From assembly GCA_029838195.1 (NCBI GenBank), contig JALGVJ010000021.1, forward strand, positions 1 to 63,556: a stretch of 63,556 nt of DNA, given 5' to 3'. Source of the DNA: Promethearchaeota archaeon (GTDB lineage Archaea; Asgardarchaeota; Lokiarchaeia; Sigyniarchaeales; SOKP01). This document shows, one piece after another, positions 1-63,556 of this stretch; the stretch's first letter is position 1, and each line of letters opens with the position of its first letter. The notes below the pieces were generated by a model, which saw only the letters and a list, made by a program, of their open reading frames with translations, did no database searches and was not told the DNA's origin. Made by a program: the position numbers and the translations under genes.

Positions 1-106
1 GAAAATGATCTTTGAGGTACTGAATTTGAATGGACTTGACTTGTTTTTCAATTTGAGTATCTACATACTCTTTTATTTCTTGCATTACATTAGGATCAAG
101 GGTCAT
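1..106 (-). CDS. Partial CDS running off the left edge, hypothetical (MTLDPNVMQEIKEYVDTQIEKQVKSIQIQYLKDHF...)
   Basis: ATG at 106..104, open frame to the window edge, helical protein-like composition, AT-rich upstream region; not in the ORF track. Confidence 0.55.
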   Translation of the reverse strand, partial: MTLDPNVMQEIKEYVDTQIEKQVKSIQIQYLKDHF

Positions 107-744
107 GTTTTTTTTACCATCTTTTAAATAACTCTTTCAATAACATAATAATTTATTCTTTTAAAAAATTTATTTTCTTTTTAGATAATTGAATCAACCA
201 ATTTGTTTCTATTGTATTATTTAATTTCACGGATTTATTTCAGAGATGGAAAGATACATGCTTTCGAAGATACACACCTTAAATTAATAGAAATGAAACA
301 CGATAGGCATTGGATGTCTGAAAAAAAATTCCTTTCCTTGAAAAACTGCTTAAAAAGGCACTACACCGAATTCTACGACTTTTTTCCCTTGGATTGCACG
401 CTAGAGCATTTGGCAAAAATAAAAAAATATTCCCATAACACCCTCGAACTTTCTAAACTTGTTTAAATTTTATGGTATCCATGAAACTCATGAGCTTAAC
501 GGAACAAATGTGTAATTTAAAAAGCATTAGAATTGAAATGTGTTTTAACGTGAGGAATCGGTTTTTTATTTTTTACTTTCCTCTCGTTGTAGGACCTTTT
601 GAAGATATTATAAGTGAAGAACAATTATAGCCTAAGAGATAATAACCGAATATTCTAATAGTAATCAATAGTTTTTTAAGACCAAGTAAATGTAATAAAA
701 ATAAAAAAGAGAAAAGAGAAGGATAAGAAAAATAAAAAAAAATA

Positions 745-2433
745 TTAATGATAAATGTACATGAAACGCTCCATGTAATAAACAAACACGAGATTAAAAT
801 GAGAATTAAAGTATAAATCATTTGCATGGCCACAAAGAGGGAAATAAATTATAGCACATTCTTGGTTTCCCGCAGCGGTGTAGGTGTCTTTCCATCGTTG
901 AGAAACCGTCCAATGAACTAGGGCATCTTGATATCCTTGGAATACCAAGCTTGGAGGACTCTCTGCGGTTATCATCAACTCTGGTCTCACGAGTTCGGGA
1001 GTCCCCCATTCATAAGGCAAGACATTTCCGGGATAAAATGGTATGATTCCCTTAACTTTAATTTTTGGACTAAAAAGGTATCTATATCTTCCACTATCGA
1101 TTGCGAGAGCAGTAGCACATGCCAAATGACCCCCTGCTGAGCCCCCAGAAATAAATACGGAATTCAAGTTAGCATTGTACTGGTCTGCGTGAGCAGCAAG
1201 ATATTTCGTGAATTCTCCAATATGACGGATCATGTCGTCTATGTTAAAGTTTCCTAAGACATTAACGGGCGTGAAGATATCTCCTTGCCTATTTGGGCGA
1301 TGTAAGCCATATTGTATGTCAAAAACGATGTATCCTTGAGAAGCAAAATATTTATTCATCTGCATCATATTAGAAAGGCCTTTATCATAAGATCTCCAGC
1401 TTCCTCCATGAATTCTTATTAAAACCGAACCTTGACCTGGTAAATCTTCACTATATTCTTTAGGATAATACACATCGAAGTATAATGTAATATTTTCATC
1501 TACTTCATAAGGACTCTTACTTCCATCAAAGTAAAGCACGTCTTTTTCTACAATATAATTATTGGATTTTACCCCTAAAAAGTATTGGAGCGTGGAGAAT
1601 TGGGTTTTTAAAAAATATTTGTTTTCAACATCCGTAGGGATTTTATTCCGCCAATCTTCGCCAAATGCTTCTGAAAAATTTTTTTCAGCATCTCGAATTG
1701 CCACAGGAGTTAAAGCATAAGGCATGAAAAGAATTACGGAGATAATGAGGGTGATCAAGGTAAACACGTGATAAATTTTTCGGTTTTTTTGCCCCACGTC
1801 TTTAAACACTATAGCAGTAGCGGCAAAGAACATGAAACTGAAACCAAGCGCGAGTTCTGGAATCACCATGCCTAAAAAAGCCCTATAGCCAAATAGGACG
1901 ATGGAAGCTAAATAAAATCCAAAGCCAAGTACGATGCAGAGAACGATTACATCAATGATTTTTCGTCTCAAGGTTTTATGGTACGTTTTTGGAGAGAAGT
2001 CCCAGAGCTCATTTACCTCGATTTGTTTAAATATATATGCATTCAAGAGCAATCCATACGTTAATGAGCCAAAGAACCCTCCATAAATCAAAAAATAAAG
2101 CTGATAAGCATCAGAAAAAGTCGTAGAATAGGAAGAAGAGAGGAAAAAGTTGCCAAACATCATCATGGGCATGGAAACGCTCTGAATTAGTAAATAAAGG
2201 TATAGCAATGCATTAATTATTTTTGCCGAGCGATTTTTTTTATTAAGATTATGGCTAATGTAATAGAAATAAAAGAAATTATAAAACAGTAAGAAAATGT
2301 ACGCAAACCCGCCAATGTCCCATGAGATATTGTATCTTGTAGAAATGGCATAAATTAAACCTAAGGCTATTGATATTACATGAAAGCAAAGAGATATGAG
2401 GGTTATATTTTTTACATTTAAGTATTTTTTCAT
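745..2433 (-). CDS. Membrane-anchored alpha/beta hydrolase (HSL-like esterase/lipase)
   Basis: N-terminal multi-TM region; HGGSW oxyanion motif, GGSAGG nucleophile elbow, C-terminal D and GH catalytic residues; ATG at 2433 preferred over upstream TTG. Confidence 0.85.
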   Translation of the reverse strand: MKKYLNVKNITLISLCFHVISIALGLIYAISTRYNISWDIGGFAYIFLLFYNFFYFYYISHNLNKKNRSAKIINALLYLYLLIQSVSMPMMMFGNFFLSSSYSTTFSDAYQLYFLIYGGFFGSLTYGLLLNAYIFKQIEVNELWDFSPKTYHKTLRRKIIDVIVLCIVLGFGFYLASIVLFGYRAFLGMVIPELALGFSFMFFAATAIVFKDVGQKNRKIYHVFTLITLIISVILFMPYALTPVAIRDAEKNFSEAFGEDWRNKIPTDVENKYFLKTQFSTLQYFLGVKSNNYIVEKDVLYFDGSKSPYEVDENITLYFDVYYPKEYSEDLPGQGSVLIRIHGGSWRSYDKGLSNMMQMNKYFASQGYIVFDIQYGLHRPNRQGDIFTPVNVLGNFNIDDMIRHIGEFTKYLAAHADQYNANLNSVFISGGSAGGHLACATALAIDSGRYRYLFSPKIKVKGIIPFYPGNVLPYEWGTPELVRPELMITAESPPSLVFQGYQDALVHWTVSQRWKDTYTAAGNQECAIIYFPLCGHANDLYFNSHFNLVFVYYMERFMYIYH

Positions 2434-2582
2434 GATATAAAGCCTCAAATCTATAGTCTATAATTATAGTTTTTATTTAAATTAATGTTAACGTTTAAAA
2501 TTTAAATTTCTTAAATCTTCAATAAAATTTAAATACTATTTTTAATATTTTTAAAAACTAATTATAAAAGCTTGAAAACTCT

Positions 2583-4202
2583 ATGCGACTCAACTCTTTT
2601 GAGAAACGAAGAAAAATTGAACTAATTATTTCAGCTATTTTGGGTTTAATAGGGGTTATTCTTGTACTTCTTAAAACTTCTAAATATGGAGTGGGCATGA
2701 GCGTTGATGGAACTCGATATATTTCCATTGCAAGGAATTTAGTTTCTAATGGAAAATATGAAAGTTTCTTAAATGATCCCGTGCCTCAATTTCCTCCTCT
2801 TTATCCCTTATTGTTAGCATCTTTAGGTTTTTTAGGAATCGATCCTTATGTTGGAGCAAGATTCGTGAATGCAATTGCGTTTGGATTGATAGTTTTTTTG
2901 TCTCGAGAAATTTTTTCGAAATTCATAAAGTCTTTAATCTTGGTTATTGCAGGCCAATTACTCATTCTATTCTCAATTCCTCTCTTGTGGGTTTCAAAAT
3001 GGGCTTGGACTGAACCAGTTTTCATTTTATTATTAACTTTATTTTCAATTTATTTTTTTAAGCTTATTGAAGCTCCAGAAGACCAAAAAATGAAACATGT
3101 TCTCATTCTTTCCATAATTTCAAGTCTATGTAATTTACAACGCTATATTGGCATGTTTGTCATTATTGTTTTTGGGATTCATTTTCTTTTTCTAGAAAAA
3201 AATTTTACAATATCTCGGAGAATTACAATAATATTTCTCTTTTGTTTAATTTCTGTAGCACCATTATCACTTTGGATCTTAAGAAATTTTTATATAACGG
3301 GAACTTTTATTGGAACGAGATCAAGGCCGAGAGCTTTTTCTGAAAATATACTAAATTTTGTCTATACAGTTACATTATGGATCGTATCACCAGACATCAT
3401 TACTTTTTTTAAATCCTTCCTTTCGAGTATGATTAAATTAAGTTTTCTTATAAGCAGTCTCATCATTATTGCTATTTTATTAATTTATTTAATTTTCTTA
3501 GATTTTAAAAAAAATAGGGAAAATGTAATTTACATAAAGGAATTTTATCATATTGGACTCATGATGGTAAGTTTTGTTTTCTTATTGTTCTATACCTCCC
3601 TTCAATTTAAATTTGATCCAATGGATAATAGAATAGTATCACCCCTGTATTTATATTTCATTACAATTATTTTAATTGTTCTCAAAAATTTAGCTCATTT
3701 AATTAAATCTTTATTTGCTTTTCTATCAAACAGAATTAATTTCCTTCCCAAAATTTTAAAAAATAATCGAATCGCTAGCTTGTTCGAAAAAATAATTATT
3801 ATTGTCATGATATTAATTCTTTTCGTCCATCCTTTTTTCTATAATTATAAAAGTCTTATCAGGGAAATGCAGAAAGGAGCAGGAGGATATACCTATTATT
3901 ATTGGAAGGAATCAGAAATCATTAAATATGTTCAAAATAAAGAATGGGATGGGAAAATTTATTCAAATAATCCTCACTTGATATATAGCAATACGGGCGT
4001 AATAACTTATAACTTACCCGTGAAAGGAGAAGATATTTCAGAATTTAAAGAAACAATTAAAAATGAACAGAAAGTTTATTTGATTTGGTTTGGAACAAGC
4101 GAAACGTCAGTTGCTTACTACGATTTAACCTACATCAAACAAAATTTTAATTTAAAAATTATTCAGAGTTTTCCAAACGGAACGATTTACCAATTTGTAT
4201 AG
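2583..4202 (+). CDS. GT-C fold membrane glycosyltransferase (ArnT/PMT-like)
   Basis: D..RY..IARN, FPPLYPLLLA, WTEP and RY.G motifs within a polytopic membrane protein. Confidence 0.75.
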   Translation: MRLNSFEKRRKIELIISAILGLIGVILVLLKTSKYGVGMSVDGTRYISIARNLVSNGKYESFLNDPVPQFPPLYPLLLASLGFLGIDPYVGARFVNAIAFGLIVFLSREIFSKFIKSLILVIAGQLLILFSIPLLWVSKWAWTEPVFILLLTLFSIYFFKLIEAPEDQKMKHVLILSIISSLCNLQRYIGMFVIIVFGIHFLFLEKNFTISRRITIIFLFCLISVAPLSLWILRNFYITGTFIGTRSRPRAFSENILNFVYTVTLWIVSPDIITFFKSFLSSMIKLSFLISSLIIIAILLIYLIFLDFKKNRENVIYIKEFYHIGLMMVSFVFLLFYTSLQFKFDPMDNRIVSPLYLYFITIILIVLKNLAHLIKSLFAFLSNRINFLPKILKNNRIASLFEKIIIIVMILILFVHPFFYNYKSLIREMQKGAGGYTYYYWKESEIIKYVQNKEWDGKIYSNNPHLIYSNTGVITYNLPVKGEDISEFKETIKNEQKVYLIWFGTSETSVAYYDLTYIKQNFNLKIIQSFPNGTIYQFV

Positions 4203-4400
4203 AAGATTTATCCTGAATAAAATATTTTAGAATAGTTTTGTTTTACATGTTCCGTTAAACTTTTTAATATCTTTCATGTTGTTTGATGTTTGATTGATGA
4301 GTTAGTATTTTTAGGAAAAAAACCCATTAATAATTATATTCAAGAAAAAAATAATTGAATACTATTTAAAATACAATATATTAATTCCAGAGTAGCTACC

Positions 4401-7166
4401 CTATTCTATAATAGTCAGCTCTTCTTTATCTTTAGGACTTTTTGCCTTCTCTAAAAAGTAAGGATCGATTATCCGTTCGATTTCTTTAATATCATGATGC
4501 CGTGGAACTATGGCTTTTAATCGACAAGTTGCTGCACATCGTCCGCAACCACGGCAGATCGCAGGATTTATATACGCTTTTTTGGTAGGTATGCTCACAT
4601 CTTCATATTCTTGTCTGATATCCACGAGAGAAATTGCTTCAAAAACACAAACTTCGGCACAATTTCCACATCCATTACATTTATCGAGGTTTACTTCTAC
4701 ATCTTTAAAGAAACATTCGATAGAGAGGAGAAAAGAGAGGATTTCCAATCTCGTGGCCGAAATTTCTTTCATAGTTAAAAATCTACTGGCTCTACCCGCT
4801 GCGGCGTTCGCCTCTATTATGGAATCTTGAACATTTTTGGGCCACTGAGCGCAGCCACACACGAAAATACCTTCCGTAACAAAGTCTAGAGGTCTTAATT
4901 TTTCATGAGCTTCTACGAAAAATCCATACTCATCGATTGGAATTTTTAACATGGAAGCAAGTTCATGAACTTCTTGTCGAGGGATCAAGGGTGTTGAGAG
5001 AATGATTAAATCCGTTTTAATATGGATGCTCTTCGTAGGATCTTGATAATCTTGTAAGGTAATTTCGTATTTTTCAGGATCTTTATTGATTTTCTTAATG
5101 CGAGGAATGTTTTCTAAATCATATTTTAAGTAAGTGGCAAATTTCTTTCTCTTGGAAGCAAATTTTTCAAATTCTTTTTTCGCCACGTGAAGTTCTCTAA
5201 TTAAAACAAGAACGTCTAAGCCGGGTTTTAATTCTTTCAAAATATTAATGTTTTTAATAGTATTGCTACAACAAATATTAGAACAATAAGAATATCCTCC
5301 TCTCTGTCTTGCATTAACGCACATGATAAATGTAACATTATGAATGTTATCTAACCATGAAACATCTTGCTTTTTTAATAATTTCTCTAATTCCATGTGA
5401 GTAAGAATGTTATTATTTAATTCACTATATTGAAAGAGCCCATGAGGCTTGAATTCTTGAGCACCTATGGCCACTATAATAACGCCAACTTTTATTTCTT
5501 GGTACCGGCCATCAGAACTTATTATAGAAACATCATAATTTCCAATGGACCCCTTAATCCTTTCAATTTTTGATTTTAAAAAGATATGGATCTTCTCATT
5601 AGCCTTAATTTCTGTCATTGTTTTTTCTAATAAAAGGGATGCCTTTTCCTGTATGGGATAAAGAACATTCACGTGATTAAGATTTCCCCCTAATCTACCT
5701 TCTTTTTCAATAACATACGTTTTAAATCCTTGATTTGCAATGTTTAAAGCTGCCGTCATTCCCGATATTCCTCCTCCGATTATTAAGGCTACTGGATGAA
5801 CTCGAATGATTTCTCTTTCCGATAAAATGTCTATTTCTCTATCCCGCGTTAAAGAATGCCTTTTTGCTCGTAACATGGTCGCTACTTGAGAAGCTACGCC
5901 ACTTGCATCAGCGACGGTTTCGGAAATATTCATGGGGCCATGACAAAATCCGCATAAAAACACTCCTTCACGTGTCGATAAGGACTTATTAAAATAAGAT
6001 TTTTCCTTAAAAAAGCCAAATTGATCTAACTCCACCCCCATGATTTTCGCTAACTCTTTAGTACCCCTTGAAGGAACGAGAGGCGCAGCTAAGACTGCCA
6101 AATTTGCTCTAAATACTTTATTTTTATCATTAGTTTTTAAATCATCATAATAAATTAAAATATCATTCGTTTCCGGGTCTTCTTTTAATTCGTGAACTTT
6201 GGAAAAATAATAGTGAATTCCATGTTGTTTTTCAGCCTCTTTAGTGAATTCATAAAAATTTTTTCCAAATACCCGAATATTATGCCGAAATATCGCAATC
6301 TGGGCATCATTAATATAATTTTTAGCTAAAATTCCATTTTTAGTGGTGTACATACAACAAACGCGTGAACAATAAGGTGTTTCCCGTTTTGAATACCCCG
6401 AACTCGCACAATGAATAAAAGCGATTGTCTTCGGTTCTTTTTCGTCACTCGGGCGTAATATTTGTGCCCCGAAAGGACCCGTAGGACAAGAAATGCGTTC
6501 AAATTCCAACGCATTGACAACATTCTTGTATTGATATCCCCACGTAGGTGCCAATTCTTCACCTAACATGTCAAATCCCGTAGATAAAATAATTACTCCT
6601 ATTTGTAAGGTGAGCTGCTCGGGTTTTTGATCATAATCAATAGCTCCCGCTTTACATACTTTTGAACAAACTCCACACACTCCACGTTGCATATACAAAC
6701 ATAAATTAGAATCTATTAAATATATCGGGGGAATTGCTTGAGGAAAAGGAATGTAAATGGACTTTCGCTTCCCTAAATTCATGTCAAATAAATTGGGTGT
6801 TTCTACTTTTGGACATTTTTTAGCGCAATCTCCGCATGCCCGACATTTTGTCTCATCCACATACCTAGGGTTTTTTTCAAGCGTGACTGTAAAATTCCCT
6901 GCTTTTCCTTTAACTTTTTTTACTTCGGTCAAGGTATATAATATAATATTAGGATTTTTATACACGGCAACCATCTTAGGAATGAGAGAACATAAAGAAC
7001 ATGACATGTCAGGAAATAATTTATCTAATTGTGCCATTCTACCGCCAATTGAAGGAGATTTTTCCACCAAATAGACTTTAAACCCCAGTTCCGTTAGATC
7101 CAAGGAAGCTTGGATTCCCGCAATTCCAGCACCCACCACTAAAACTGATCCAATGGTATCTTTCAT
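4401..7166 (-). CDS. hdrA: HdrA-like flavoprotein with two FAD domains, divergent paralog (921 aa)
   Basis: Two GxGxxG motifs (GAGIAG, GGGISG), GGRMAQLDK, YCSRVCCMY, several CxxCxxCxxxC ferredoxin motifs, EAHEKLRPLD. Confidence 0.9.
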   Translation of the reverse strand: MKDTIGSVLVVGAGIAGIQASLDLTELGFKVYLVEKSPSIGGRMAQLDKLFPDMSCSLCSLIPKMVAVYKNPNIILYTLTEVKKVKGKAGNFTVTLEKNPRYVDETKCRACGDCAKKCPKVETPNLFDMNLGKRKSIYIPFPQAIPPIYLIDSNLCLYMQRGVCGVCSKVCKAGAIDYDQKPEQLTLQIGVIILSTGFDMLGEELAPTWGYQYKNVVNALEFERISCPTGPFGAQILRPSDEKEPKTIAFIHCASSGYSKRETPYCSRVCCMYTTKNGILAKNYINDAQIAIFRHNIRVFGKNFYEFTKEAEKQHGIHYYFSKVHELKEDPETNDILIYYDDLKTNDKNKVFRANLAVLAAPLVPSRGTKELAKIMGVELDQFGFFKEKSYFNKSLSTREGVFLCGFCHGPMNISETVADASGVASQVATMLRAKRHSLTRDREIDILSEREIIRVHPVALIIGGGISGMTAALNIANQGFKTYVIEKEGRLGGNLNHVNVLYPIQEKASLLLEKTMTEIKANEKIHIFLKSKIERIKGSIGNYDVSIISSDGRYQEIKVGVIIVAIGAQEFKPHGLFQYSELNNNILTHMELEKLLKKQDVSWLDNIHNVTFIMCVNARQRGGYSYCSNICCSNTIKNINILKELKPGLDVLVLIRELHVAKKEFEKFASKRKKFATYLKYDLENIPRIKKINKDPEKYEITLQDYQDPTKSIHIKTDLIILSTPLIPRQEVHELASMLKIPIDEYGFFVEAHEKLRPLDFVTEGIFVCGCAQWPKNVQDSIIEANAAAGRASRFLTMKEISATRLEILSFLLSIECFFKDVEVNLDKCNGCGNCAEVCVFEAISLVDIRQEYEDVSIPTKKAYINPAICRGCGRCAATCRLKAIVPRHHDIKEIERIIDPYFLEKAKSPKDKEELTIIE

Positions 7167-7614
7167 GAGATAACCCTTCTTATTAAAATTTAGTTTAATA
7201 TCTTCCTATTTTATAAAACATTTTGCGAGAAAATGATAATAAAATCTTTTCCGTTAATCTTTAAATAAGGAAAAACGGCTATTTAAATTTTTCGTTGAAA
7301 AATGTAGGATTACGATAATAATTATTTATATATCTTTTCTTTTATGATAATCCTGAGTTTTCGTTTTGCCATTATGGATCAGATTTAGTGATTATGATAT
7401 ACGGTTCCTGGCATTACTAATGAGAAGGATCACTAAAGACAAGATAATTGATCCGATCCCAAAAAGATCTTAAATAGATCTTTCTAAAATCATCAAGTGA
7501 GAACCACTAACTCACGTTCACTTAAAAAAATAAAAGGAATATTTAATGAGAGTGTTATTGTTACCTGGCCTTCCCATCCAAAATTAAGGAATTTTACTAT
7601 TTTAATGAATTTAT

Positions 7615-8052
7615 TTAAAGTTTTTTGAGAGGGCCTAATTCTTTTATCTGATTCGTAAATTCCGTTATTAAATCCGCAAACTTTTTTCCTTCTGAAGCAC
7701 TAACCCATTCCAGTCTTACTCGCCTACCATCAATTCCTAATTGCTTTATAACAATTTCATGTACTTTTTTAAAGCGCTCACGAGTATATTCATTTCCCGA
7801 GATATAATGACAATCGCCAATATGACAGCCCGTTACGAGAACACCATCTGCCCCCTCCTTTAATGCTTTTAAAATAAAGGAAGGATCTACTCTTCCCGAG
7901 CACATTACTCGAATGATTCTCATGTTAGGAGGATATTGGAACCGTGAGACGCCCGCCAAATCAGCTCCAGCATAGGAACACCAATTGCAACAAAACACTA
8001 AGATTTCTGGGTTAAACTGCGCTTTATTTTCTTTTATTTTTGATCTTGACAT
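7615..8052 (-). CDS. mvhD: MvhD [2Fe-2S] subunit, Cys-encoded
   Basis: FCCNWCSYAGADLAG, RVMCSGRVDP, GCHIGDCHY, WVSASEG. Confidence 0.95.
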   Translation of the reverse strand: MSRSKIKENKAQFNPEILVFCCNWCSYAGADLAGVSRFQYPPNMRIIRVMCSGRVDPSFILKALKEGADGVLVTGCHIGDCHYISGNEYTRERFKKVHEIVIKQLGIDGRRVRLEWVSASEGKKFADLITEFTNQIKELGPLKKL

Positions 8053-8081
8053 TTTTTAATACATCTATTATAATAATTTTA

Positions 8082-11000
8082 TTATTCTTCTAATAAATAG
8101 GCTTCAATCATCTCATAGATCTGGTCAAAATCGTAATGCTTGACCGAGATTGCTCCGTTTGGGCAAGTTGCTGCGCAAGTTCCGCATCCCTTGCACAGTG
8201 CTGAGTTGATAAAGGATTTTTTTAATATGAGACTTAAATCCTCGAATTCCATGGAAGCTTCTTTAATTTCAATTGCATTATAAGGACAGACGGATTTGCA
8301 TTTTCCGCAACCCACGCATCGCTCGAGGATTACTTCTGCGATTAGCCCCGAGGTTTTAATGGTTTTTGCACTCAAGAATCTACTTGCTCTTCCGGCAGCA
8401 CCATTGGCTTGAGCAATGGTATCTTGAATATTTTTTGGCCATTGAGCGCAACCAGCAAGGAAAATTCCATCAGTAGCAAAATCAAGAGGTCTTAATTTTA
8501 CATGGGCTTCCAAGAAAAATCCATTTTTATCGAGCGGGACTTTTAACATCTTTGCTAGCTCCGTCAAATTATCTGCTGGAATCATGGGTGTTGAGAGGAT
8601 GATGGCATCCGTTTCAAACTCAATTTGATCGTGTAAGTTTACGTCCCGCACTTTAATTTTATATTTTTCTCCTTTTCCTTTTAATTTAGAAATAATAGGC
8701 ATGTTATCCAAGTCATATTTCAAGAACATGGCCTCTTTTCTCCGTTCACGATAATACTCTTCAAATTCTTTTTTAGCCATCTGAATGTCCCGATAGAGCA
8801 CTACAATTTCGAGGTCAGGTTTTAATTGTTTAAGAATTGCGATATTTTTCATGGCTATCCCGCAACAAATATTTGAACAGTAAGTAATACCTTTCGGTTG
8901 TCGGGCATTAACGCAAAGTACCATAGTAATGCGTTTTAATTTCTCTAACCACGATGAGGCATCGTTCTTTAATTTTTGTTCCAATTCTAATTGAGTGAGA
9001 ACATTTTTATTTTTTGAAGCATATTGAAAGAGTCCTTCGGGTTTTAGCTCTTGGGCCCCCGTTGCTACGATGATTGTTCCAATTAACATTTTTTGAACCT
9101 TGTTCTTTGAGTCCTCAATGGAAACCTCATAATTTCCAATATATCCTTTAATATCTTTAATCTTGGATTTGAGTAAAAGCGTGATATTCTTATTTGTTTT
9201 CACTTTCTTGATGGTTTCCTCAAGAATTTTCGAAGCATCTTGATGATTTGGATACAAAACATGAAGATGTTTCAAATTTCCCCCTAACTCCTTTTCTTTT
9301 TCCACGAGAAATGCTTGAAATCCTTGATTGGCAATGTTCAAGGCTGCGGTCATCCCGGCGATGCCTCCACCAATTACCAGCGCAGTCGGGGATATGTCTA
9401 ATTTTTCTTCTTTCAAGGGTTTTAGCAAGCGTGCTTTCGCGACCGCCATTCGGATCAAATCCTTGGCTTTTTCCGTGGCGGCTTCATTATCTCCCATGTG
9501 AACCCAAGAACATTGATCCCGAATATTCACCATTTCAAACAAGTATTTATTCAAGCCCGCTTCTTGACATGTCTCTTGAAATAGCGTTTCATGAGTCCTC
9601 GGCGTGCAGGAGGCTACAATGAATCGATTTAAATTATATTCATGGATCATTTCTTTAATCCTCGCCTGCGAATCACTGGAACAACTATATAAATTCGCCT
9701 CGCAATGAACCACTCCCGGTAGCTTGCTTACATACTCCACCACGCTCGATACATCAACGTATTTCCCAATGTTTATCCCACAATGGCACACTAATACACC
9801 AATACGGGGAGGATCCGTGATCTTCACCTCTATCTCGGGGACTTCAATAGTTTTTTCCTTGATGTTAGAATTTTTAACGGAATTTAATAAATTTGCCACT
9901 TGGGCGGCTACTCCACTGGCATCAGCAACGGTTTCGGGAATATCCATCGGCCCCTGACAAAAACCACATAAAAAGATGCCTTCGCGGCTCGATAAGAATT
10001 TATCAAAATAAGAACGCTCTTGGAAGAAGCGATATTTATCTAATTGAATGCCTAAAATCTCAGCTAATTCTTCAATTCCCCTCGGAGGAACTAAAGGCGT
10101 CGCTAATACAACCAAATTTGCTACAAACGCTTTAAATTCCCCCGTTTTCAAATCCTCATAATGAATTATTAAATCTTTTGTTTCCGGAACCTCTTCAATC
10201 TTGCTTATTTTAGTATTATAATATTGTACCCCATATTCTTCTTGAGCCCGCTGCGTGAATTCATAAAAATTCTTACCATAAGCCCTGATGTCGTGCCGGA
10301 ATACGTGACATTTAGACTTTTCCGAATGCTCCTTCGTTATGATCGCTTCTTTAGCCGTGTACATGCAGCAGACCGAGGAACAATAAGGAATGTTCTCATG
10401 TAAATCTCGAGAACCCGCACATTGAATGAAAGCTATGTTTTCGGGCTCATCATGATCGCTTGGCCTAAGCACGTGCCCTCCAAATGGACCCGAAGCACAT
10501 AAAATTCGCTCGTATTCCAAGGCCGTGACGACATTTTGAAATTTATAACCCCATCGAGATGATAATTCCTCGGAAAGCATTTCAAATCCGGTGGCTACAA
10601 CAATGGCACCCACTTTAATTTCGATTTCTTCCGGCTTTTGCTCATAATCTATGGCTTCCGCCTTGCAAACTTTTTGACAGACGCCACACACGTTTTTTGT
10701 CAATTTCAAGCAAATTTCAGGATCTATGAGATATACAGGAGGGACTGCTTGAGGAAAAGGAATATAAATGGACTTTCGCTTCCCTAAATTCATGTCAAAA
10801 GCGTTAGGTACCTCTATCTTTGGACACTTTGCCGCGCAATCCCCGCACCCCTTACATTTTTTCTCATCAACATATCGTGGTTTTTTAAGTACGGCTACAG
10901 TAAAGTCTCCTGCTTTTCCCTCAACTTTTTTTACCTCATGATAAGTCATGAGCTCAATATTGGGATTTCGGTAAACTTCTACCATTTTAGGGGCAAGAAT

Positions 11001-11168
11001 GCATAATGAGCAATCGTTTGTCGGAAACGTCTTGTCCAATTGTGCCATGCGACCCCCAATAGACGGGCTTTTTTCGACGAGGTAAACCTTAAAGCCTAAT
11101 TCCGTCAAGTCAAGAGAGGCTTGAATTCCCGCAATTCCCCCTCCAATTACCAATACACTTCCTTCCAT
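8082..11168 (-). CDS. hdrA: Large HdrA-like protein with two FAD modules (1028 aa), Cys-encoded
   Basis: GGGIAG x2, LDKTFPTNDCSLC, CHCGINI, ASCTPRTHE, NIRDQCSWVH, ferredoxin motifs, EAHVKLRPLD. Confidence 0.95.
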   Translation of the reverse strand: MEGSVLVIGGGIAGIQASLDLTELGFKVYLVEKSPSIGGRMAQLDKTFPTNDCSLCILAPKMVEVYRNPNIELMTYHEVKKVEGKAGDFTVAVLKKPRYVDEKKCKGCGDCAAKCPKIEVPNAFDMNLGKRKSIYIPFPQAVPPVYLIDPEICLKLTKNVCGVCQKVCKAEAIDYEQKPEEIEIKVGAIVVATGFEMLSEELSSRWGYKFQNVVTALEYERILCASGPFGGHVLRPSDHDEPENIAFIQCAGSRDLHENIPYCSSVCCMYTAKEAIITKEHSEKSKCHVFRHDIRAYGKNFYEFTQRAQEEYGVQYYNTKISKIEEVPETKDLIIHYEDLKTGEFKAFVANLVVLATPLVPPRGIEELAEILGIQLDKYRFFQERSYFDKFLSSREGIFLCGFCQGPMDIPETVADASGVAAQVANLLNSVKNSNIKEKTIEVPEIEVKITDPPRIGVLVCHCGINIGKYVDVSSVVEYVSKLPGVVHCEANLYSCSSDSQARIKEMIHEYNLNRFIVASCTPRTHETLFQETCQEAGLNKYLFEMVNIRDQCSWVHMGDNEAATEKAKDLIRMAVAKARLLKPLKEEKLDISPTALVIGGGIAGMTAALNIANQGFQAFLVEKEKELGGNLKHLHVLYPNHQDASKILEETIKKVKTNKNITLLLKSKIKDIKGYIGNYEVSIEDSKNKVQKMLIGTIIVATGAQELKPEGLFQYASKNKNVLTQLELEQKLKNDASSWLEKLKRITMVLCVNARQPKGITYCSNICCGIAMKNIAILKQLKPDLEIVVLYRDIQMAKKEFEEYYRERRKEAMFLKYDLDNMPIISKLKGKGEKYKIKVRDVNLHDQIEFETDAIILSTPMIPADNLTELAKMLKVPLDKNGFFLEAHVKLRPLDFATDGIFLAGCAQWPKNIQDTIAQANGAAGRASRFLSAKTIKTSGLIAEVILERCVGCGKCKSVCPYNAIEIKEASMEFEDLSLILKKSFINSALCKGCGTCAATCPNGAISVKHYDFDQIYEMIEAYLLEE

Positions 11169-11188
11169 GAATAAATCCTCTTTTTTTA

Positions 11189-12433
11189 TTATTTTTCAAT
11201 TTCCACGTGATTTATTAAAAATTCAGAAAAATCTTTTATTTCAAGAGATTGTAAACTTTCAAAATCATCTCGCAAGCAATTAAGATGGATATTACATTTA
11301 GGGCAAGAGGTTACGAGAATTTCTCCCGCATTCTTGGCTTCTAACATCCGTTTATATCGAAGTGCTTTGGATTTTTCATTACAGTTTAACCAGCAACTAA
11401 CCCCACAGCATAGGGAATTTGCTTTATTATGTTCCATTTCATGAAATTCATATCCTAAATTTTTAAATTCTCCAAATATTTCTCGGACTTGTTCCGTTAT
11501 CATGTTTTCTTTAGGTAAAAACCTGCTAAGCCTACACGGATCATGATATGTAAAAGGAATAACTTTGTTTTCCTCAATTGGTTGCTTGAATTTTATCTTT
11601 CCGGCTTTCCAGTTTTCATATAAATATTCAATTAAATGCTTGACTTCAAATTTTTGATTAAAATCTTCAAACAATTGAGCATAATCGATTTTTAATGTTC
11701 TGTAACATTCTGCGCATGCCGTAATTATTAATCGCACGCTTGCGCGTTCAAACATTTCTAAATTTCTTCGGGCTAATTTAATAAACGTTTTTAATTTTCC
11801 TTGCCCCCAATAAATGTCATGACCACAGCAAATCTCGTCCTTGAATACCACGATGGGCTGGTCTTCAATTTGACAGAGCAATTTTAACGTGGAGGTGGCG
11901 ATGGAATCCTTATTGTCAAATTCATAATTGAAAAAGGAAAGGCATCCCACGAAATACAAGATCTCGCCTTTATCTGCAATTTTACATTCTTTAGGAACCC
12001 ATTCCATAGATCTGGCTGGTTGGATGTAGGGACGTGCCATAATTTCCGTGATGGTCGTGTAGATGCTCTTATGGGCCACGATCTCTTCTGGTTTTTGATT
12101 ATACTCGTGACGCATTTTGTAACGTGCCATGCGCACGAGATCCGCAAAATTTATATTTTCCGGGCAGTCTTTCAGGCATTGATTACAAGTAAGACAATCC
12201 CACAACACGCCGCTTTCGAGAACTTTATCTTCAAATCCTTCTAAAATCATTTGGATAATCCGACTGGGCGTAAACTTTTCTACTTTGCTTAATTGGCACA
12301 CTCCAGAACAGCGGGCGCATTGATAGCACTTTTCCAAGAGTTCTCTTAAATCGGACGTGTAAATTTTATCCAAATATTCAAATGCATCCTTAAATAATTT
12401 TTTACGTTCGATTTCTCGTTTTGATTCGGAAAT
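11189..12433 (-). CDS. HdrD-like (HdrC ferredoxin + two CCG domains) Fe-S oxidoreductase; start is either ATT at 12433 or TTG at 12373
   Basis: CYQCARCSGVC, CLTCNQCLKDCP, CCGH, ACAEC, YHDPCRL, CCG, SCPKC; frame open upstream of the TTG up to the previous gene's stop. Confidence 0.85.
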   Translation of the reverse strand: MSESKREIERKKLFKDAFEYLDKIYTSDLRELLEKCYQCARCSGVCQLSKVEKFTPSRIIQMILEGFEDKVLESGVLWDCLTCNQCLKDCPENINFADLVRMARYKMRHEYNQKPEEIVAHKSIYTTITEIMARPYIQPARSMEWVPKECKIADKGEILYFVGCLSFFNYEFDNKDSIATSTLKLLCQIEDQPIVVFKDEICCGHDIYWGQGKLKTFIKLARRNLEMFERASVRLIITACAECYRTLKIDYAQLFEDFNQKFEVKHLIEYLYENWKAGKIKFKQPIEENKVIPFTYHDPCRLSRFLPKENMITEQVREIFGEFKNLGYEFHEMEHNKANSLCCGVSCWLNCNEKSKALRYKRMLEAKNAGEILVTSCPKCNIHLNCLRDDFESLQSLEIKDFSEFLINHVEIEK

Positions 12434-12454
12434 AATTTTCTCCTCTTTTTTTAT

Positions 12455-13564
12455 TTAAGTTAGATTTTTCATAAATTCGATTTTTCGTTTATTTTTGGAA
12501 ATAGAAAAATGGGTGATTAATTCAATCATTTTTTTCTTCTTTTCTTCACTCAAATCGGCACATCTTATAATGCCGGCGTCAATTGCTTCCTTGAAAATTT
12601 TTTTCCCTTTTTCTGTTCTCACGAGCACGGTTGTATATTTATCAGGGGAACCTAATCCTCCGAAAGAAAGGTCCGCATAGATATTGGTGAAATCATTGCA
12701 TGCATGACAAGCGGCTCGCATGTACTTATCTAAATGATTAAAAGGGATGTGAATGATTTTTTCTCGTCCCTCTTCACTCTTCAATTTAAAGATAACATCT
12801 TCCTTGATGTTTATTTTTTCTATATCTGCAAGTTTAATGTTATAATCATTTTCAAACTTCTGAAGTTGAGATTTATCAAAAAAGAAATTTTCATAACAAA
12901 ATAATCCCAAACAAATTTCTATATTTTCCGAGGGCGTGACTCCTAATTCTTGCATGCATTTAATCGTATAGATTTGACAAGGAGTTCCCACTACGGCTAA
13001 TTTCTTGAATTTATAATGATTTAATTTCGGAATGGAATGCGTGTAGGTGGAAAATTTTTGAATCTCATCCAAGTGGGATGCTATTTCTAATTTTGTCCCA
13101 GAAGCTTGGAGTAGATCATGCTTGCTATCTGCAAAAGTAGCCTCCCGGGAAAAGGCAGTATCCATTTTCGATACAATTGCTCCATCAATTTGCTTCCTTT
13201 CAATTAAAAAATTAATCAAGGAATTCACGACGCCCCCATCCGTCCCCTTATCTAAGAATGCTCTATCAGTGGCTTGACAGGAATAAATTTCTTGAAAGGG
13301 ACCTATGGGCATGGTGGTAAAATCTGAAAAATGATATTTCTTCCTTAGTTCCTCATCCAAAGCATGGGTCTGCGGACATAATAAATAACATATTCCGCAT
13401 TCAAGACAAGCATCTTTATTGATATATAGAGGTGGCGAATAAGGATCTTTAAAACCGATAACATGATATTCTGCTGAGCTACAAAAGCTCGTGCAACCAC
13501 CACATTCTTGGCATATCCCTTTTTCATGAACCTCTTTAATGAGATCTTCAAATGTTTTCGTCAT
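12455..13564 (-). CDS. FrhB/FdhB-family F420-binding flavoprotein with N-terminal ferredoxin
   Basis: CQECGGCTSFC, CLECGICYLLCP, TDGGVV, VVGTPCQ, GLFCYENF, CHACND, ADLSFGGLGS. Confidence 0.9.
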   Translation of the reverse strand: MTKTFEDLIKEVHEKGICQECGGCTSFCSSAEYHVIGFKDPYSPPLYINKDACLECGICYLLCPQTHALDEELRKKYHFSDFTTMPIGPFQEIYSCQATDRAFLDKGTDGGVVNSLINFLIERKQIDGAIVSKMDTAFSREATFADSKHDLLQASGTKLEIASHLDEIQKFSTYTHSIPKLNHYKFKKLAVVGTPCQIYTIKCMQELGVTPSENIEICLGLFCYENFFFDKSQLQKFENDYNIKLADIEKINIKEDVIFKLKSEEGREKIIHIPFNHLDKYMRAACHACNDFTNIYADLSFGGLGSPDKYTTVLVRTEKGKKIFKEAIDAGIIRCADLSEEKKKKMIELITHFSISKNKRKIEFMKNLT

Positions 13565-13594
13565 GATGATTATTTTAAAAGTTATATTTTTTAT

Positions 13595-15094
13595 TTATTT
13601 GGAAGGAGCTAATTGTACGGGTTTACATTTTGTTCTTTTGGTGCTTGCGATTTTTTCCACGAGGAATTGCCCAGGCTTGACTTCAGCTAAATTTTTAGCC
13701 TCAATTAATCCCGCTTTTATAGCTCCTTTAAAAACTTTTAAGGCAGCCTCTGACCTGATAACCACGGAGGAAAAACCAGCCTGAGACCCGATAGATCCAA
13801 CGGAAATATCTGCATAATCGGATGTTAAATCTTCGCAATAATGGCACGTATCACGGGCGTACGATTGTACTTCTTTTAAGGGAACAGCTAATTCTTCGCC
13901 ACTTTTTAAATTAATGATGAATTTCCCCTTATCTATATTCATCTTAGTCAACTCGTTGATGTCTTTTTCGAATTTTTCTTTTATAAGCTTTTTCGTGTTT
14001 TCATAGGAAAACGATTCCATACAGAAAAGTCCAATGGTATATTTAATGTTTTTTAAGAACGAAAATCCGTTTAAAAATAAAGATGCTTTATAGATTGCCT
14101 TCATCATGCAAGGCACGCCCACCACGGCGATTCTCGGATATTCTCTTGCTTTATCAATGATAGTCAAGGAAGGGGAATTCGCATATTTGGTGCCTGCCGT
14201 CTTGTATAAATCTTTCACTTCAGTCACGATCACGGGTTCAGGTTTCCATGGCTCTTTCGAATGCCGAACAGCAATAATTGCATCTACCAGATCATTTTCC
14301 AAGAGATATTGGAGCAGCGTGGTGACGATTCCGCCATCTTGCCTCACTTTCTTGATTTCTTCTACCTTGGTGCTGGCAGTGTAAGTCTCAATGTATCCTC
14401 CCATTTTTTCTGAAAACTTCAATTTTTTATCTAATTTCTTTATTGCATTATACACTTGCTCGATGGAAAACGAGCGCGGACAGGTGGAAAAACAAAGCCC
14501 GCACTTGATACACGTCTTTTCGTCAATCTCAAGCGTGTCGGCCGTGACCGTGATGGCATCCAAAGGGCAAATCGAAGAGCAACAGCCGCAATTACAGCAT
14601 GCGCCCGATTCATACACGATGGAAACAGGTTCGAAGAAGTGTTCTTTAAAATCTTCTGGTAGGGTTTTAGCTTGATATCGGTAAAAATATTCTTTTACTT
14701 CGACTTCTTTTTCTTCTCCCTTAATTTTTTTGATTTCTGTATGGGTCTTGACTTCCACGAGTTCGTCCACGTATCCTTGTTCCTTCAAGTAGATGACATC
14801 TCGAATGACGTTTTCGGGGGGAAAGTTTTGGATTAACGCTGCAATTTCCTCCAAGAATAAGGGTTCTTGTCCGATTAGTCGATTTAAGACGATTTTTCGT
14901 TCGGTTTCTGCATCGATCATGGCATCTAAGATTTCATAGAATTCTTCTTCAGAGAATTTTCCATGCTTTAGGATATCTTCTTTTGCCTCAAAAAATGCCC
15001 GTATTTGAAAATTTTCAATAGCTTTATAGGTGGCTTCCATTATTTCGGCGGGAGAGCTTGAATTAAATTCCACATTCTTTACGGTTTGTACCAT
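13595..15094 (-). CDS. FrhB-family F420-binding flavoprotein with N-terminal helical/winged-helix extension and ferredoxin
   Basis: CCNCGCCSSICP, CIKCGLCFSTCP, QDGGIV, VGVPC, GLFCMESF, CHYCED, ADISVGSIGS; ~150 aa extra N-terminus. Confidence 0.9.
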   Translation of the reverse strand: MVQTVKNVEFNSSSPAEIMEATYKAIENFQIRAFFEAKEDILKHGKFSEEEFYEILDAMIDAETERKIVLNRLIGQEPLFLEEIAALIQNFPPENVIRDVIYLKEQGYVDELVEVKTHTEIKKIKGEEKEVEVKEYFYRYQAKTLPEDFKEHFFEPVSIVYESGACCNCGCCSSICPLDAITVTADTLEIDEKTCIKCGLCFSTCPRSFSIEQVYNAIKKLDKKLKFSEKMGGYIETYTASTKVEEIKKVRQDGGIVTTLLQYLLENDLVDAIIAVRHSKEPWKPEPVIVTEVKDLYKTAGTKYANSPSLTIIDKAREYPRIAVVGVPCMMKAIYKASLFLNGFSFLKNIKYTIGLFCMESFSYENTKKLIKEKFEKDINELTKMNIDKGKFIINLKSGEELAVPLKEVQSYARDTCHYCEDLTSDYADISVGSIGSQAGFSSVVIRSEAALKVFKGAIKAGLIEAKNLAEVKPGQFLVEKIASTKRTKCKPVQLAPSK

Positions 15095-15163
15095 TTCCTC
15101 ATTTCATCCTTTTCATTATTATTTATAGTAATATTTTTTCCATTCCAAGAAAAATATTGATAA

Positions 15164-15235
15164 TAACCCCAACCCTCGCACGAGTGAATCTTCTTGTAAC
15201 TATAATTTCCTTACAAGAATCATTTTCCGGGGTTA
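15164..15235 (-). promoter_or_regulatory. Eukaryote-type SECIS element (selenocysteine insertion sequence)
   Basis: Minus strand reads ATGA-TTCTTGTAA-GGAAATTATAG-TTACAAGAA-GA (15223..15189): AUGA/GA core, perfect 9-bp helix, AAA-containing loop; lower helix TAACCCC (15235..15229) pairs with GGGGTTA (15170..15164); lies directly 3' of genes with in-frame TGA. Confidence 0.85.
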
Positions 15236-15702
15236 ATTAGAATTTCGGCTTTCTCTCGAGCAGATTTGGCTTTCTCTCGAACAGATTTGGCTTCCACTTG
15301 TTTAAGGGGATTCACTCCCATGCGTTTCACCTTTTCGTAAGTATCTTCTACACTCTTCACGAATTTCTCGCTTTCTGCGCTACTTAACCAGTACATATTG
15401 ATCCGTTGATCGCCAAAACCACGCTTGCTCAAGATTCTATTGGCAAAATCGACATGTTTCTGGGCAGTAAAATTGCCAAGCTTGAATTGACATTCGTTTG
15501 GGCGTCATCCTACCACCATTACACCGTCCGCACCCGATTTAATGGCAAATAGGAGGTGCCGCACGTCAAGCCTGCCCGTGCATCGAATTTTTATGATTTT
15601 TACGGAACTGGTATACTTAAAGCGAGATACGCCTGCCAAATCCGCCGCCCCATACCCTCATTTTACACAGCAAAATGCGATTATATCGAATTTTTCGTCC
15701 AT
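15220..15702 (-). CDS. mvhD: Selenoprotein MvhD/VhuD, 160 aa, Sec15 and Sec66
   Basis: ATG at 15702; in-frame TGA at 15660..15658 (FCCVK-U-GYGAADLAG) and 15507..15505 (GVMVVG-U-RPNEC), both aligning to Cys of the 7615-8052 paralog; frame continues into track ORF 15220..15432. Confidence 0.93.
15247..15293. repeat. 21-bp tandem repeat (2.2 copies) in the mvhD 3' end
   Basis: ggctttctctcgagcagattt / ggctttctctcgaacagattt / ggctt, encoding AKSVREK-AKSAREK. Confidence 0.9.
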
Positions 15703-15707
15703 CTTGT

Positions 15708-17657
15708 TTAACCTCCCTCGAGTAATCCTTTAATTTCCGCAAAAATTTGATGATCTCTATAGTAACGTATGTCGATTGCTTGCGTGGGACAGCATGCGCT
15801 GCAAATTCCGCATCCATCGCAATCTACTTCAGAAACTTGAGCCGCTTTATTATCGACCACTTTTATAGCTCCTTTTGGGCATTCTCTCTCGCATCTTCCG
15901 CACGCAATGCATAAATCTTCATTTATTTCCGCAGTGATCATTTCCAAGTCAATAACTCCTGGTGCAGTTAGTTCTGCCACTTTACTCGCTGCAGCTCGAG
16001 CTTGAGAGACTGCATATGCGATATCTTTAGGCCCTTGAACAAACCCTGCAATAAAAATTCCTTTTGTCTTGGTCTCTTGCGGCATGAGTCCAAAATGCGA
16101 TTCTGTTAAAAATCCATTCGTGTCCATATCCAAGTTTAATACCTTGGCAATCTGCTCCGTTCCCTTCGATGGTAATGCCGCCGTCGACAACACCACGAGG
16201 TCCGCATCAATATTGATGATTTCATCCGTTAAAGACGAATATACCCGAACCTTCACGTTTTTCGTCTCCGGATCTTCTCTTACTTCCCCTACCTTACCCC
16301 GTATCATCCGAATACCCGTCTCTTTCGTTTTCTGATAATATTCCTCAAATCCTTTCTCATTGGTCCGCATGTCTATGTAGCAGATGGTGATGTTCGCATC
16401 AGGAAATTCGTCTTTCAAGAGCTTGGCATTCTTTAATGCCAACATGCAGCAGACCGCACTGCAATACGTTCTTTCGGTGTCTCTCGACCCCACGCATTGA
16501 ATGAATACTATTTCGTTCAATTTTTTATCGTCAGATATGCGATGTACGTGCCCTCCGAGAGGACCGTTAGGGGCAAGCATACGCTCTAATTGGGCTTGCG
16601 TGATAACATTATCATATTCTCCATATCCATATTCTCCAAACGGTTCGTAAATGTCCCACCCCGTCGCAATGATGATGGTACCTACCTTGAATTCTATTTC
16701 TTTTGGTGTCTGACTGAAATCGATGGCTTTTAACTCGCATGCATCTACGCATGAAAAACATTCAACACAATAGTTCCTCTGAATATCATATAAGAAGGGA
16801 ACCGCTTGACCAAAGGAAATATCGATTGCCTTGCGAGCTCCTAAATTTTCATCGAAGAAATTTGTTGTATAAACAGGACAGACCTCTGAACAGGCTCCAC
16901 AGCCGTTACATTTCTCGGGATCGATATATCGGGGTTTCATTTCCACGGTAACATCATAATTGCCCACGTAACCCTCGACGTGTTTCACTTCACTATAGCT
17001 AAAGATATTTATATTGGGATTACGATTCACTTCGAGCATTTTTGGGCCACAAATTCAAATTGCGCAGTCATCTGTTGGGAACGTGCGGTCGAGTTGTGCC
17101 ATTCTTCCTCCGATCGTCGTTCTTTTTTCGACTAGATAGACCTTGATCCCTTCATTTGCGAGATCCAAGGCGGCGTTCATTCCAGCAATACCTCCCCCCA
17201 CAATCAGAGTCGCTTTCTCGACCGGAAAAGTTTGTACGGGAACTTCTTCTAACCGCCGTGCCCTTTCAAGTCCCGCATTTACAAGAATTTTGGCTTTTTC
17301 AAGGGCTTCTTCATTATCTTGGGTGACCCAAGAATCGTGTTCTCGCACGTTGACCATCTGAAAATAATAAGGATTAAGCCCAGCTTTCGCAATGGAACCA
17401 CGATAAATGGGTTCGTGTGTCCTAGGGGTTCAAGCAGAAGCGACAATGCGGGTTAATTTCTTTTCTTTGATATCATCCATGATTTCATTTTGACCGCTTT
17501 CAGTACAGAGAAATGGATGCGTTTTAGCGACAACCACATCATCGAATTTCTTGGCAAATTCTACAAGTTTGTCACAGTCGATTTTTCCACGGATATTAAT
17601 GCCTCACTGGCACGCATAATAGCCGATTCTATTCCGTTGCTGGTTATTGTTTTCCAT
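15708..17657 (-). CDS. hdrA: Selenoprotein heterodisulfide reductase subunit A, 649 aa, Sec18, Sec76, Sec201
   Basis: ATG at 17657; one frame to TAA at 15710..15708 broken only by TGA at 17606..17604 (YACQ-U-GINI), 17432..17430 (ASA-U-TPRTHE) and 17057..17055 (TDDCAI-U-ICGPKM); joins track ORFs 17055..17357 and 15708..17039. Confidence 0.95.
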
Positions 17658-18271
17658 TTTCTTTTTCTCCCTTCACCTCAAATTTGAGATCTAATTTTTA
17701 TTTAAATTTAATAATAATTGGTTGTTTATTAACTAAATTTTGAGTATTAATTTACTCAAATGCAAGAATTATGTGATTATTTTTATTTTAGAATGTAGTT
17801 AACTATTTAAATTTTAATGATAATCATATTTATACTTAATTAAATATCTTTATAAGTTAATTCCGAAAACAAGATTCATGAGATAAGTCATTTTATAATA
17901 TCTTGATAATTCATGCGAAGATAAATGCGTGAAAAGAGATATTATTGCCCAATAAATATTAATAACGGGTAACATTTTAATGTGACCTTTTTCATTTTAT
18001 CAAAAAGCGAGAATTCTTGATATTTTTTAGAGGAATCATGTATAAAGTGAAAGAGTTTTAAGAGTATTTTGATCTTTCTCATATAATTCGGAAAGATTTT
18101 TTCATGGAGTGATATAATAAAAAGAAGCTACGTGGAAGGAAAAGTCATTATTAGTTTTTCAGGAGGAAGTAAAAGAGGGATCCATAATAGTACGAAGGAA
18201 AATTTTCTCGATATCGTGGAAAGAAAAATTAGGATGTAACTAACTGGTTCTTATTCTTAAAAAGAAGGATT

Positions 18272-18988
18272 TTAAATATCTTCGTGGAACACGATGGCAG
18301 CAAGGGTTGCAAGGAAGAGGAGAAGAGAAAAGAGGACCATCCATTCGAAAAAGGGAGTTAAAAGGTATCCATTGTAATATCCGAGTAAAAATAGTATAAA
18401 AGCACTTAGAGGTCCTAGAGTTCCATAGAGACCAAGAATTTTGGGAATACCTACATCGTAAAAAAGAATGATGAGGCCCATGAGAGTGGCTCCGGTTACG
18501 TAACCACAAACAGCAAGAGAGCCAAAAATAAAATGCAAATTCTGAAGATTTCTTTCCATGCTAAAGATTCCGGTCCCGATGAGACCCACATTTCCGATAA
18601 TGCTAGATAATAAGACATAAGTTGTGATAGCTTGTTGTAATTTTGAATATCGGTTCAGTTCCCTTTCATTTTTTGGAAATGGTGCTAAAATTTTTTCCAA
18701 GTAGAAGTAAAAGGGTAAGGTTAAAAATCCGGCGACCGCTGAGGCAATATCATATAAATAAGGAATGGGCGTAAAAGAACTCGAGCCTAATTCTCCAATC
18801 CAATTGAAGAAAAGGGAATATTCACGAGAACCAAGATAAAAAGCAATGATCATGGCACCGATTAAGGAAAAAAAATAAGTGCCAAACCCGAACCATGTTG
18901 CTTTTTTAACAAAATTAAAGGAGGTTAATTGTTTTAAAGATATCGTGAAAGACTTGGTTAGGTTAGTGAATTTTTTATCCACCATCAT
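18272..18988 (-). CDS. DUF998-like membrane protein
   Basis: Multi-TM; YSLFFNWIGELG, GIFS, LH.IFG and C-terminal EW motifs. Confidence 0.65.
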   Translation of the reverse strand: MMVDKKFTNLTKSFTISLKQLTSFNFVKKATWFGFGTYFFSLIGAMIIAFYLGSREYSLFFNWIGELGSSSFTPIPYLYDIASAVAGFLTLPFYFYLEKILAPFPKNERELNRYSKLQQAITTYVLLSSIIGNVGLIGTGIFSMERNLQNLHFIFGSLAVCGYVTGATLMGLIILFYDVGIPKILGLYGTLGPLSAFILFLLGYYNGYLLTPFFEWMVLFSLLLFLATLAAIVFHEDI

Positions 18989-19050
18989 GTCATTCTCAAA
19001 AAAAGTGTTATATAAATAAAAAAATAGAAAAAGAAAATAATTTTTGATTT

Positions 19051-20475
19051 TTAAGAGATGGCAATTTCGGTTTCGGATTCCGAAAGTTCTTTTATGGAAG
19101 CAGTGAATTGTTTTTGTTTTTTGTTAATTCTATTTCGCAGAATTAATCCGATGATGAGAGGTACCATGATGCTTACGGTAAGGGATAAAATGAGGTTCTG
19201 AGGTGAGATCCGCAAGATGCCATAAAGGAACAGCCATAAGAATATGGATGCTCCAATAAATAATCCCGATCTAATGAGTTTTCCTACCGGCACAACGCTT
19301 TTCCAATCCACGTCAATCAATTGTCCTTGGACTAAAACGGCAGCTAATTGTCTCACGGTTTTTTTTGAGAGCTTTTGATTGTTCACTTTTACCTTTTTAC
19401 GCAGTTTTTTTAACCGTTTCTTTTTAATGAGAGTTAAATTAGACAAGACAAGCAAGAATGGCCATATGTTCTCTACCCACGTGGTTAAAGCTGTATCTAG
19501 ATCAATATTGCATTCTTTATTCTTGCATGACCCTTTCTTTTTACTCCATTTCGCTCCACAGGCAGGACATTTTTTCATATCCCACGTTTCTTTGAGTAGG
19601 TCTTTTAATAATGCTTCCTTTTTAGCGAGATCTTCAGCACTTAAAGACACCTTTTCCGATTCTCCCTCTATTTCTCCGCCATCTTGAGCGACAGGTGGTA
19701 CATTCACTTTATCCATGAAAGCTTGTAAGATCTCGTTGCCTTTTACTTTGGCTCTTAAAGGCACGCCTTTTTTAATGGCTTTTGATACTTCTTTTGTCGT
19801 TTTCACGCCTTTCCAGAGATTTTTTAGATCATCGAAAAATTTACCCGTCATGTAAGAGAAGGTAGACACGATGGTAGAAGCGGTCCCAACCGTGGCAACT
19901 GCAGCTCCTGCGGAAATGGCCGTTGTGGCGGCTCCTGAGGCAGAAGTAACAGTGTCCACCAATCCTTCACTCTCAATGTAAATCTCCGTTTCTTCGACAA
20001 ACTCCTTCGGAACAGCTTCTCCATCGAGCGTGTAGCTTAATTTTACTTCCAATTCATGGGTACCTTTAATGTTGTCAATTATTGCATGAAGTTCTTCCGG
20101 AATAGGATAGTCATATTCTAAATGAATGGTGCTCCCAGCATTAAAATGTTGTTCATTTAATTCTTCAATGCGAATAGGCTCATGAATTCCGAATCCCGCC
20201 TCTTTTATCACGAATTCTAAAAAATGAATGGTTAAGCCATTAATTATGTTAATATCTCCTTTAAAATTAATGCTATAATTAGTCTCTTTTGAAATGGGGA
20301 ATTTTCCTTCTCCTGATACGGCTTCATCCAAGCTTACTCCGTTGACTTCCAAGTCTAAAATGATATCGTCGTTCACGTTATATGCTTGGGTATTAGTCAT
20401 GGACTTGCTAATGAAAAGTAAGGTTAAAAACGCGACCAATGTAATCAGGAGCACGTTTTTATTAGATAATTTCAT
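19051..20475 (-). CDS. Hypothetical membrane protein: signal peptide, beta-rich domain, Ala/Thr-rich TM segment, Zn-ribbon, C-terminal TM pair
   Basis: Long ORF; hydrophobic N-terminus; CPAC..W.....CKNKEC; two C-terminal hydrophobic helices. Confidence 0.7.
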   Translation of the reverse strand: MKLSNKNVLLITLVAFLTLLFISKSMTNTQAYNVNDDIILDLEVNGVSLDEAVSGEGKFPISKETNYSINFKGDINIINGLTIHFLEFVIKEAGFGIHEPIRIEELNEQHFNAGSTIHLEYDYPIPEELHAIIDNIKGTHELEVKLSYTLDGEAVPKEFVEETEIYIESEGLVDTVTSASGAATTAISAGAAVATVGTASTIVSTFSYMTGKFFDDLKNLWKGVKTTKEVSKAIKKGVPLRAKVKGNEILQAFMDKVNVPPVAQDGGEIEGESEKVSLSAEDLAKKEALLKDLLKETWDMKKCPACGAKWSKKKGSCKNKECNIDLDTALTTWVENIWPFLLVLSNLTLIKKKRLKKLRKKVKVNNQKLSKKTVRQLAAVLVQGQLIDVDWKSVVPVGKLIRSGLFIGASIFLWLFLYGILRISPQNLILSLTVSIMVPLIIGLILRNRINKKQKQFTASIKELSESETEIAIS

Positions 20476-20851
20476 TGTAAATTTTCCTTGTTTATTTTTA
20501 TTATACAATGATCATTGAATATCTAATGAATTTTCTTTTTAAATTTTTTTACATTTTTCTTAACATTAATGATTTTTAAAAGAACTTTAAAACTTTAAAG
20601 AACCATAAATAGATGGATAAGACAGGAGGATCTTGAGTTTTTTGAATAAATGAGTTAAAAAAAACCAAAGAGAGAGAATATTCAATAGAAGAAATCATTT
20701 GAAATCTATATAATTGAAAGAGAATATCAATAAATAGGAGGCTTAAATTCTATGGAATTTTTATAGTGTAAATCTTTTTATTAATATTAGATCTTATATT
20801 GAATAACAAGGAAATGAAAAAATTAAAAGTGAATTGAGTTAAATACGCTAC

Positions 20852-22468
20852 ATGGGGGATGATAAAATTCTTCCCGAGGAAATATATGAAAAGAGGGAGC
20901 AATTGGGACTAGAGCACTCCATGGATTTATTAGTCGACGTGTTAGAGAATGCTAAAGAATTAGAGGATCGAAAGAAAGCGATCATGTACTTGGGATTAAC
21001 CTCTCAAAATGCAGCAGGTAAGAAGAAAGAATGTCAGGAGATCTTGGAAAGTATTATAATTTCCGAGGAGAATTTAGAGCTTAAATGTGAAGCGGCTCTT
21101 GCTTTAGGAAAATTAGGGCATAAAGAGAGTTTAAAACCTCTTCGGTGGATATTAGAGGATGAGCATGCATCCAAGAGTAATGAATTAATATTGTCTGCAC
21201 TTAAGAGCATTCCCAACATTAGATTTGATGAAAAAGAGATTCAATTATTCATTAATTACCTGGTGCATGCCTACCCTCCCATAAAAGAATTTGTAAAGAA
21301 TCAGCTTCTTGCCCTGACGCCAGATGAGCTCATCAATAATCTCTTAACGGCTTTAAAAAAGGAAGAGTTTTCGGAAAAACAAAAAATAGCCATCGTCAAC
21401 CTGATTGGTTTTGAACTGGCAAGTCTTAATGTCTCTTATGAAGATGCTAGTTTCTTGAAGATAAAATATTCGGACTTGATTAATGCCTTATGCGAGCATG
21501 AAACCCTCCTTTTAGAAACCATCGTGCCAAATTTGAAATTGAATGATGCTGAAATGATGAATAACGTGCTTTCCATTTTGAGATTGTTTGGCAATGAAAT
21601 TCATGACAAGTTGATCGATTTTCTCTCATATGACGATTTCTTGATTAGAAAAAATGCCATCAAGTTGCTTGGAGAATTAGAGGTAGATAAGGCCGTAGAA
21701 CCTTTATTAAACCATCTTGATGATATTTATGATGAAGTGAGCCTTGCTACCATAGACGCGCTAGGTAATATTGGAAATATTTCAGCCGTCTCCCATTTGT
21801 TAAAAGTATTAGATATCGAAGATGTGAATTACGAATACATTGATTTAGATTTCAAATTTTTTATTTTAGATGCCATTAAAAAAATTTACTTGAAAAGTGA
21901 AAAACAAGATTTTGAAATATTATACGCTATTTTAAAAAAAGATAATGATATCTTAAAGGAAAGCGTGGCCTACTTATTAGGCGAAATTGGTAGGGAAGAA
22001 TTTCTAAATCCCTTGTTAGACTTATTAAAAGAAAAAAATTTCGATGTTCGAAAAAATGCGATCATCGCTTTAGGAAAAATTGGCAATAAAAACGCAATAG
22101 AACCCCTTCTTTCCATTATAAACGATAATCGCTCCTACTGGCTCTTGAAAAAAGTAGCCGTGGATGCCATTTTCAATATATTTCTCAAGCACCTCTATAT
22201 TAATGAGGCAAAAAGAATGCATTTTGAAAGGGAATTCATCGCTTGGACAGAAAGATTAATTGATGCTTTAAAACTAGAAGATGATGAAAATTTCAAGGTA
22301 AAACTTGCTATCATAAAATTTCTGGAAGTTTTCGGTGGAAAATCCGCTTTAAATCCCTTACTCAGGGAAATAGATAATTTTTATCGCGTTGTTAGCATTG
22401 CAGCAACAAAAGCTATCAAGAAAATTGAAAAACGATTAGAACTGGAGGGACAATCTAAAAATAATTAA
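20852..22468 (+). CDS. HEAT-repeat (PBS lyase-like) protein
   Basis: Repeated units such as VRKNAIIALGKIGNKNAIEPLL, IRKNAIKLLGEL...AVEPLL, EAALALGKLG. Confidence 0.9.
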   Translation: MGDDKILPEEIYEKREQLGLEHSMDLLVDVLENAKELEDRKKAIMYLGLTSQNAAGKKKECQEILESIIISEENLELKCEAALALGKLGHKESLKPLRWILEDEHASKSNELILSALKSIPNIRFDEKEIQLFINYLVHAYPPIKEFVKNQLLALTPDELINNLLTALKKEEFSEKQKIAIVNLIGFELASLNVSYEDASFLKIKYSDLINALCEHETLLLETIVPNLKLNDAEMMNNVLSILRLFGNEIHDKLIDFLSYDDFLIRKNAIKLLGELEVDKAVEPLLNHLDDIYDEVSLATIDALGNIGNISAVSHLLKVLDIEDVNYEYIDLDFKFFILDAIKKIYLKSEKQDFEILYAILKKDNDILKESVAYLLGEIGREEFLNPLLDLLKEKNFDVRKNAIIALGKIGNKNAIEPLLSIINDNRSYWLLKKVAVDAIFNIFLKHLYINEAKRMHFEREFIAWTERLIDALKLEDDENFKVKLAIIKFLEVFGGKSALNPLLREIDNFYRVVSIAATKAIKKIEKRLELEGQSKNN

Positions 22469-22668
22469 CTTCACGCGTTAAAAAAATTATCCCGCTTTCC
22501 TTGAATCCATCTCATACAATTTCATGAATTCTCTTGATAAATCCTTTTTTGGATTTATAATTCATGAATTTTTGTCCTTTTTACTTTTACTATTATTTAA
22601 TAAGATTTTTTTTATAGCATCCATTTTCTTCCATAGATTTCTTTAACTACATGTTTGAAAATTAAATC

Positions 22669-24147
22669 ATGTCCGATGGAAAAATAGAGAACGAGCAAGC
22701 AGAAACAAAATACAAGTACTCTTTCGAATACATCCAGAAAAAACTCGAAGGAAAAAAAGATAGCTTCGGAAAATTAATGAAAGAAATTATTCGAACAGGA
22801 ATCTGTACGGAATGCGGCACGTGTGCTGCCGTATGTCCAGTTCTTGAATGGGATCCCATAGCTGCTCAACCTAAATTAATTGGTAAATGTACGGGTTGTG
22901 GAATTTGCTATAATCAATGTCCGCGCACGATCACCGACCCCGTTCAATTAATTGGGGAATTTAAAACGGGGTATGTATCAAATACCAACATTCCTGAAGT
23001 GATTGGAGGTCAAGATGGGGGAACGGTGACGAGTTTACTATGTTATTTGTTTGATGAGCATTTAATCGATGCGGCGATTGTCACGATGAAAAATCCTAAA
23101 AAGCCGTGGTATCCTACAGCACAGATCATTACCACGAAAGAAGATGCCATTAAAGCTTCAGGTTCCATTTACACGCACAGTCAAACGGTGGATGCATTAA
23201 TGGAAGCGATTAGGCGGGATTATCGATCGATAGCTTTTGTTGGCACGCCGTGTAATATTAATGCAGTGGATAAAATGATGAACTCGCCGTCCGGGATGCT
23301 TAGATATTTCATGAGAGCTAATATTTTGAAAATTGGGCTATTTTGCATGGATAGTTTTGCTCCTGAATCGCTTTATCCCATGTTTGAAAAAGATGGCATT
23401 GATTTATCGAAAATTGTTAAAATGGACATTAATAAGGGTAAATTCCATCTTTACGAAAATTTAGATGGAGAACCGGTGAAATCCTATTCCATTAGCTCCT
23501 TGCACAAATATAAGAGTTCTTCGTGTAATTTTTGTACGGATTTAACGGCAGAAAATGCGGACATTTCAGTAGGTTCTGTAGGGAGCGGGAATAAAAGGAA
23601 TACCGTATTCGCAAGGACGGGAATTGGAGCAGAAATCATGGAAGATGCTGCAAAAAAGGGATATCTTATCATTGAACCGTATACTGCCATAAATTTAAAT
23701 GCCGTGCTCAATCTTGCCAAGCTTAAAAAAGTTTCCAAATATAACATTCAAAAGAGAAAGGTATTCATCGTTCGAGATGCTGACGAGGAAGAAGAGATGA
23801 AAATAAAATCGGGGCCCGTGTCCGAGCAGACAAAAATTATCATGGACACCCGCACGCCATTTTCCGTTAAGAAAGAATTAAATGAGACGGAGAAGAAATT
23901 AAATCTCAACGTAACAAACACTTCGGGATTTACACTGGAAAATTTACAATTCAGAATTGCCACTATTGACGACATGTTTGAAAGCAATCCGTGGGTTACA
24001 ACAATAAAAGAATTGTTTCCTTACGAGGAGGTAGAAATTAATTATCCCATTGAAAAATTAGAGGGCAGCGTGTTATTTGAGGCGTATTCGAAAGATTTTG
24101 GAAAGATTTATTCAAAATCATTGAAATTTGCTCCTAAGAAAGAATGA
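22669..24147 (+). CDS. FrhB-family F420-binding protein with C-terminal Ig-like extension
   Basis: CTECGTCAAVCP, CTGCGICYNQCP, QDGGTV, VGTPC, GLFCMDSF, CNFCTD, ADISVGSVGS; ~120 aa extra C-terminus. Confidence 0.9.
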   Translation: MSDGKIENEQAETKYKYSFEYIQKKLEGKKDSFGKLMKEIIRTGICTECGTCAAVCPVLEWDPIAAQPKLIGKCTGCGICYNQCPRTITDPVQLIGEFKTGYVSNTNIPEVIGGQDGGTVTSLLCYLFDEHLIDAAIVTMKNPKKPWYPTAQIITTKEDAIKASGSIYTHSQTVDALMEAIRRDYRSIAFVGTPCNINAVDKMMNSPSGMLRYFMRANILKIGLFCMDSFAPESLYPMFEKDGIDLSKIVKMDINKGKFHLYENLDGEPVKSYSISSLHKYKSSSCNFCTDLTAENADISVGSVGSGNKRNTVFARTGIGAEIMEDAAKKGYLIIEPYTAINLNAVLNLAKLKKVSKYNIQKRKVFIVRDADEEEEMKIKSGPVSEQTKIIMDTRTPFSVKKELNETEKKLNLNVTNTSGFTLENLQFRIATIDDMFESNPWVTTIKELFPYEEVEINYPIEKLEGSVLFEAYSKDFGKIYSKSLKFAPKKE

Positions 24148-24344
24148 ATTAGCCATAATTCTTTTTATCTTTTCTTTACTTCTCTGAAGAGGAGAAAGTA
24201 AGATAGATATTTAAAATCATCTTTCTCTTTTCGCAATGCCATGGTTTGATCACGATCATGAGGAGAACGTGGAACTCTTTTTTAGTTTTAAATTTAGCAT
24301 CAAATTAAATTTAGGTTCCATAAAATAATCCGTGCTTGTTTCTC

Positions 24345-25511
24345 TTAAGATTTTTCATATTCCCTAAATTCAATGATAGAGTCAAATAAGGAAACGATAT
24401 TTTCAGGAGGGACTTCTGCTGTAATGTTATGAATATTAGCAGCAATATGTCCGCCATTTGGCTTGAGGCAGTTCATGTTATATCGAACCTCATCCCTTAT
24501 TTGTTCAGGAGTACCGAATGGAAGAATTTGTTGAGTATCGCACGCACCTCCCCAAAATGTTATTAAATGACCGTATAGTTGCTTCAATTTACACGGTTCC
24601 ATGCCACGAGCAGAAACTTGCACGGGATTGAATGCATCATAGCCATTTTCTGCAAAATAAGGAATAAATGGAGAAACGGCTCCACAGCTGTGATAATTGA
24701 TTTTAACAGGGGCTAATTCATGAATCTTTTGCGCGAGGGCTTTTTCATAGGGTTGAATGAGTTTTTCATATATTTTTACATCGATCCAAGGCCCATGTTG
24801 CGTTCCTAAATCTCCATTCACGCACACTACATCCAAATATTCCCCGATTTCGCCGAGGAAAACTTCATTATAGTCAATCCAATATCTCAATAGCTCTTCC
24901 ATGGTTGCTCTAATCAATTCTGGCCGCTTTAGAGTATATCTTATTGCTTTTGTAAAGCCAAACAAAAACGTGCAATTTTCAAAAATGCAGCCAATGGGAG
25001 GAGAAACCAAGGCAAAATCCGTTTTTTCCCGTAATTTTTTTGCTTCCGCACGTAAATTCTTAAAAGGACGTTTATCTTTTCCATTGGGCCAATCATAATC
25101 ATGAATTTCTTGAACACTTTCCACATCTTCAAGAGGATGGATGACGGGATCATAATATAAGATCTCCTCCACGTTTTTATCCGCAAAATTTCCATAGAAA
25201 ATGCCAAATTGGTCATAAATTCCCACGTATTTGCCTTCTTGCTCGGGAACAAAATCTTCTTTTATCATACTCTCAATTGGCCTAATATATCGCGTGTCCA
25301 CTTGGAAGCGTTCTAAAACCTCATTGCATGGCACCACATTTTGCTCTACAAAATCCGCAAATCGAATATTTTTATCTTCTATCTCTAAATATTCTAATAG
25401 TCTTTTATAAGCTTTAATGTGAATGCTTGATTGATCTCCTCCTAAGTCTATCGGTACTTTATCTGGTTCCACATGATTTAAAGCGCTATTTACTTTTTCT
25501 CGTGAATTCAT
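24345..25511 (-). CDS. Uroporphyrinogen decarboxylase-family protein (MtaA/CmuA-like methyltransferase branch)
   Basis: MNSREKV..ALNH.EPDKVPIDLG, DLGTQ.GP, YHSCG, NPVQ, FWGG..DTQ..LPFGTPE, HNI..EVPPEN. Confidence 0.85.
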   Translation of the reverse strand: MNSREKVNSALNHVEPDKVPIDLGGDQSSIHIKAYKRLLEYLEIEDKNIRFADFVEQNVVPCNEVLERFQVDTRYIRPIESMIKEDFVPEQEGKYVGIYDQFGIFYGNFADKNVEEILYYDPVIHPLEDVESVQEIHDYDWPNGKDKRPFKNLRAEAKKLREKTDFALVSPPIGCIFENCTFLFGFTKAIRYTLKRPELIRATMEELLRYWIDYNEVFLGEIGEYLDVVCVNGDLGTQHGPWIDVKIYEKLIQPYEKALAQKIHELAPVKINYHSCGAVSPFIPYFAENGYDAFNPVQVSARGMEPCKLKQLYGHLITFWGGACDTQQILPFGTPEQIRDEVRYNMNCLKPNGGHIAANIHNITAEVPPENIVSLFDSIIEFREYEKS

Positions 25512-25662
25512 TCCTGTACGCCTCTATTATTATTATCATCATTATCAATCATCATTGATCATTCATGCAATCTATTATAAAATTTTATTGAGAAGGCTTC
25601 CATAATGATTACATTTAAGAAATTTAAAAAAAAAAATAATTAAAAAATGAGCCCTTGCTCAT

Positions 25663-27048
25663 TTAAAGTTTAAGCTCTTCGAGTTTCTTCCGTGTTTCCA
25701 CTTTTTTCTCCGGAGTAATATCATATAATTTCCAAAATAAAACCACACCAATAAGCATGAGAATCATGGGAATCAATGCAACTTGAAATCGTAATCCTAA
25801 AATAGCTATTGGAGTTTGAGTAGGAGAGCCCGGTTCAAAACCCGTTGCAATATGGATGATTGCGAACGTGCTCGCTTGGATGATGATAGCAATACGCCCA
25901 AAAAATGTACGAACGCCCATGTAAATGCCTTCCTCTCGTCGACCCAATCGAAGGGCGGCCTCATCCACGCAATCCCCAAGCACGGGAAGCATGAACACCC
26001 AGAAGCCAATTGAGCCGATTGCCCAAAAAGCTACGGATAACATAACCGTTATTACTGTATTCACGAATAAGAAAGGAATAGCTAAAACGGTAAGTAAGGC
26101 TCCTCCGATTACAAACATTTTTTTATTATTATTGACTTTTTGCGATATTTTTGACCACATGGGAATGGACAGCAAGCCCACGACTATATATCCGAGCATT
26201 ATTAACGATTCGGTTTCAGCTTCCTCATTTAATATAAAACGGACGACGTAGGGGACACTTCCGGTCATGAGCAAGACCATGGATTGATATAACGTGAAGA
26301 TACAGAGATATGCAACGAACGATTTTTGTTTTAAAACGGACCTCATTATTTTGAAGAAATTTTCCCGTTCAATTTTAGCATCGACTTCCACGGCTCGTAT
26401 TTTCATGTCTTCGGTTTCTCTTACCCCAAATAGCGTTAAGAGTAGGAAACCAAATCCCATGAACGCCACGACAATGGACATAATAAAAAACGTTGATTTA
26501 TTTCCATAATCTATCAATAATGGGGGGATGGTGGCACCTAAAACCGTGCCCGTTAATCCTAAAGCTACGGCGAAGCTAGACTGTTTAATTCTTTGTTTAT
26601 CCGTTCTGAATTTATCCGGGATGAGAGAATTAAAATTGACGTCGTAGATGGAAAAGAGTGTGTCGTAAAGGCATAGAATGAGGAGTAGATAAAAAAACAA
26701 GGGAAGAGCGTCCGTTATGGGATCGATATTTGGTGTTGCAAAAAACAGAATGAATATAAATGCCCAAGGGAGCCCTCCAGCCAATATCCATAAAAATCGT
26801 TTTCCATATTTTTTCCAAAATCCATGAGGTCTATCTGCAAGGTACCCTACGATGGGGTCGTTAAACATGTTCCATATCGCATATAATATAAGGGCGAGCG
26901 AAATGAGTCCTGTAGCTAGACCAATCTCGTTTTCATAAAAGTCATACACGCGCGTACCGAAGGCAGCTAGTAGGAATTCAATTAAGCATTGGCCAAATCC
27001 TACAGACACATAGGTCATAAGACCATAATCTTTTTTATCTTCCGTCAT
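25663..27048 (-). CDS. MFS transporter, glycoside-pentoside-hexuronide (MelB-like) family
   Basis: WNMFNDPIVGYLADR, GKR, D..DE....GRREEGIYMG; about 12 TM; ATG at 27048 preferred. Confidence 0.9.
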   Translation of the reverse strand: MTEDKKDYGLMTYVSVGFGQCLIEFLLAAFGTRVYDFYENEIGLATGLISLALILYAIWNMFNDPIVGYLADRPHGFWKKYGKRFLWILAGGLPWAFIFILFFATPNIDPITDALPLFFYLLLILCLYDTLFSIYDVNFNSLIPDKFRTDKQRIKQSSFAVALGLTGTVLGATIPPLLIDYGNKSTFFIMSIVVAFMGFGFLLLTLFGVRETEDMKIRAVEVDAKIERENFFKIMRSVLKQKSFVAYLCIFTLYQSMVLLMTGSVPYVVRFILNEEAETESLIMLGYIVVGLLSIPMWSKISQKVNNNKKMFVIGGALLTVLAIPFLFVNTVITVMLSVAFWAIGSIGFWVFMLPVLGDCVDEAALRLGRREEGIYMGVRTFFGRIAIIIQASTFAIIHIATGFEPGSPTQTPIAILGLRFQVALIPMILMLIGVVLFWKLYDITPEKKVETRKKLEELKL

Positions 27049-27417
27049 TTTTTTTTGGTTAAAAGTATTTAATAATAATTTTATTTTTTTGTAATAAATA
27101 GTTTTCATTTTCATGAGAGGGATTTTGAAAATTGAAAAAGATATTCACATCATTCGGATAATCCGTCCCAGTCCATGATGACGCTTAACCGTGCATCATT
27201 TTCATTGAAAATCATAAAGGGTTTATTAAATCCGCTTAATAACTGAACAATTTTTTAATTTTGAACTAATTAATGAAATTTTATTTAAAAGAAGCGTTAT
27301 AAATTGGAAACTTTTGGAGTTTAATTAAATCATTATTCTTATTATTTTAAGAAAATTAAAAAAAAAAGTGGATCTTCTCTTAAGGAGAATTTCATGAATT
27401 CAATTTAGAGCTTCAAT

Positions 27418-29334
27418 TCAGCGAAAATATCTTTTTGAACTTTTCATTTGGTTGTAGATCCATAGGGCTAAATCAATTTCATTCTCGGGATGCCACGCTT
27501 TCCAGGCCGATTTTGGCTCATAATCGACATCCACCATTAAATCCGGAAAAGGTCCGAGATTCTCATCATTCCACCAAATATTGGCGGTGATCACATGTCT
27601 CCCCTTGGAACTGGCATTTCTAGGTAATTTAAATTGAATGGGAAAGGTTTTAAATTCATTAGGAGGGATGGAATAATGTGCTGTTGAGGGAAAAGCTTTC
27701 CAAGAAGGTGGAATGTTTAATTGAAATTCTAAAGTAGCTTCATGATTAGAATAATTTCGCACGATTAAATTGGTAGAAAAAAATTGACCATTTTTAATGA
27801 TGATTCTAATGGGTTTAAAACAAATCCAATTAGGGTCAAATCCGAAATTAGGGTTTTCTTGTGCCACGAGCTCGGCGATGATTGGTTCGTATGCGGCTAC
27901 AAATTTCTTGAACCTTTTTAATAAATTTTTATTTACCTTTATGATCCCATAATGACTAATGGCAAGATATTCAGGATTACATTTTAAAAGAATATCGGCG
28001 CATTTCATGTAGCCGACATTAGGCCCTAATCTGCAAAAATTTAGGCAATTGAGGTTAGTATCGCGATCAACGAAGGATCTTTGGGTGATTGAGTCTCCTG
28101 TGAAAAAAAGGCGTTTGCTATCAATTGTAGTAAACAAACCCATATGATATTCCGTTTGTCCGGGAAAATGAAATATTTGAAATTCAAGATCCTCCCAAGT
28201 GAATTTTTCTCCATCTTTAAGAACACGGTCTACTTTTATGGGTTGATCGGTAAGGCAGCCTAATCTATAATGAGTCGGATTTTCTAAAACATCCACCATA
28301 TTCTCCAAGGCATAAATTTTCGTGTTAAATTCTTTTAGTAACATTTTTATTCCGGCGGTATGGTCATCATGATAATGTGTTGGCAAGATAAAATCGATGT
28401 ATTTAACTTGAAGATCTTGCAGGATTTTTTTAAATTCATTTAATTCATATCCGCTACTTTTATCTCCAGCAAAATCTAATAGGATACAATTATCGTTTTT
28501 TCCCTTGATGAGGATTGGAGGAAATTCTGCTTTGTGATACAAACGAGGAAACACCTTTTCAAGATCAATAGAAGGGATTGCTCTTTCATTTAATTGAGGT
28601 AATTCAACATGAATTCCCGAAAATTCTGAACAAAATAAATAGCGTGCCTTTCTAAATTTCTTTTCCAAAGATTGAATCTCTTTTTCTGGGTTAAAAATAG
28701 GATTTCCATGAGAAGGAAGTAAAATATCGGGTTCATGTGACAATAAGCGTTTAAATGATTTCAAGGAATATTTAATTCCTTCCTCGCCATTATCATTATA
28801 TATGTATTCTAAATCATAATACGTGATTACTTTTGCTCCGGAATGGATTAGATCTCCCGTAAATGCTAATTTTTTCCCATTTATTTCCAAGAGATATGAA
28901 ATAGAACCCGTTGTATGACCGGGAGTTTTTAAAATTTCGAATTTAAGTGAATTCCATTCAAAAACATCTTTATCTTTAAATGCTAAATAAACGGGGATAT
29001 TTTGAGTAGATACAAAAAAGGTTGGTTTAAAATAATAAAGATCATAATATGATTTTGTTTCCCAAAAGTTTGAAGCTTCAGAAAATAGTTTCCTTTCTTT
29101 AGCGGGAACGCCTATTTTAATTCCTTTTTCCCTTGCTAAATTATCACCATAACACTGGTCGCGATGATAATGCGTGTGAAGAATATAGTCAACTTTCTTG
29201 ATATGGAGGTCAGAGAGAATATTTAATACTTTTCCCGAACCAAAATCAATAAGGAGAGCAGAATCCTCATTTTTAATTACATGTACATTAACCGCGTCTT
29301 TATAAATGTAAACATTTTTCATTAAATTAAACAT
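27418..29334 (-). CDS. Tandem metallo-beta-lactamase-fold hydrolase with C-terminal Ig-like domain
   Basis: THYHRD...TPGHT..GD..PSHG and a second THYHDDH...FPGQT..GD. Confidence 0.85.
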   Translation of the reverse strand: MFNLMKNVYIYKDAVNVHVIKNEDSALLIDFGSGKVLNILSDLHIKKVDYILHTHYHRDQCYGDNLAREKGIKIGVPAKERKLFSEASNFWETKSYYDLYYFKPTFFVSTQNIPVYLAFKDKDVFEWNSLKFEILKTPGHTTGSISYLLEINGKKLAFTGDLIHSGAKVITYYDLEYIYNDNGEEGIKYSLKSFKRLLSHEPDILLPSHGNPIFNPEKEIQSLEKKFRKARYLFCSEFSGIHVELPQLNERAIPSIDLEKVFPRLYHKAEFPPILIKGKNDNCILLDFAGDKSSGYELNEFKKILQDLQVKYIDFILPTHYHDDHTAGIKMLLKEFNTKIYALENMVDVLENPTHYRLGCLTDQPIKVDRVLKDGEKFTWEDLEFQIFHFPGQTEYHMGLFTTIDSKRLFFTGDSITQRSFVDRDTNLNCLNFCRLGPNVGYMKCADILLKCNPEYLAISHYGIIKVNKNLLKRFKKFVAAYEPIIAELVAQENPNFGFDPNWICFKPIRIIIKNGQFFSTNLIVRNYSNHEATLEFQLNIPPSWKAFPSTAHYSIPPNEFKTFPIQFKLPRNASSKGRHVITANIWWNDENLGPFPDLMVDVDYEPKSAWKAWHPENEIDLALWIYNQMKSSKRYFR

Positions 29335-29409
29335 TTGTATTTACGTGCTCATGTTTTGTTATTCTTTAGAATACAAATAATTAGGCTAATTATTTGTAAT
29401 CAAAAAAGG

Positions 29410-30324
29410 TTAATCTTTAAGTAATAAATCTGAATAATATTCTACTAATAGTTTAATGACTAATTCTCCTAGTTCTTTAACGGGTTTAACCCTTCCTTCA
29501 TCTAATTTTCTCAATGCACGCAAGCAATTCCATAAACCATGAGAATCTTCTTTCTCCGTGCCAATGGCTTCCACGTATTTTCCGCCTGCTAATAGAAAGC
29601 CTCCCAATCCTCCGAGAGGGGGCCATGTTTCTAAAGCACCTTCAAAATCTTTTTCTAACTTTTCATTCATGATCTTTAATTTTTCCTCGTCTAAGACTCC
29701 TAGTGCTGCTCCCGTCGAGTGTTCAAAATGCCCAGCATGACCACTTCCTGTAAGAATGCTTACCAACTGCCTTTTAATTTTATTTGGTCTCTCTCCTTCT
29801 TTCGCTAATTTCTTGGCTAATTCGTCTAATTCTTGTAAGATGCGTTCCATATTTTCTTCTGCCAAATCTTCAGAAGGACCGATAATTAACTTATCCAAAT
29901 TAAGAGCAGAACGTAACTCCTCTGCATGTTTTGCTAAAGGGTCATTACCTCCGTGTCCCGAAATGATAAACACTCTTGAAGCAGGCAACCCCATTTCCTT
30001 GTAAATATCAATGTGATATTTTAAAAATTTTTTTAATTTTTCGACCAGTTCTTCTACAGGAATGATCCGAGGTGCCCAATCTATTGCAACTGAAACAAAA
30101 TTATCCGTCGCCCAAGGAATGTGAGCACAATATCTGGAACCTGTTTTGCAAGAAATGAGATGTGCAACCCTTTGAGAGAATAAATCATCAATATTGCGGG
30201 GTAATGCATATCCGTGTCCTTCTTCCGGATTTCCTATTGAAAAAATAAGCCACTTTCCTTCGTTTCGCCCAAATGGACCCCAATCATCCATTTTTCCCTT
30301 TAAAGAAATATTTTTTTGAGTCAT
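29410..30324 (-). CDS. Creatininase-family amidohydrolase (possibly ArfB-like deformylase)
   Basis: EGHGYALP..IDD, SGHGGN, GHAGHFEHS metal-binding motifs. Confidence 0.7.
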   Translation of the reverse strand: MTQKNISLKGKMDDWGPFGRNEGKWLIFSIGNPEEGHGYALPRNIDDLFSQRVAHLISCKTGSRYCAHIPWATDNFVSVAIDWAPRIIPVEELVEKLKKFLKYHIDIYKEMGLPASRVFIISGHGGNDPLAKHAEELRSALNLDKLIIGPSEDLAEENMERILQELDELAKKLAKEGERPNKIKRQLVSILTGSGHAGHFEHSTGAALGVLDEEKLKIMNEKLEKDFEGALETWPPLGGLGGFLLAGGKYVEAIGTEKEDSHGLWNCLRALRKLDEGRVKPVKELGELVIKLLVEYYSDLLLKD

Positions 30325-30498
30325 AATGAATAAAAATCTTGAATGATTTTTAAGATTTTATTTAATTAAATGGTTATTATTTGTCTTTTTTATAAACTTT
30401 GGATTCCTTTTTCAGATTGCATCCAAATCTTTAAAATAGAACAAAAATAATAATTACCATGAAAATTATACTACAAGAGAAAAGAGGATATAAATAAC

Positions 30499-31734
30499 AT
30501 GCCTGGACCCGGAATGGAACTTATTGGGGAAGAGGAAAAAAGAGAAATATTAGAAGTGTTAGAGTCCGGCTATTTATATCGATATGGAGATTCATCGGAT
30601 CCTAAATTCAAAGCAAAAGTATGGACTCTTGAAAAAGAATTCGCTTCTAAAATGGGATCTCGACACGCATTAGCGGTTTCTTCTGGAACAACGGCCTTGC
30701 TAACATCATTGTGGACATTAGGAATAGGGCCGGGGGATGAAGTCATTGTTCCCGGCTATACCTTCATAGCCAGCATTACATCTGTTATTTTTGCGCGAGC
30801 CATTCCTGTATTGGCAGAAGTAGATGAAACTTTAACGTTAGATCCAACGGATGTGGAGAAAAAGATCACTAACCGAACGAAAGCAATCATGTTAGTCCAC
30901 ATGTTAGGCAATCCGGGAAATATCGATGCGTTCTTGCAAATAGCGAAAAACCATGATCTCCTCCTTATTGAAGATTGCGCGCAAGCTTGCGGTGCTTCCT
31001 ATAAAGGAAAATCCGTGGGAACTCATGGAATAATGGGAGCTTTTAGCTTGAACGTGTATAAAACAATCACGGCGGGCGATGGCGGAATGATAATTACAAA
31101 TAATCAAGAATTGTTTAATAGAGCATTTGCCATTCACGATCAAGGTCATTTACCTTTCAGGCAAGGTGTAGAGCAGGGGAAAAGAACCATTTTAGGCTTG
31201 AATTTTCGCATGAATGAATTAACGGCGGCAGTTGCTCTAGCTCAATTAAGAAAACTTGATACAATTAAGGCTAAACTTTTAGAAAACAAGAAGATCTTGA
31301 AAGAAGAGCTTTCAGATATTGAACAAATAACGTTTAGAAAGATATTAGACAAAAAAGGGGAAGTCGGTACTTTATTAACTTTTTTCATGCCATCAAGGAA
31401 GAGTGCGGAGAAATTAGTTGCCAGTCTTGGCTGTACGACCATTGCAAGGTCTGGATGGCACGTGTATAATAACATGGAACATTTACTTGGCAAAATGACG
31501 GTGACAAAAGAGGGGTGTCCTTTCAATTGTCCTTTATATAAAGGGGGAGACATGAATTATTATAAAGGCATGCTTCCGCAGACGGATGATTTATTACAAC
31601 GGGGCATTAACATCAGTGTGGGGGTTTCAGATAAGGGATTGGGCAGTGCTTTTGGGATTAAAATAACGAGCACGCATGATGAGATAATAGATATTGCTCA
31701 TCGGTTAAAAAAAGAGATAAAAAATGCATTATGA
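30499..31734 (+). CDS. DegT/DnrJ/EryC1/StrS PLP-dependent aminotransferase
   Basis: SSGTTAL, GPGDEVIVP, IEDCAQA, FSLNVYKTITAGDGG, GLNFRMNE. Confidence 0.92.
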   Translation: MPGPGMELIGEEEKREILEVLESGYLYRYGDSSDPKFKAKVWTLEKEFASKMGSRHALAVSSGTTALLTSLWTLGIGPGDEVIVPGYTFIASITSVIFARAIPVLAEVDETLTLDPTDVEKKITNRTKAIMLVHMLGNPGNIDAFLQIAKNHDLLLIEDCAQACGASYKGKSVGTHGIMGAFSLNVYKTITAGDGGMIITNNQELFNRAFAIHDQGHLPFRQGVEQGKRTILGLNFRMNELTAAVALAQLRKLDTIKAKLLENKKILKEELSDIEQITFRKILDKKGEVGTLLTFFMPSRKSAEKLVASLGCTTIARSGWHVYNNMEHLLGKMTVTKEGCPFNCPLYKGGDMNYYKGMLPQTDDLLQRGINISVGVSDKGLGSAFGIKITSTHDEIIDIAHRLKKEIKNAL

Positions 31735-32016
31735 ATCGTTTTTGAGAATATCATTCATCATGCTCTCATTTAATTAATTACCCAATACATTTTTTATTCC
31801 TTACTTTTCTTTTTTAACTCTCACTATAACCACCTTCATAAGCATGTATTTTCGAGGAGGCTCGCTTTAGGTTCATGAGAATGCATGAGTAATGAAATTA
31901 ATCTTAAAAATTTCTGTAAACATGCCTTTGGTTATAATTAATTATAAAAATGAAAGAAAATTTTAAATCCAATTGTTGAATTCACGTATATAATTATAAG
32001 AGGTAGAAGTTAATTA

Positions 32017-34662
32017 ATGCAGCCTAAAGGCATTCAATTATTAACGGATGAGAAATTAAGATGTGCCGCCATGCCCTTAGGGGGAATTGGAACCGGTTCC
32101 ATCGCCTTAGGCGGTGATGGTTTATTGAAACAATGGCAAATCATGAATATAGTAAAACATGATGCTTTTGTTCCGAATAGTTTTTTTAGTATTTGGATGA
32201 GGAAAAAGGGAGGCGTGAAGGAAGAGTCCATTAGCAAGGCATTAATTTGTCCTAAAGTCCATGAAGATCCCAACTTTCAGCCGGCAAGGTCCGTGAGTGA
32301 CCATAAAATTAGTTCTGGGGCAAAAAAAATGCTGGAAATTCTACCGGGTGTTGAAAAAATATATTATAATGGGGAATATCCCCTAGCATTTTTAGATTTC
32401 AAGGATCCATCTTTACCATTGGACATTTCATTAATTGCGTTTAATCCATTCATTCCTTTAGATCCAAAAAATTCGGGATTACCCGTTATCATTTTCCAAT
32501 TTACTATATTGAATAGAGCAAAAGTTCCCGTTGAATTTACATTAGCAGGACATTTTCTAAACTTTTTAGGATGGGATGGAATAAAAATTCTGAAAGGAAC
32601 GGAAAATGATTTATATGGAGGAAATGTAAATTCTCCAAAAATAATTGGTGAGTGGCCATCGATTTACATGAAATCCAAGATCCTTTTAAGAAATGACCGA
32701 CGGTACGGAGATTTGACCCTTGCGATAGACGATCCAGATGCGTTTTCTTCAAAATGGGCTGATTTAAAGATATTTTGGACTCATTTTTCCCAAAACGGTA
32801 CTTTTCCTCCATCTCCTAAGGTTGAATTGAGTCCTATTGGAAAAACATGGACTGGAAGCTTGGGCTCTAGAAAAATAATAGAACCAGGAGAGAGCAAGAC
32901 CATCAAATTTATTTTTGCTTGGAATTTTCCAAATCGCGTGGTGGATTGGCGTTTAGATACTAATCAAATTCCTGATCAAGAGACAGAGTTTTGGATTGGA
33001 AATTATTATAATAATTGGTTTAGAAATTCCATAGAAGTTATTGAATACGTGCAAGAGAATTGGGATTATTTGAAGGATAAGACCAGTGCATTTCATGAAA
33101 GTTTTTACTCTTCTACTCTTCCTCCCGAAGTTCTCATGAGCCTTGCGGGACCCATGTCAACCATTAGGACACCTTCATGTTTTTGGATTAAAGCGGGTTC
33201 GTTTCACGGTTTCGAAGGATGTCATGGGGCATCAACGAGTTCATCTAAAGGGGGTTGTTGCCCATTAGATTGCTTGCATGTATGGAATTACGTATTCAGC
33301 TTGGCCCATTTGTTTCCTTCTCTTGAGCGTACCATGCGGGAGACAGAAGTTAAAATCCAGCATGAATCGGGTTATTTGCCCCATCGCGTGGTCTTGCCCT
33401 TGTATTTGCCCCAATTACTCAAGGAGGGGAGCTGGGATATGGTAGGCCCTGCCATTGATGGGATGCTCGGAAGCGTGTTGAAAATCTATCGAGATTTTCT
33501 AATAACGGGAGACAAGGAATTTCTTAGAAAGATGTGGCCTTTTATTGAAAAATTAATGACGTACATTTTTAATACCCATGATAAAGAACTAAAAGGTATC
33601 ATGGAAGGAGAGCAACCTAATACTTATGATTGTATCCTTCATGGCTTCAATACTTTTATTGGCACCCTTTATTTAACTGCTCTCTTAGCCTGTGAACAGA
33701 TTGCTAAAGAATTGGGAATTTCCGAATGGGTTGAACAATGTAGAAAAGTTCAAGAATCAGGACGGAAGCTCTTGGATGAGAAATGTTGGAACGGAGAATA
33801 TTATATTCAAATTTACAATACCGACAAGGTAAAACAACATCAATATGGAAAAGGATGCCATTCGGATCAATTATTTGGTCAGTGGTGGGCATTTCAACTC
33901 GGATTTGAGCATATTCTTCCTCCAGAGCACGTGAATAAAGCGCTACAAGCGATAGTTAAATATAATTTTAAAAAATCGCTCAAGGGCATTACTCAAGCAC
34001 CCCGAATATTTGCTTCTCCTGACGATGCCGGTTTGATGGTGTGCACGTGGCCTCATGGAGACAGACCTTCCGTTCCCACGCTTTACGTGGATGAAGTTTG
34101 GACTGGTTTGGAATATGAAGTCGCATCGCTGTGCATTCATGAAGATTATATCCAAGAAGCCTTGGAGATTCTTCAAGCCGTTCGAGCCCGCTATGATGGT
34201 TCTCATAGAAATCCTTGGAACGAGGTCGAATGTGGGGATCATTACGTGAGAGCCATGTCTTCTTGGACGTTATTGCCCGCTCTTACAGGCGTGAATTACT
34301 TGATAAAACAAAAACAATTTCAATTAGGACCAAAACTCAATCAGAAAACCTTTTCCACTTTTTTCATTACAGGAACTGCCTGGGGCCACGTGAAACAGCA
34401 GGTTAAGAATGATAAAATTAAAATTGAACTAGTCGTGTCTCATGGAAATTTGGAATTAAGTTCTCTTTATTTACGAGAAATAAAAGAGAGCTTGCATGTT
34501 ACCTATAAAATTTTTCTTAAAGAAAGAACTGAAGAAAATTTGAATCCAATAGAAGGAGAAATATCAACACGGGATTCCAATATAGAAATAACATTCCAAA
34601 AAGTCGTCAAGATATCAGAAGGTGACCATCTGTTCATTGAAATAAATCTGCTCATTGAATGA
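32017..34662 (+). CDS. GH116 glycoside hydrolase (non-lysosomal glucosylceramidase-like)
   Basis: MPLGGIGTGS, NPFIP.D...S.LP, GFEG, HVWNY, NTYD, SDQLFGQW, EVWTG.EY, NPWNEVECGDHY.RAMSSW. Confidence 0.92.
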   Translation: MQPKGIQLLTDEKLRCAAMPLGGIGTGSIALGGDGLLKQWQIMNIVKHDAFVPNSFFSIWMRKKGGVKEESISKALICPKVHEDPNFQPARSVSDHKISSGAKKMLEILPGVEKIYYNGEYPLAFLDFKDPSLPLDISLIAFNPFIPLDPKNSGLPVIIFQFTILNRAKVPVEFTLAGHFLNFLGWDGIKILKGTENDLYGGNVNSPKIIGEWPSIYMKSKILLRNDRRYGDLTLAIDDPDAFSSKWADLKIFWTHFSQNGTFPPSPKVELSPIGKTWTGSLGSRKIIEPGESKTIKFIFAWNFPNRVVDWRLDTNQIPDQETEFWIGNYYNNWFRNSIEVIEYVQENWDYLKDKTSAFHESFYSSTLPPEVLMSLAGPMSTIRTPSCFWIKAGSFHGFEGCHGASTSSSKGGCCPLDCLHVWNYVFSLAHLFPSLERTMRETEVKIQHESGYLPHRVVLPLYLPQLLKEGSWDMVGPAIDGMLGSVLKIYRDFLITGDKEFLRKMWPFIEKLMTYIFNTHDKELKGIMEGEQPNTYDCILHGFNTFIGTLYLTALLACEQIAKELGISEWVEQCRKVQESGRKLLDEKCWNGEYYIQIYNTDKVKQHQYGKGCHSDQLFGQWWAFQLGFEHILPPEHVNKALQAIVKYNFKKSLKGITQAPRIFASPDDAGLMVCTWPHGDRPSVPTLYVDEVWTGLEYEVASLCIHEDYIQEALEILQAVRARYDGSHRNPWNEVECGDHYVRAMSSWTLLPALTGVNYLIKQKQFQLGPKLNQKTFSTFFITGTAWGHVKQQVKNDKIKIELVVSHGNLELSSLYLREIKESLHVTYKIFLKERTEENLNPIEGEISTRDSNIEITFQKVVKISEGDHLFIEINLLIE

Positions 34663-35055
34663 ACGTAATTTTTTTCTATTCATTTTGTTTTTCAATTCGG
34701 TATCATGAAATAAAATTCCCTCCTTGGAATTAACAGGGAAGAAAGAATGGATTAAAATACATCGATTTTTTATTCTCATATTGTAATTTATTTTGCTTGA
34801 TTCAGAGATGAAAAATTCAAAATCAATTTACTTTTCATAATGCTTTCTGTTAAGATAAAAGTTTTAATTTTAAATTTTTAAAGGTCCCATTTATGGTAGC
34901 AGGGATGATCTCATGTGGATGCATGAATTCTCCCTTGTTTTTAAAAAAGTTAAATGACATGAAATATTATGAAAATTATATTATTCAAAAGTAAAACTAG
35001 ATTATCTTAAACGAATAAAATCAAATTAATAAGAAGAGAATAGGAGAGCATTAAA

Positions 35056-35964
35056 ATGAAGATTTCTCTCGTAGGATTGAGTGGATGTGGTAAAACATCT
35101 TTATATTCTGTCGCTTTTGCGGAAAAGAAGCCCGAAGATACTAAATCTCTTAGCCCCACGATCCTCTATGAAACGAGAAGACATCCATTTTTGGGATTAC
35201 AAGTCGGCATTTTTGATTTTGGTGGACAAGAACAATATCGAAAGGAATATATGGAAAAGCCAGATGTGTTCAAGGGAACGGATATCCTCATTCCCATTGT
35301 CGATCTGCATGATCCAAATTCTTTTGAACAGGCAAAAGAATATTTTGAGGGTTTATTAAATATTTATAGAAAGAATAACGAAAAACCAAAAGTCTTTCTA
35401 TTTTTGCACAAATTTGATTCAAAAGATTATGAAAAAGAATTACTGGATACGAACGTGAAGAAAGCTAAGGAGATCTTTTTAGATATTTTCAAGGACTATG
35501 ACTTTGATTATAAACTCACCAGTATTTATGAACAAGACAAATTAGCAAAAATTTTTCGGGATATCTTAATCTCGTCGTACGAGGAATTAAAAGAACACGT
35601 GGAAAAAGCAGAACAAAAACTTCAAGACATCAATGCCAAAGTTATCATCACGGATATCTCGGGTAATGTAATAAGCCATAATGTCCAAGGAGTGAGCAGT
35701 GGCCTGACTCTTAGAGGAGATTTACGGGATTTTATAAATGCATGTAATATCGTTCGAGAAAATATTTTCATGTCAGATTCAGCGGAATTTAAGGGGCGAA
35801 ATGAAGAAGGGAAGAACATTGAGTTATACATTTTTAAATATATCCTGTCCGTGATCATAATGAAACCAATAGAAATTGACATGGAATCTCAAGATAAAAT
35901 TAATACCTTATTGAACGATATGAAATTGTTTGCTGATTTAATTATTTCGGCGCACACGGAATAA
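35056..35964 (+). CDS. Rag/Gtr-like small GTPase with C-terminal roadblock/longin-like domain
   Basis: GLSGCGKTS (G1), PT (G2), DFGGQ (G3), HKFD (G4), TSIY (G5), plus ~120 aa alpha/beta tail. Confidence 0.8.
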   Translation: MKISLVGLSGCGKTSLYSVAFAEKKPEDTKSLSPTILYETRRHPFLGLQVGIFDFGGQEQYRKEYMEKPDVFKGTDILIPIVDLHDPNSFEQAKEYFEGLLNIYRKNNEKPKVFLFLHKFDSKDYEKELLDTNVKKAKEIFLDIFKDYDFDYKLTSIYEQDKLAKIFRDILISSYEELKEHVEKAEQKLQDINAKVIITDISGNVISHNVQGVSSGLTLRGDLRDFINACNIVRENIFMSDSAEFKGRNEEGKNIELYIFKYILSVIIMKPIEIDMESQDKINTLLNDMKLFADLIISAHTE

Positions 35965-36103
35965 AAAATCAAAATTATTATTTTTTTAACCCTTACATTT
36001 TTCCTTTTATTTTCATGTTTTTCCTTAAAGAGAAACAGGAAATAAACAAAATTCTTAGATTTTATCGAAATTTCATAAAGTTCTCCAAAACATTATTAGT
36101 ACA

Positions 36104-36799
36104 TCATAAAAGAGCAATTAAATCGTTTAAAGTTCCCCGATAATTAGGTTCCGGAATGATTGGTGGTAATTTTGAATTGGAATTTTCTATAAAAAATGTC
36201 TTAATTCCCAATTTAGCAGCCATCATGTCTTTCATTTCGTCTCCTACCATCAAGCATTCTTTAGGTTTTCGCTCAATTTCTTCGAGAATCTGTTTGAAAT
36301 AAAATAAATTAGGCTTAGTAGCCCTCATGTTCTCATATGACGTGATCAAGCGGTACTGAACATCGGCAACACCAGCCCATTCCATTCTCTGAAGAATGGC
36401 TGTGCGAGGTAAAATGGGCGTGGTTGCTATCACCAAATCGTATCCTTTCATAGTAGCTTTTTTTATGACCTCACGAGCTTCGGGCCGAAATGTCGTAAAT
36501 TTTCTTAATTTAGGAAAATCTTCCTCATAGAATTGGTCAAAAATCGGCTCTAGTTCTTCTCGTTTAAATCCGATTGCCGGAAAAAAAGTTTTAGCATAAA
36601 CATTTTCATTTGTATCGCTTCCGTCATTTTCTTCTACTTTTTTCGATGCCATCATGAGCTTGGCAATGAATTTTGAGGGTTTCATCAGATGAGACACTCG
36701 TTTTGAGAGCAATTTAATATATGCCGGGATAAAATTATCGTGTAATATTATTAAAGTTCCATCTAAATCAAAAAGGATAGTATTAATCCCTTCTTTCAT
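36104..36799 (-). CDS. HAD-superfamily hydrolase
   Basis: FDLDGTL, ATT, KP, MVGD...DM.A. Confidence 0.9.
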   Translation of the reverse strand: MKEGINTILFDLDGTLIILHDNFIPAYIKLLSKRVSHLMKPSKFIAKLMMASKKVEENDGSDTNENVYAKTFFPAIGFKREELEPIFDQFYEEDFPKLRKFTTFRPEAREVIKKATMKGYDLVIATTPILPRTAILQRMEWAGVADVQYRLITSYENMRATKPNLFYFKQILEEIERKPKECLMVGDEMKDMMAAKLGIKTFFIENSNSKLPPIIPEPNYRGTLNDLIALL

Positions 36800-36992
36800 A
36801 AGTAGGCTCATGGGCATGAGAAACACAATGGGTTAATTAGGGGTAAGTTTTATTGAAATTTTAGTATTGATAAAAAGGAAAATGAATAGTATTAAAAAAT
36901 GATTTTTACCCTAATTTATGAAAACTATTTTTTTTATTGCTTACTTAAGATAAAAAATAAATAAAATCTAAAAAAAATCGAATTAGCAATAG

Positions 36993-37721
36993 TTATTCTT
37001 TCTTTATAATCATGTCCTTAAACCAAGAGGGTAACATGAATCCTAAATAGAATAAGATTGAAACAATGACCGCCATCGTTCTGGCAATTAAATAAATTAA
37101 CACTCCCGTCGAAAGCAGTTCTAACGAAGTCATTACTATAGAGAGAACAAATGTAAATGTCAATACCTTTCCTTTTAATTTAATTTCCGGATTAGCAGAG
37201 GATAAGGATTTTTTTGAAAACCAGAGAGCCGGTACCATGAAAACCATAATTTCCACGGCATAATGAAGTTGATTATAAAAGGAGAGCTTCACTTGAATGG
37301 GCGTGATTTTTTCTCCCCATATAATAGGATTAGTAATGGAAAAATAGATATATACGGTGCTAAATATGAGAGCGATGATTGCTCCAATAATTAACAATTT
37401 TTTTCTGGTTGATTCATCATCCATGGTAAGAGATGTAATTCCGGCTACCCAGGCAAGTTGGGTAAAGGGAAGAGCTCCACCAATAACGAGCAGATGAACC
37501 GTTAGCGGCGTTGGAACATCAAATAATAATAAAGAGAGAAAATCTATAACAACGCCAATCCAAACCATACTGGCTCCAATCCAACCAATTCCTACATGGA
37601 GAAAAGAAGGTTGTTTGTAATGAAAATAGGTAGAAATTATTTTTAAACCGACAATCCAGTGAAACAAAAGGAATATAATAGTACACGTTCCAATAATCAT
37701 TAAATCTAACTCAAGTAGCAT
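36993..37721 (-). CDS. Hypothetical seven-transmembrane protein
   Basis: Seven hydrophobic segments counted by eye; no cytoplasmic output domain. Confidence 0.7.
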   Translation of the reverse strand: MLLELDLMIIGTCTIIFLLFHWIVGLKIISTYFHYKQPSFLHVGIGWIGASMVWIGVVIDFLSLLLFDVPTPLTVHLLVIGGALPFTQLAWVAGITSLTMDDESTRKKLLIIGAIIALIFSTVYIYFSITNPIIWGEKITPIQVKLSFYNQLHYAVEIMVFMVPALWFSKKSLSSANPEIKLKGKVLTFTFVLSIVMTSLELLSTGVLIYLIARTMAVIVSILFYLGFMLPSWFKDMIIKKE

Positions 37722-37974
37722 GCATATTCAATCCTTTTTTCTTTTATATTAAATTTAATAGAGAGAGAATGATCTTTTCTATCTTGATTAAACATATTAT
37801 ATAAGATTTTAATATAAACATATTGATAATACCTAATATATAAATTTTTTCTGATTTAATTAATTATTAAGACATTTTTCGAGATTCTTTTTTAATTCTC
37901 AAATATAATTAAAAAATTTTTATTAAATTCAATGTTTAAAAACTTGCATAGCTTTTTCATGGTTTTCTGAAAAT

Positions 37975-38283
37975 TTAAAATGAGATCTTCATGTTTAAGA
38001 GCATACTTGAGGGTGATCTTGGTATTTTAATCCCCTTTTCGGGATAAAATGCCAAGGTTTCAAGTGGAATGGCATGAATATCTGGATGAGCAAATAAAAT
38101 TGAAATCAAAAGAGTTGTTTCGGAACGTCCCCAACCAACGAATAAAATGGGAGATTCATGAAACGTGAAGGGTAATGTAATGAACTTTAGTAAATTTTTA
38201 ACTATGGAAAAATCCCTTTTAGATCTAGCCATCAGAGTAAAAATTTCTATAAAAAATCTTTTTAAGCGTTTCATTCCATTCAA
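37975..38283 (-). pseudogene. Truncated, degenerate sulfotransferase fragment
   Basis: PILFVGWGRSETTLLISILFAHPDI resembles the PAPS-binding PIFIVG.PRSGTTLL..IL.AHP.I motif with G->E; ORF stops ~30 aa later. Confidence 0.6.
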
Positions 38284-38446
38284 ATCTAGTAAATTCTAAG
38301 ATATTTTATATACTAATTTAAGAAATAATAAAATTAATTGCAAAAATTTTAAACTATGAAATATATTCCATCTTAGTATCCCAAGAAATTAATAAAAATT
38401 AATCAACAATTAACAAGATAAAAGAATTTTATATTAAGAAAAGAAA

Positions 38447-39220
38447 ATGATTGGTACCGAAAGAAGAATTAAAATAAGTGAACTAATTAAGGGAAAAGGC
38501 TCCATTTCCATTGAAGAACTCATAAATCGATTTAAGGTTTCACGAATGACTATTTGGAGAGATCTTAAAATTCTTGAAGAAGAGGGGCTTCTTAAAAAAG
38601 TCTATGGTGGCGCCATACGTCCTGATAGAATGGGGCCCGAAGAAAAGATTTTTGAAATCAAGCGTAAAAAAAATCTGGAACAAAAAAGAGTGATAGCAGA
38701 GCATGCTGCAAAAAATTACGTGAAGGATGAATCCATCTTATTTCTTGATGGTGGAACTACTGTTCTTGAATTAATTCCCTTTCTTACCAAAAAAAATATT
38801 ACTATTTTAACAAATGGATTAAATACTTTACTTATCGCCTCAAGATATTTGCCCGATTTAAACGTAATTGGAACGGGAGGGGTTTTGAGAAAACCATCTT
38901 TAACTTTCGTGGGTCCTGAGACGGAACGCTTTTTAAAGCAATATCGGGCAGATATCGCATTCATCAGTGGTACAGGGCTTACAATCGAAGAGGGTTTAAC
39001 GGATCCTCACCCATTAGAAATGGAAGCAAAAAAAGTAATGTGTAAAAATGCTAAACAAATTATTGTTTTGTTAGATTCTAGCAAATTTAGCAAACGTTCT
39101 TTATCCACGTTAATAGGGATTGATGAGATAAACGTATTGATCACGGATAGTAAAGCTCCACCAGAATTCATTGAACAATTGCGACAGAGGAACGTGAAGG
39201 TAGATATTGTTGAATTTTAA
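38447..39220 (+). CDS. DeoR/GlpR-family transcriptional regulator
   Basis: VSRMTIWRDL..LE..G...KVYGGA, FLDGGTT, TN, DSSKF, LITD. Confidence 0.93.
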   Translation: MIGTERRIKISELIKGKGSISIEELINRFKVSRMTIWRDLKILEEEGLLKKVYGGAIRPDRMGPEEKIFEIKRKKNLEQKRVIAEHAAKNYVKDESILFLDGGTTVLELIPFLTKKNITILTNGLNTLLIASRYLPDLNVIGTGGVLRKPSLTFVGPETERFLKQYRADIAFISGTGLTIEEGLTDPHPLEMEAKKVMCKNAKQIIVLLDSSKFSKRSLSTLIGIDEINVLITDSKAPPEFIEQLRQRNVKVDIVEF

Positions 39221-39605
39221 ACAACAATGTTATCTTTACTAATTTCAAGCCTCTGAATTGCGATAAAAGAACTTATTCGCACGAGTGTGGAAATCCAAAT
39301 AAGAAAACATGGATTCACAATTATATTATTTCAACTAAGAGAATTCAAATATAGGATAACCTGAGTCGTGAAATAGTCTTTTCATAAGAAACACTTCTGA
39401 ATTGGATGTACCATTTTCAAGAGTATTTTTAATGATACATGCCTCTTTTTAGACCCTCATTTCTCTTGATATATACCCAAAGCGCATTAAAATGATAAAA
39501 CAATCATGGAGTAGACTTAATACACTTCTAAAAAATATTTATTAAATTCTTGGGTTTTATATTAATATAGAAAAAATTTTAATCACTACCTTTTTGGTAA
39601 AAATC

Positions 39606-40823
39606 ATGAAATTAAGCTTGATGGATTTAAACGATGGAACGGTACACGTGGGAAATAAATTAAAGATCAAAACGATTTTTGAATTTGATGAGGATACGCC
39701 TTTAATGTGGACAGGCGTAAGACTGATTACAAAACCGCCCTGCGCGAAAGAACTACAAGTAGGAAAAAAAGAAATATTTTCCTCGGGAAAGTTTGAAGCA
39801 GGCACCTATATTCGTGAAAAATCCTTGCTAATTAAACACAACGTGGTTCCGACCATTGAAAAACGGAATTTAAGGTACATCTTACAATTGCTTCTTAGAA
39901 AAAAAAATCCCATTGATCCCGATCAAGATTTCACGGTAAAACGGGAATATGAAATAATCATTAAGAGCAAGGAATTAAAACAATTGCCGGCCAAGCCTAA
40001 TCCAATTTCATTTTCAATATCAGGATTGAATATTAATCTTGTCAAGGATATTTTCAGACCAGGTGAAACAATTAAGATTAATTATTCCTCAGAAAATTTA
40101 AAAGAACTTGAAGTACGTCTCTTGCAAAAGGCAAATTTAATATGTTATTGTGAGCCTTACGGAAAAAGTTGTAAAAAAATAGAAGAATTACCTCCATCAA
40201 TAGCGGGAGATGTTAAAACAAAAAGCACGGAAAAAGGTTTTTTACTAATGACCATCCCACCCATTGCTGAGCCTTCTCATGATTTTTTATGGGAACCCGA
40301 GGAAAGAGAATATTGGGGCTTTAAGTTTGGCGATTATTGTAGATGGTCCTTACTCGTAATTGGTACGAAACGCCCCGAGCATGGAAGAGAGAAGATAAAA
40401 TTTGAAATTCCCATCGTTATTTCCAAGCAACCACTTTCAGAGAAAGAAGGAGATGCGAAGCTCTTTTCTACGGAAGAAAAAGGAACACCCGCTCTATTTG
40501 GAGATATTTCCTCAAAATTTCAAAAACGGTTTCAAATGCTTTCCATCGACTCGGCTCATGATGCTACTTCTAATTCAAACGTGTATAAAATTAAATTAAA
40601 AAATATCTCAAAACAAAATTTAGAAGGTGTTACCGTTAAATTAACAGGTTTACAGGAGGATTTATTCGAAACCACTTCAAATTTAGTGGGATACAAGGAA
40701 TGGAACAAAGAGGAAGAAAAAGAAATCATCTATGAAACAAAACAAAACATTTCTGCCATAATCTCTGTTATTGAAGATAATTCCCAACAGAGTGTTAGAA
40801 TTCAAACACCCATCGCTTTTTAA
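39606..40823 (+). CDS. Arrestin-fold (alpha-arrestin/Vps26/Spo0M-like) protein with extra C-terminal beta domain
   Basis: N-domain FEAGTY......L.....VPT......Y.L; C-domain FRPGETIKI....LEVRLLQ...LMTIP...PS...W.L.V...FEIPIVI. Confidence 0.6.
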   Translation: MKLSLMDLNDGTVHVGNKLKIKTIFEFDEDTPLMWTGVRLITKPPCAKELQVGKKEIFSSGKFEAGTYIREKSLLIKHNVVPTIEKRNLRYILQLLLRKKNPIDPDQDFTVKREYEIIIKSKELKQLPAKPNPISFSISGLNINLVKDIFRPGETIKINYSSENLKELEVRLLQKANLICYCEPYGKSCKKIEELPPSIAGDVKTKSTEKGFLLMTIPPIAEPSHDFLWEPEEREYWGFKFGDYCRWSLLVIGTKRPEHGREKIKFEIPIVISKQPLSEKEGDAKLFSTEEKGTPALFGDISSKFQKRFQMLSIDSAHDATSNSNVYKIKLKNISKQNLEGVTVKLTGLQEDLFETTSNLVGYKEWNKEEEKEIIYETKQNISAIISVIEDNSQQSVRIQTPIAF

Positions 40824-40826
40824 ACC

Positions 40827-41792
40827 TCATGTAACTCGCCGAAGGGTTTCGAATGTTCCATAACCCTTGGAGTTCTCATCCAATTTAAATTTACCAAAAG
40901 ATTGGATGAGAATGGATTCATTACCCTCTTCATCTTTAAAGGGGACGGGAATGATGGAGCCCGCTCTTGCTTCTAAATAATGTTGTTCTCCCTGCAAATC
41001 AATGATCTCCAATTCCGAACTAACGGGAAAAATTCCATCTTCCCGAAATTCCTGTTGGATGATTTTAATTTCTTTCAGGGGGATGTTTTTCCCCTCTTTA
41101 TATAGAAACCCTCCCGTGCTCGTGCGTCCATCATCCGTGATCACGGCGGCGGGATTAATGGCCAAATTTTTATCGAACCATATCACGTAATAAAACCATG
41201 CCCCTACTCCCGTCCAATCCCGCACTCCATAAGTATGATCTCTTTGTCCCAATTCATTTTGAATAGAATATTTTTCTTCTCCAATTTCAATAATTCCATT
41301 AATCTCCGCGATTTGCTCCCAATGCTTATCACCCGCTTTTTTTCCCACTTCCAAAGATTCAGGAGTCATGTATTCACTATATTCATATGTATCATTAATC
41401 GCTTTAAACTCTAAATCCATTTTTACTGATTTCATAGCTTCTACTAAGGAAGGATCTTCTCGAACTCGTGGTAAATCTTCAGAATTTTTAACAAAAATCA
41501 TTTTTCCCTTAAAGTGATACCTCCAATAACCATCGTCAATATTTTCATGGATAATCTTTCCTACACGCAAGGGGGTTGAATATTCTCTTGCTTTATTTAA
41601 TTGAAAATAACCCCCGCCCGCTCCATCGGGTAAAAATAAAAAGAAAAATGTCATGCCTTCAGGCTTATTTGGCTTAAATCCAAGCCGCGACATGCCTCCC
41701 AATTCATGTTCTTTACTATAAAATACAAAATAATACGATTCATTCCATTCTGGGTGATTAGTACGCAAGTGAAAATGAGTCAAGGGTTCCAT
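40827..41792 (-). CDS. Conserved hypothetical beta-barrel protein (AttH/tocopherol-cyclase-like fold suspected)
   Basis: WNESYYF, HWEQ, GQRDHTYGVRDW motifs. Confidence 0.6.
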   Translation of the reverse strand: MEPLTHFHLRTNHPEWNESYYFVFYSKEHELGGMSRLGFKPNKPEGMTFFFLFLPDGAGGGYFQLNKAREYSTPLRVGKIIHENIDDGYWRYHFKGKMIFVKNSEDLPRVREDPSLVEAMKSVKMDLEFKAINDTYEYSEYMTPESLEVGKKAGDKHWEQIAEINGIIEIGEEKYSIQNELGQRDHTYGVRDWTGVGAWFYYVIWFDKNLAINPAAVITDDGRTSTGGFLYKEGKNIPLKEIKIIQQEFREDGIFPVSSELEIIDLQGEQHYLEARAGSIIPVPFKDEEGNESILIQSFGKFKLDENSKGYGTFETLRRVT

Positions 41793-41934
41793 GAGACTTT
41801 CAACTCCATGAGAAAACTTGTTCTAATTTTTAATATATCTCGAAATAACACCATGAGTATAACAATGATCGCACGATTTTAAAATTTTCAAATTTATCTC
41901 GCCCCTCGTGATAATTCTTAATTCATGACTTAGT

Positions 41935-44673
41935 TCATTCATCTAAAATCTTCACGGTACCCTCTTGACCATTGAGCAAAACCAATTGTCCTGTCTGAAA
42001 AATTTTACACGCGTTCTCAATATTTGTAACGGCGGGGATGCCGTATTCTCGACTTACAACAGCACCATGGGATAAGATACCTCCCGTTTCCGTTATGAGG
42101 CCACCAATCATGCTAAAAACGGGAGTCCAACCCGGATCTGTCCGGGAAACGACCAGGATTTCTCCCTTTTTAACTTTAGAGAGTTGATTTATTTCATTTA
42201 ATATCCTCACGCGGGCCGTGATGAGTCCTTGACTGGCCGGGATTCCCTGGAAAACGGTATCATGAAATTCATGCTGAAGCACGTCATTAAATTCTCTTGA
42301 GCCAAGAAGGAATTTGGAAGGCAGAATGTTTTCATTTTGCTTGAATTGTTCATATCTTCTTTCTATATTGGTTATTAGTTTTTTTAGTTGCTGTTCAGTT
42401 AAAGTTCTTTTAGCAACCTTTTTTATTTCTTGTTTCTTGAAAAAGAAAATTTTTTCTTCAGTATCAATGATTCCTTGCTCTTTGAACATGTTCCCAATTG
42501 CAAGAAAAATTTTCCTGTTCTTTGTTATCCATCTATCTAAATTAAATCTTTGATTTTCACGGAAATTAATGTAGGTTCGACTAAAATTTAGAATCGTTGA
42601 GAAGATTTTCCATTTGAGAAATCCGAGTCGTTGGGAACGAATTTTAGACTCAACAAGATTCTCGATCAATTTTTGTCTTTTCTCTTTTTTCAATTTCAAT
42701 TTTTCAAGATCATCCCATTCTTCTGAGATAAGAGATTTTAAGATATCAAATAAATTTGTCATGGGTGGCTCTCTCCAGCGGGGATAATAGATTTCACGAG
42801 TAAATCCTCTATCACCAAACAATTCTAAGAAATCATTGAATTTTTTTAAAAATGCTTGAAAGCTAGAATCTTTTTCTGATAAAAGGTAAGAATAGATTGA
42901 ATCGGAGGGGAGTTCCCTCATCTTTTTTTTAAGAGCGGGATGCACGTTGATAAACGATGCTAACTCATGAATCTTTTCATTCGTCTCCGTTAATTTATTT
43001 TTCAAGCCTGAAATCAAAATGGGATAATACTGATTGCATTCTTCTTTACTGAGAAACTTGGTCAAGAGATATTGGACGAGTAAATTCATGCCGATATTAT
43101 GAACGGGGATTCCATATCGAATGAGGCGAAAATGAGTAATCATTTTCTCTTCTAAAGCGCTTGCCAAATCCAATAAAGCATTTACATCTTTTTTATTCTT
43201 AATTTTCTCAAATCGTTGATCCAGTGAACGACAAAAGGGCACGAATTCTTCCTTAGACCAATTCTCATATACTTGGTTAGTTTTGGTGATAGAGCCATTC
43301 GGATCATGAATCATGATACGAAGTTCCGCCACAATTCGTCGTAAGGCATGAAAAGGCAAGTCTTTAATGGTTTCTTTTCCAAAAGAACCTTTCCCTTCCG
43401 GAAAATAATTAAGTAAATCTTTATTTCGCATTAATTTAGGGATTTCATTTTCCACTTTATTCTTTAATACGTTTAAATTAAAATATACGTGAGCTTTAAA
43501 CAATTTTAAGAGCCGCTTGTCCATTCTTTTATAACCCATAATGGAATTTAATTCCATGTTCACGATTTTTGTAAGAGGATCTCCTAAAAGTTCAAAATAT
43601 AGGGGAGATACATTATCATTCCAGTAATCGTCCGAATATCCTCTGCTCCACATGATTGCTTCTTGTTTGCTATGCTCAGGTTTTTTCAAAATGGTAATCG
43701 GTCGTGCTTGTAAGGGTATGAAGTTGTTTCTCTCATCAATTGCCCATTCTATATCTTGGGGTATTCCATTAAAAATTTTTTCTATTTTTACGCCCATTCG
43801 CGCAAGTTCGAGAATTTGGCTCGTCGTTAGTGAAGAGGTTTTATTTTCTTCTTCGGTTAGATGGATAACTTCCGTACCATGTTCATTTTCAGTGTTTTTT
43901 GGGATTATTGCGATATTTTTATTTCCAATTCGTTTATTGAGGATCCTAAAGGTTTCTTTTCCTTTTTTCGATTTTTTACGTTCCACAATATATTGATCGG
44001 GACAGCATGTTCCCCCAACGATTGATTCTCCTAATCCAAAATTAGATTCCACGATCATTTCATGTGTTTTAAACGTCATGGGATTCATGGTAAATAGCAA
44101 GCCCGCACATCTCGCCGGTATCATTTTTTGAATGATTGAGGCAAGTTTTACCTTCTCTTGAGGGATTTGATGGGCATGTCTATAGGAAATTGCTCGAGCA
44201 GTCCATGCGGACGCATAACATTTTTTTAAATGAAGGAGGACTTGCTCCACCGATTTTAAATTTAAATAGGTATCATATTGTCCCGCAAAGGAAGCTTTAG
44301 GCAAATCTTCTGCTATAGCGGAAGAACGCACGGCAACTTCAGAAAACTTTCGATTTTTAAGTTCCTGTTTTACCATGGCTTCGATGGAAGGTGGAATTGT
44401 TCCTTTTACAATTGCATTTCGAATTTCTTCCGCTTGGCGCTCCAAAGATTCTGCATTGTAATGATCTATTTTGGATAAGAACTCGTGAATTTTCATCTCA
44501 AGATCATTGAATTGCAAAAATTCTTGATACGCACTCGTAGTTAAAACAAAGCCATCTGGAATTTTAAATCCATTCCTCAATAAACATGCTAAATTGGCGG
44601 CTTTATTGCCTACGACTTCCACGTTTTTATTCGAAATCTCTTTTAAATCCTTAATGTACAAGGAAAGACTCAT
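41935..44673 (-). CDS. PEP synthase/rifampicin phosphotransferase-like protein (ATP-grasp, substrate domain, C-terminal His swivel)
   Basis: VGNKAANL, AVRSSA..ED...SFAGQ, ESNFGLGE, DIEWA, LQARPIT; C-terminal TDPGWTP, GGILSHGAVVSREYGIPAV. Confidence 0.88.
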   Translation of the reverse strand: MSLSLYIKDLKEISNKNVEVVGNKAANLACLLRNGFKIPDGFVLTTSAYQEFLQFNDLEMKIHEFLSKIDHYNAESLERQAEEIRNAIVKGTIPPSIEAMVKQELKNRKFSEVAVRSSAIAEDLPKASFAGQYDTYLNLKSVEQVLLHLKKCYASAWTARAISYRHAHQIPQEKVKLASIIQKMIPARCAGLLFTMNPMTFKTHEMIVESNFGLGESIVGGTCCPDQYIVERKKSKKGKETFRILNKRIGNKNIAIIPKNTENEHGTEVIHLTEEENKTSSLTTSQILELARMGVKIEKIFNGIPQDIEWAIDERNNFIPLQARPITILKKPEHSKQEAIMWSRGYSDDYWNDNVSPLYFELLGDPLTKIVNMELNSIMGYKRMDKRLLKLFKAHVYFNLNVLKNKVENEIPKLMRNKDLLNYFPEGKGSFGKETIKDLPFHALRRIVAELRIMIHDPNGSITKTNQVYENWSKEEFVPFCRSLDQRFEKIKNKKDVNALLDLASALEEKMITHFRLIRYGIPVHNIGMNLLVQYLLTKFLSKEECNQYYPILISGLKNKLTETNEKIHELASFINVHPALKKKMRELPSDSIYSYLLSEKDSSFQAFLKKFNDFLELFGDRGFTREIYYPRWREPPMTNLFDILKSLISEEWDDLEKLKLKKEKRQKLIENLVESKIRSQRLGFLKWKIFSTILNFSRTYINFRENQRFNLDRWITKNRKIFLAIGNMFKEQGIIDTEEKIFFFKKQEIKKVAKRTLTEQQLKKLITNIERRYEQFKQNENILPSKFLLGSREFNDVLQHEFHDTVFQGIPASQGLITARVRILNEINQLSKVKKGEILVVSRTDPGWTPVFSMIGGLITETGGILSHGAVVSREYGIPAVTNIENACKIFQTGQLVLLNGQEGTVKILDE

Positions 44674-45021
44674 GAGCTAAATATCATCTCTCATTAAAGG
44701 ATTGATATTAATTTTATAAATCTGCATTAGTAATTAATTGTTTTAAAAACTTTTAAATATTTAATTATTACTTAGATGGTTTAAATTAACGCTGAATTTA
44801 TCTCAATATGAGAATTTATTGTTTCAATTAATTCTTATTTAACAAGATTCTTGGCAAAAGAAATTGATTTTTCGATATACTTAACTTTCTATTTTTAAAA
44901 GGATTGAGTTTCATCATTAACTCAAGTTTATCTATACGTGCTTTTTTTTCTAAAGAGAGAGAATGAGAGAAGAATTTTTTTGTAACGAATTAGAGGGTAT
45001 AAAATAAAAGAAAGAAAGAAA

Positions 45022-45624
45022 CTAAGTTCGTTGAGAAACTGATGTAATCACATTGGCATGATATGTTCCCGTAAAAATCAATTGCAAAATCTCTTCGAAA
45101 CAAGTTAAAATTCCCTCTCCGTTTACGGCAATCGTTTTTTTAACGGATACATTCTTATATTTCGCATGATTGATATCTTCTAAAAACTTAGATATTTCAA
45201 ATTTCTCAGGCAAGTCTTGCTTGTTAAAGGCAATTACGATTGGTAATTCAAAGCTTCTTTCTCCAAAATACGAATTTAATTCATTCCATGAGATTATATT
45301 TCTTCTATATGCAGAACGTTGAGAATCCACGATAAAAATAATACCATCAACTGCACGCAGCGTAATTGGACGAGTAACTAAATAAAAGTCTTGACCGGTC
45401 GTGCTATACACGTGTACTTTTAATAACCAATCCGTATTCTGAAATTTGATGGTACCATAATCGAAAAATAGCGTTCTTCTAAGGGAATTTTCAATGCTAA
45501 TTACTTCATTTTTATTTCCAAAATGTGAAAATAATGCAATTAGGGACGTCGTTTTACCAGAGAGTGCGGGACCAAAATAGACAATTTTTAAATTAATAAT
45601 TTTCTCTAAGGGGTCTAAGATCAT
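45022..45624 (-). CDS. MglA-family small GTPase
   Basis: LKIVYFGPALSGKTT, RTLFFD, TTGQ..Y...R, VDGIIFIVDSQ, NKQDL. Confidence 0.88.
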   Translation of the reverse strand: MILDPLEKIINLKIVYFGPALSGKTTSLIALFSHFGNKNEVISIENSLRRTLFFDYGTIKFQNTDWLLKVHVYSTTGQDFYLVTRPITLRAVDGIIFIVDSQRSAYRRNIISWNELNSYFGERSFELPIVIAFNKQDLPEKFEISKFLEDINHAKYKNVSVKKTIAVNGEGILTCFEEILQLIFTGTYHANVITSVSQRT

Positions 45625-45722
45625 TTCTTGCTCATGCTTTTATTTTTTTTAATGTGTTTACATGAAATTATATAAAAGGCAAGATTTTTTCTCATCCATG
45701 AGGCGAGCAAGAAGTTTGATGG

Positions 45723-46157
45723 TTATAAATCCTTATCATGAAGGTTAGAAGGATTTTGGGAAAATATTATGGATTCTCCTCTAATCATACCGGGGAATTC
45801 TCCTCTTAAAATTAGAATTTCGATTTCCCTCTTGATGAGAGAATTATCCATTATCAATTGTTTCTTCTCTCGAACATGATGATTCAATTCTTCAAAGGAA
45901 ATGGATTCTCTTGAATGTGAAAATTCATTGAGAATGTTCAAAAGAATCTTTTGATTATACAGGGAACGTGCATTTGAATCTAACTGATACAATGAGTGGG
46001 TTAAATTATAATCGAAATCACCTTCCCGCTCAATTTTCTTTAATTTATCGAGAATTTTAATTGCTTCTCCATATCGATCCTTTTGCATTAATTTGCGAGC
46101 TTCATTTAATTCTCGAATAAATAATCGTTCTGAATTTTCTCCTCTTTCTTCTTTCAT
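45723..46157 (-). CDS. Hypothetical protein: helical hairpin plus C-terminal winged-helix (PCI-like)
   Basis: TPR-like ARKLMQKDRYGEAIKIL; ISFEEL...IKREIEILILRGEFPGMI. Confidence 0.55.
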   Translation of the reverse strand: MKEERGENSERLFIRELNEARKLMQKDRYGEAIKILDKLKKIEREGDFDYNLTHSLYQLDSNARSLYNQKILLNILNEFSHSRESISFEELNHHVREKKQLIMDNSLIKREIEILILRGEFPGMIRGESIIFSQNPSNLHDKDL

Positions 46158-46426
46158 GTTCGTTATAATTTAAGATGTTTTAGAGAAATTTGATTATACT
46201 AAAGCTGACATGCTACTTGAATTTATTGTTTAGAAATATTAAACAAGGTGCTCTATTATCAAAGTCGAAAACCCTTAATTTTATTTTATTTATATTTCTT
46301 AAGTGAATCAATTAAAAAAAAAATAAACATGGCTAATCATTCATGAAATAAAATCGTACGATTTTAATAGGTAATATCGTTTTATATAATATAGAACATG
46401 ATTAATGGACTAGATAAGTGAATAAA

Positions 46427-46660
46427 ATGGTAGATAAAGAAAAAATAAAACAGATAATTGATAAAATCCGTCCGCAATTACAAATGGATGGAGGAGATGT
46501 AGAATTAGTGGACATAGGAGATGATGGAACCGTTAAAGTACGGTTAATGGGACACTGTGCGGGCTGCATGTACGCCCAGGAGACCTTGAAGCTTGGAATT
46601 GAACGAGTCATAAAGCAATACGTCCCGGACGTAAAACAAGTAGTTAACGTGCCCTATTAA
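46427..46660 (+). CDS. NifU-C/Nfu-type Fe-S cluster carrier
   Basis: IRPQLQMDGGDVELV, VRLMGHCAGC, TLKLGIE. Confidence 0.93.
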   Translation: MVDKEKIKQIIDKIRPQLQMDGGDVELVDIGDDGTVKVRLMGHCAGCMYAQETLKLGIERVIKQYVPDVKQVVNVPY

Positions 46661-46786
46661 ATCCTAAAGTAATTCAAGTGAATATTTTCCTTCTCCTTAC
46701 TTTCTTTTTCCCGCAAATAATAGATAAAATGGAAGAATTTCTTTTAATTTCATCTTTAAATTTAAAAAATGAATTCCCTTTCAATA

Positions 46787-48319
46787 TCATTCCGTTTTGG
46801 CAATGAAAATGGGTGGGATGCAGAAATATGCCATGGAACAATCGTTTCCTTTCATTTTCTTAGCTAATTTAATTGCCTCATCTAAATTTTTGGTAGCTTG
46901 ATAACCTAAAGTAGTAATGACCTTTTGATTTTTTGCTCCGGCAACGATAATTTTACTCACATTTAAAAGTCCCAAGACGCCCCAATAATAAATTATAGGC
47001 GCATGGGTGCCGTGATAAGCAAAATTTTCCTTATATAATTTCAGATATTTTTTATCATGTAAATATTCTTGTTCAATGGTTTTTAAATTAAAGATATCAG
47101 GTTTTTGACGTAAGACATTTTCATAAAAATCGTAATAGGAGGGATGTTGTTTTTTATCAAATTTTTCATTAGCAGGATTAGAGATGATAATGAGTCCCTC
47201 TTTTTTTAGGGGCGGCTTTCCAATGTACATGTTATAGAGGTATCCCGAAACAAGAGCGTGTAGAAGCAAGGGATTTAAAGATGACCCGATATTGTAAGGA
47301 GAAACATTTGGCACGCCATAAATGATCACATCGTATTGATGTTTAATGGGGACAACAAGTTGTTCATGAAGTAAACTTAAAGCTTTTTCATGAGCTTTTT
47401 CAATCTCTCCCGCAAACACTCCAATTAATTCATAACCCGCTTTTAATCGTTTTCGAACGAAGGCCTTGAAAGTGTGAGGCATGAATTTTAAAAATCGCAA
47501 GGCAATCTTGCGCCATAGAGGAACTTTTGAATCGGGAGACTTTAATGGTTGATAAATTTTTTCGAAAATTCCCGTATAAAATCGTGTATTTAATACCATT
47601 TCCACGGTAAAAATGGTCAATTTATCTTTTATCATTCTTCCCATTTCCCAGATCATTTCATGCAAACGAGAGTTAGCAGGATCCATGAATGCACCTTCTT
47701 TTAATATTTCGGGCGAATGATGGGGAATAATCGTAGTGAAATCACCTAAACCCACGATGATGGATTTCCACCCACCATTAAGAGGAGTAAACGTAATATT
47801 CAAATAGATTATTAAATCCGCCTCGACTGCCAACTTGTTCATTCTAATTTCTTCTCCCGTGGTTAGCTTGCCTAAGGACACGTGATTATCCTTCTTGCTA
47901 ACATCATTATTATATATTTGAGATTTAAATGCAGTGTATATTTTTTTCCCCAACATATGTTTTAATTCCCGTGGAGTACATTTTCGATGAAGTCCCGTTG
48001 CGCATGTAAAGCGAATGTTTTCCTTTTTTACTCCAATATCCGTTAATTTTTCAACAATTACTTCTGCGGCAAGGGCTCTTACATCTTTTTTCATTGGGGG
48101 CAAGGGAACCGAGATATCATCAAAACAAATGGAAATTTCACTAGCATTAGTGATTAATTCACCGAGTTTTTTTGATTCTATTGGATTTTCAATGGCTTCT
48201 TTTATCGCATTTCTTGCATTTTCAAGGGGACGCATGGGGTCCTTCGCATGATAAATATCGATGTTATCAGAAAAATCATGGAGAAACACGTCATCACCAA
48301 AATAAATTATCTCCTTCAT
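46787..48319 (-). CDS. Lactate racemase (LarA/DUF2088) domain protein
   Basis: AIENPI, DDISVPLP, ATGLHRK, GGWKS. Confidence 0.8.
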   Translation of the reverse strand: MKEIIYFGDDVFLHDFSDNIDIYHAKDPMRPLENARNAIKEAIENPIESKKLGELITNASEISICFDDISVPLPPMKKDVRALAAEVIVEKLTDIGVKKENIRFTCATGLHRKCTPRELKHMLGKKIYTAFKSQIYNNDVSKKDNHVSLGKLTTGEEIRMNKLAVEADLIIYLNITFTPLNGGWKSIIVGLGDFTTIIPHHSPEILKEGAFMDPANSRLHEMIWEMGRMIKDKLTIFTVEMVLNTRFYTGIFEKIYQPLKSPDSKVPLWRKIALRFLKFMPHTFKAFVRKRLKAGYELIGVFAGEIEKAHEKALSLLHEQLVVPIKHQYDVIIYGVPNVSPYNIGSSLNPLLLHALVSGYLYNMYIGKPPLKKEGLIIISNPANEKFDKKQHPSYYDFYENVLRQKPDIFNLKTIEQEYLHDKKYLKLYKENFAYHGTHAPIIYYWGVLGLLNVSKIIVAGAKNQKVITTLGYQATKNLDEAIKLAKKMKGNDCSMAYFCIPPIFIAKTE

Positions 48320-48447
48320 GTTTATTCCACTTTAATCGAGCAATATTAGCAATTTGATTTAGAAATAATTTATTTTTATAATAAAGTTAAAAACCTTTTT
48401 AAGATTTATATCTTTAATTCTAGAAAGAATTAGTTTTTATTTACATC

Positions 48448-49725
48448 ATGTCAGACGAAGAAAAGAAAGGATTTAAAAGTTCGGAGGCCTCAGAGGATAA
48501 AGTACAAAAAACAGAAGAGAAAAAGAAGCCCGTAAAAAAGACTCAAGCCCAGATCCTTCAAGAAGCCTTAGGATTGAAACCAGAAGACATTCAATCCATT
48601 GAACATAAGCTATTTATTGCCCGTTTTACCGACTATTTTTCTGAACAGCCCCTAGATTTCATTTATAAAGATAAACAATTGAATAGCTACAAGCATGAAT
48701 TAAATGAGCGCATGAACATCTTAGAAAAAAGAAGTGAGGAGGACAAGTTAATTAAAAAAAGTTTCGAAGATAAGCAGATACCTAGTATTTTGGATAAATT
48801 AAAACAGAAAGCCGAAGAATTAGCACGAAATAATGGGATTAAAGAATCCTTTGATAAAAAGATGAGGAAATATAGCCTATTGACTACCCTTCCAATGTTT
48901 GGGGTTTTAATTTTGTTAACATTCTTGCAGATTGGGAATTTTTATTTCATTATTTTTCCTCTATTATGCTTTTTCTGCCTCATTCCACAGATAATACGGG
49001 GGAGGATCATGAAACAATGGTTTACCTTTAAAGAAGAGCATAGAAATGACTTTTACATGGAAAATCGAGAAGATATCATGATCTTAAAAGGTTTTACGGG
49101 AGATGTTCTCGCTAACTTGCGATCGAGTCTTCTTGAAATGAAGGCTCCATTGCAGATTTTCAAGTTCATGCTATATAGTCAAGATTATGAAAATTTAAAG
49201 TTAATAACGCAAAAAAGAATGAGAGGCGGAGGCGTGCAGTATTATTATCATTTTGAATATCCTGAAGGAATGGAACCATTTCCCATACCCGAAGAGTTAA
49301 AACAAGCATATCAGCCAAGAGCACGCCCCTCAGCTGAAAAAATTTCATCGCAAGAACCGGAGAAAAATTTCATTATTTTAACTGAAATGAAGGGGAAAGA
49401 TGGCGTGATATCTTCCTTCGTTCCGGCACTAAAAGATAATTTAGCGGAAAAAATAAATAATGTCTTGAATGATTCAGAATTTCAAAAGATTTCAAAAAAA
49501 ATTACAGAGATAATCCCTGCCTATTCTGAAGAGATGGCGATTTACTGTAAATGCGGAGAGATTGTGGAAATAGAAGATATTCATGAAAGTACTTGGAAAG
49601 ATCAGTTTAAATTTTATCTTTTTGAGGGAGCTCCGTGTAAGTGTGGAGAAAAGATATATGCTCTTTCAAAAATGGATGAAAAAGTGGAAGTTCCTGGGGA
49701 ATTAAAAGACGTTTTTGAAGATTAA
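48448..49725 (+). CDS. Hypothetical 2-TM membrane protein with C-terminal CxC...CxC putative Zn site
   Basis: Charged N-terminus, two hydrophobic helices, YCKCGE and PCKCGE. Confidence 0.7.
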   Translation: MSDEEKKGFKSSEASEDKVQKTEEKKKPVKKTQAQILQEALGLKPEDIQSIEHKLFIARFTDYFSEQPLDFIYKDKQLNSYKHELNERMNILEKRSEEDKLIKKSFEDKQIPSILDKLKQKAEELARNNGIKESFDKKMRKYSLLTTLPMFGVLILLTFLQIGNFYFIIFPLLCFFCLIPQIIRGRIMKQWFTFKEEHRNDFYMENREDIMILKGFTGDVLANLRSSLLEMKAPLQIFKFMLYSQDYENLKLITQKRMRGGGVQYYYHFEYPEGMEPFPIPEELKQAYQPRARPSAEKISSQEPEKNFIILTEMKGKDGVISSFVPALKDNLAEKINNVLNDSEFQKISKKITEIIPAYSEEMAIYCKCGEIVEIEDIHESTWKDQFKFYLFEGAPCKCGEKIYALSKMDEKVEVPGELKDVFED

Positions 49726-49735
49726 AATAGCATAT

Positions 49736-51085
49736 TTATTTCTTTTTTATTTTTGAATAATAATCGTAAAGTAAGCGATATCCTCGAACTGCACGCTCCA
49801 CTTCGTTTTCAAACACGGGTATTTTCAATTCCGATGCCGTAGTTAACACTCTTTTTGAGCCTTCCCGTTCCGCTTGGACTAAAATGGCGATTATGGGTTT
49901 ATTTGGATAATCTTGCTGTATTTTTTGGAAAATGCCGAAATCAAATTCTATTTCAAGAAAAAACTCAAGAGCCAAAATTAATCCGTCTACATTGTCATCA
50001 CTCAAAAGAGTGGTTGCCGAAGTGTTATAAATTCCACAGATTTTAACACCTACAAACTTTTCTGGAGGCCAATAATCGACGGGATTGCCATATTCACAGG
50101 TACTTCCTCCGATTTTGTTTAAAATAATTGCCTGAGATTTTTTATTGGGTCTTGCCAAGGATAATTTTTGTTTTCGCATTTCTTTCACGATTAAATGGAT
50201 GGCACCAGAAGAGGGGCCAATGATTCCTAATCTCGTGCCTCGTGGTTCCGGACACCATAAAAATATTTTGGCAATATCAAACAGCTCAATATAATTTGCT
50301 ACGGGGATAGCGCCTGCTTCTATTAATAATTTTTCCCTTTCTTCTTCCTTCCCCACGTGGAAAAAAAGAATGGGTTTAATGGGTGTTATTTTTTTTACAA
50401 CATTAACTAAGGAATTTGAAATTTCTCTTAAAAAGAGAGAAATGACTTTTGTGGTACTGTCTTCCAAGAGATATTCTAAAAAATCGGCTTCATCCACGTG
50501 AAAACCTTTACCCACGTGAATTACTTTAGATATGGGTAAATTTTGAAGCGGCATCCACCACCCTAATGCTCCTGCTAAACCTCCCGATTGAGCTATAAAA
50601 CTAATCCCTTCTTGAATGGCCTTATTGGATTTCATGATGTGTTGACGAACAGGAATCATCGAGGTAGTGAAATTATCGATGAAATTAATTATACCGATCA
50701 TGGAGGGGCCTAAATACGTGATCCCATATTTTTCACATATCATGTTTAATTTTTCCATAAATGAGACGTGATCAACCCCAGGTTTTAATTCGGATTGGAT
50801 TGTAACATACTTAATTCCGAATTGCCCTAATTGTTCTAATATTTCCAAGATATTGCTACTTAATACGATTACAGCAAGATCGGGAATCTCAGGGAGTTCT
50901 TTAAATGAATGATACGATTTAAGCCCCAATATTTCGTTTGCGTTAGGATTAATTATATATAACTTTCCCTTGTAAAAAATTTCGAGTAAATTCTTCACGA
51001 TGGTAAAACTGAACGTATAGGCTTGTCTTGAAACGCCCACGATCAAAATACTTTTCGGATTAAAAAACGGCTGAAGGTTTTTCAC
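49736..51085 (-). CDS. ADP-forming acyl-CoA synthetase alpha-subunit homolog lacking the phospho-His loop
   Basis: FFNPKSI..VGVS, INP, PDLAVI, LGP..IG, QSGG, NPVD; SHTG segment absent; GTG start. Confidence 0.82.
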   Translation of the reverse strand: MKNLQPFFNPKSILIVGVSRQAYTFSFTIVKNLLEIFYKGKLYIINPNANEILGLKSYHSFKELPEIPDLAVIVLSSNILEILEQLGQFGIKYVTIQSELKPGVDHVSFMEKLNMICEKYGITYLGPSMIGIINFIDNFTTSMIPVRQHIMKSNKAIQEGISFIAQSGGLAGALGWWMPLQNLPISKVIHVGKGFHVDEADFLEYLLEDSTTKVISLFLREISNSLVNVVKKITPIKPILFFHVGKEEEREKLLIEAGAIPVANYIELFDIAKIFLWCPEPRGTRLGIIGPSSGAIHLIVKEMRKQKLSLARPNKKSQAIILNKIGGSTCEYGNPVDYWPPEKFVGVKICGIYNTSATTLLSDDNVDGLILALEFFLEIEFDFGIFQKIQQDYPNKPIIAILVQAEREGSKRVLTTASELKIPVFENEVERAVRGYRLLYDYYSKIKKK

Positions 51086-51339
51086 GGCTCATTCCTACTT
51101 GGAAAGTAATATCAGATCTATAAGAAGATAAGAGGATCATTTCTTAAAAGTATAATTTTACTTGAATAAAATTTAATTAGAATTACACTAATATCTTAAG
51201 TAAAGGGATTTGAGAAAAGAATCAACATTTTGCTCAGCTTTCCCTTTTGTAAAAGAAGAAAATTCTCTAAATATATTATATTTTTTAAAAGAACGTGATA
51301 AAAATAAGACCGATTAAGAAGGTAAAGTAAAATTGAAAA

Positions 51340-51978
51340 TCATGTTTCTGCAGTTTCAAGTGAAACCTCATAGAGTGGGATTTCCCTTCTTTTCTTCGAA
51401 TCGTATAAGGGCAAACCCGCTTTTTTTAAGAACTCCGCCTCCCTATATTTGAGAAGAACCACGCGGCATTCGCACGGAACCTTCATGCTTGCTACTCTAA
51501 GTCGATCCCGTACGATAGCGAGATTTTTCAAGGAAGTTCCAACATCCACGATGACGGATCCCACTCGCACCCGAGCACATACACCTGTAGCCCTTCCAAA
51601 TGATTTTCTCATGCCCGTTTGAACCCTGTCTGCTCCAGCAAATGCAAGCATTCTATTTTCCCTAATTTTATGGAAGGGTATGGGACGGATTCTCAAACGA
51701 AAATTTTGTCTTCCTAATTTCTTCATGAGCATTCCATTAATGGAAATACGAATTGCCTCTAAAGCATTGGATGATATTTGAACATTCCTAGTAACTATTA
51801 ATCCCACTACAAGATCCCATTCCTCCCAAGGAATGGATTTATTACCTCCCCAGTATCTCTGAATTTTTGATTGAGCTCCTCCTCGCGCATACTCTCGGCG
51901 ATGGTTTGCACTTCTTTTATGTTGATAAGGGCGTCTCGTCCAGCGGGAATAACACTTCCAAGGGCGTCTATGAGCCAT
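51340..51978 (-). CDS. rpl10e: 50S ribosomal protein uL16 (L10e)
   Basis: RPWKCY, QISSNALEAIRI, IRENRMLAFAGADRVQTGMRKSFGRATG..ARV. Confidence 0.96.
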   Translation of the reverse strand: MAHRRPWKCYSRWTRRPYQHKRSANHRREYARGGAQSKIQRYWGGNKSIPWEEWDLVVGLIVTRNVQISSNALEAIRISINGMLMKKLGRQNFRLRIRPIPFHKIRENRMLAFAGADRVQTGMRKSFGRATGVCARVRVGSVIVDVGTSLKNLAIVRDRLRVASMKVPCECRVVLLKYREAEFLKKAGLPLYDSKKRREIPLYEVSLETAET

Positions 51979-52243
51979 TTTTTTCACCAATTTTTTTTAT
52001 TTTTATGTCCATGTTACAATGGGACAATTTGTCAAAATTTTTAGTTAGAGTTAGAAAAAAAAACGATTCTTTAGAAAAAAAGTTTTTCATGAGAATTCAT
52101 TCAAGAGCCAATTTTAATTATATGGAGCATAAGCCATAAAAATTTATTGGTTCAAACACATTCATTCAATAAGATACTATGCGAATGGAAAGAGTAATGA
52201 CCCAATTAAAATTACTATTTTAAGTAAAAATTTCGAGAGAACC

Positions 52244-53380
52244 GTGATGGACGATTATCAAGTATTGGAGAAAAAAACGGAATTACTCTGTAAGGGGGTT
52301 TATTTAAATCCAGATCTCGTCACCTATTATCAAAAACAAGGGATAAATTTAGGGTATGGTAGAAAAGGAGGAGCTGGTCCGTTAGGGGGGAGATATTTTT
52401 TATTTAAAGATCAAACCCTCGTTAACGTGGCTCTATGGGATTCGAATGAGCATACAAATTTATCTTTGGGAGTAAAAAAAGGAGAGTTTTTTCAAGTGCT
52501 TGATCGGCACCAAAATAATGTTTTTGCTGAATTAATCTTGGTCAATAATCCAAGATTTTATGATCGCAAGACTAGCGATGGAATTGAGATGAAAAAAATC
52601 GCATTGGTACATGGAGTTGATTGCTTGGCTACCACCATCTATCAAAAATGCGCCTATTGGACATGCGGAGAAGCATGTAAATTCTGTGGAATTCAACTGT
52701 CTTTAGAAAATGGAGCAACTATAGAAGAAAAAACTCCTGAGCAACTCTCAGAAGTAATGGCCGCTGCAATAAAAGAGAATAGATGTTCTCATGCTACCTT
52801 AACCAGTGGAACGACCGCTGAAAAAGGGAAGGGCGCGTTACGATATGTCCAAATCCTTAAGAAATTAAAAAAGGATCATCCCACTATTCCCTTACACGTG
52901 CAAATCGAACCATTAAAAGATTTAGAATACATTAATGAGTTAAAATCAGCAGGAGCAGATACCATTGGCATTCATATTGAAATCTTTAATGAAAATTTAA
53001 GAAAACGGTTCACGCCCGGAAAGGCTCATGTTCCTCGCGACCAGTTTGAACGGAATTGGACCCATGCTTTAGATATTTTTGGTAAAAATCAAGTAGAAAC
53101 CTTTATCTTAGCTGGATTGGAAGATTTTAATGCGGATTTTATTCTTAATTTAGAGCACGTGATTTCCCTTGGTATTATTCCCTTTATCACGCCAGTACGC
53201 CCCATTCCTTCAAAAAAACCCATTGTTCCTCCACTCAACTATGAAAGGTTGTTAAAACTTTATGAATTAGCGGGAACCTTAATGAAAAATCATGGCGTAA
53301 ATCCACTAGAATTTAAAGCAGGCTGCGTGCGATGTGGAGGCTGTTCTGCCATTAAAGAAGCTTATAGAGCCGTGAGTTAA
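52244..53380 (+). CDS. Radical SAM protein, MSMEG_0568-like family
   Basis: KIALVHG.DCLATT..Q.C, CGEACKFC, KTPEQL.EV, PGKA, C-terminal KAGCVRCGGCS. Confidence 0.8.
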   Translation: MMDDYQVLEKKTELLCKGVYLNPDLVTYYQKQGINLGYGRKGGAGPLGGRYFLFKDQTLVNVALWDSNEHTNLSLGVKKGEFFQVLDRHQNNVFAELILVNNPRFYDRKTSDGIEMKKIALVHGVDCLATTIYQKCAYWTCGEACKFCGIQLSLENGATIEEKTPEQLSEVMAAAIKENRCSHATLTSGTTAEKGKGALRYVQILKKLKKDHPTIPLHVQIEPLKDLEYINELKSAGADTIGIHIEIFNENLRKRFTPGKAHVPRDQFERNWTHALDIFGKNQVETFILAGLEDFNADFILNLEHVISLGIIPFITPVRPIPSKKPIVPPLNYERLLKLYELAGTLMKNHGVNPLEFKAGCVRCGGCSAIKEAYRAVS

Positions 53381-53658
53381 CGGGTGATGAAACATGGAAA
53401 AAGTATTTGCTTATAAAATGAACCGTGATTAAGATTTTTTCAAGCTTATAATTGGAATTGAGTTGAATTTGATTTCTTATATAGTCCTTTCCTTGTTAAA
53501 ATGGGAATATTCCATTCTAATTCTTTTGTGGAATTTCGTGAAACGCCCCTTAGCCAGTTCACGATAGCATTAAAATGTAAATATCAATTAAAGAATGGAA
53601 AAAAATTATTAAGTATAGAATATTTCTTTCTTTGAATTATCTAAAGAAAGTGTTAATA

Positions 53659-55329
53659 ATGACCGAATTATCCGGAAAAGAAATAAAAGATCTCGAAGAA
53701 GCCAAAACAAAATGGGAAGAAGAATCTTATAGTGAAAAAGAAGCAAGAAGGTCTTTTAAGAATCTTTCTGATATTGAAATTGAACGGTTATACACGCCAC
53801 TTCATTTAAAGGATTTTAATTACATGGAACAATTAGGATTTCCGGGACAATATCCCTTCACGCGGGGTGCCTATCCTAACATGTACCGTGGTCGGCTTTG
53901 GACCATGCGCCAATTCGCTGGATTTGGCACGGCAGAGCAAACGAATAAAAGATATAAATTTTTACTTGAAAATGGTCAAACAGGATTGAGTGTAGCTTTT
54001 AGCCTCCATACTATTTATGGTTATGAAGCGACGGATGAGAGAGCCTTAGGAGAAATCGGAAAAGAAGGCGTTTCCATAGATACTTTAAAAGACATGGAAA
54101 TCTTATTTGATGGGATAGATTTATCGAAAATCTCAACGTCCATGACCATTAACGGCCCTGCTTCCATTTTACTCGCCATGTACATCGCTGTTGCGGAAAA
54201 ACAAGGTCATTCTCCCGACCAATTAAGAGGTACTATTCAAAATGATATTTTAAAAGAATATATCGCTCAAAAATCGTGGATTTTCCCCCCTGAACAATCC
54301 ATGAGACTAATTGTGGACACGATTGAATATTGTACAAGGTACGTACCTCAATGGTATACGATTTCCATTAGCGGATATCACATTCGGGAAGCAGGGGCAA
54401 CAGCCGTCCAAGAACTGGCTTTCACCTTGGCCGACGGGTTTGCTTATGTTGAAGCGGCGATGGAACGAGGGCTCAATGTTGATGATTTCGCTCCCCGTTT
54501 ATCTTTTTTCTTCAATGCACATAATAATTTTTTTGAGGAAATATGTAAATATCGCGCGGCCAGGAGAATTTGGGCCCGTCACATGAAAGAAAAATATGGG
54601 GCAAAAAAATTAGAATCCATGCGATTACGATTTCACACTCAAACAGCTGGCGTGTCTCTTACTGCCCAAGAGCCGGAAAATAATATTGTTCGTGTCACGC
54701 TTCAAGCTTTAGCTGCCGTGCTCGGAGGAACTCAATCGCTTCATACCAATTCGCATGATGAAGCTCTTTGCTTGCCTACCGAAAAAGCCGTAAAAATTGC
54801 CTTGAGAACCCAACAGATCATTGCCCACGAATCAGGGGTCATTGATACTGTTGATCCACTTGCTGGTTCTTATTATGTCGAATGGCTTACAAACAAGATG
54901 GAAGAAGAGGCGGAAAAATATTTCGATAAAATTGAAAATTTAGGGGGCGTCATTCCTGCCATCAAGGCAAATTTTTTTCAGAAAGAAATTGCTAATGCTT
55001 CCTATAAATATCAACAAGAAGTCGAAAATGGAGAGCGCATTATCGTGGGTGTTAACCAGTTCAAACTCAGAGAACCTTGTTCTGTCCCCATCCTGAAAAT
55101 CGATGAAGAAGTGGCTAAAAAGCAAATAGAACGATTAATCGAAGTAAAATCCCAAAGAGATAATTCTGCCGTAAAAAGAGCCTTAGAAGATTTAAAACGA
55201 GCCGCCATGGGCGAGGAAAATTTAATGCCTTACATTTTAAAAGCCGTGAAAACTTATGCCTCAATAGGGGAAATCATTAATCAATTAAAAGAAGTATTTG
55301 GCACCTATCAAGAGGATTCTATTTTTTAA
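53659..55329 (+). CDS. Adenosylcobalamin-dependent acyl-CoA mutase large subunit, isobutyryl-CoA-mutase-type signature
   Basis: [61 protein letters not shown]. Confidence 0.92.
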
Positions 55330-55676
55330 TTTATTCCCGATTTTTTCTGCCCCGCTCCCGCTCGACTTTTTCATTTTCTGCTTGTAATTTTTGGTTTTTC
55401 TTAAAAGGTCATGATAAATTATTTCGGTTTTAATCTCCCATTGAGAATGAAGTGCGTTGATTTTTTAAACGGGAAAGATTTAAAAGAAAACACGTAAGAA
55501 CCTAAAAGAACTCTTGAAATTTGTCTCCTCATTTCGCAACTATTACCTTGACAAATTTTTTCCATTCTTAATTCTTTCATAATTCTTTATCTTAATGAAA
55601 TTTAATAAAATTCTAATTAGTTCTATTTTTTTTATGCACATCAATTAGTAACCCAACATCATTTTTCACGGATAAA

Positions 55677-56075
55677 ATGAAAGAAAGAAGAATTAAAGTG
55701 CTGGTTTGCAAGCCGGGCCTTGATGGGCATGACAGGGGCGCTAAAGTTATTGCAAGAGCGCTACGAGATGCTGGCATGGAAGTTATTTATACTGGGCTCC
55801 ATCAAACGCCCAATGATATCGTAAATACCATTATCCAAGAAGATCCTGATGCCGTGTTGTTAAGCATTTTATCAGGAGCCCATAAAGCTTTATGCCCTCT
55901 TATCATGGAAAAACTTAAAGAAAATGGGATTGATGATGTTTTAGTTGCAGTGGGTGGCATCATTCCCGATGAAGATAAACCTTTTTTAGAACAGCATGGT
56001 TTAAAGGGATTTCATGGACCGGGCACGCCTCTGAAGGAAATTGTAAAGTTTGTTCAAGAAAACGTGAAAAGATAA
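55677..56075 (+). CDS. Cobalamin-binding small subunit of acyl-CoA mutase
   Basis: KPGLDGHDRGAK, LSILSGAH, GGIIP, GPGT. Confidence 0.95.
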   Translation: MKERRIKVLVCKPGLDGHDRGAKVIARALRDAGMEVIYTGLHQTPNDIVNTIIQEDPDAVLLSILSGAHKALCPLIMEKLKENGIDDVLVAVGGIIPDEDKPFLEQHGLKGFHGPGTPLKEIVKFVQENVKR

Positions 56076-56080
56076 AGAAC

Positions 56081-57079
56081 ATGGATTTTCAAAGCTTAAT
56101 TGATGGATTATTAAAAGGAGATGCGCGTTCCGCTGCACGCTTAATGACATTAGTAGAAAATGATATTGAATTAGCTGAAAAAGTGATAAATTCAATTTAT
56201 GACAAGACAGGAAATGCCTACGTTCTAGGGATAACGGGAGCCCCAGGAAGCGGAAAGAGCACCTTTATTGCGGCCCTTACCAAGAAACTGATTGCGTTAA
56301 GGAAAAAAATTGGAATCATATGTATTGATCCTTCCTCTCCATTAACGGGAGGTGCTCTATTAGGGGACAGAATTCGAATGAAGGAAAGTTTTTCCGTGAA
56401 AAATGTTTTTATTCGAAGCATGGCAAATAGAGGCCAGCTAGGAGGGTTGTCAAGAGCGACAGAGGATGTCATTAAGATTCTTGATGCGTATGGATGCGAT
56501 ATTATAATTATTGAAACAGTAGGCGTTGGACAAAGTGAAGTTGATATTTTCCACTCTGCAGCAACGGTTCTCGTGCTATTGGTGCCAGGATTGGGAGATG
56601 ATATTCAAACCATTAAAGCGGGAATCATGGAAATCACGGATATATTTGTAGTAAATAAAATGGACTTACCTGGCGCAGATAGGAAAGTAGCAGAGATTCA
56701 ACAAATGTTAGAATTGAACTTGAAATATCGATATGAAAACCATGATAACCAAAAATCATCCGAAAAAGGGAATCATTGGATACCTGAAATTCTCAAAGTA
56801 AATTCGTTGACTGGAGAGAATTTTGATGAGCTCATGAAAGCCATTGAGAGGCATCGTAATTTTTTAAACCAAAGCGGATTAATATCCAAATACTTAGAAA
56901 ATCGAATAAAAAGTGAAACCAGACAAATCGTAAAATACAAATTAATAAAAAAAATAGAAGAGCTTCTTGAAAAGGATGATAAAATAGATGCTTACATGAG
57001 AGAAGTCAAAAATAAATCTTTAGATCCTTATTCCATGGCAAATAAAATTATTAAATTATTAGAGAATCCCAAATCATGA
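56081..57079 (+). CDS. meaB: MeaB/ArgK GTPase metallochaperone
   Basis: GITGAPGSGKST, DPSSP.TGGALLGDRIRM, FIRSMA.RG.LGG, ETVGVGQSE, KAGIME, VNKMD. Confidence 0.95.
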   Translation: MDFQSLIDGLLKGDARSAARLMTLVENDIELAEKVINSIYDKTGNAYVLGITGAPGSGKSTFIAALTKKLIALRKKIGIICIDPSSPLTGGALLGDRIRMKESFSVKNVFIRSMANRGQLGGLSRATEDVIKILDAYGCDIIIIETVGVGQSEVDIFHSAATVLVLLVPGLGDDIQTIKAGIMEITDIFVVNKMDLPGADRKVAEIQQMLELNLKYRYENHDNQKSSEKGNHWIPEILKVNSLTGENFDELMKAIERHRNFLNQSGLISKYLENRIKSETRQIVKYKLIKKIEELLEKDDKIDAYMREVKNKSLDPYSMANKIIKLLENPKS

Positions 57080-57885
57080 ATTGGCAAGGAACTGAGGGCC
57101 GCAAGAAGAAAATGAATAACGACTACTTGATCGTTGCCGGAGGTGGAAAATTTGGCGAGATTGCGGTTAAATACGCCCTTAAAAAAGGATATAAAACGCT
57201 TTTAATAGATGCTAATTCTGATTGTAAGGCCGCAAAACATGCAGTTTTCCAAACGGATGATTTGGAAGAATTTTTATCCAAATTAGATTCCGTGAATGAA
57301 GGTACGATGATTTTTTTAAATTCGGATATTGCGGCAATTAATAGCATGGTGAAGTGCGTGACCCCAGAATTTATTATTCCGGTACTTCCCGTGCATTTAT
57401 TATTGGTTTTAATAAAAAATTTTTTAGTTGAGCATGGAATTCGATTAAAGGCCTCCCCAGAACTCGCTAAATCTTATCTTGATTTAATGAAAAAAGAATT
57501 TATCTTAGGTGTTAATTTTGAACAAGGAGTAATTTATTTATCACATGCAAGGCTAACAGAAATTTGCCCCGACTATTGCCCGGGACCTCCTACCTTTTGC
57601 CCTCATTTTAAACGTGAAAAATCCATCCCCATGATTACCTATCTTAAAAATCTCTTGGACACGCCTGATTTGATTAGAGTGGAAGAGAATGAAGATTCAC
57701 GGTTTTGCGTGGTCGCAGAAAGTCATCAAATAATACCAGGTTTAGGAGGTTTTTTAGGTACTGAAATAGAATTCATTTTAAATGCACTTACGAGTTCTTT
57801 ACGTCGTATAAAAAAACAAACTCAATTTATAATCTCTACCGCATGTAATTGTCATGGGATCGTTCATTTCATGAAAGTAGTTTAA
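57076..57885 (+). CDS. Rossmann-fold (NAD-binding) protein with Cys-rich C-terminal domain, function unknown
   Basis: IVAGGGKFG; CPDYCPGP..FCP; SHQ..PGLGG; STACNCHG; ATGA overlap with the meaB stop (alternative start 57112). Confidence 0.7.
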   Translation: MNWQGTEGRKKKMNNDYLIVAGGGKFGEIAVKYALKKGYKTLLIDANSDCKAAKHAVFQTDDLEEFLSKLDSVNEGTMIFLNSDIAAINSMVKCVTPEFIIPVLPVHLLLVLIKNFLVEHGIRLKASPELAKSYLDLMKKEFILGVNFEQGVIYLSHARLTEICPDYCPGPPTFCPHFKREKSIPMITYLKNLLDTPDLIRVEENEDSRFCVVAESHQIIPGLGGFLGTEIEFILNALTSSLRRIKKQTQFIISTACNCHGIVHFMKVV

Positions 57886-57989
57886 AATAAAAATAAATCG
57901 AAATTTCATGCAATGAAATAAAAATAATTTAAAAATGAAATAGATTGCTTGCTTTCCTTTTAGAACATTCTAAATATTTTTTTTTAGAA

Positions 57990-58919
57990 TTAATTCTTGT
58001 TTTCACTCTTTTCTCTTTTAAACTCACTCAGATGTTTAAATCTTCCTCCGAGTATGTTCACCATATCTGAAGGGACAATAATCCAAGCTCCCTTTTCTTT
58101 CATTGATTCATAAAGTATGTTCATTGCTCTCAAATTTAATGCCACCTCATCACTTTCATAAATATGAGCTGCATTAATGAATTTATTCGCAATTTGCTCT
58201 TCTGAGCTTGCTAAAATTATGCGTGCCATGCGCTCTCTTTCTGCCTGAGCTTGTCGGCTCATTGCATCTTGTAATGCATTAGGGATGACAACATCTCTAA
58301 TTTCTACTGAAATTGATTTCACGCCCCACTCTTCCGTGCGCTCATCAATGATTTTCTCAAGTTCATGAGACATTTCTTCACGACCTATTAGCATTTGACT
58401 TAATTCTGTTTTTCCAATAATATCGCGTAGAGATGTTTGAGCTGCCCATGAAATCGCCGTTTTATAATCTTGTACTCGCATCGATGCTTTAAATGGATCA
58501 ATTACTTGCCAAAATAACACCGCATCCACATTGACTGGTACATTATCTTTTGTTAGGGTTTGCTCCGCAGAAAAAGTCGTAGTGATTATTCGGATATCTA
58601 AAGAAAAAGGGATCTTATATACAAAAGGAACTAACCAAATCAAGCCGGGACCACGCATTTTCCTAAATTTACCTAATAATAAAGTAGGAACCCGAATCCA
58701 CTCAGGAATTATATATATTCCCGTGCAAAAGAAACCCATGACGAGGAGCAAGATGATAATAATAATTAAGGTTATCGTCACATGAAATCCAAAAAGCATG
58801 CTTCCAATTAAAAACCCGATCAAAAATATTAAGCCTAAAATAAAAAGGAAATATCCTAGGCCACGTAGAAGGTTTCCCCCTATAAAATTTTTACTTTGAT
58901 TTAGAGACATATTTATCAT
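57990..58919 (-). CDS. SPFH/band-7 stomatin-like (slipin) protein
   Basis: GPGL, LTKDNVPVNVDAV, AQTSLRDIIG, WGV..VEIRDV, AMSRQAQAERE. Confidence 0.93.
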   Translation of the reverse strand: MINMSLNQSKNFIGGNLLRGLGYFLFILGLIFLIGFLIGSMLFGFHVTITLIIIIILLLVMGFFCTGIYIIPEWIRVPTLLLGKFRKMRGPGLIWLVPFVYKIPFSLDIRIITTTFSAEQTLTKDNVPVNVDAVLFWQVIDPFKASMRVQDYKTAISWAAQTSLRDIIGKTELSQMLIGREEMSHELEKIIDERTEEWGVKSISVEIRDVVIPNALQDAMSRQAQAERERMARIILASSEEQIANKFINAAHIYESDEVALNLRAMNILYESMKEKGAWIIVPSDMVNILGGRFKHLSEFKREKSENKN

Positions 58920-59144
58920 GTTATAAATTTTAAATCAAATATTAATATCTATCGATTTCAAATTATTTGTTTCAATATAATCATGCTTGTAGGGAAATCA
59001 TATTATTAATAAAATTATATCCTTCAAATTAAACTAATTTTAGCTAATGAAGATTTATTAAAATACGAAAATAAAGGAGGAAATTCGGTACAAGAGCTAA
59101 ATTCTCGAAAATCTATAGCTTTATGGAGAATACCATCCAATTAT

Positions 59145-59591
59145 TTATACTTTTTCAAATAATTTTATGCGAAGATTATATTGCTTGGGACTATTGGGAC
59201 AGTTTAATTCACAGCACGCAGGAAGATAAGAATAGACTTCAAATCGGTCGGAGGGAACTAATAAATACATTAAAGAATGAATTAGAACACAGCTTTTATT
59301 AATTTGTTCCAAGGGACCATCACAGAGTGCCTTCTTATGTTCTTGCTTATTAACAAACAAGCATAGCCCATCTCGAGGATAAAACCCAAATAAAAATTGA
59401 AATTTAGGAATGACGGGAAACCGTTCGCTTTCCACCTTCCGCTGGTATTCAATAGTAATATTATTAAAGGTTAAAGTAAATTGTAAGGCTTTATAAGAAT
59501 CCGTGATTTTGTCTTTCTCTGAAATTTCATGGATGATGAAATCCCGAGATACTGCTTTATCAATTAAATTTTCTAATTCTTTATTGAGCAT
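59145..59591 (-). CDS. Hypothetical protein
   Basis: 148 aa ORF directly downstream of the co-oriented 59597-59863 gene; several Cys/His. Confidence 0.55.
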   Translation of the reverse strand: MLNKELENLIDKAVSRDFIIHEISEKDKITDSYKALQFTLTFNNITIEYQRKVESERFPVIPKFQFLFGFYPRDGLCLFVNKQEHKKALCDGPLEQINKSCVLIHSLMYLLVPSDRFEVYSYLPACCELNCPNSPKQYNLRIKLFEKV

Positions 59592-59596
59592 TTAAC

Positions 59597-59863
59597 TTAT
59601 TTTTTCTTTTTTTCCTTCTTTGGATCAATCCATTCTGAAAAAATTTCGGTGATCATGAGAGATTGCCCCTCATTACATTTTGGACATGATTCTCCCGAGA
59701 GCTTTTTAAAGGTATAATCCCCCTTCTTGAATTCTCTCGTATAGTTTTCATGGCAGTTCCCGCATTTCACCACCGTGTTGATCTTTTCGTAAAACCGCTT
59801 CTTTCGGGTAATGGCATCAATACCTATGTCTGGAATAGGAGGGAGTTGAGGTTCTTCTGACAT
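59597..59863 (-). CDS. Small Zn-ribbon protein
   Basis: CGNC...REFKKGDY.F....CPKC...I.EIF. Confidence 0.75.
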   Translation of the reverse strand: MSEEPQLPPIPDIGIDAITRKKRFYEKINTVVKCGNCHENYTREFKKGDYTFKKLSGESCPKCNEGQSLMITEIFSEWIDPKKEKKKK

Positions 59864-60116
59864 TTTGTGTAGTTCTCTTTTTTTCTTGTTATAATTTAAT
59901 CATTTATTTTTCTATATACATAATAATGGAATATAAAGATAAAACCTTACTCATTATTAAATAAAAAAAGATTATCCGTGATGTATGAGTAAAAAGTAGG
60001 GAAATAACAAGAATGAACGAGTTACTCCATTACATGGTCCAATAGGTTCAATTGTTCTCTAAAAAAATGTTGATTTAGTTCATGATTTATTATATTCTCA
60101 CTCGTGTTCTATATGT

Positions 60117-61052
60117 TTAGTTTCCCTCTTTTTTGACATTTTCTTTTTTTGGTTCTTCATCGTTCTCAGTTATATTAGAGGCAGATTCTTGAATGGTTTC
60201 TTTCGAAGGAATTTCCTCCGATTTTTCTTTTTCTTCGGTTGACTGGTCCATTTCTTTCAATTTTTCTTTTTCGAATTCTTTTCCTCCTCCCTTTTCTGTT
60301 GATACTTCCTTTTGTTCCGATTCTTTTTCGGCAGGTTTATCTGCCGGTTCAGGTTCAGGAGGTTTTGGCTTTTTTGAAATGATGACTTTAGCATATCGTA
60401 TTACATCTTTACCGATTTTCCATCCTTCTTGAATTACGTCGATGATACTGTTATTGGGAAGATCTTCCCGTTCAATTGAACTTAAGGCCTCATGTAAGCT
60501 ATAATCAAAGGGATCATTCTTCTTTGTATTCATGGGTTTAGCGTCGTAAGAACGCAAGATCCCCATAAATTGCTGATAAAATCCCTTGAGGTGATGATTT
60601 TCCGGATTATCATTTTCTAAAGCTTTTTGAAAGGAATCATATAACGGCAAGAAACTCTGAATCACGTTAGCAATAGTCTGAGTTCTAAGGACTTGCTTTG
60701 CCTTGTCCCAGCGTTTCTGAGCATTCTCGAATTCCGCTTGGAGATGAATGTATCTATCTTGCCACTTTTTTTTCTCTTCTTGTTCTTTTTCTAGCGTTTT
60801 TTTCAAAGCGTCTATATCGGATTGTAACTTTTTTATTCGAGCTTCCAACTCATTACATTTTTTTACCAAATCATCTTTTGAAAAGAATTCTAAAACGCCG
60901 TGTTCTTTTTCCTCCAACAGTTTTATATCCTCCTTTTTTTCTCTCGATTTCTTCTTAATAGCCTCATCTGATTTTTTTTTAGAAGCTTCTTTTTTCTCAT
61001 CAGATTTATTTCCTTGCTTAGTTTTTTTTTCCTCTTTTTTTCCTTCCGTCAT
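60117..61052 (-). CDS. grpE: Nucleotide exchange factor GrpE with long charged N- and C-terminal tails
   Basis: LQAEFENAQKR, FLPLYDSF..AL, FD...HEA, IIDVIQEGW......IRYAKVII. Confidence 0.92.
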   Translation of the reverse strand: MTEGKKEEKKTKQGNKSDEKKEASKKKSDEAIKKKSREKKEDIKLLEEKEHGVLEFFSKDDLVKKCNELEARIKKLQSDIDALKKTLEKEQEEKKKWQDRYIHLQAEFENAQKRWDKAKQVLRTQTIANVIQSFLPLYDSFQKALENDNPENHHLKGFYQQFMGILRSYDAKPMNTKKNDPFDYSLHEALSSIEREDLPNNSIIDVIQEGWKIGKDVIRYAKVIISKKPKPPEPEPADKPAEKESEQKEVSTEKGGGKEFEKEKLKEMDQSTEEKEKSEEIPSKETIQESASNITENDEEPKKENVKKEGN

Positions 61053-61447
61053 TAGAAACCCCTTTACCTGTTTTTGATTTATTAGTGATGTCTTACTAAT
61101 AAGTAATAATGGAAAAATTAAAAATTTAATTAATATAAGCTCTTAAGCTCTTATTCACGATGATTTAACCTTAAATATTTATTATTTTAATGGATTTCAT
61201 AAAAATAGAGCATTGTAGAAATATTTAGTGCATCGTCCCTTGTTTAATAATGTTTCTTAATCTTTTACCATCTAAATCGGGATTATTCATGAAGGAATAA
61301 GTGCTCGATTTGTTCAATCTTCACTGAATTCAACTGATTTTTAAGATTTCTTCCACGACGTTCTAAACCCATCCTTAGAGTAAAAATACTCGTTTAAAGA
61401 ACATGTTCGGAATTAAAAATATAACGTGTTGTAATTTATTTTTACAC

Positions 61448-62233
61448 ATGACCCAAGCAAACTATAAAAAAGTAAAACGTAAGATCATTAAGATTGATGA
61501 AGAGCTCTGCACGGGATGCGGAAATTGCGTGGTGGCATGCGCCGAAGGCGCTTTAGCGATAATTGATGGAAAAGCAAAAGTGATAAATGAAGTATTTTGC
61601 GACGGGCTTGGGGCATGTATTGGTGAATGTCCGGAAGGCGCTCTCACAATTGAGGAACGGGAAGCATTGGAATTTGATGAAGAAGCGGTAGACGAACATC
61701 TTGAACGCATGAAACAACAAGAAGAAGATATCGATTCCACGATAAAACAAGCGTTAAGCGAGGGAACTCATTCTCATTCATGTAATTGTCCCTCCTCTCA
61801 ACCCATTGTATATGATAATCCATGGGAAGAGGGAGCTGTATCAGGAGAAATTCCTTCTGCCCTCCGGCAATGGCCGGCAAAATTAACTTTAGTCGCGCCA
61901 ACGGCGCCTTATTTCAATCAAGAAGAATTACTCATTATCGCAGATTGTGCTCCAGTGGCTTTTGGAGATTTTCATCGCACATTCATGAAAGGAAAACCTC
62001 TCGTGACGACATGTCCCATGCTAAGTTTAAAAGAACAAGATCTACAGAAATTAGAAGACATTTTACGAGCGAATCCCATTAAACGCATTGAATTAATTCT
62101 CATGGAAGTCCCTTGCTGCCAAAAAATTAAATTATTTTTAGAACCCATTCTTTCAAAAATAGATCGCTCGATAACGGTGGAAGAAAAAATCATTAGCCGG
62201 GATGGAAAACTGATCAAACCAGGGGCCGTTTAA
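61448..62233 (+). CDS. 4Fe-4S ferredoxin-domain protein
   Basis: CTGCGNCVVACAEGA, CDGLGACIGECP, SALRQWP..L.LV, ADC, CP, MEVPCC. Confidence 0.88.
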   Translation: MTQANYKKVKRKIIKIDEELCTGCGNCVVACAEGALAIIDGKAKVINEVFCDGLGACIGECPEGALTIEEREALEFDEEAVDEHLERMKQQEEDIDSTIKQALSEGTHSHSCNCPSSQPIVYDNPWEEGAVSGEIPSALRQWPAKLTLVAPTAPYFNQEELLIIADCAPVAFGDFHRTFMKGKPLVTTCPMLSLKEQDLQKLEDILRANPIKRIELILMEVPCCQKIKLFLEPILSKIDRSITVEEKIISRDGKLIKPGAV

Positions 62234-62883
62234 TACTCCGTAAGCACTTTTTTTTTGATAATTTTTCTCAATGAAACACTAAGGCTGGATTTCGATTTAT
62301 TTAATTTCCGTGCTAAATCTTCCAACGAAATCCTCCTTGGAATTTCAAAAAATCCCGTCTCTATTGCGGTTTTTAAAATATATTCTTCTTCAGCATTTAA
62401 TCGATTTTTTTCCTCGGTACTTTGGCTGGGGGCATTTCCAATCCTTAATAATTCGTATTCTATATTTTTTTCATCAAAAACATGTAATAAATCCATGATT
62501 CTCGTTCGCTGTGCGATCAATTTCCAATAGGCATGGTTTTCTTTTACTCGAACAGGAAAGTCAATCAAGACCCCACATTTAATCACGGCATATAAAAGGA
62601 ACGGATCTCTCGTTTTCACGTTAAAGCGAACTCTATTTTCTTCTCGCTCTAAAATGTCAAAAGCATGAACTGACGGATGAGATTTAATTTTTTCAATGAT
62701 CCCATCGATTTTAAAGTGTTTTATCTCAACAACGGCATTTCCAATCGATTTTTCCAGATCATAAGGAAGGAAATAAAATATTTCCATGTGAACATCCTTA
62801 AATTCCTTGAATACTTGAGAAATCCAGATCTCTTCCGGAAAGCGGATCTTTATCCTTGCCAAGGAAAGCTTATCCTCATTCAT
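62230..62883 (-). CDS. Archaeal HTH-10 (bacterio-opsin activator-type) transcriptional regulator
   Basis: C-terminal L...E..IL..A...GFFEIPRRISLEDLA..L..SKSSL...LRK. Confidence 0.88.
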   Translation of the reverse strand: MNEDKLSLARIKIRFPEEIWISQVFKEFKDVHMEIFYFLPYDLEKSIGNAVVEIKHFKIDGIIEKIKSHPSVHAFDILEREENRVRFNVKTRDPFLLYAVIKCGVLIDFPVRVKENHAYWKLIAQRTRIMDLLHVFDEKNIEYELLRIGNAPSQSTEEKNRLNAEEEYILKTAIETGFFEIPRRISLEDLARKLNKSKSSLSVSLRKIIKKKVLTEY

Positions 62884-62979
62884 GATCCTCCCTAATTTCC
62901 TCCGTTCTATCTACTTTAATTTATTACCAAATAGTTTTTTTAAAAAAGGATTAATCTCTTAAAGCTATTTCTCTGCTAA

Positions 62980-63556
62980 TTATCTTCTTTTTTTCCTTGA
63001 AATTCTTATCTTTTTTCCCATTAAATAGAGAATACAACATCCGATATTGCAAATAGGCATTAATCCGCGCTCTTTAATTAGTGAGCGAAATTTATCATAG
63101 TGGGGGGAATTCCAAATCTCGGTAAAGGTACGGTCATATAAGTTTCCAAGAGTTAAATCATAGAAAATGTGACAGGGTGCCACATCTCCATTTGCCATGA
63201 TATCCACGGCTTTCCACGGACTGGCGCAACCTTGATATAAATCCACCATGTCATGCCACCTGGCCTCATCATACGCTTGCAAATTGTCGGAAGTAAAAGT
63301 GGGCGGTAATAACAAAATATTTTTACCCCGTGAATGATAATGGTCTAAAATCTTAGAAACTTGATTTGCTATATCATCATAATCCATCGGAATAAAATCT
63401 TCGTGCCGTCGAACTAACCCCTTCCAATACAAGTCGGAATCTATGTTTAATTCTTTTTTAAGCAATGTCGCAAAAGCTTTTCCCATTTCTTCCGTAATAA
63501 AATTATACATTTGAATGGTGATCCAATCCACCATCTCAAGATTCAAATCGCTCAAG
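62980..63556 (-). CDS. Radical SAM/SPASM-domain protein, C-terminal part (start lies beyond the right edge)
   Basis: C.SPW....I..NGDVAPC......LGNL.....EIWNS.....FR......PIC..GCC. Confidence 0.85.
   Translation of the reverse strand, partial: LSDLNLEMVDWITIQMYNFITEEMGKAFATLLKKELNIDSDLYWKGLVRRHEDFIPMDYDDIANQVSKILDHYHSRGKNILLLPPTFTSDNLQAYDEARWHDMVDLYQGCASPWKAVDIMANGDVAPCHIFYDLTLGNLYDRTFTEIWNSPHYDKFRSLIKERGLMPICNIGCCILYLMGKKIRISRKKRR

Follow-up and report, generated by a model that had tools for sequence, protein, structure and literature searches.

Five in-frame UGA codons in an adjacent hdrA-mvhD gene pair of a Promethearchaeota genome are very probably read as selenocysteine (Sec) through a single SECIS that lies after mvhD and is shared across the boundary between the two genes. 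The pair lies in a stretch of 63,556 nucleotides that we analyzed as a whole (the window), and its features are collected in the table. A sequence-only reading of the window had proposed both the recoding and the shared element. The recoding is backed by the Sec machinery of the host genome, the invariance of the TGA codons among relatives and the residues seen at three of the positions in a solved homologue. The sharing of the SECIS is backed by the absence of a second element and by a comparison of stop codons.

Table. Features of the hdrA-mvhD locus and the genes downstream of it (window coordinates; Sec assignments and RNA structures are predictions).
Feature	Position	Strand	Description	Basis
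hdrA	15708..17657	-	heterodisulfide reductase A-type FAD/Fe-S protein, 649 aa, three Sec; ATG 17657, TAA 15710-15708	Pfam and NCBIfam
TGA = Sec18 in hdrA	17604..17606	-	YACQUGI, CxU, N-terminal Fe-S domain	
TGA = Sec76 in hdrA	17430..17432	-	ASAUTP, N-terminal Fe-S domain	
TGA = Sec201 in hdrA	17055..17057	-	DCAIUIC, CxxU	
hdrA-mvhD junction	15703..15716	-	GGAGG-like ribosome site in last hdrA codons, TAA, 5-nt gap	
mvhD/vhuD	15220..15702	-	FlpD family, 160 aa, two Sec; ATG 15702, terminal TGA 15222-15220	Pfam and NCBIfam
TGA = Sec15 in mvhD	15658..15660	-	CCVKUGY; X in PDB 9SFI chain K	
TGA = Sec66 in mvhD	15505..15507	-	VVGURP, GCH-motif position; X in PDB 9SFI chain K	
21-bp tandem repeat, 2.4 copies	15242..15293		lengthens variable C-terminal tail of mvhD	
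Whole SECIS element, three-way junction	15164..15235	-		fold prediction and alignment
Closing helix, 5' strand	15229..15235	-	within mvhD coding sequence; pairs with 15170-15164	
lokiSECIS core hairpin	15189..15223	-	AUGA (its UGA = mvhD stop), 9-bp stem, 11-nt loop, GA	
Side hairpin (third arm)	15172..15185	-	YGCRA-type loop	
FrhB/FdhB-like F420-binding subunit	13595..15094	-	first gene downstream of SECIS, no Sec	
Second FrhB/FdhB-like gene	12455..13564	-	no Sec	
CCG-domain Fe-S protein (HdrD/GlpC-like)	11189..12373	-	no Sec	
Double-HdrA fusion, Cys-only	8082..11168	-	1028 aa	
mvhD paralog, Cys-only	7615..8052	-	closes cluster	

The sequence-only reading described two frames, 5 nt apart, that are interrupted only by TGA, three times in hdrA and twice in mvhD. 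The spacing is confirmed; in orthologues, the aligned start gap between hdrA and vhuD is 4-26 nt on the same strand. All five inner TGAs are there as well, but mvhD contains a further in-frame TGA at codon 161, the UGA of the SECIS core, where read-through would add only U-F-L. Cys paralogs are present both in the window (among them the double-HdrA at 11168-8082 and the mvhD at 8052-7615) and in the rest of the genome. In alignments to them, each inner TGA falls on a Cys position, as had been claimed. The naive chance of all five doing so is approximately 1e-7. The 21-bp repeat in the mvhD tail is absent from orthologues, and the variable tail runs into the SECIS closing helix.

The orthologous pair was found in 14 relatives (counts of 15 include the window), and a scan of genome contigs yielded only two true orthologues. 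Conservation in relatives had been suggested as a check on the recoding. Wherever an orthologous locus includes one of the five codons, that codon is TGA (13/13, 14/14, 15/15, 15/15, and 15/15, window included). One could suppose that these TGAs are the stops of a pseudogene or errors of assembly, as the host genome is a MAG (4.5 Mb, 33% GC, 96.6% complete) with 7.9% estimated contamination. However, 14 independent assemblies with protein identities of 58-82% have TGA at these very codons, all five fall at Cys positions, and both the Sec machinery and a SECIS are present. Because the five TGAs are invariant across orthologous loci, they do not represent assembly errors or decay, and we give such an origin practically no credence. 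The HdrA family does move between three and four Sec, with TGA as the codon for Cys51 in 4 of 14 loci and for Cys300 in 2 of 15. Three of the five sites also have a structural counterpart. In the solved homologue PDB 9SFI, HdrA 197 and the two MvhD positions are X (Sec), matching U201, U15, and U66, and the structure paper on Methanococcus maripaludis HdrA names Sec197 (PMC13518236).

Homologues of the cluster proteins at 90% identity or more are from Promethearchaeota, and the host class is Lokiarchaeia/Promethearchaeia, as for the known Loki HdrA-VhuD pairs. The presence of Sec machinery in this genome had been named as a check, and the components are there. A search of the genome places SepSecS (E 1e-116) on contig C3, which also carries SelB (above its cut-off) and tRNA-Sec (53.9 bits, exceeding the Rfam threshold), and a Sec-containing SelD (over cut-off) lies on contig C86. 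PSTK is probably present, judging from a full-length match on contig C42 (E 1e-44) that falls below the curated cut-off. Within the window itself, an Rfam scan gave zero matches and ARAGORN zero tRNAs.

Could UGA instead be generally reassigned in this organism, to Trp or Cys, or be read via bacterial-type hairpins beside each codon? TGA makes up 27% of long-ORF stops in the host genome (626/2295), and the genes of the downstream cluster have no internal TGA, some of them ending in TGA, all of which speaks against general reassignment. As for local hairpins, structure after the UGAs is not conserved: no conserved hairpin of the kind expected of a bacterial SECIS follows any of the five (mean z -0.06 to +0.5). 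We found nothing in favor of either version, and both are, in our estimation, nearly impossible, leaving Sec as the very likely reading of the five codons. Both genes need re-annotation as intact selenoproteins.

A SECIS-like hairpin had been noticed after mvhD, about 2.4 kb from the first UGA; measured from that UGA to the AUGA, the distance is 2383 nt. The sole strict match to the published lokiSECIS pattern in the window is at 15223-15189. Its 11-nt loop carries AAA and ends in AG, followed by GA, matching the published definition. Full-featured matches to the pattern number four in the genome and zero in two shuffled genomes. Across 13 aligned orthologues, the upper stem of the core is 94% paired, with two-sided changes at five pairs, and the Methanococcales GAA/A internal loop flanked by G-C clamps was not seen in the predicted folds. 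The sequence-only reading placed one 3' SECIS after mvhD. The element does lie after the Sec codons of mvhD, but it overlaps the end of the coding sequence and so is not in a separate 3' UTR. In two orthologous elements, both on the minus strand (L054:8399-8499 and L055:8608-8708), the upper region is much longer than the 9-bp/11-nt model, and HdrA of these two loci has Sec also at the ferredoxin ligand position 300.

If the UGA of the core were a sixth Sec codon, mvhD would end in a U-F-L tail like that of thioredoxin reductase, and UGA-x-L-TAA is indeed found in 4 of 15 loci (the window, L043, L050, and L051). The TAA that follows merely belongs to the SECIS stem, however. Read-through lengths vary among the orthologues, a ribosome at this UGA unfolds the SECIS, and the use of AUGA as a stop is already in print (Mariotti et al. 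2016, PMC4989117). Because 7 of 15 orthologues stop at TAA or TAG just before the AUGA, the codon is best read as a stop. A sixth Sec is therefore very improbable, and the TGA at 15222-15220 is almost certainly the true end of mvhD, as far as sequence comparison can tell.

Further SECIS elements were sought by pattern and by covariance model, as the sequence-only reading had advised, and only one element was found in the window. The covariance model was built from 13 aligned orthologous SECIS, so its match to the window is a self-match by construction. It finds one element per orthologous cluster and recovers held-out paralog elements at 21-67 bits. With this model, which is family-specific and would miss other builds (the selD element scored only 12 bits), neither the two genes nor the region upstream gave a match above background. 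Three further Sec hdrA-mvhD pairs in the genome, one on contig C84 and two on C1, are organized alike: hdrA ends in TAA and one SECIS follows mvhD, 2.2-2.4 kb from the first UGA. In the SECIS of one of these pairs (C1 91363 (+), L059), AUGC...AA replaces AUGA...GA, and its mvhD has one Sec.

These searches bear on the possibility that the UGAs encode Sec but that hdrA relies on a separate, undetected element of another structural type, located in its coding region or 5' UTR, and that the 3' SECIS serves only mvhD. In favor of this, Methanococcus fdhA has a 5' SECIS (PMC11881835), the 614 nt upstream of hdrA are AT-rich, and the covariance model detects the lokiSECIS type only. Yet no lokiSECIS is found upstream of or inside hdrA, and the gene is without local hairpins or synonymous-site constraint; synonymous conservation rises at the mvhD junction only (codons 631-648), with no peak elsewhere in hdrA. 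In nine cases where a Sec-hdrA stands alone in relatives, a lokiSECIS or SECIS-like hairpin lies directly behind it, and when a Sec-mvhD follows, the elements found sit behind mvhD, with none at the junction. A dedicated hdrA element thus seems unlikely to us, and a single shared element remains our reading of the locus.

If the SECIS reaches hdrA, the distant hdrA stop cannot be UGA. To compare stops, we took the 3' ends of hdrA from relatives (40 Sec and 40 Cys paralogs). When Sec-hdrA is followed by Sec-mvhD, the stop is TGA in 0 of 31 cases, as well as in 0 of 15 orthologues and 0 of 3 paralogs from the same genome. By comparison, TGA ends 5 of 18 Cys-hdrA followed by Cys-mvhD (Fisher p 0.0045 against the 31 tandem Sec genes) and 5 of 9 stand-alone Sec-hdrA with no mvhD following (p 0.0002), though we split the genes by following mvhD only once the data had been seen, and related genomes are not independent samples, so both p-values overstate significance. 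When the downstream gene is ignored, the pooled Sec and Cys groups do not differ (5/40 versus 6/39, p 0.76).

Elements and stops also overlap in the stand-alone genes. Of the nine, six have full AUGA elements by model or pattern and three have stop-overlapping cores identified by pattern or eye; in four of nine, the UGA of the core doubles as the hdrA stop. Among the fetched Cys paralogs, no SECIS was found after hdrA. In the orthologue set, window included, hdrA ends in TAA in 15 of 15 loci, while mvhD ends in TGA in 8 of 15. One observation counts against reading these stops as a mark of the shared SECIS: frhB1, a neighbor without Sec, is also TGA-ended in 0 of 15 orthologues. Action of the SECIS in both directions was considered on this basis and rejected, as TGA does terminate other downstream genes and related loci do not count as independent evidence. 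Overall, the stop pattern is as predicted by a shared element with a minimal-distance rule, with the SECIS placed after whichever Sec gene comes last in the unit. The stand-alone loci (L094, L095, L101, L110, L113, and L120-L123) have no mvhD in the sequence retrieved behind hdrA and have their own SECIS or SECIS-like hairpin. They contradict the published claim that hdrA and vhuD always co-occur (Mariotti 2016, Huang 2024).

We propose that hdrA and mvhD would be carried on one transcript. Sec-tRNA would be made by the PSTK/SepSecS route with selenophosphate from SelD, and SelB/EFSec, recruited at the single SECIS, would deliver it, probably through a binding protein; we know of no lokiSECIS-binding protein. 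The Sec-tRNA could then reach any UGA on the same mRNA beyond a minimal distance upstream, across the cistron boundary. UGAs at or beside the SECIS would terminate, and the hdrA stop, far upstream yet within range, could not be UGA. The expected products are an electron-bifurcating HdrA and an MvhD adaptor, probably working with the FrhB-like subunits encoded just downstream.

The SECIS appears to be larger than its core. RNAalifold predicts the core, the closing helix, and the side hairpin, and both extra helices contain two-sided changes. Side hairpins average -3.6 kcal/mol versus -1.0 in shuffles (0/200), native flanks pair better than flanks swapped among paralogs (-8.2 versus -4.4), and the side stem has at least 4 bp in 23 of 24 further elements. 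The available texts of Mariotti 2016 and Huang 2024, figures aside, do not contain this third arm. In another study, a Loki vhuU SECIS failed to function when tested with a reporter in M. maripaludis (PMC11881835). Its listed fold energy, -6.9 kcal/mol, is like that of our core-only hairpins (-6.9 and -7.6) and unlike that of the whole elements (-20.4 and -21.7), so the element in the reporter may have been truncated. Tentatively, and with more doubt than conviction, we consider that the Asgard SECIS is a three-way, k-junction-like structure whose YGCRA side hairpin is needed for recoding, and that it lies within a polycistronic mRNA spanning as many as seven genes, where it affects only the cistrons upstream of it. 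If this is true, a retest with the full element could make the Asgard SECIS reader tractable, and the boundaries of the three-armed element are useful for reporter building.

Other SECIS-like elements in the genome were noted in passing. A three-armed SECIS near C34 12266 (-) (L067) lies behind an ORF of approximately 150 codons with two adjacent UGAs in PGC-U-U-EK. Elements at C7 32150 (+) and C38 69225 (+) have nearly identical upper stems and lie behind small ORFs with one in-frame UGA each (TSM-U-TM and TRS-U-SR), apparently outside the five common Asgard families. At C19 29954 (-) (L061), a canonical three-armed SECIS follows, at a distance of about 30 nt, a short hydrophobic ORF that ends in S-U-P-G-stop and is a possible target. 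A small vhuU-like gene (FDC-U-LSC) at C35 169262 (-) (L068) uses the AUGA of a three-armed element as its stop. The hairpin after selD (C86 near 5000-5060, L062:1480-1580) keeps the closing helix and a GCAA side loop, and its core is apparently UUGA, not AUGA. A further covariance-model match, at 31 bits, is located at C39 9895-9981 (-) (L069).

The sequence-only reading called the unit bicistronic. The hdrA-mvhD pair stands, but five co-oriented genes that are conserved in relatives follow the SECIS, with gaps of 20-125 nt and without internal TGA. Because the SECIS lies between mvhD and these genes, the unit may extend beyond the pair and, from the layout, the SECIS may be intercistronic. 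As far as the contigs extend, orthologous loci keep the downstream gene order, apart from one with an insertion ahead of the final gene. In 13 of 13 loci checked, the SECIS is followed by an A-rich spacer, which includes a T5 run in the window; two SECIS flanks elsewhere in the genome are T-rich. A sigma-70 scan, which is ill-suited to archaea, returned 13 promoter-like matches versus 8.8 in shuffled sequence and 2 terminator-like matches versus 2.9. In the 1028-aa double-HdrA, the first half keeps the CxxC pair without the N-terminal domain and the second half is the reverse, a layout that resembles ANME fusions (PMC9012536). Another double-HdrA of 921 aa at 4401-7166 (-) lacks the N-terminal Fe-S domain entirely.

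U66 occupies a [2Fe-2S] ligand position of MvhD. U201 corresponds to Sec197 of M. maripaludis HdrA and to Cys205 of Methanothermobacter marburgensis HdrA, and MvhD U15 corresponds to Cys16 of M. marburgensis MvhD. Cys205 and Cys16 are extra cysteines between the MvhD [2Fe-2S] cluster and FAD (PMC13580544). The HdrA N-terminal domain, which binds an Fe-S cluster (PMC9012536), has four conserved cysteines (16, 18, 51, and 76), and two of these places are taken by U18 and U76; by position, they are likely ligands of this cluster. All five Sec sites fall in the mobile arm or its relay, a placement suggesting that selenium tunes electron entry and exit at the bifurcating flavin. The Sec sites map onto electron-relay cysteines with a role left open in the 2026 structures (PMC13580544, PMC13518236).

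The novelty implied for this arrangement did not survive a look at the literature. Mariotti et al. 2016 (PMC4989117) states the same model almost verbatim, and Huang et al. 2024 (PMC11227280) repeats it. In the earlier study, a single lokiSECIS located behind vhuD serves both genes of the Loki pair, which are most likely transcribed as one polycistronic mRNA with up to six UGAs over about 2 kb, and hdrA always ends in UAA or UAG while AUGA can serve as a stop (PMC4989117). Huang, Xiao and Zhang describe hdrA-frhD pairs with a type I eSECIS-like element across hundreds of Asgard genomes (PMC11227280). Our locus shares with the Loki pairs of PMC4989117 the gene order, the very short gap, a multi-Sec HdrA with a site near 200, a two-Sec VhuD, and a single AUGA/9-bp/11-nt/GA element after vhuD, with a span of about 2 kb. 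An hdrA stop other than UGA and an AUGA that can act as a stop are likewise common to both. It is a real example of an arrangement in print since 2016, with nothing different in kind. Relative to the available text of Mariotti 2016, the closing helix, the side hairpin, and the conserved seven-gene cluster are extra here. Huang 2024 reports no highly conserved internal-loop or lower-stem nucleotides, and the side hairpin goes unmentioned in its available text (PMC11227280). We also add a stop-codon control for the shared-signal model that compares tandem, stand-alone, and Cys hdrA. On function, Mariotti 2016 did not regard the Sec sites as cluster ligands, whereas later structural reviews assign the N-terminal domain cysteines, together with Cys197, to an Fe-S cluster (PMC9012536).

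Methanococcales (PDB 9SFI; the M. maripaludis Hdr-Vhu-Fwd complex, PMC13518236) also have Sec197 in HdrA and Sec at the two VhuD sites. They differ in having one HdrA Sec rather than three, a GAA/A-type archaeal SECIS, and a methanogenic context; the neighbors here are a pair of FrhB-like genes, an HdrD-like gene, and a double-HdrA fusion. With eukaryotic SECIS (form I) and the multi-Sec SelenoP, our element has in common the AUGA...GA core, apical adenines, action from a distant 3' position, and a minimal-distance rule. Unlike eukaryotic SECIS, it has a shorter stem and a third arm and would act across a cistron boundary, and SBP2 is not reported in archaea. The shared-SECIS arrangement matters for the origin of eukaryotic Sec decoding.
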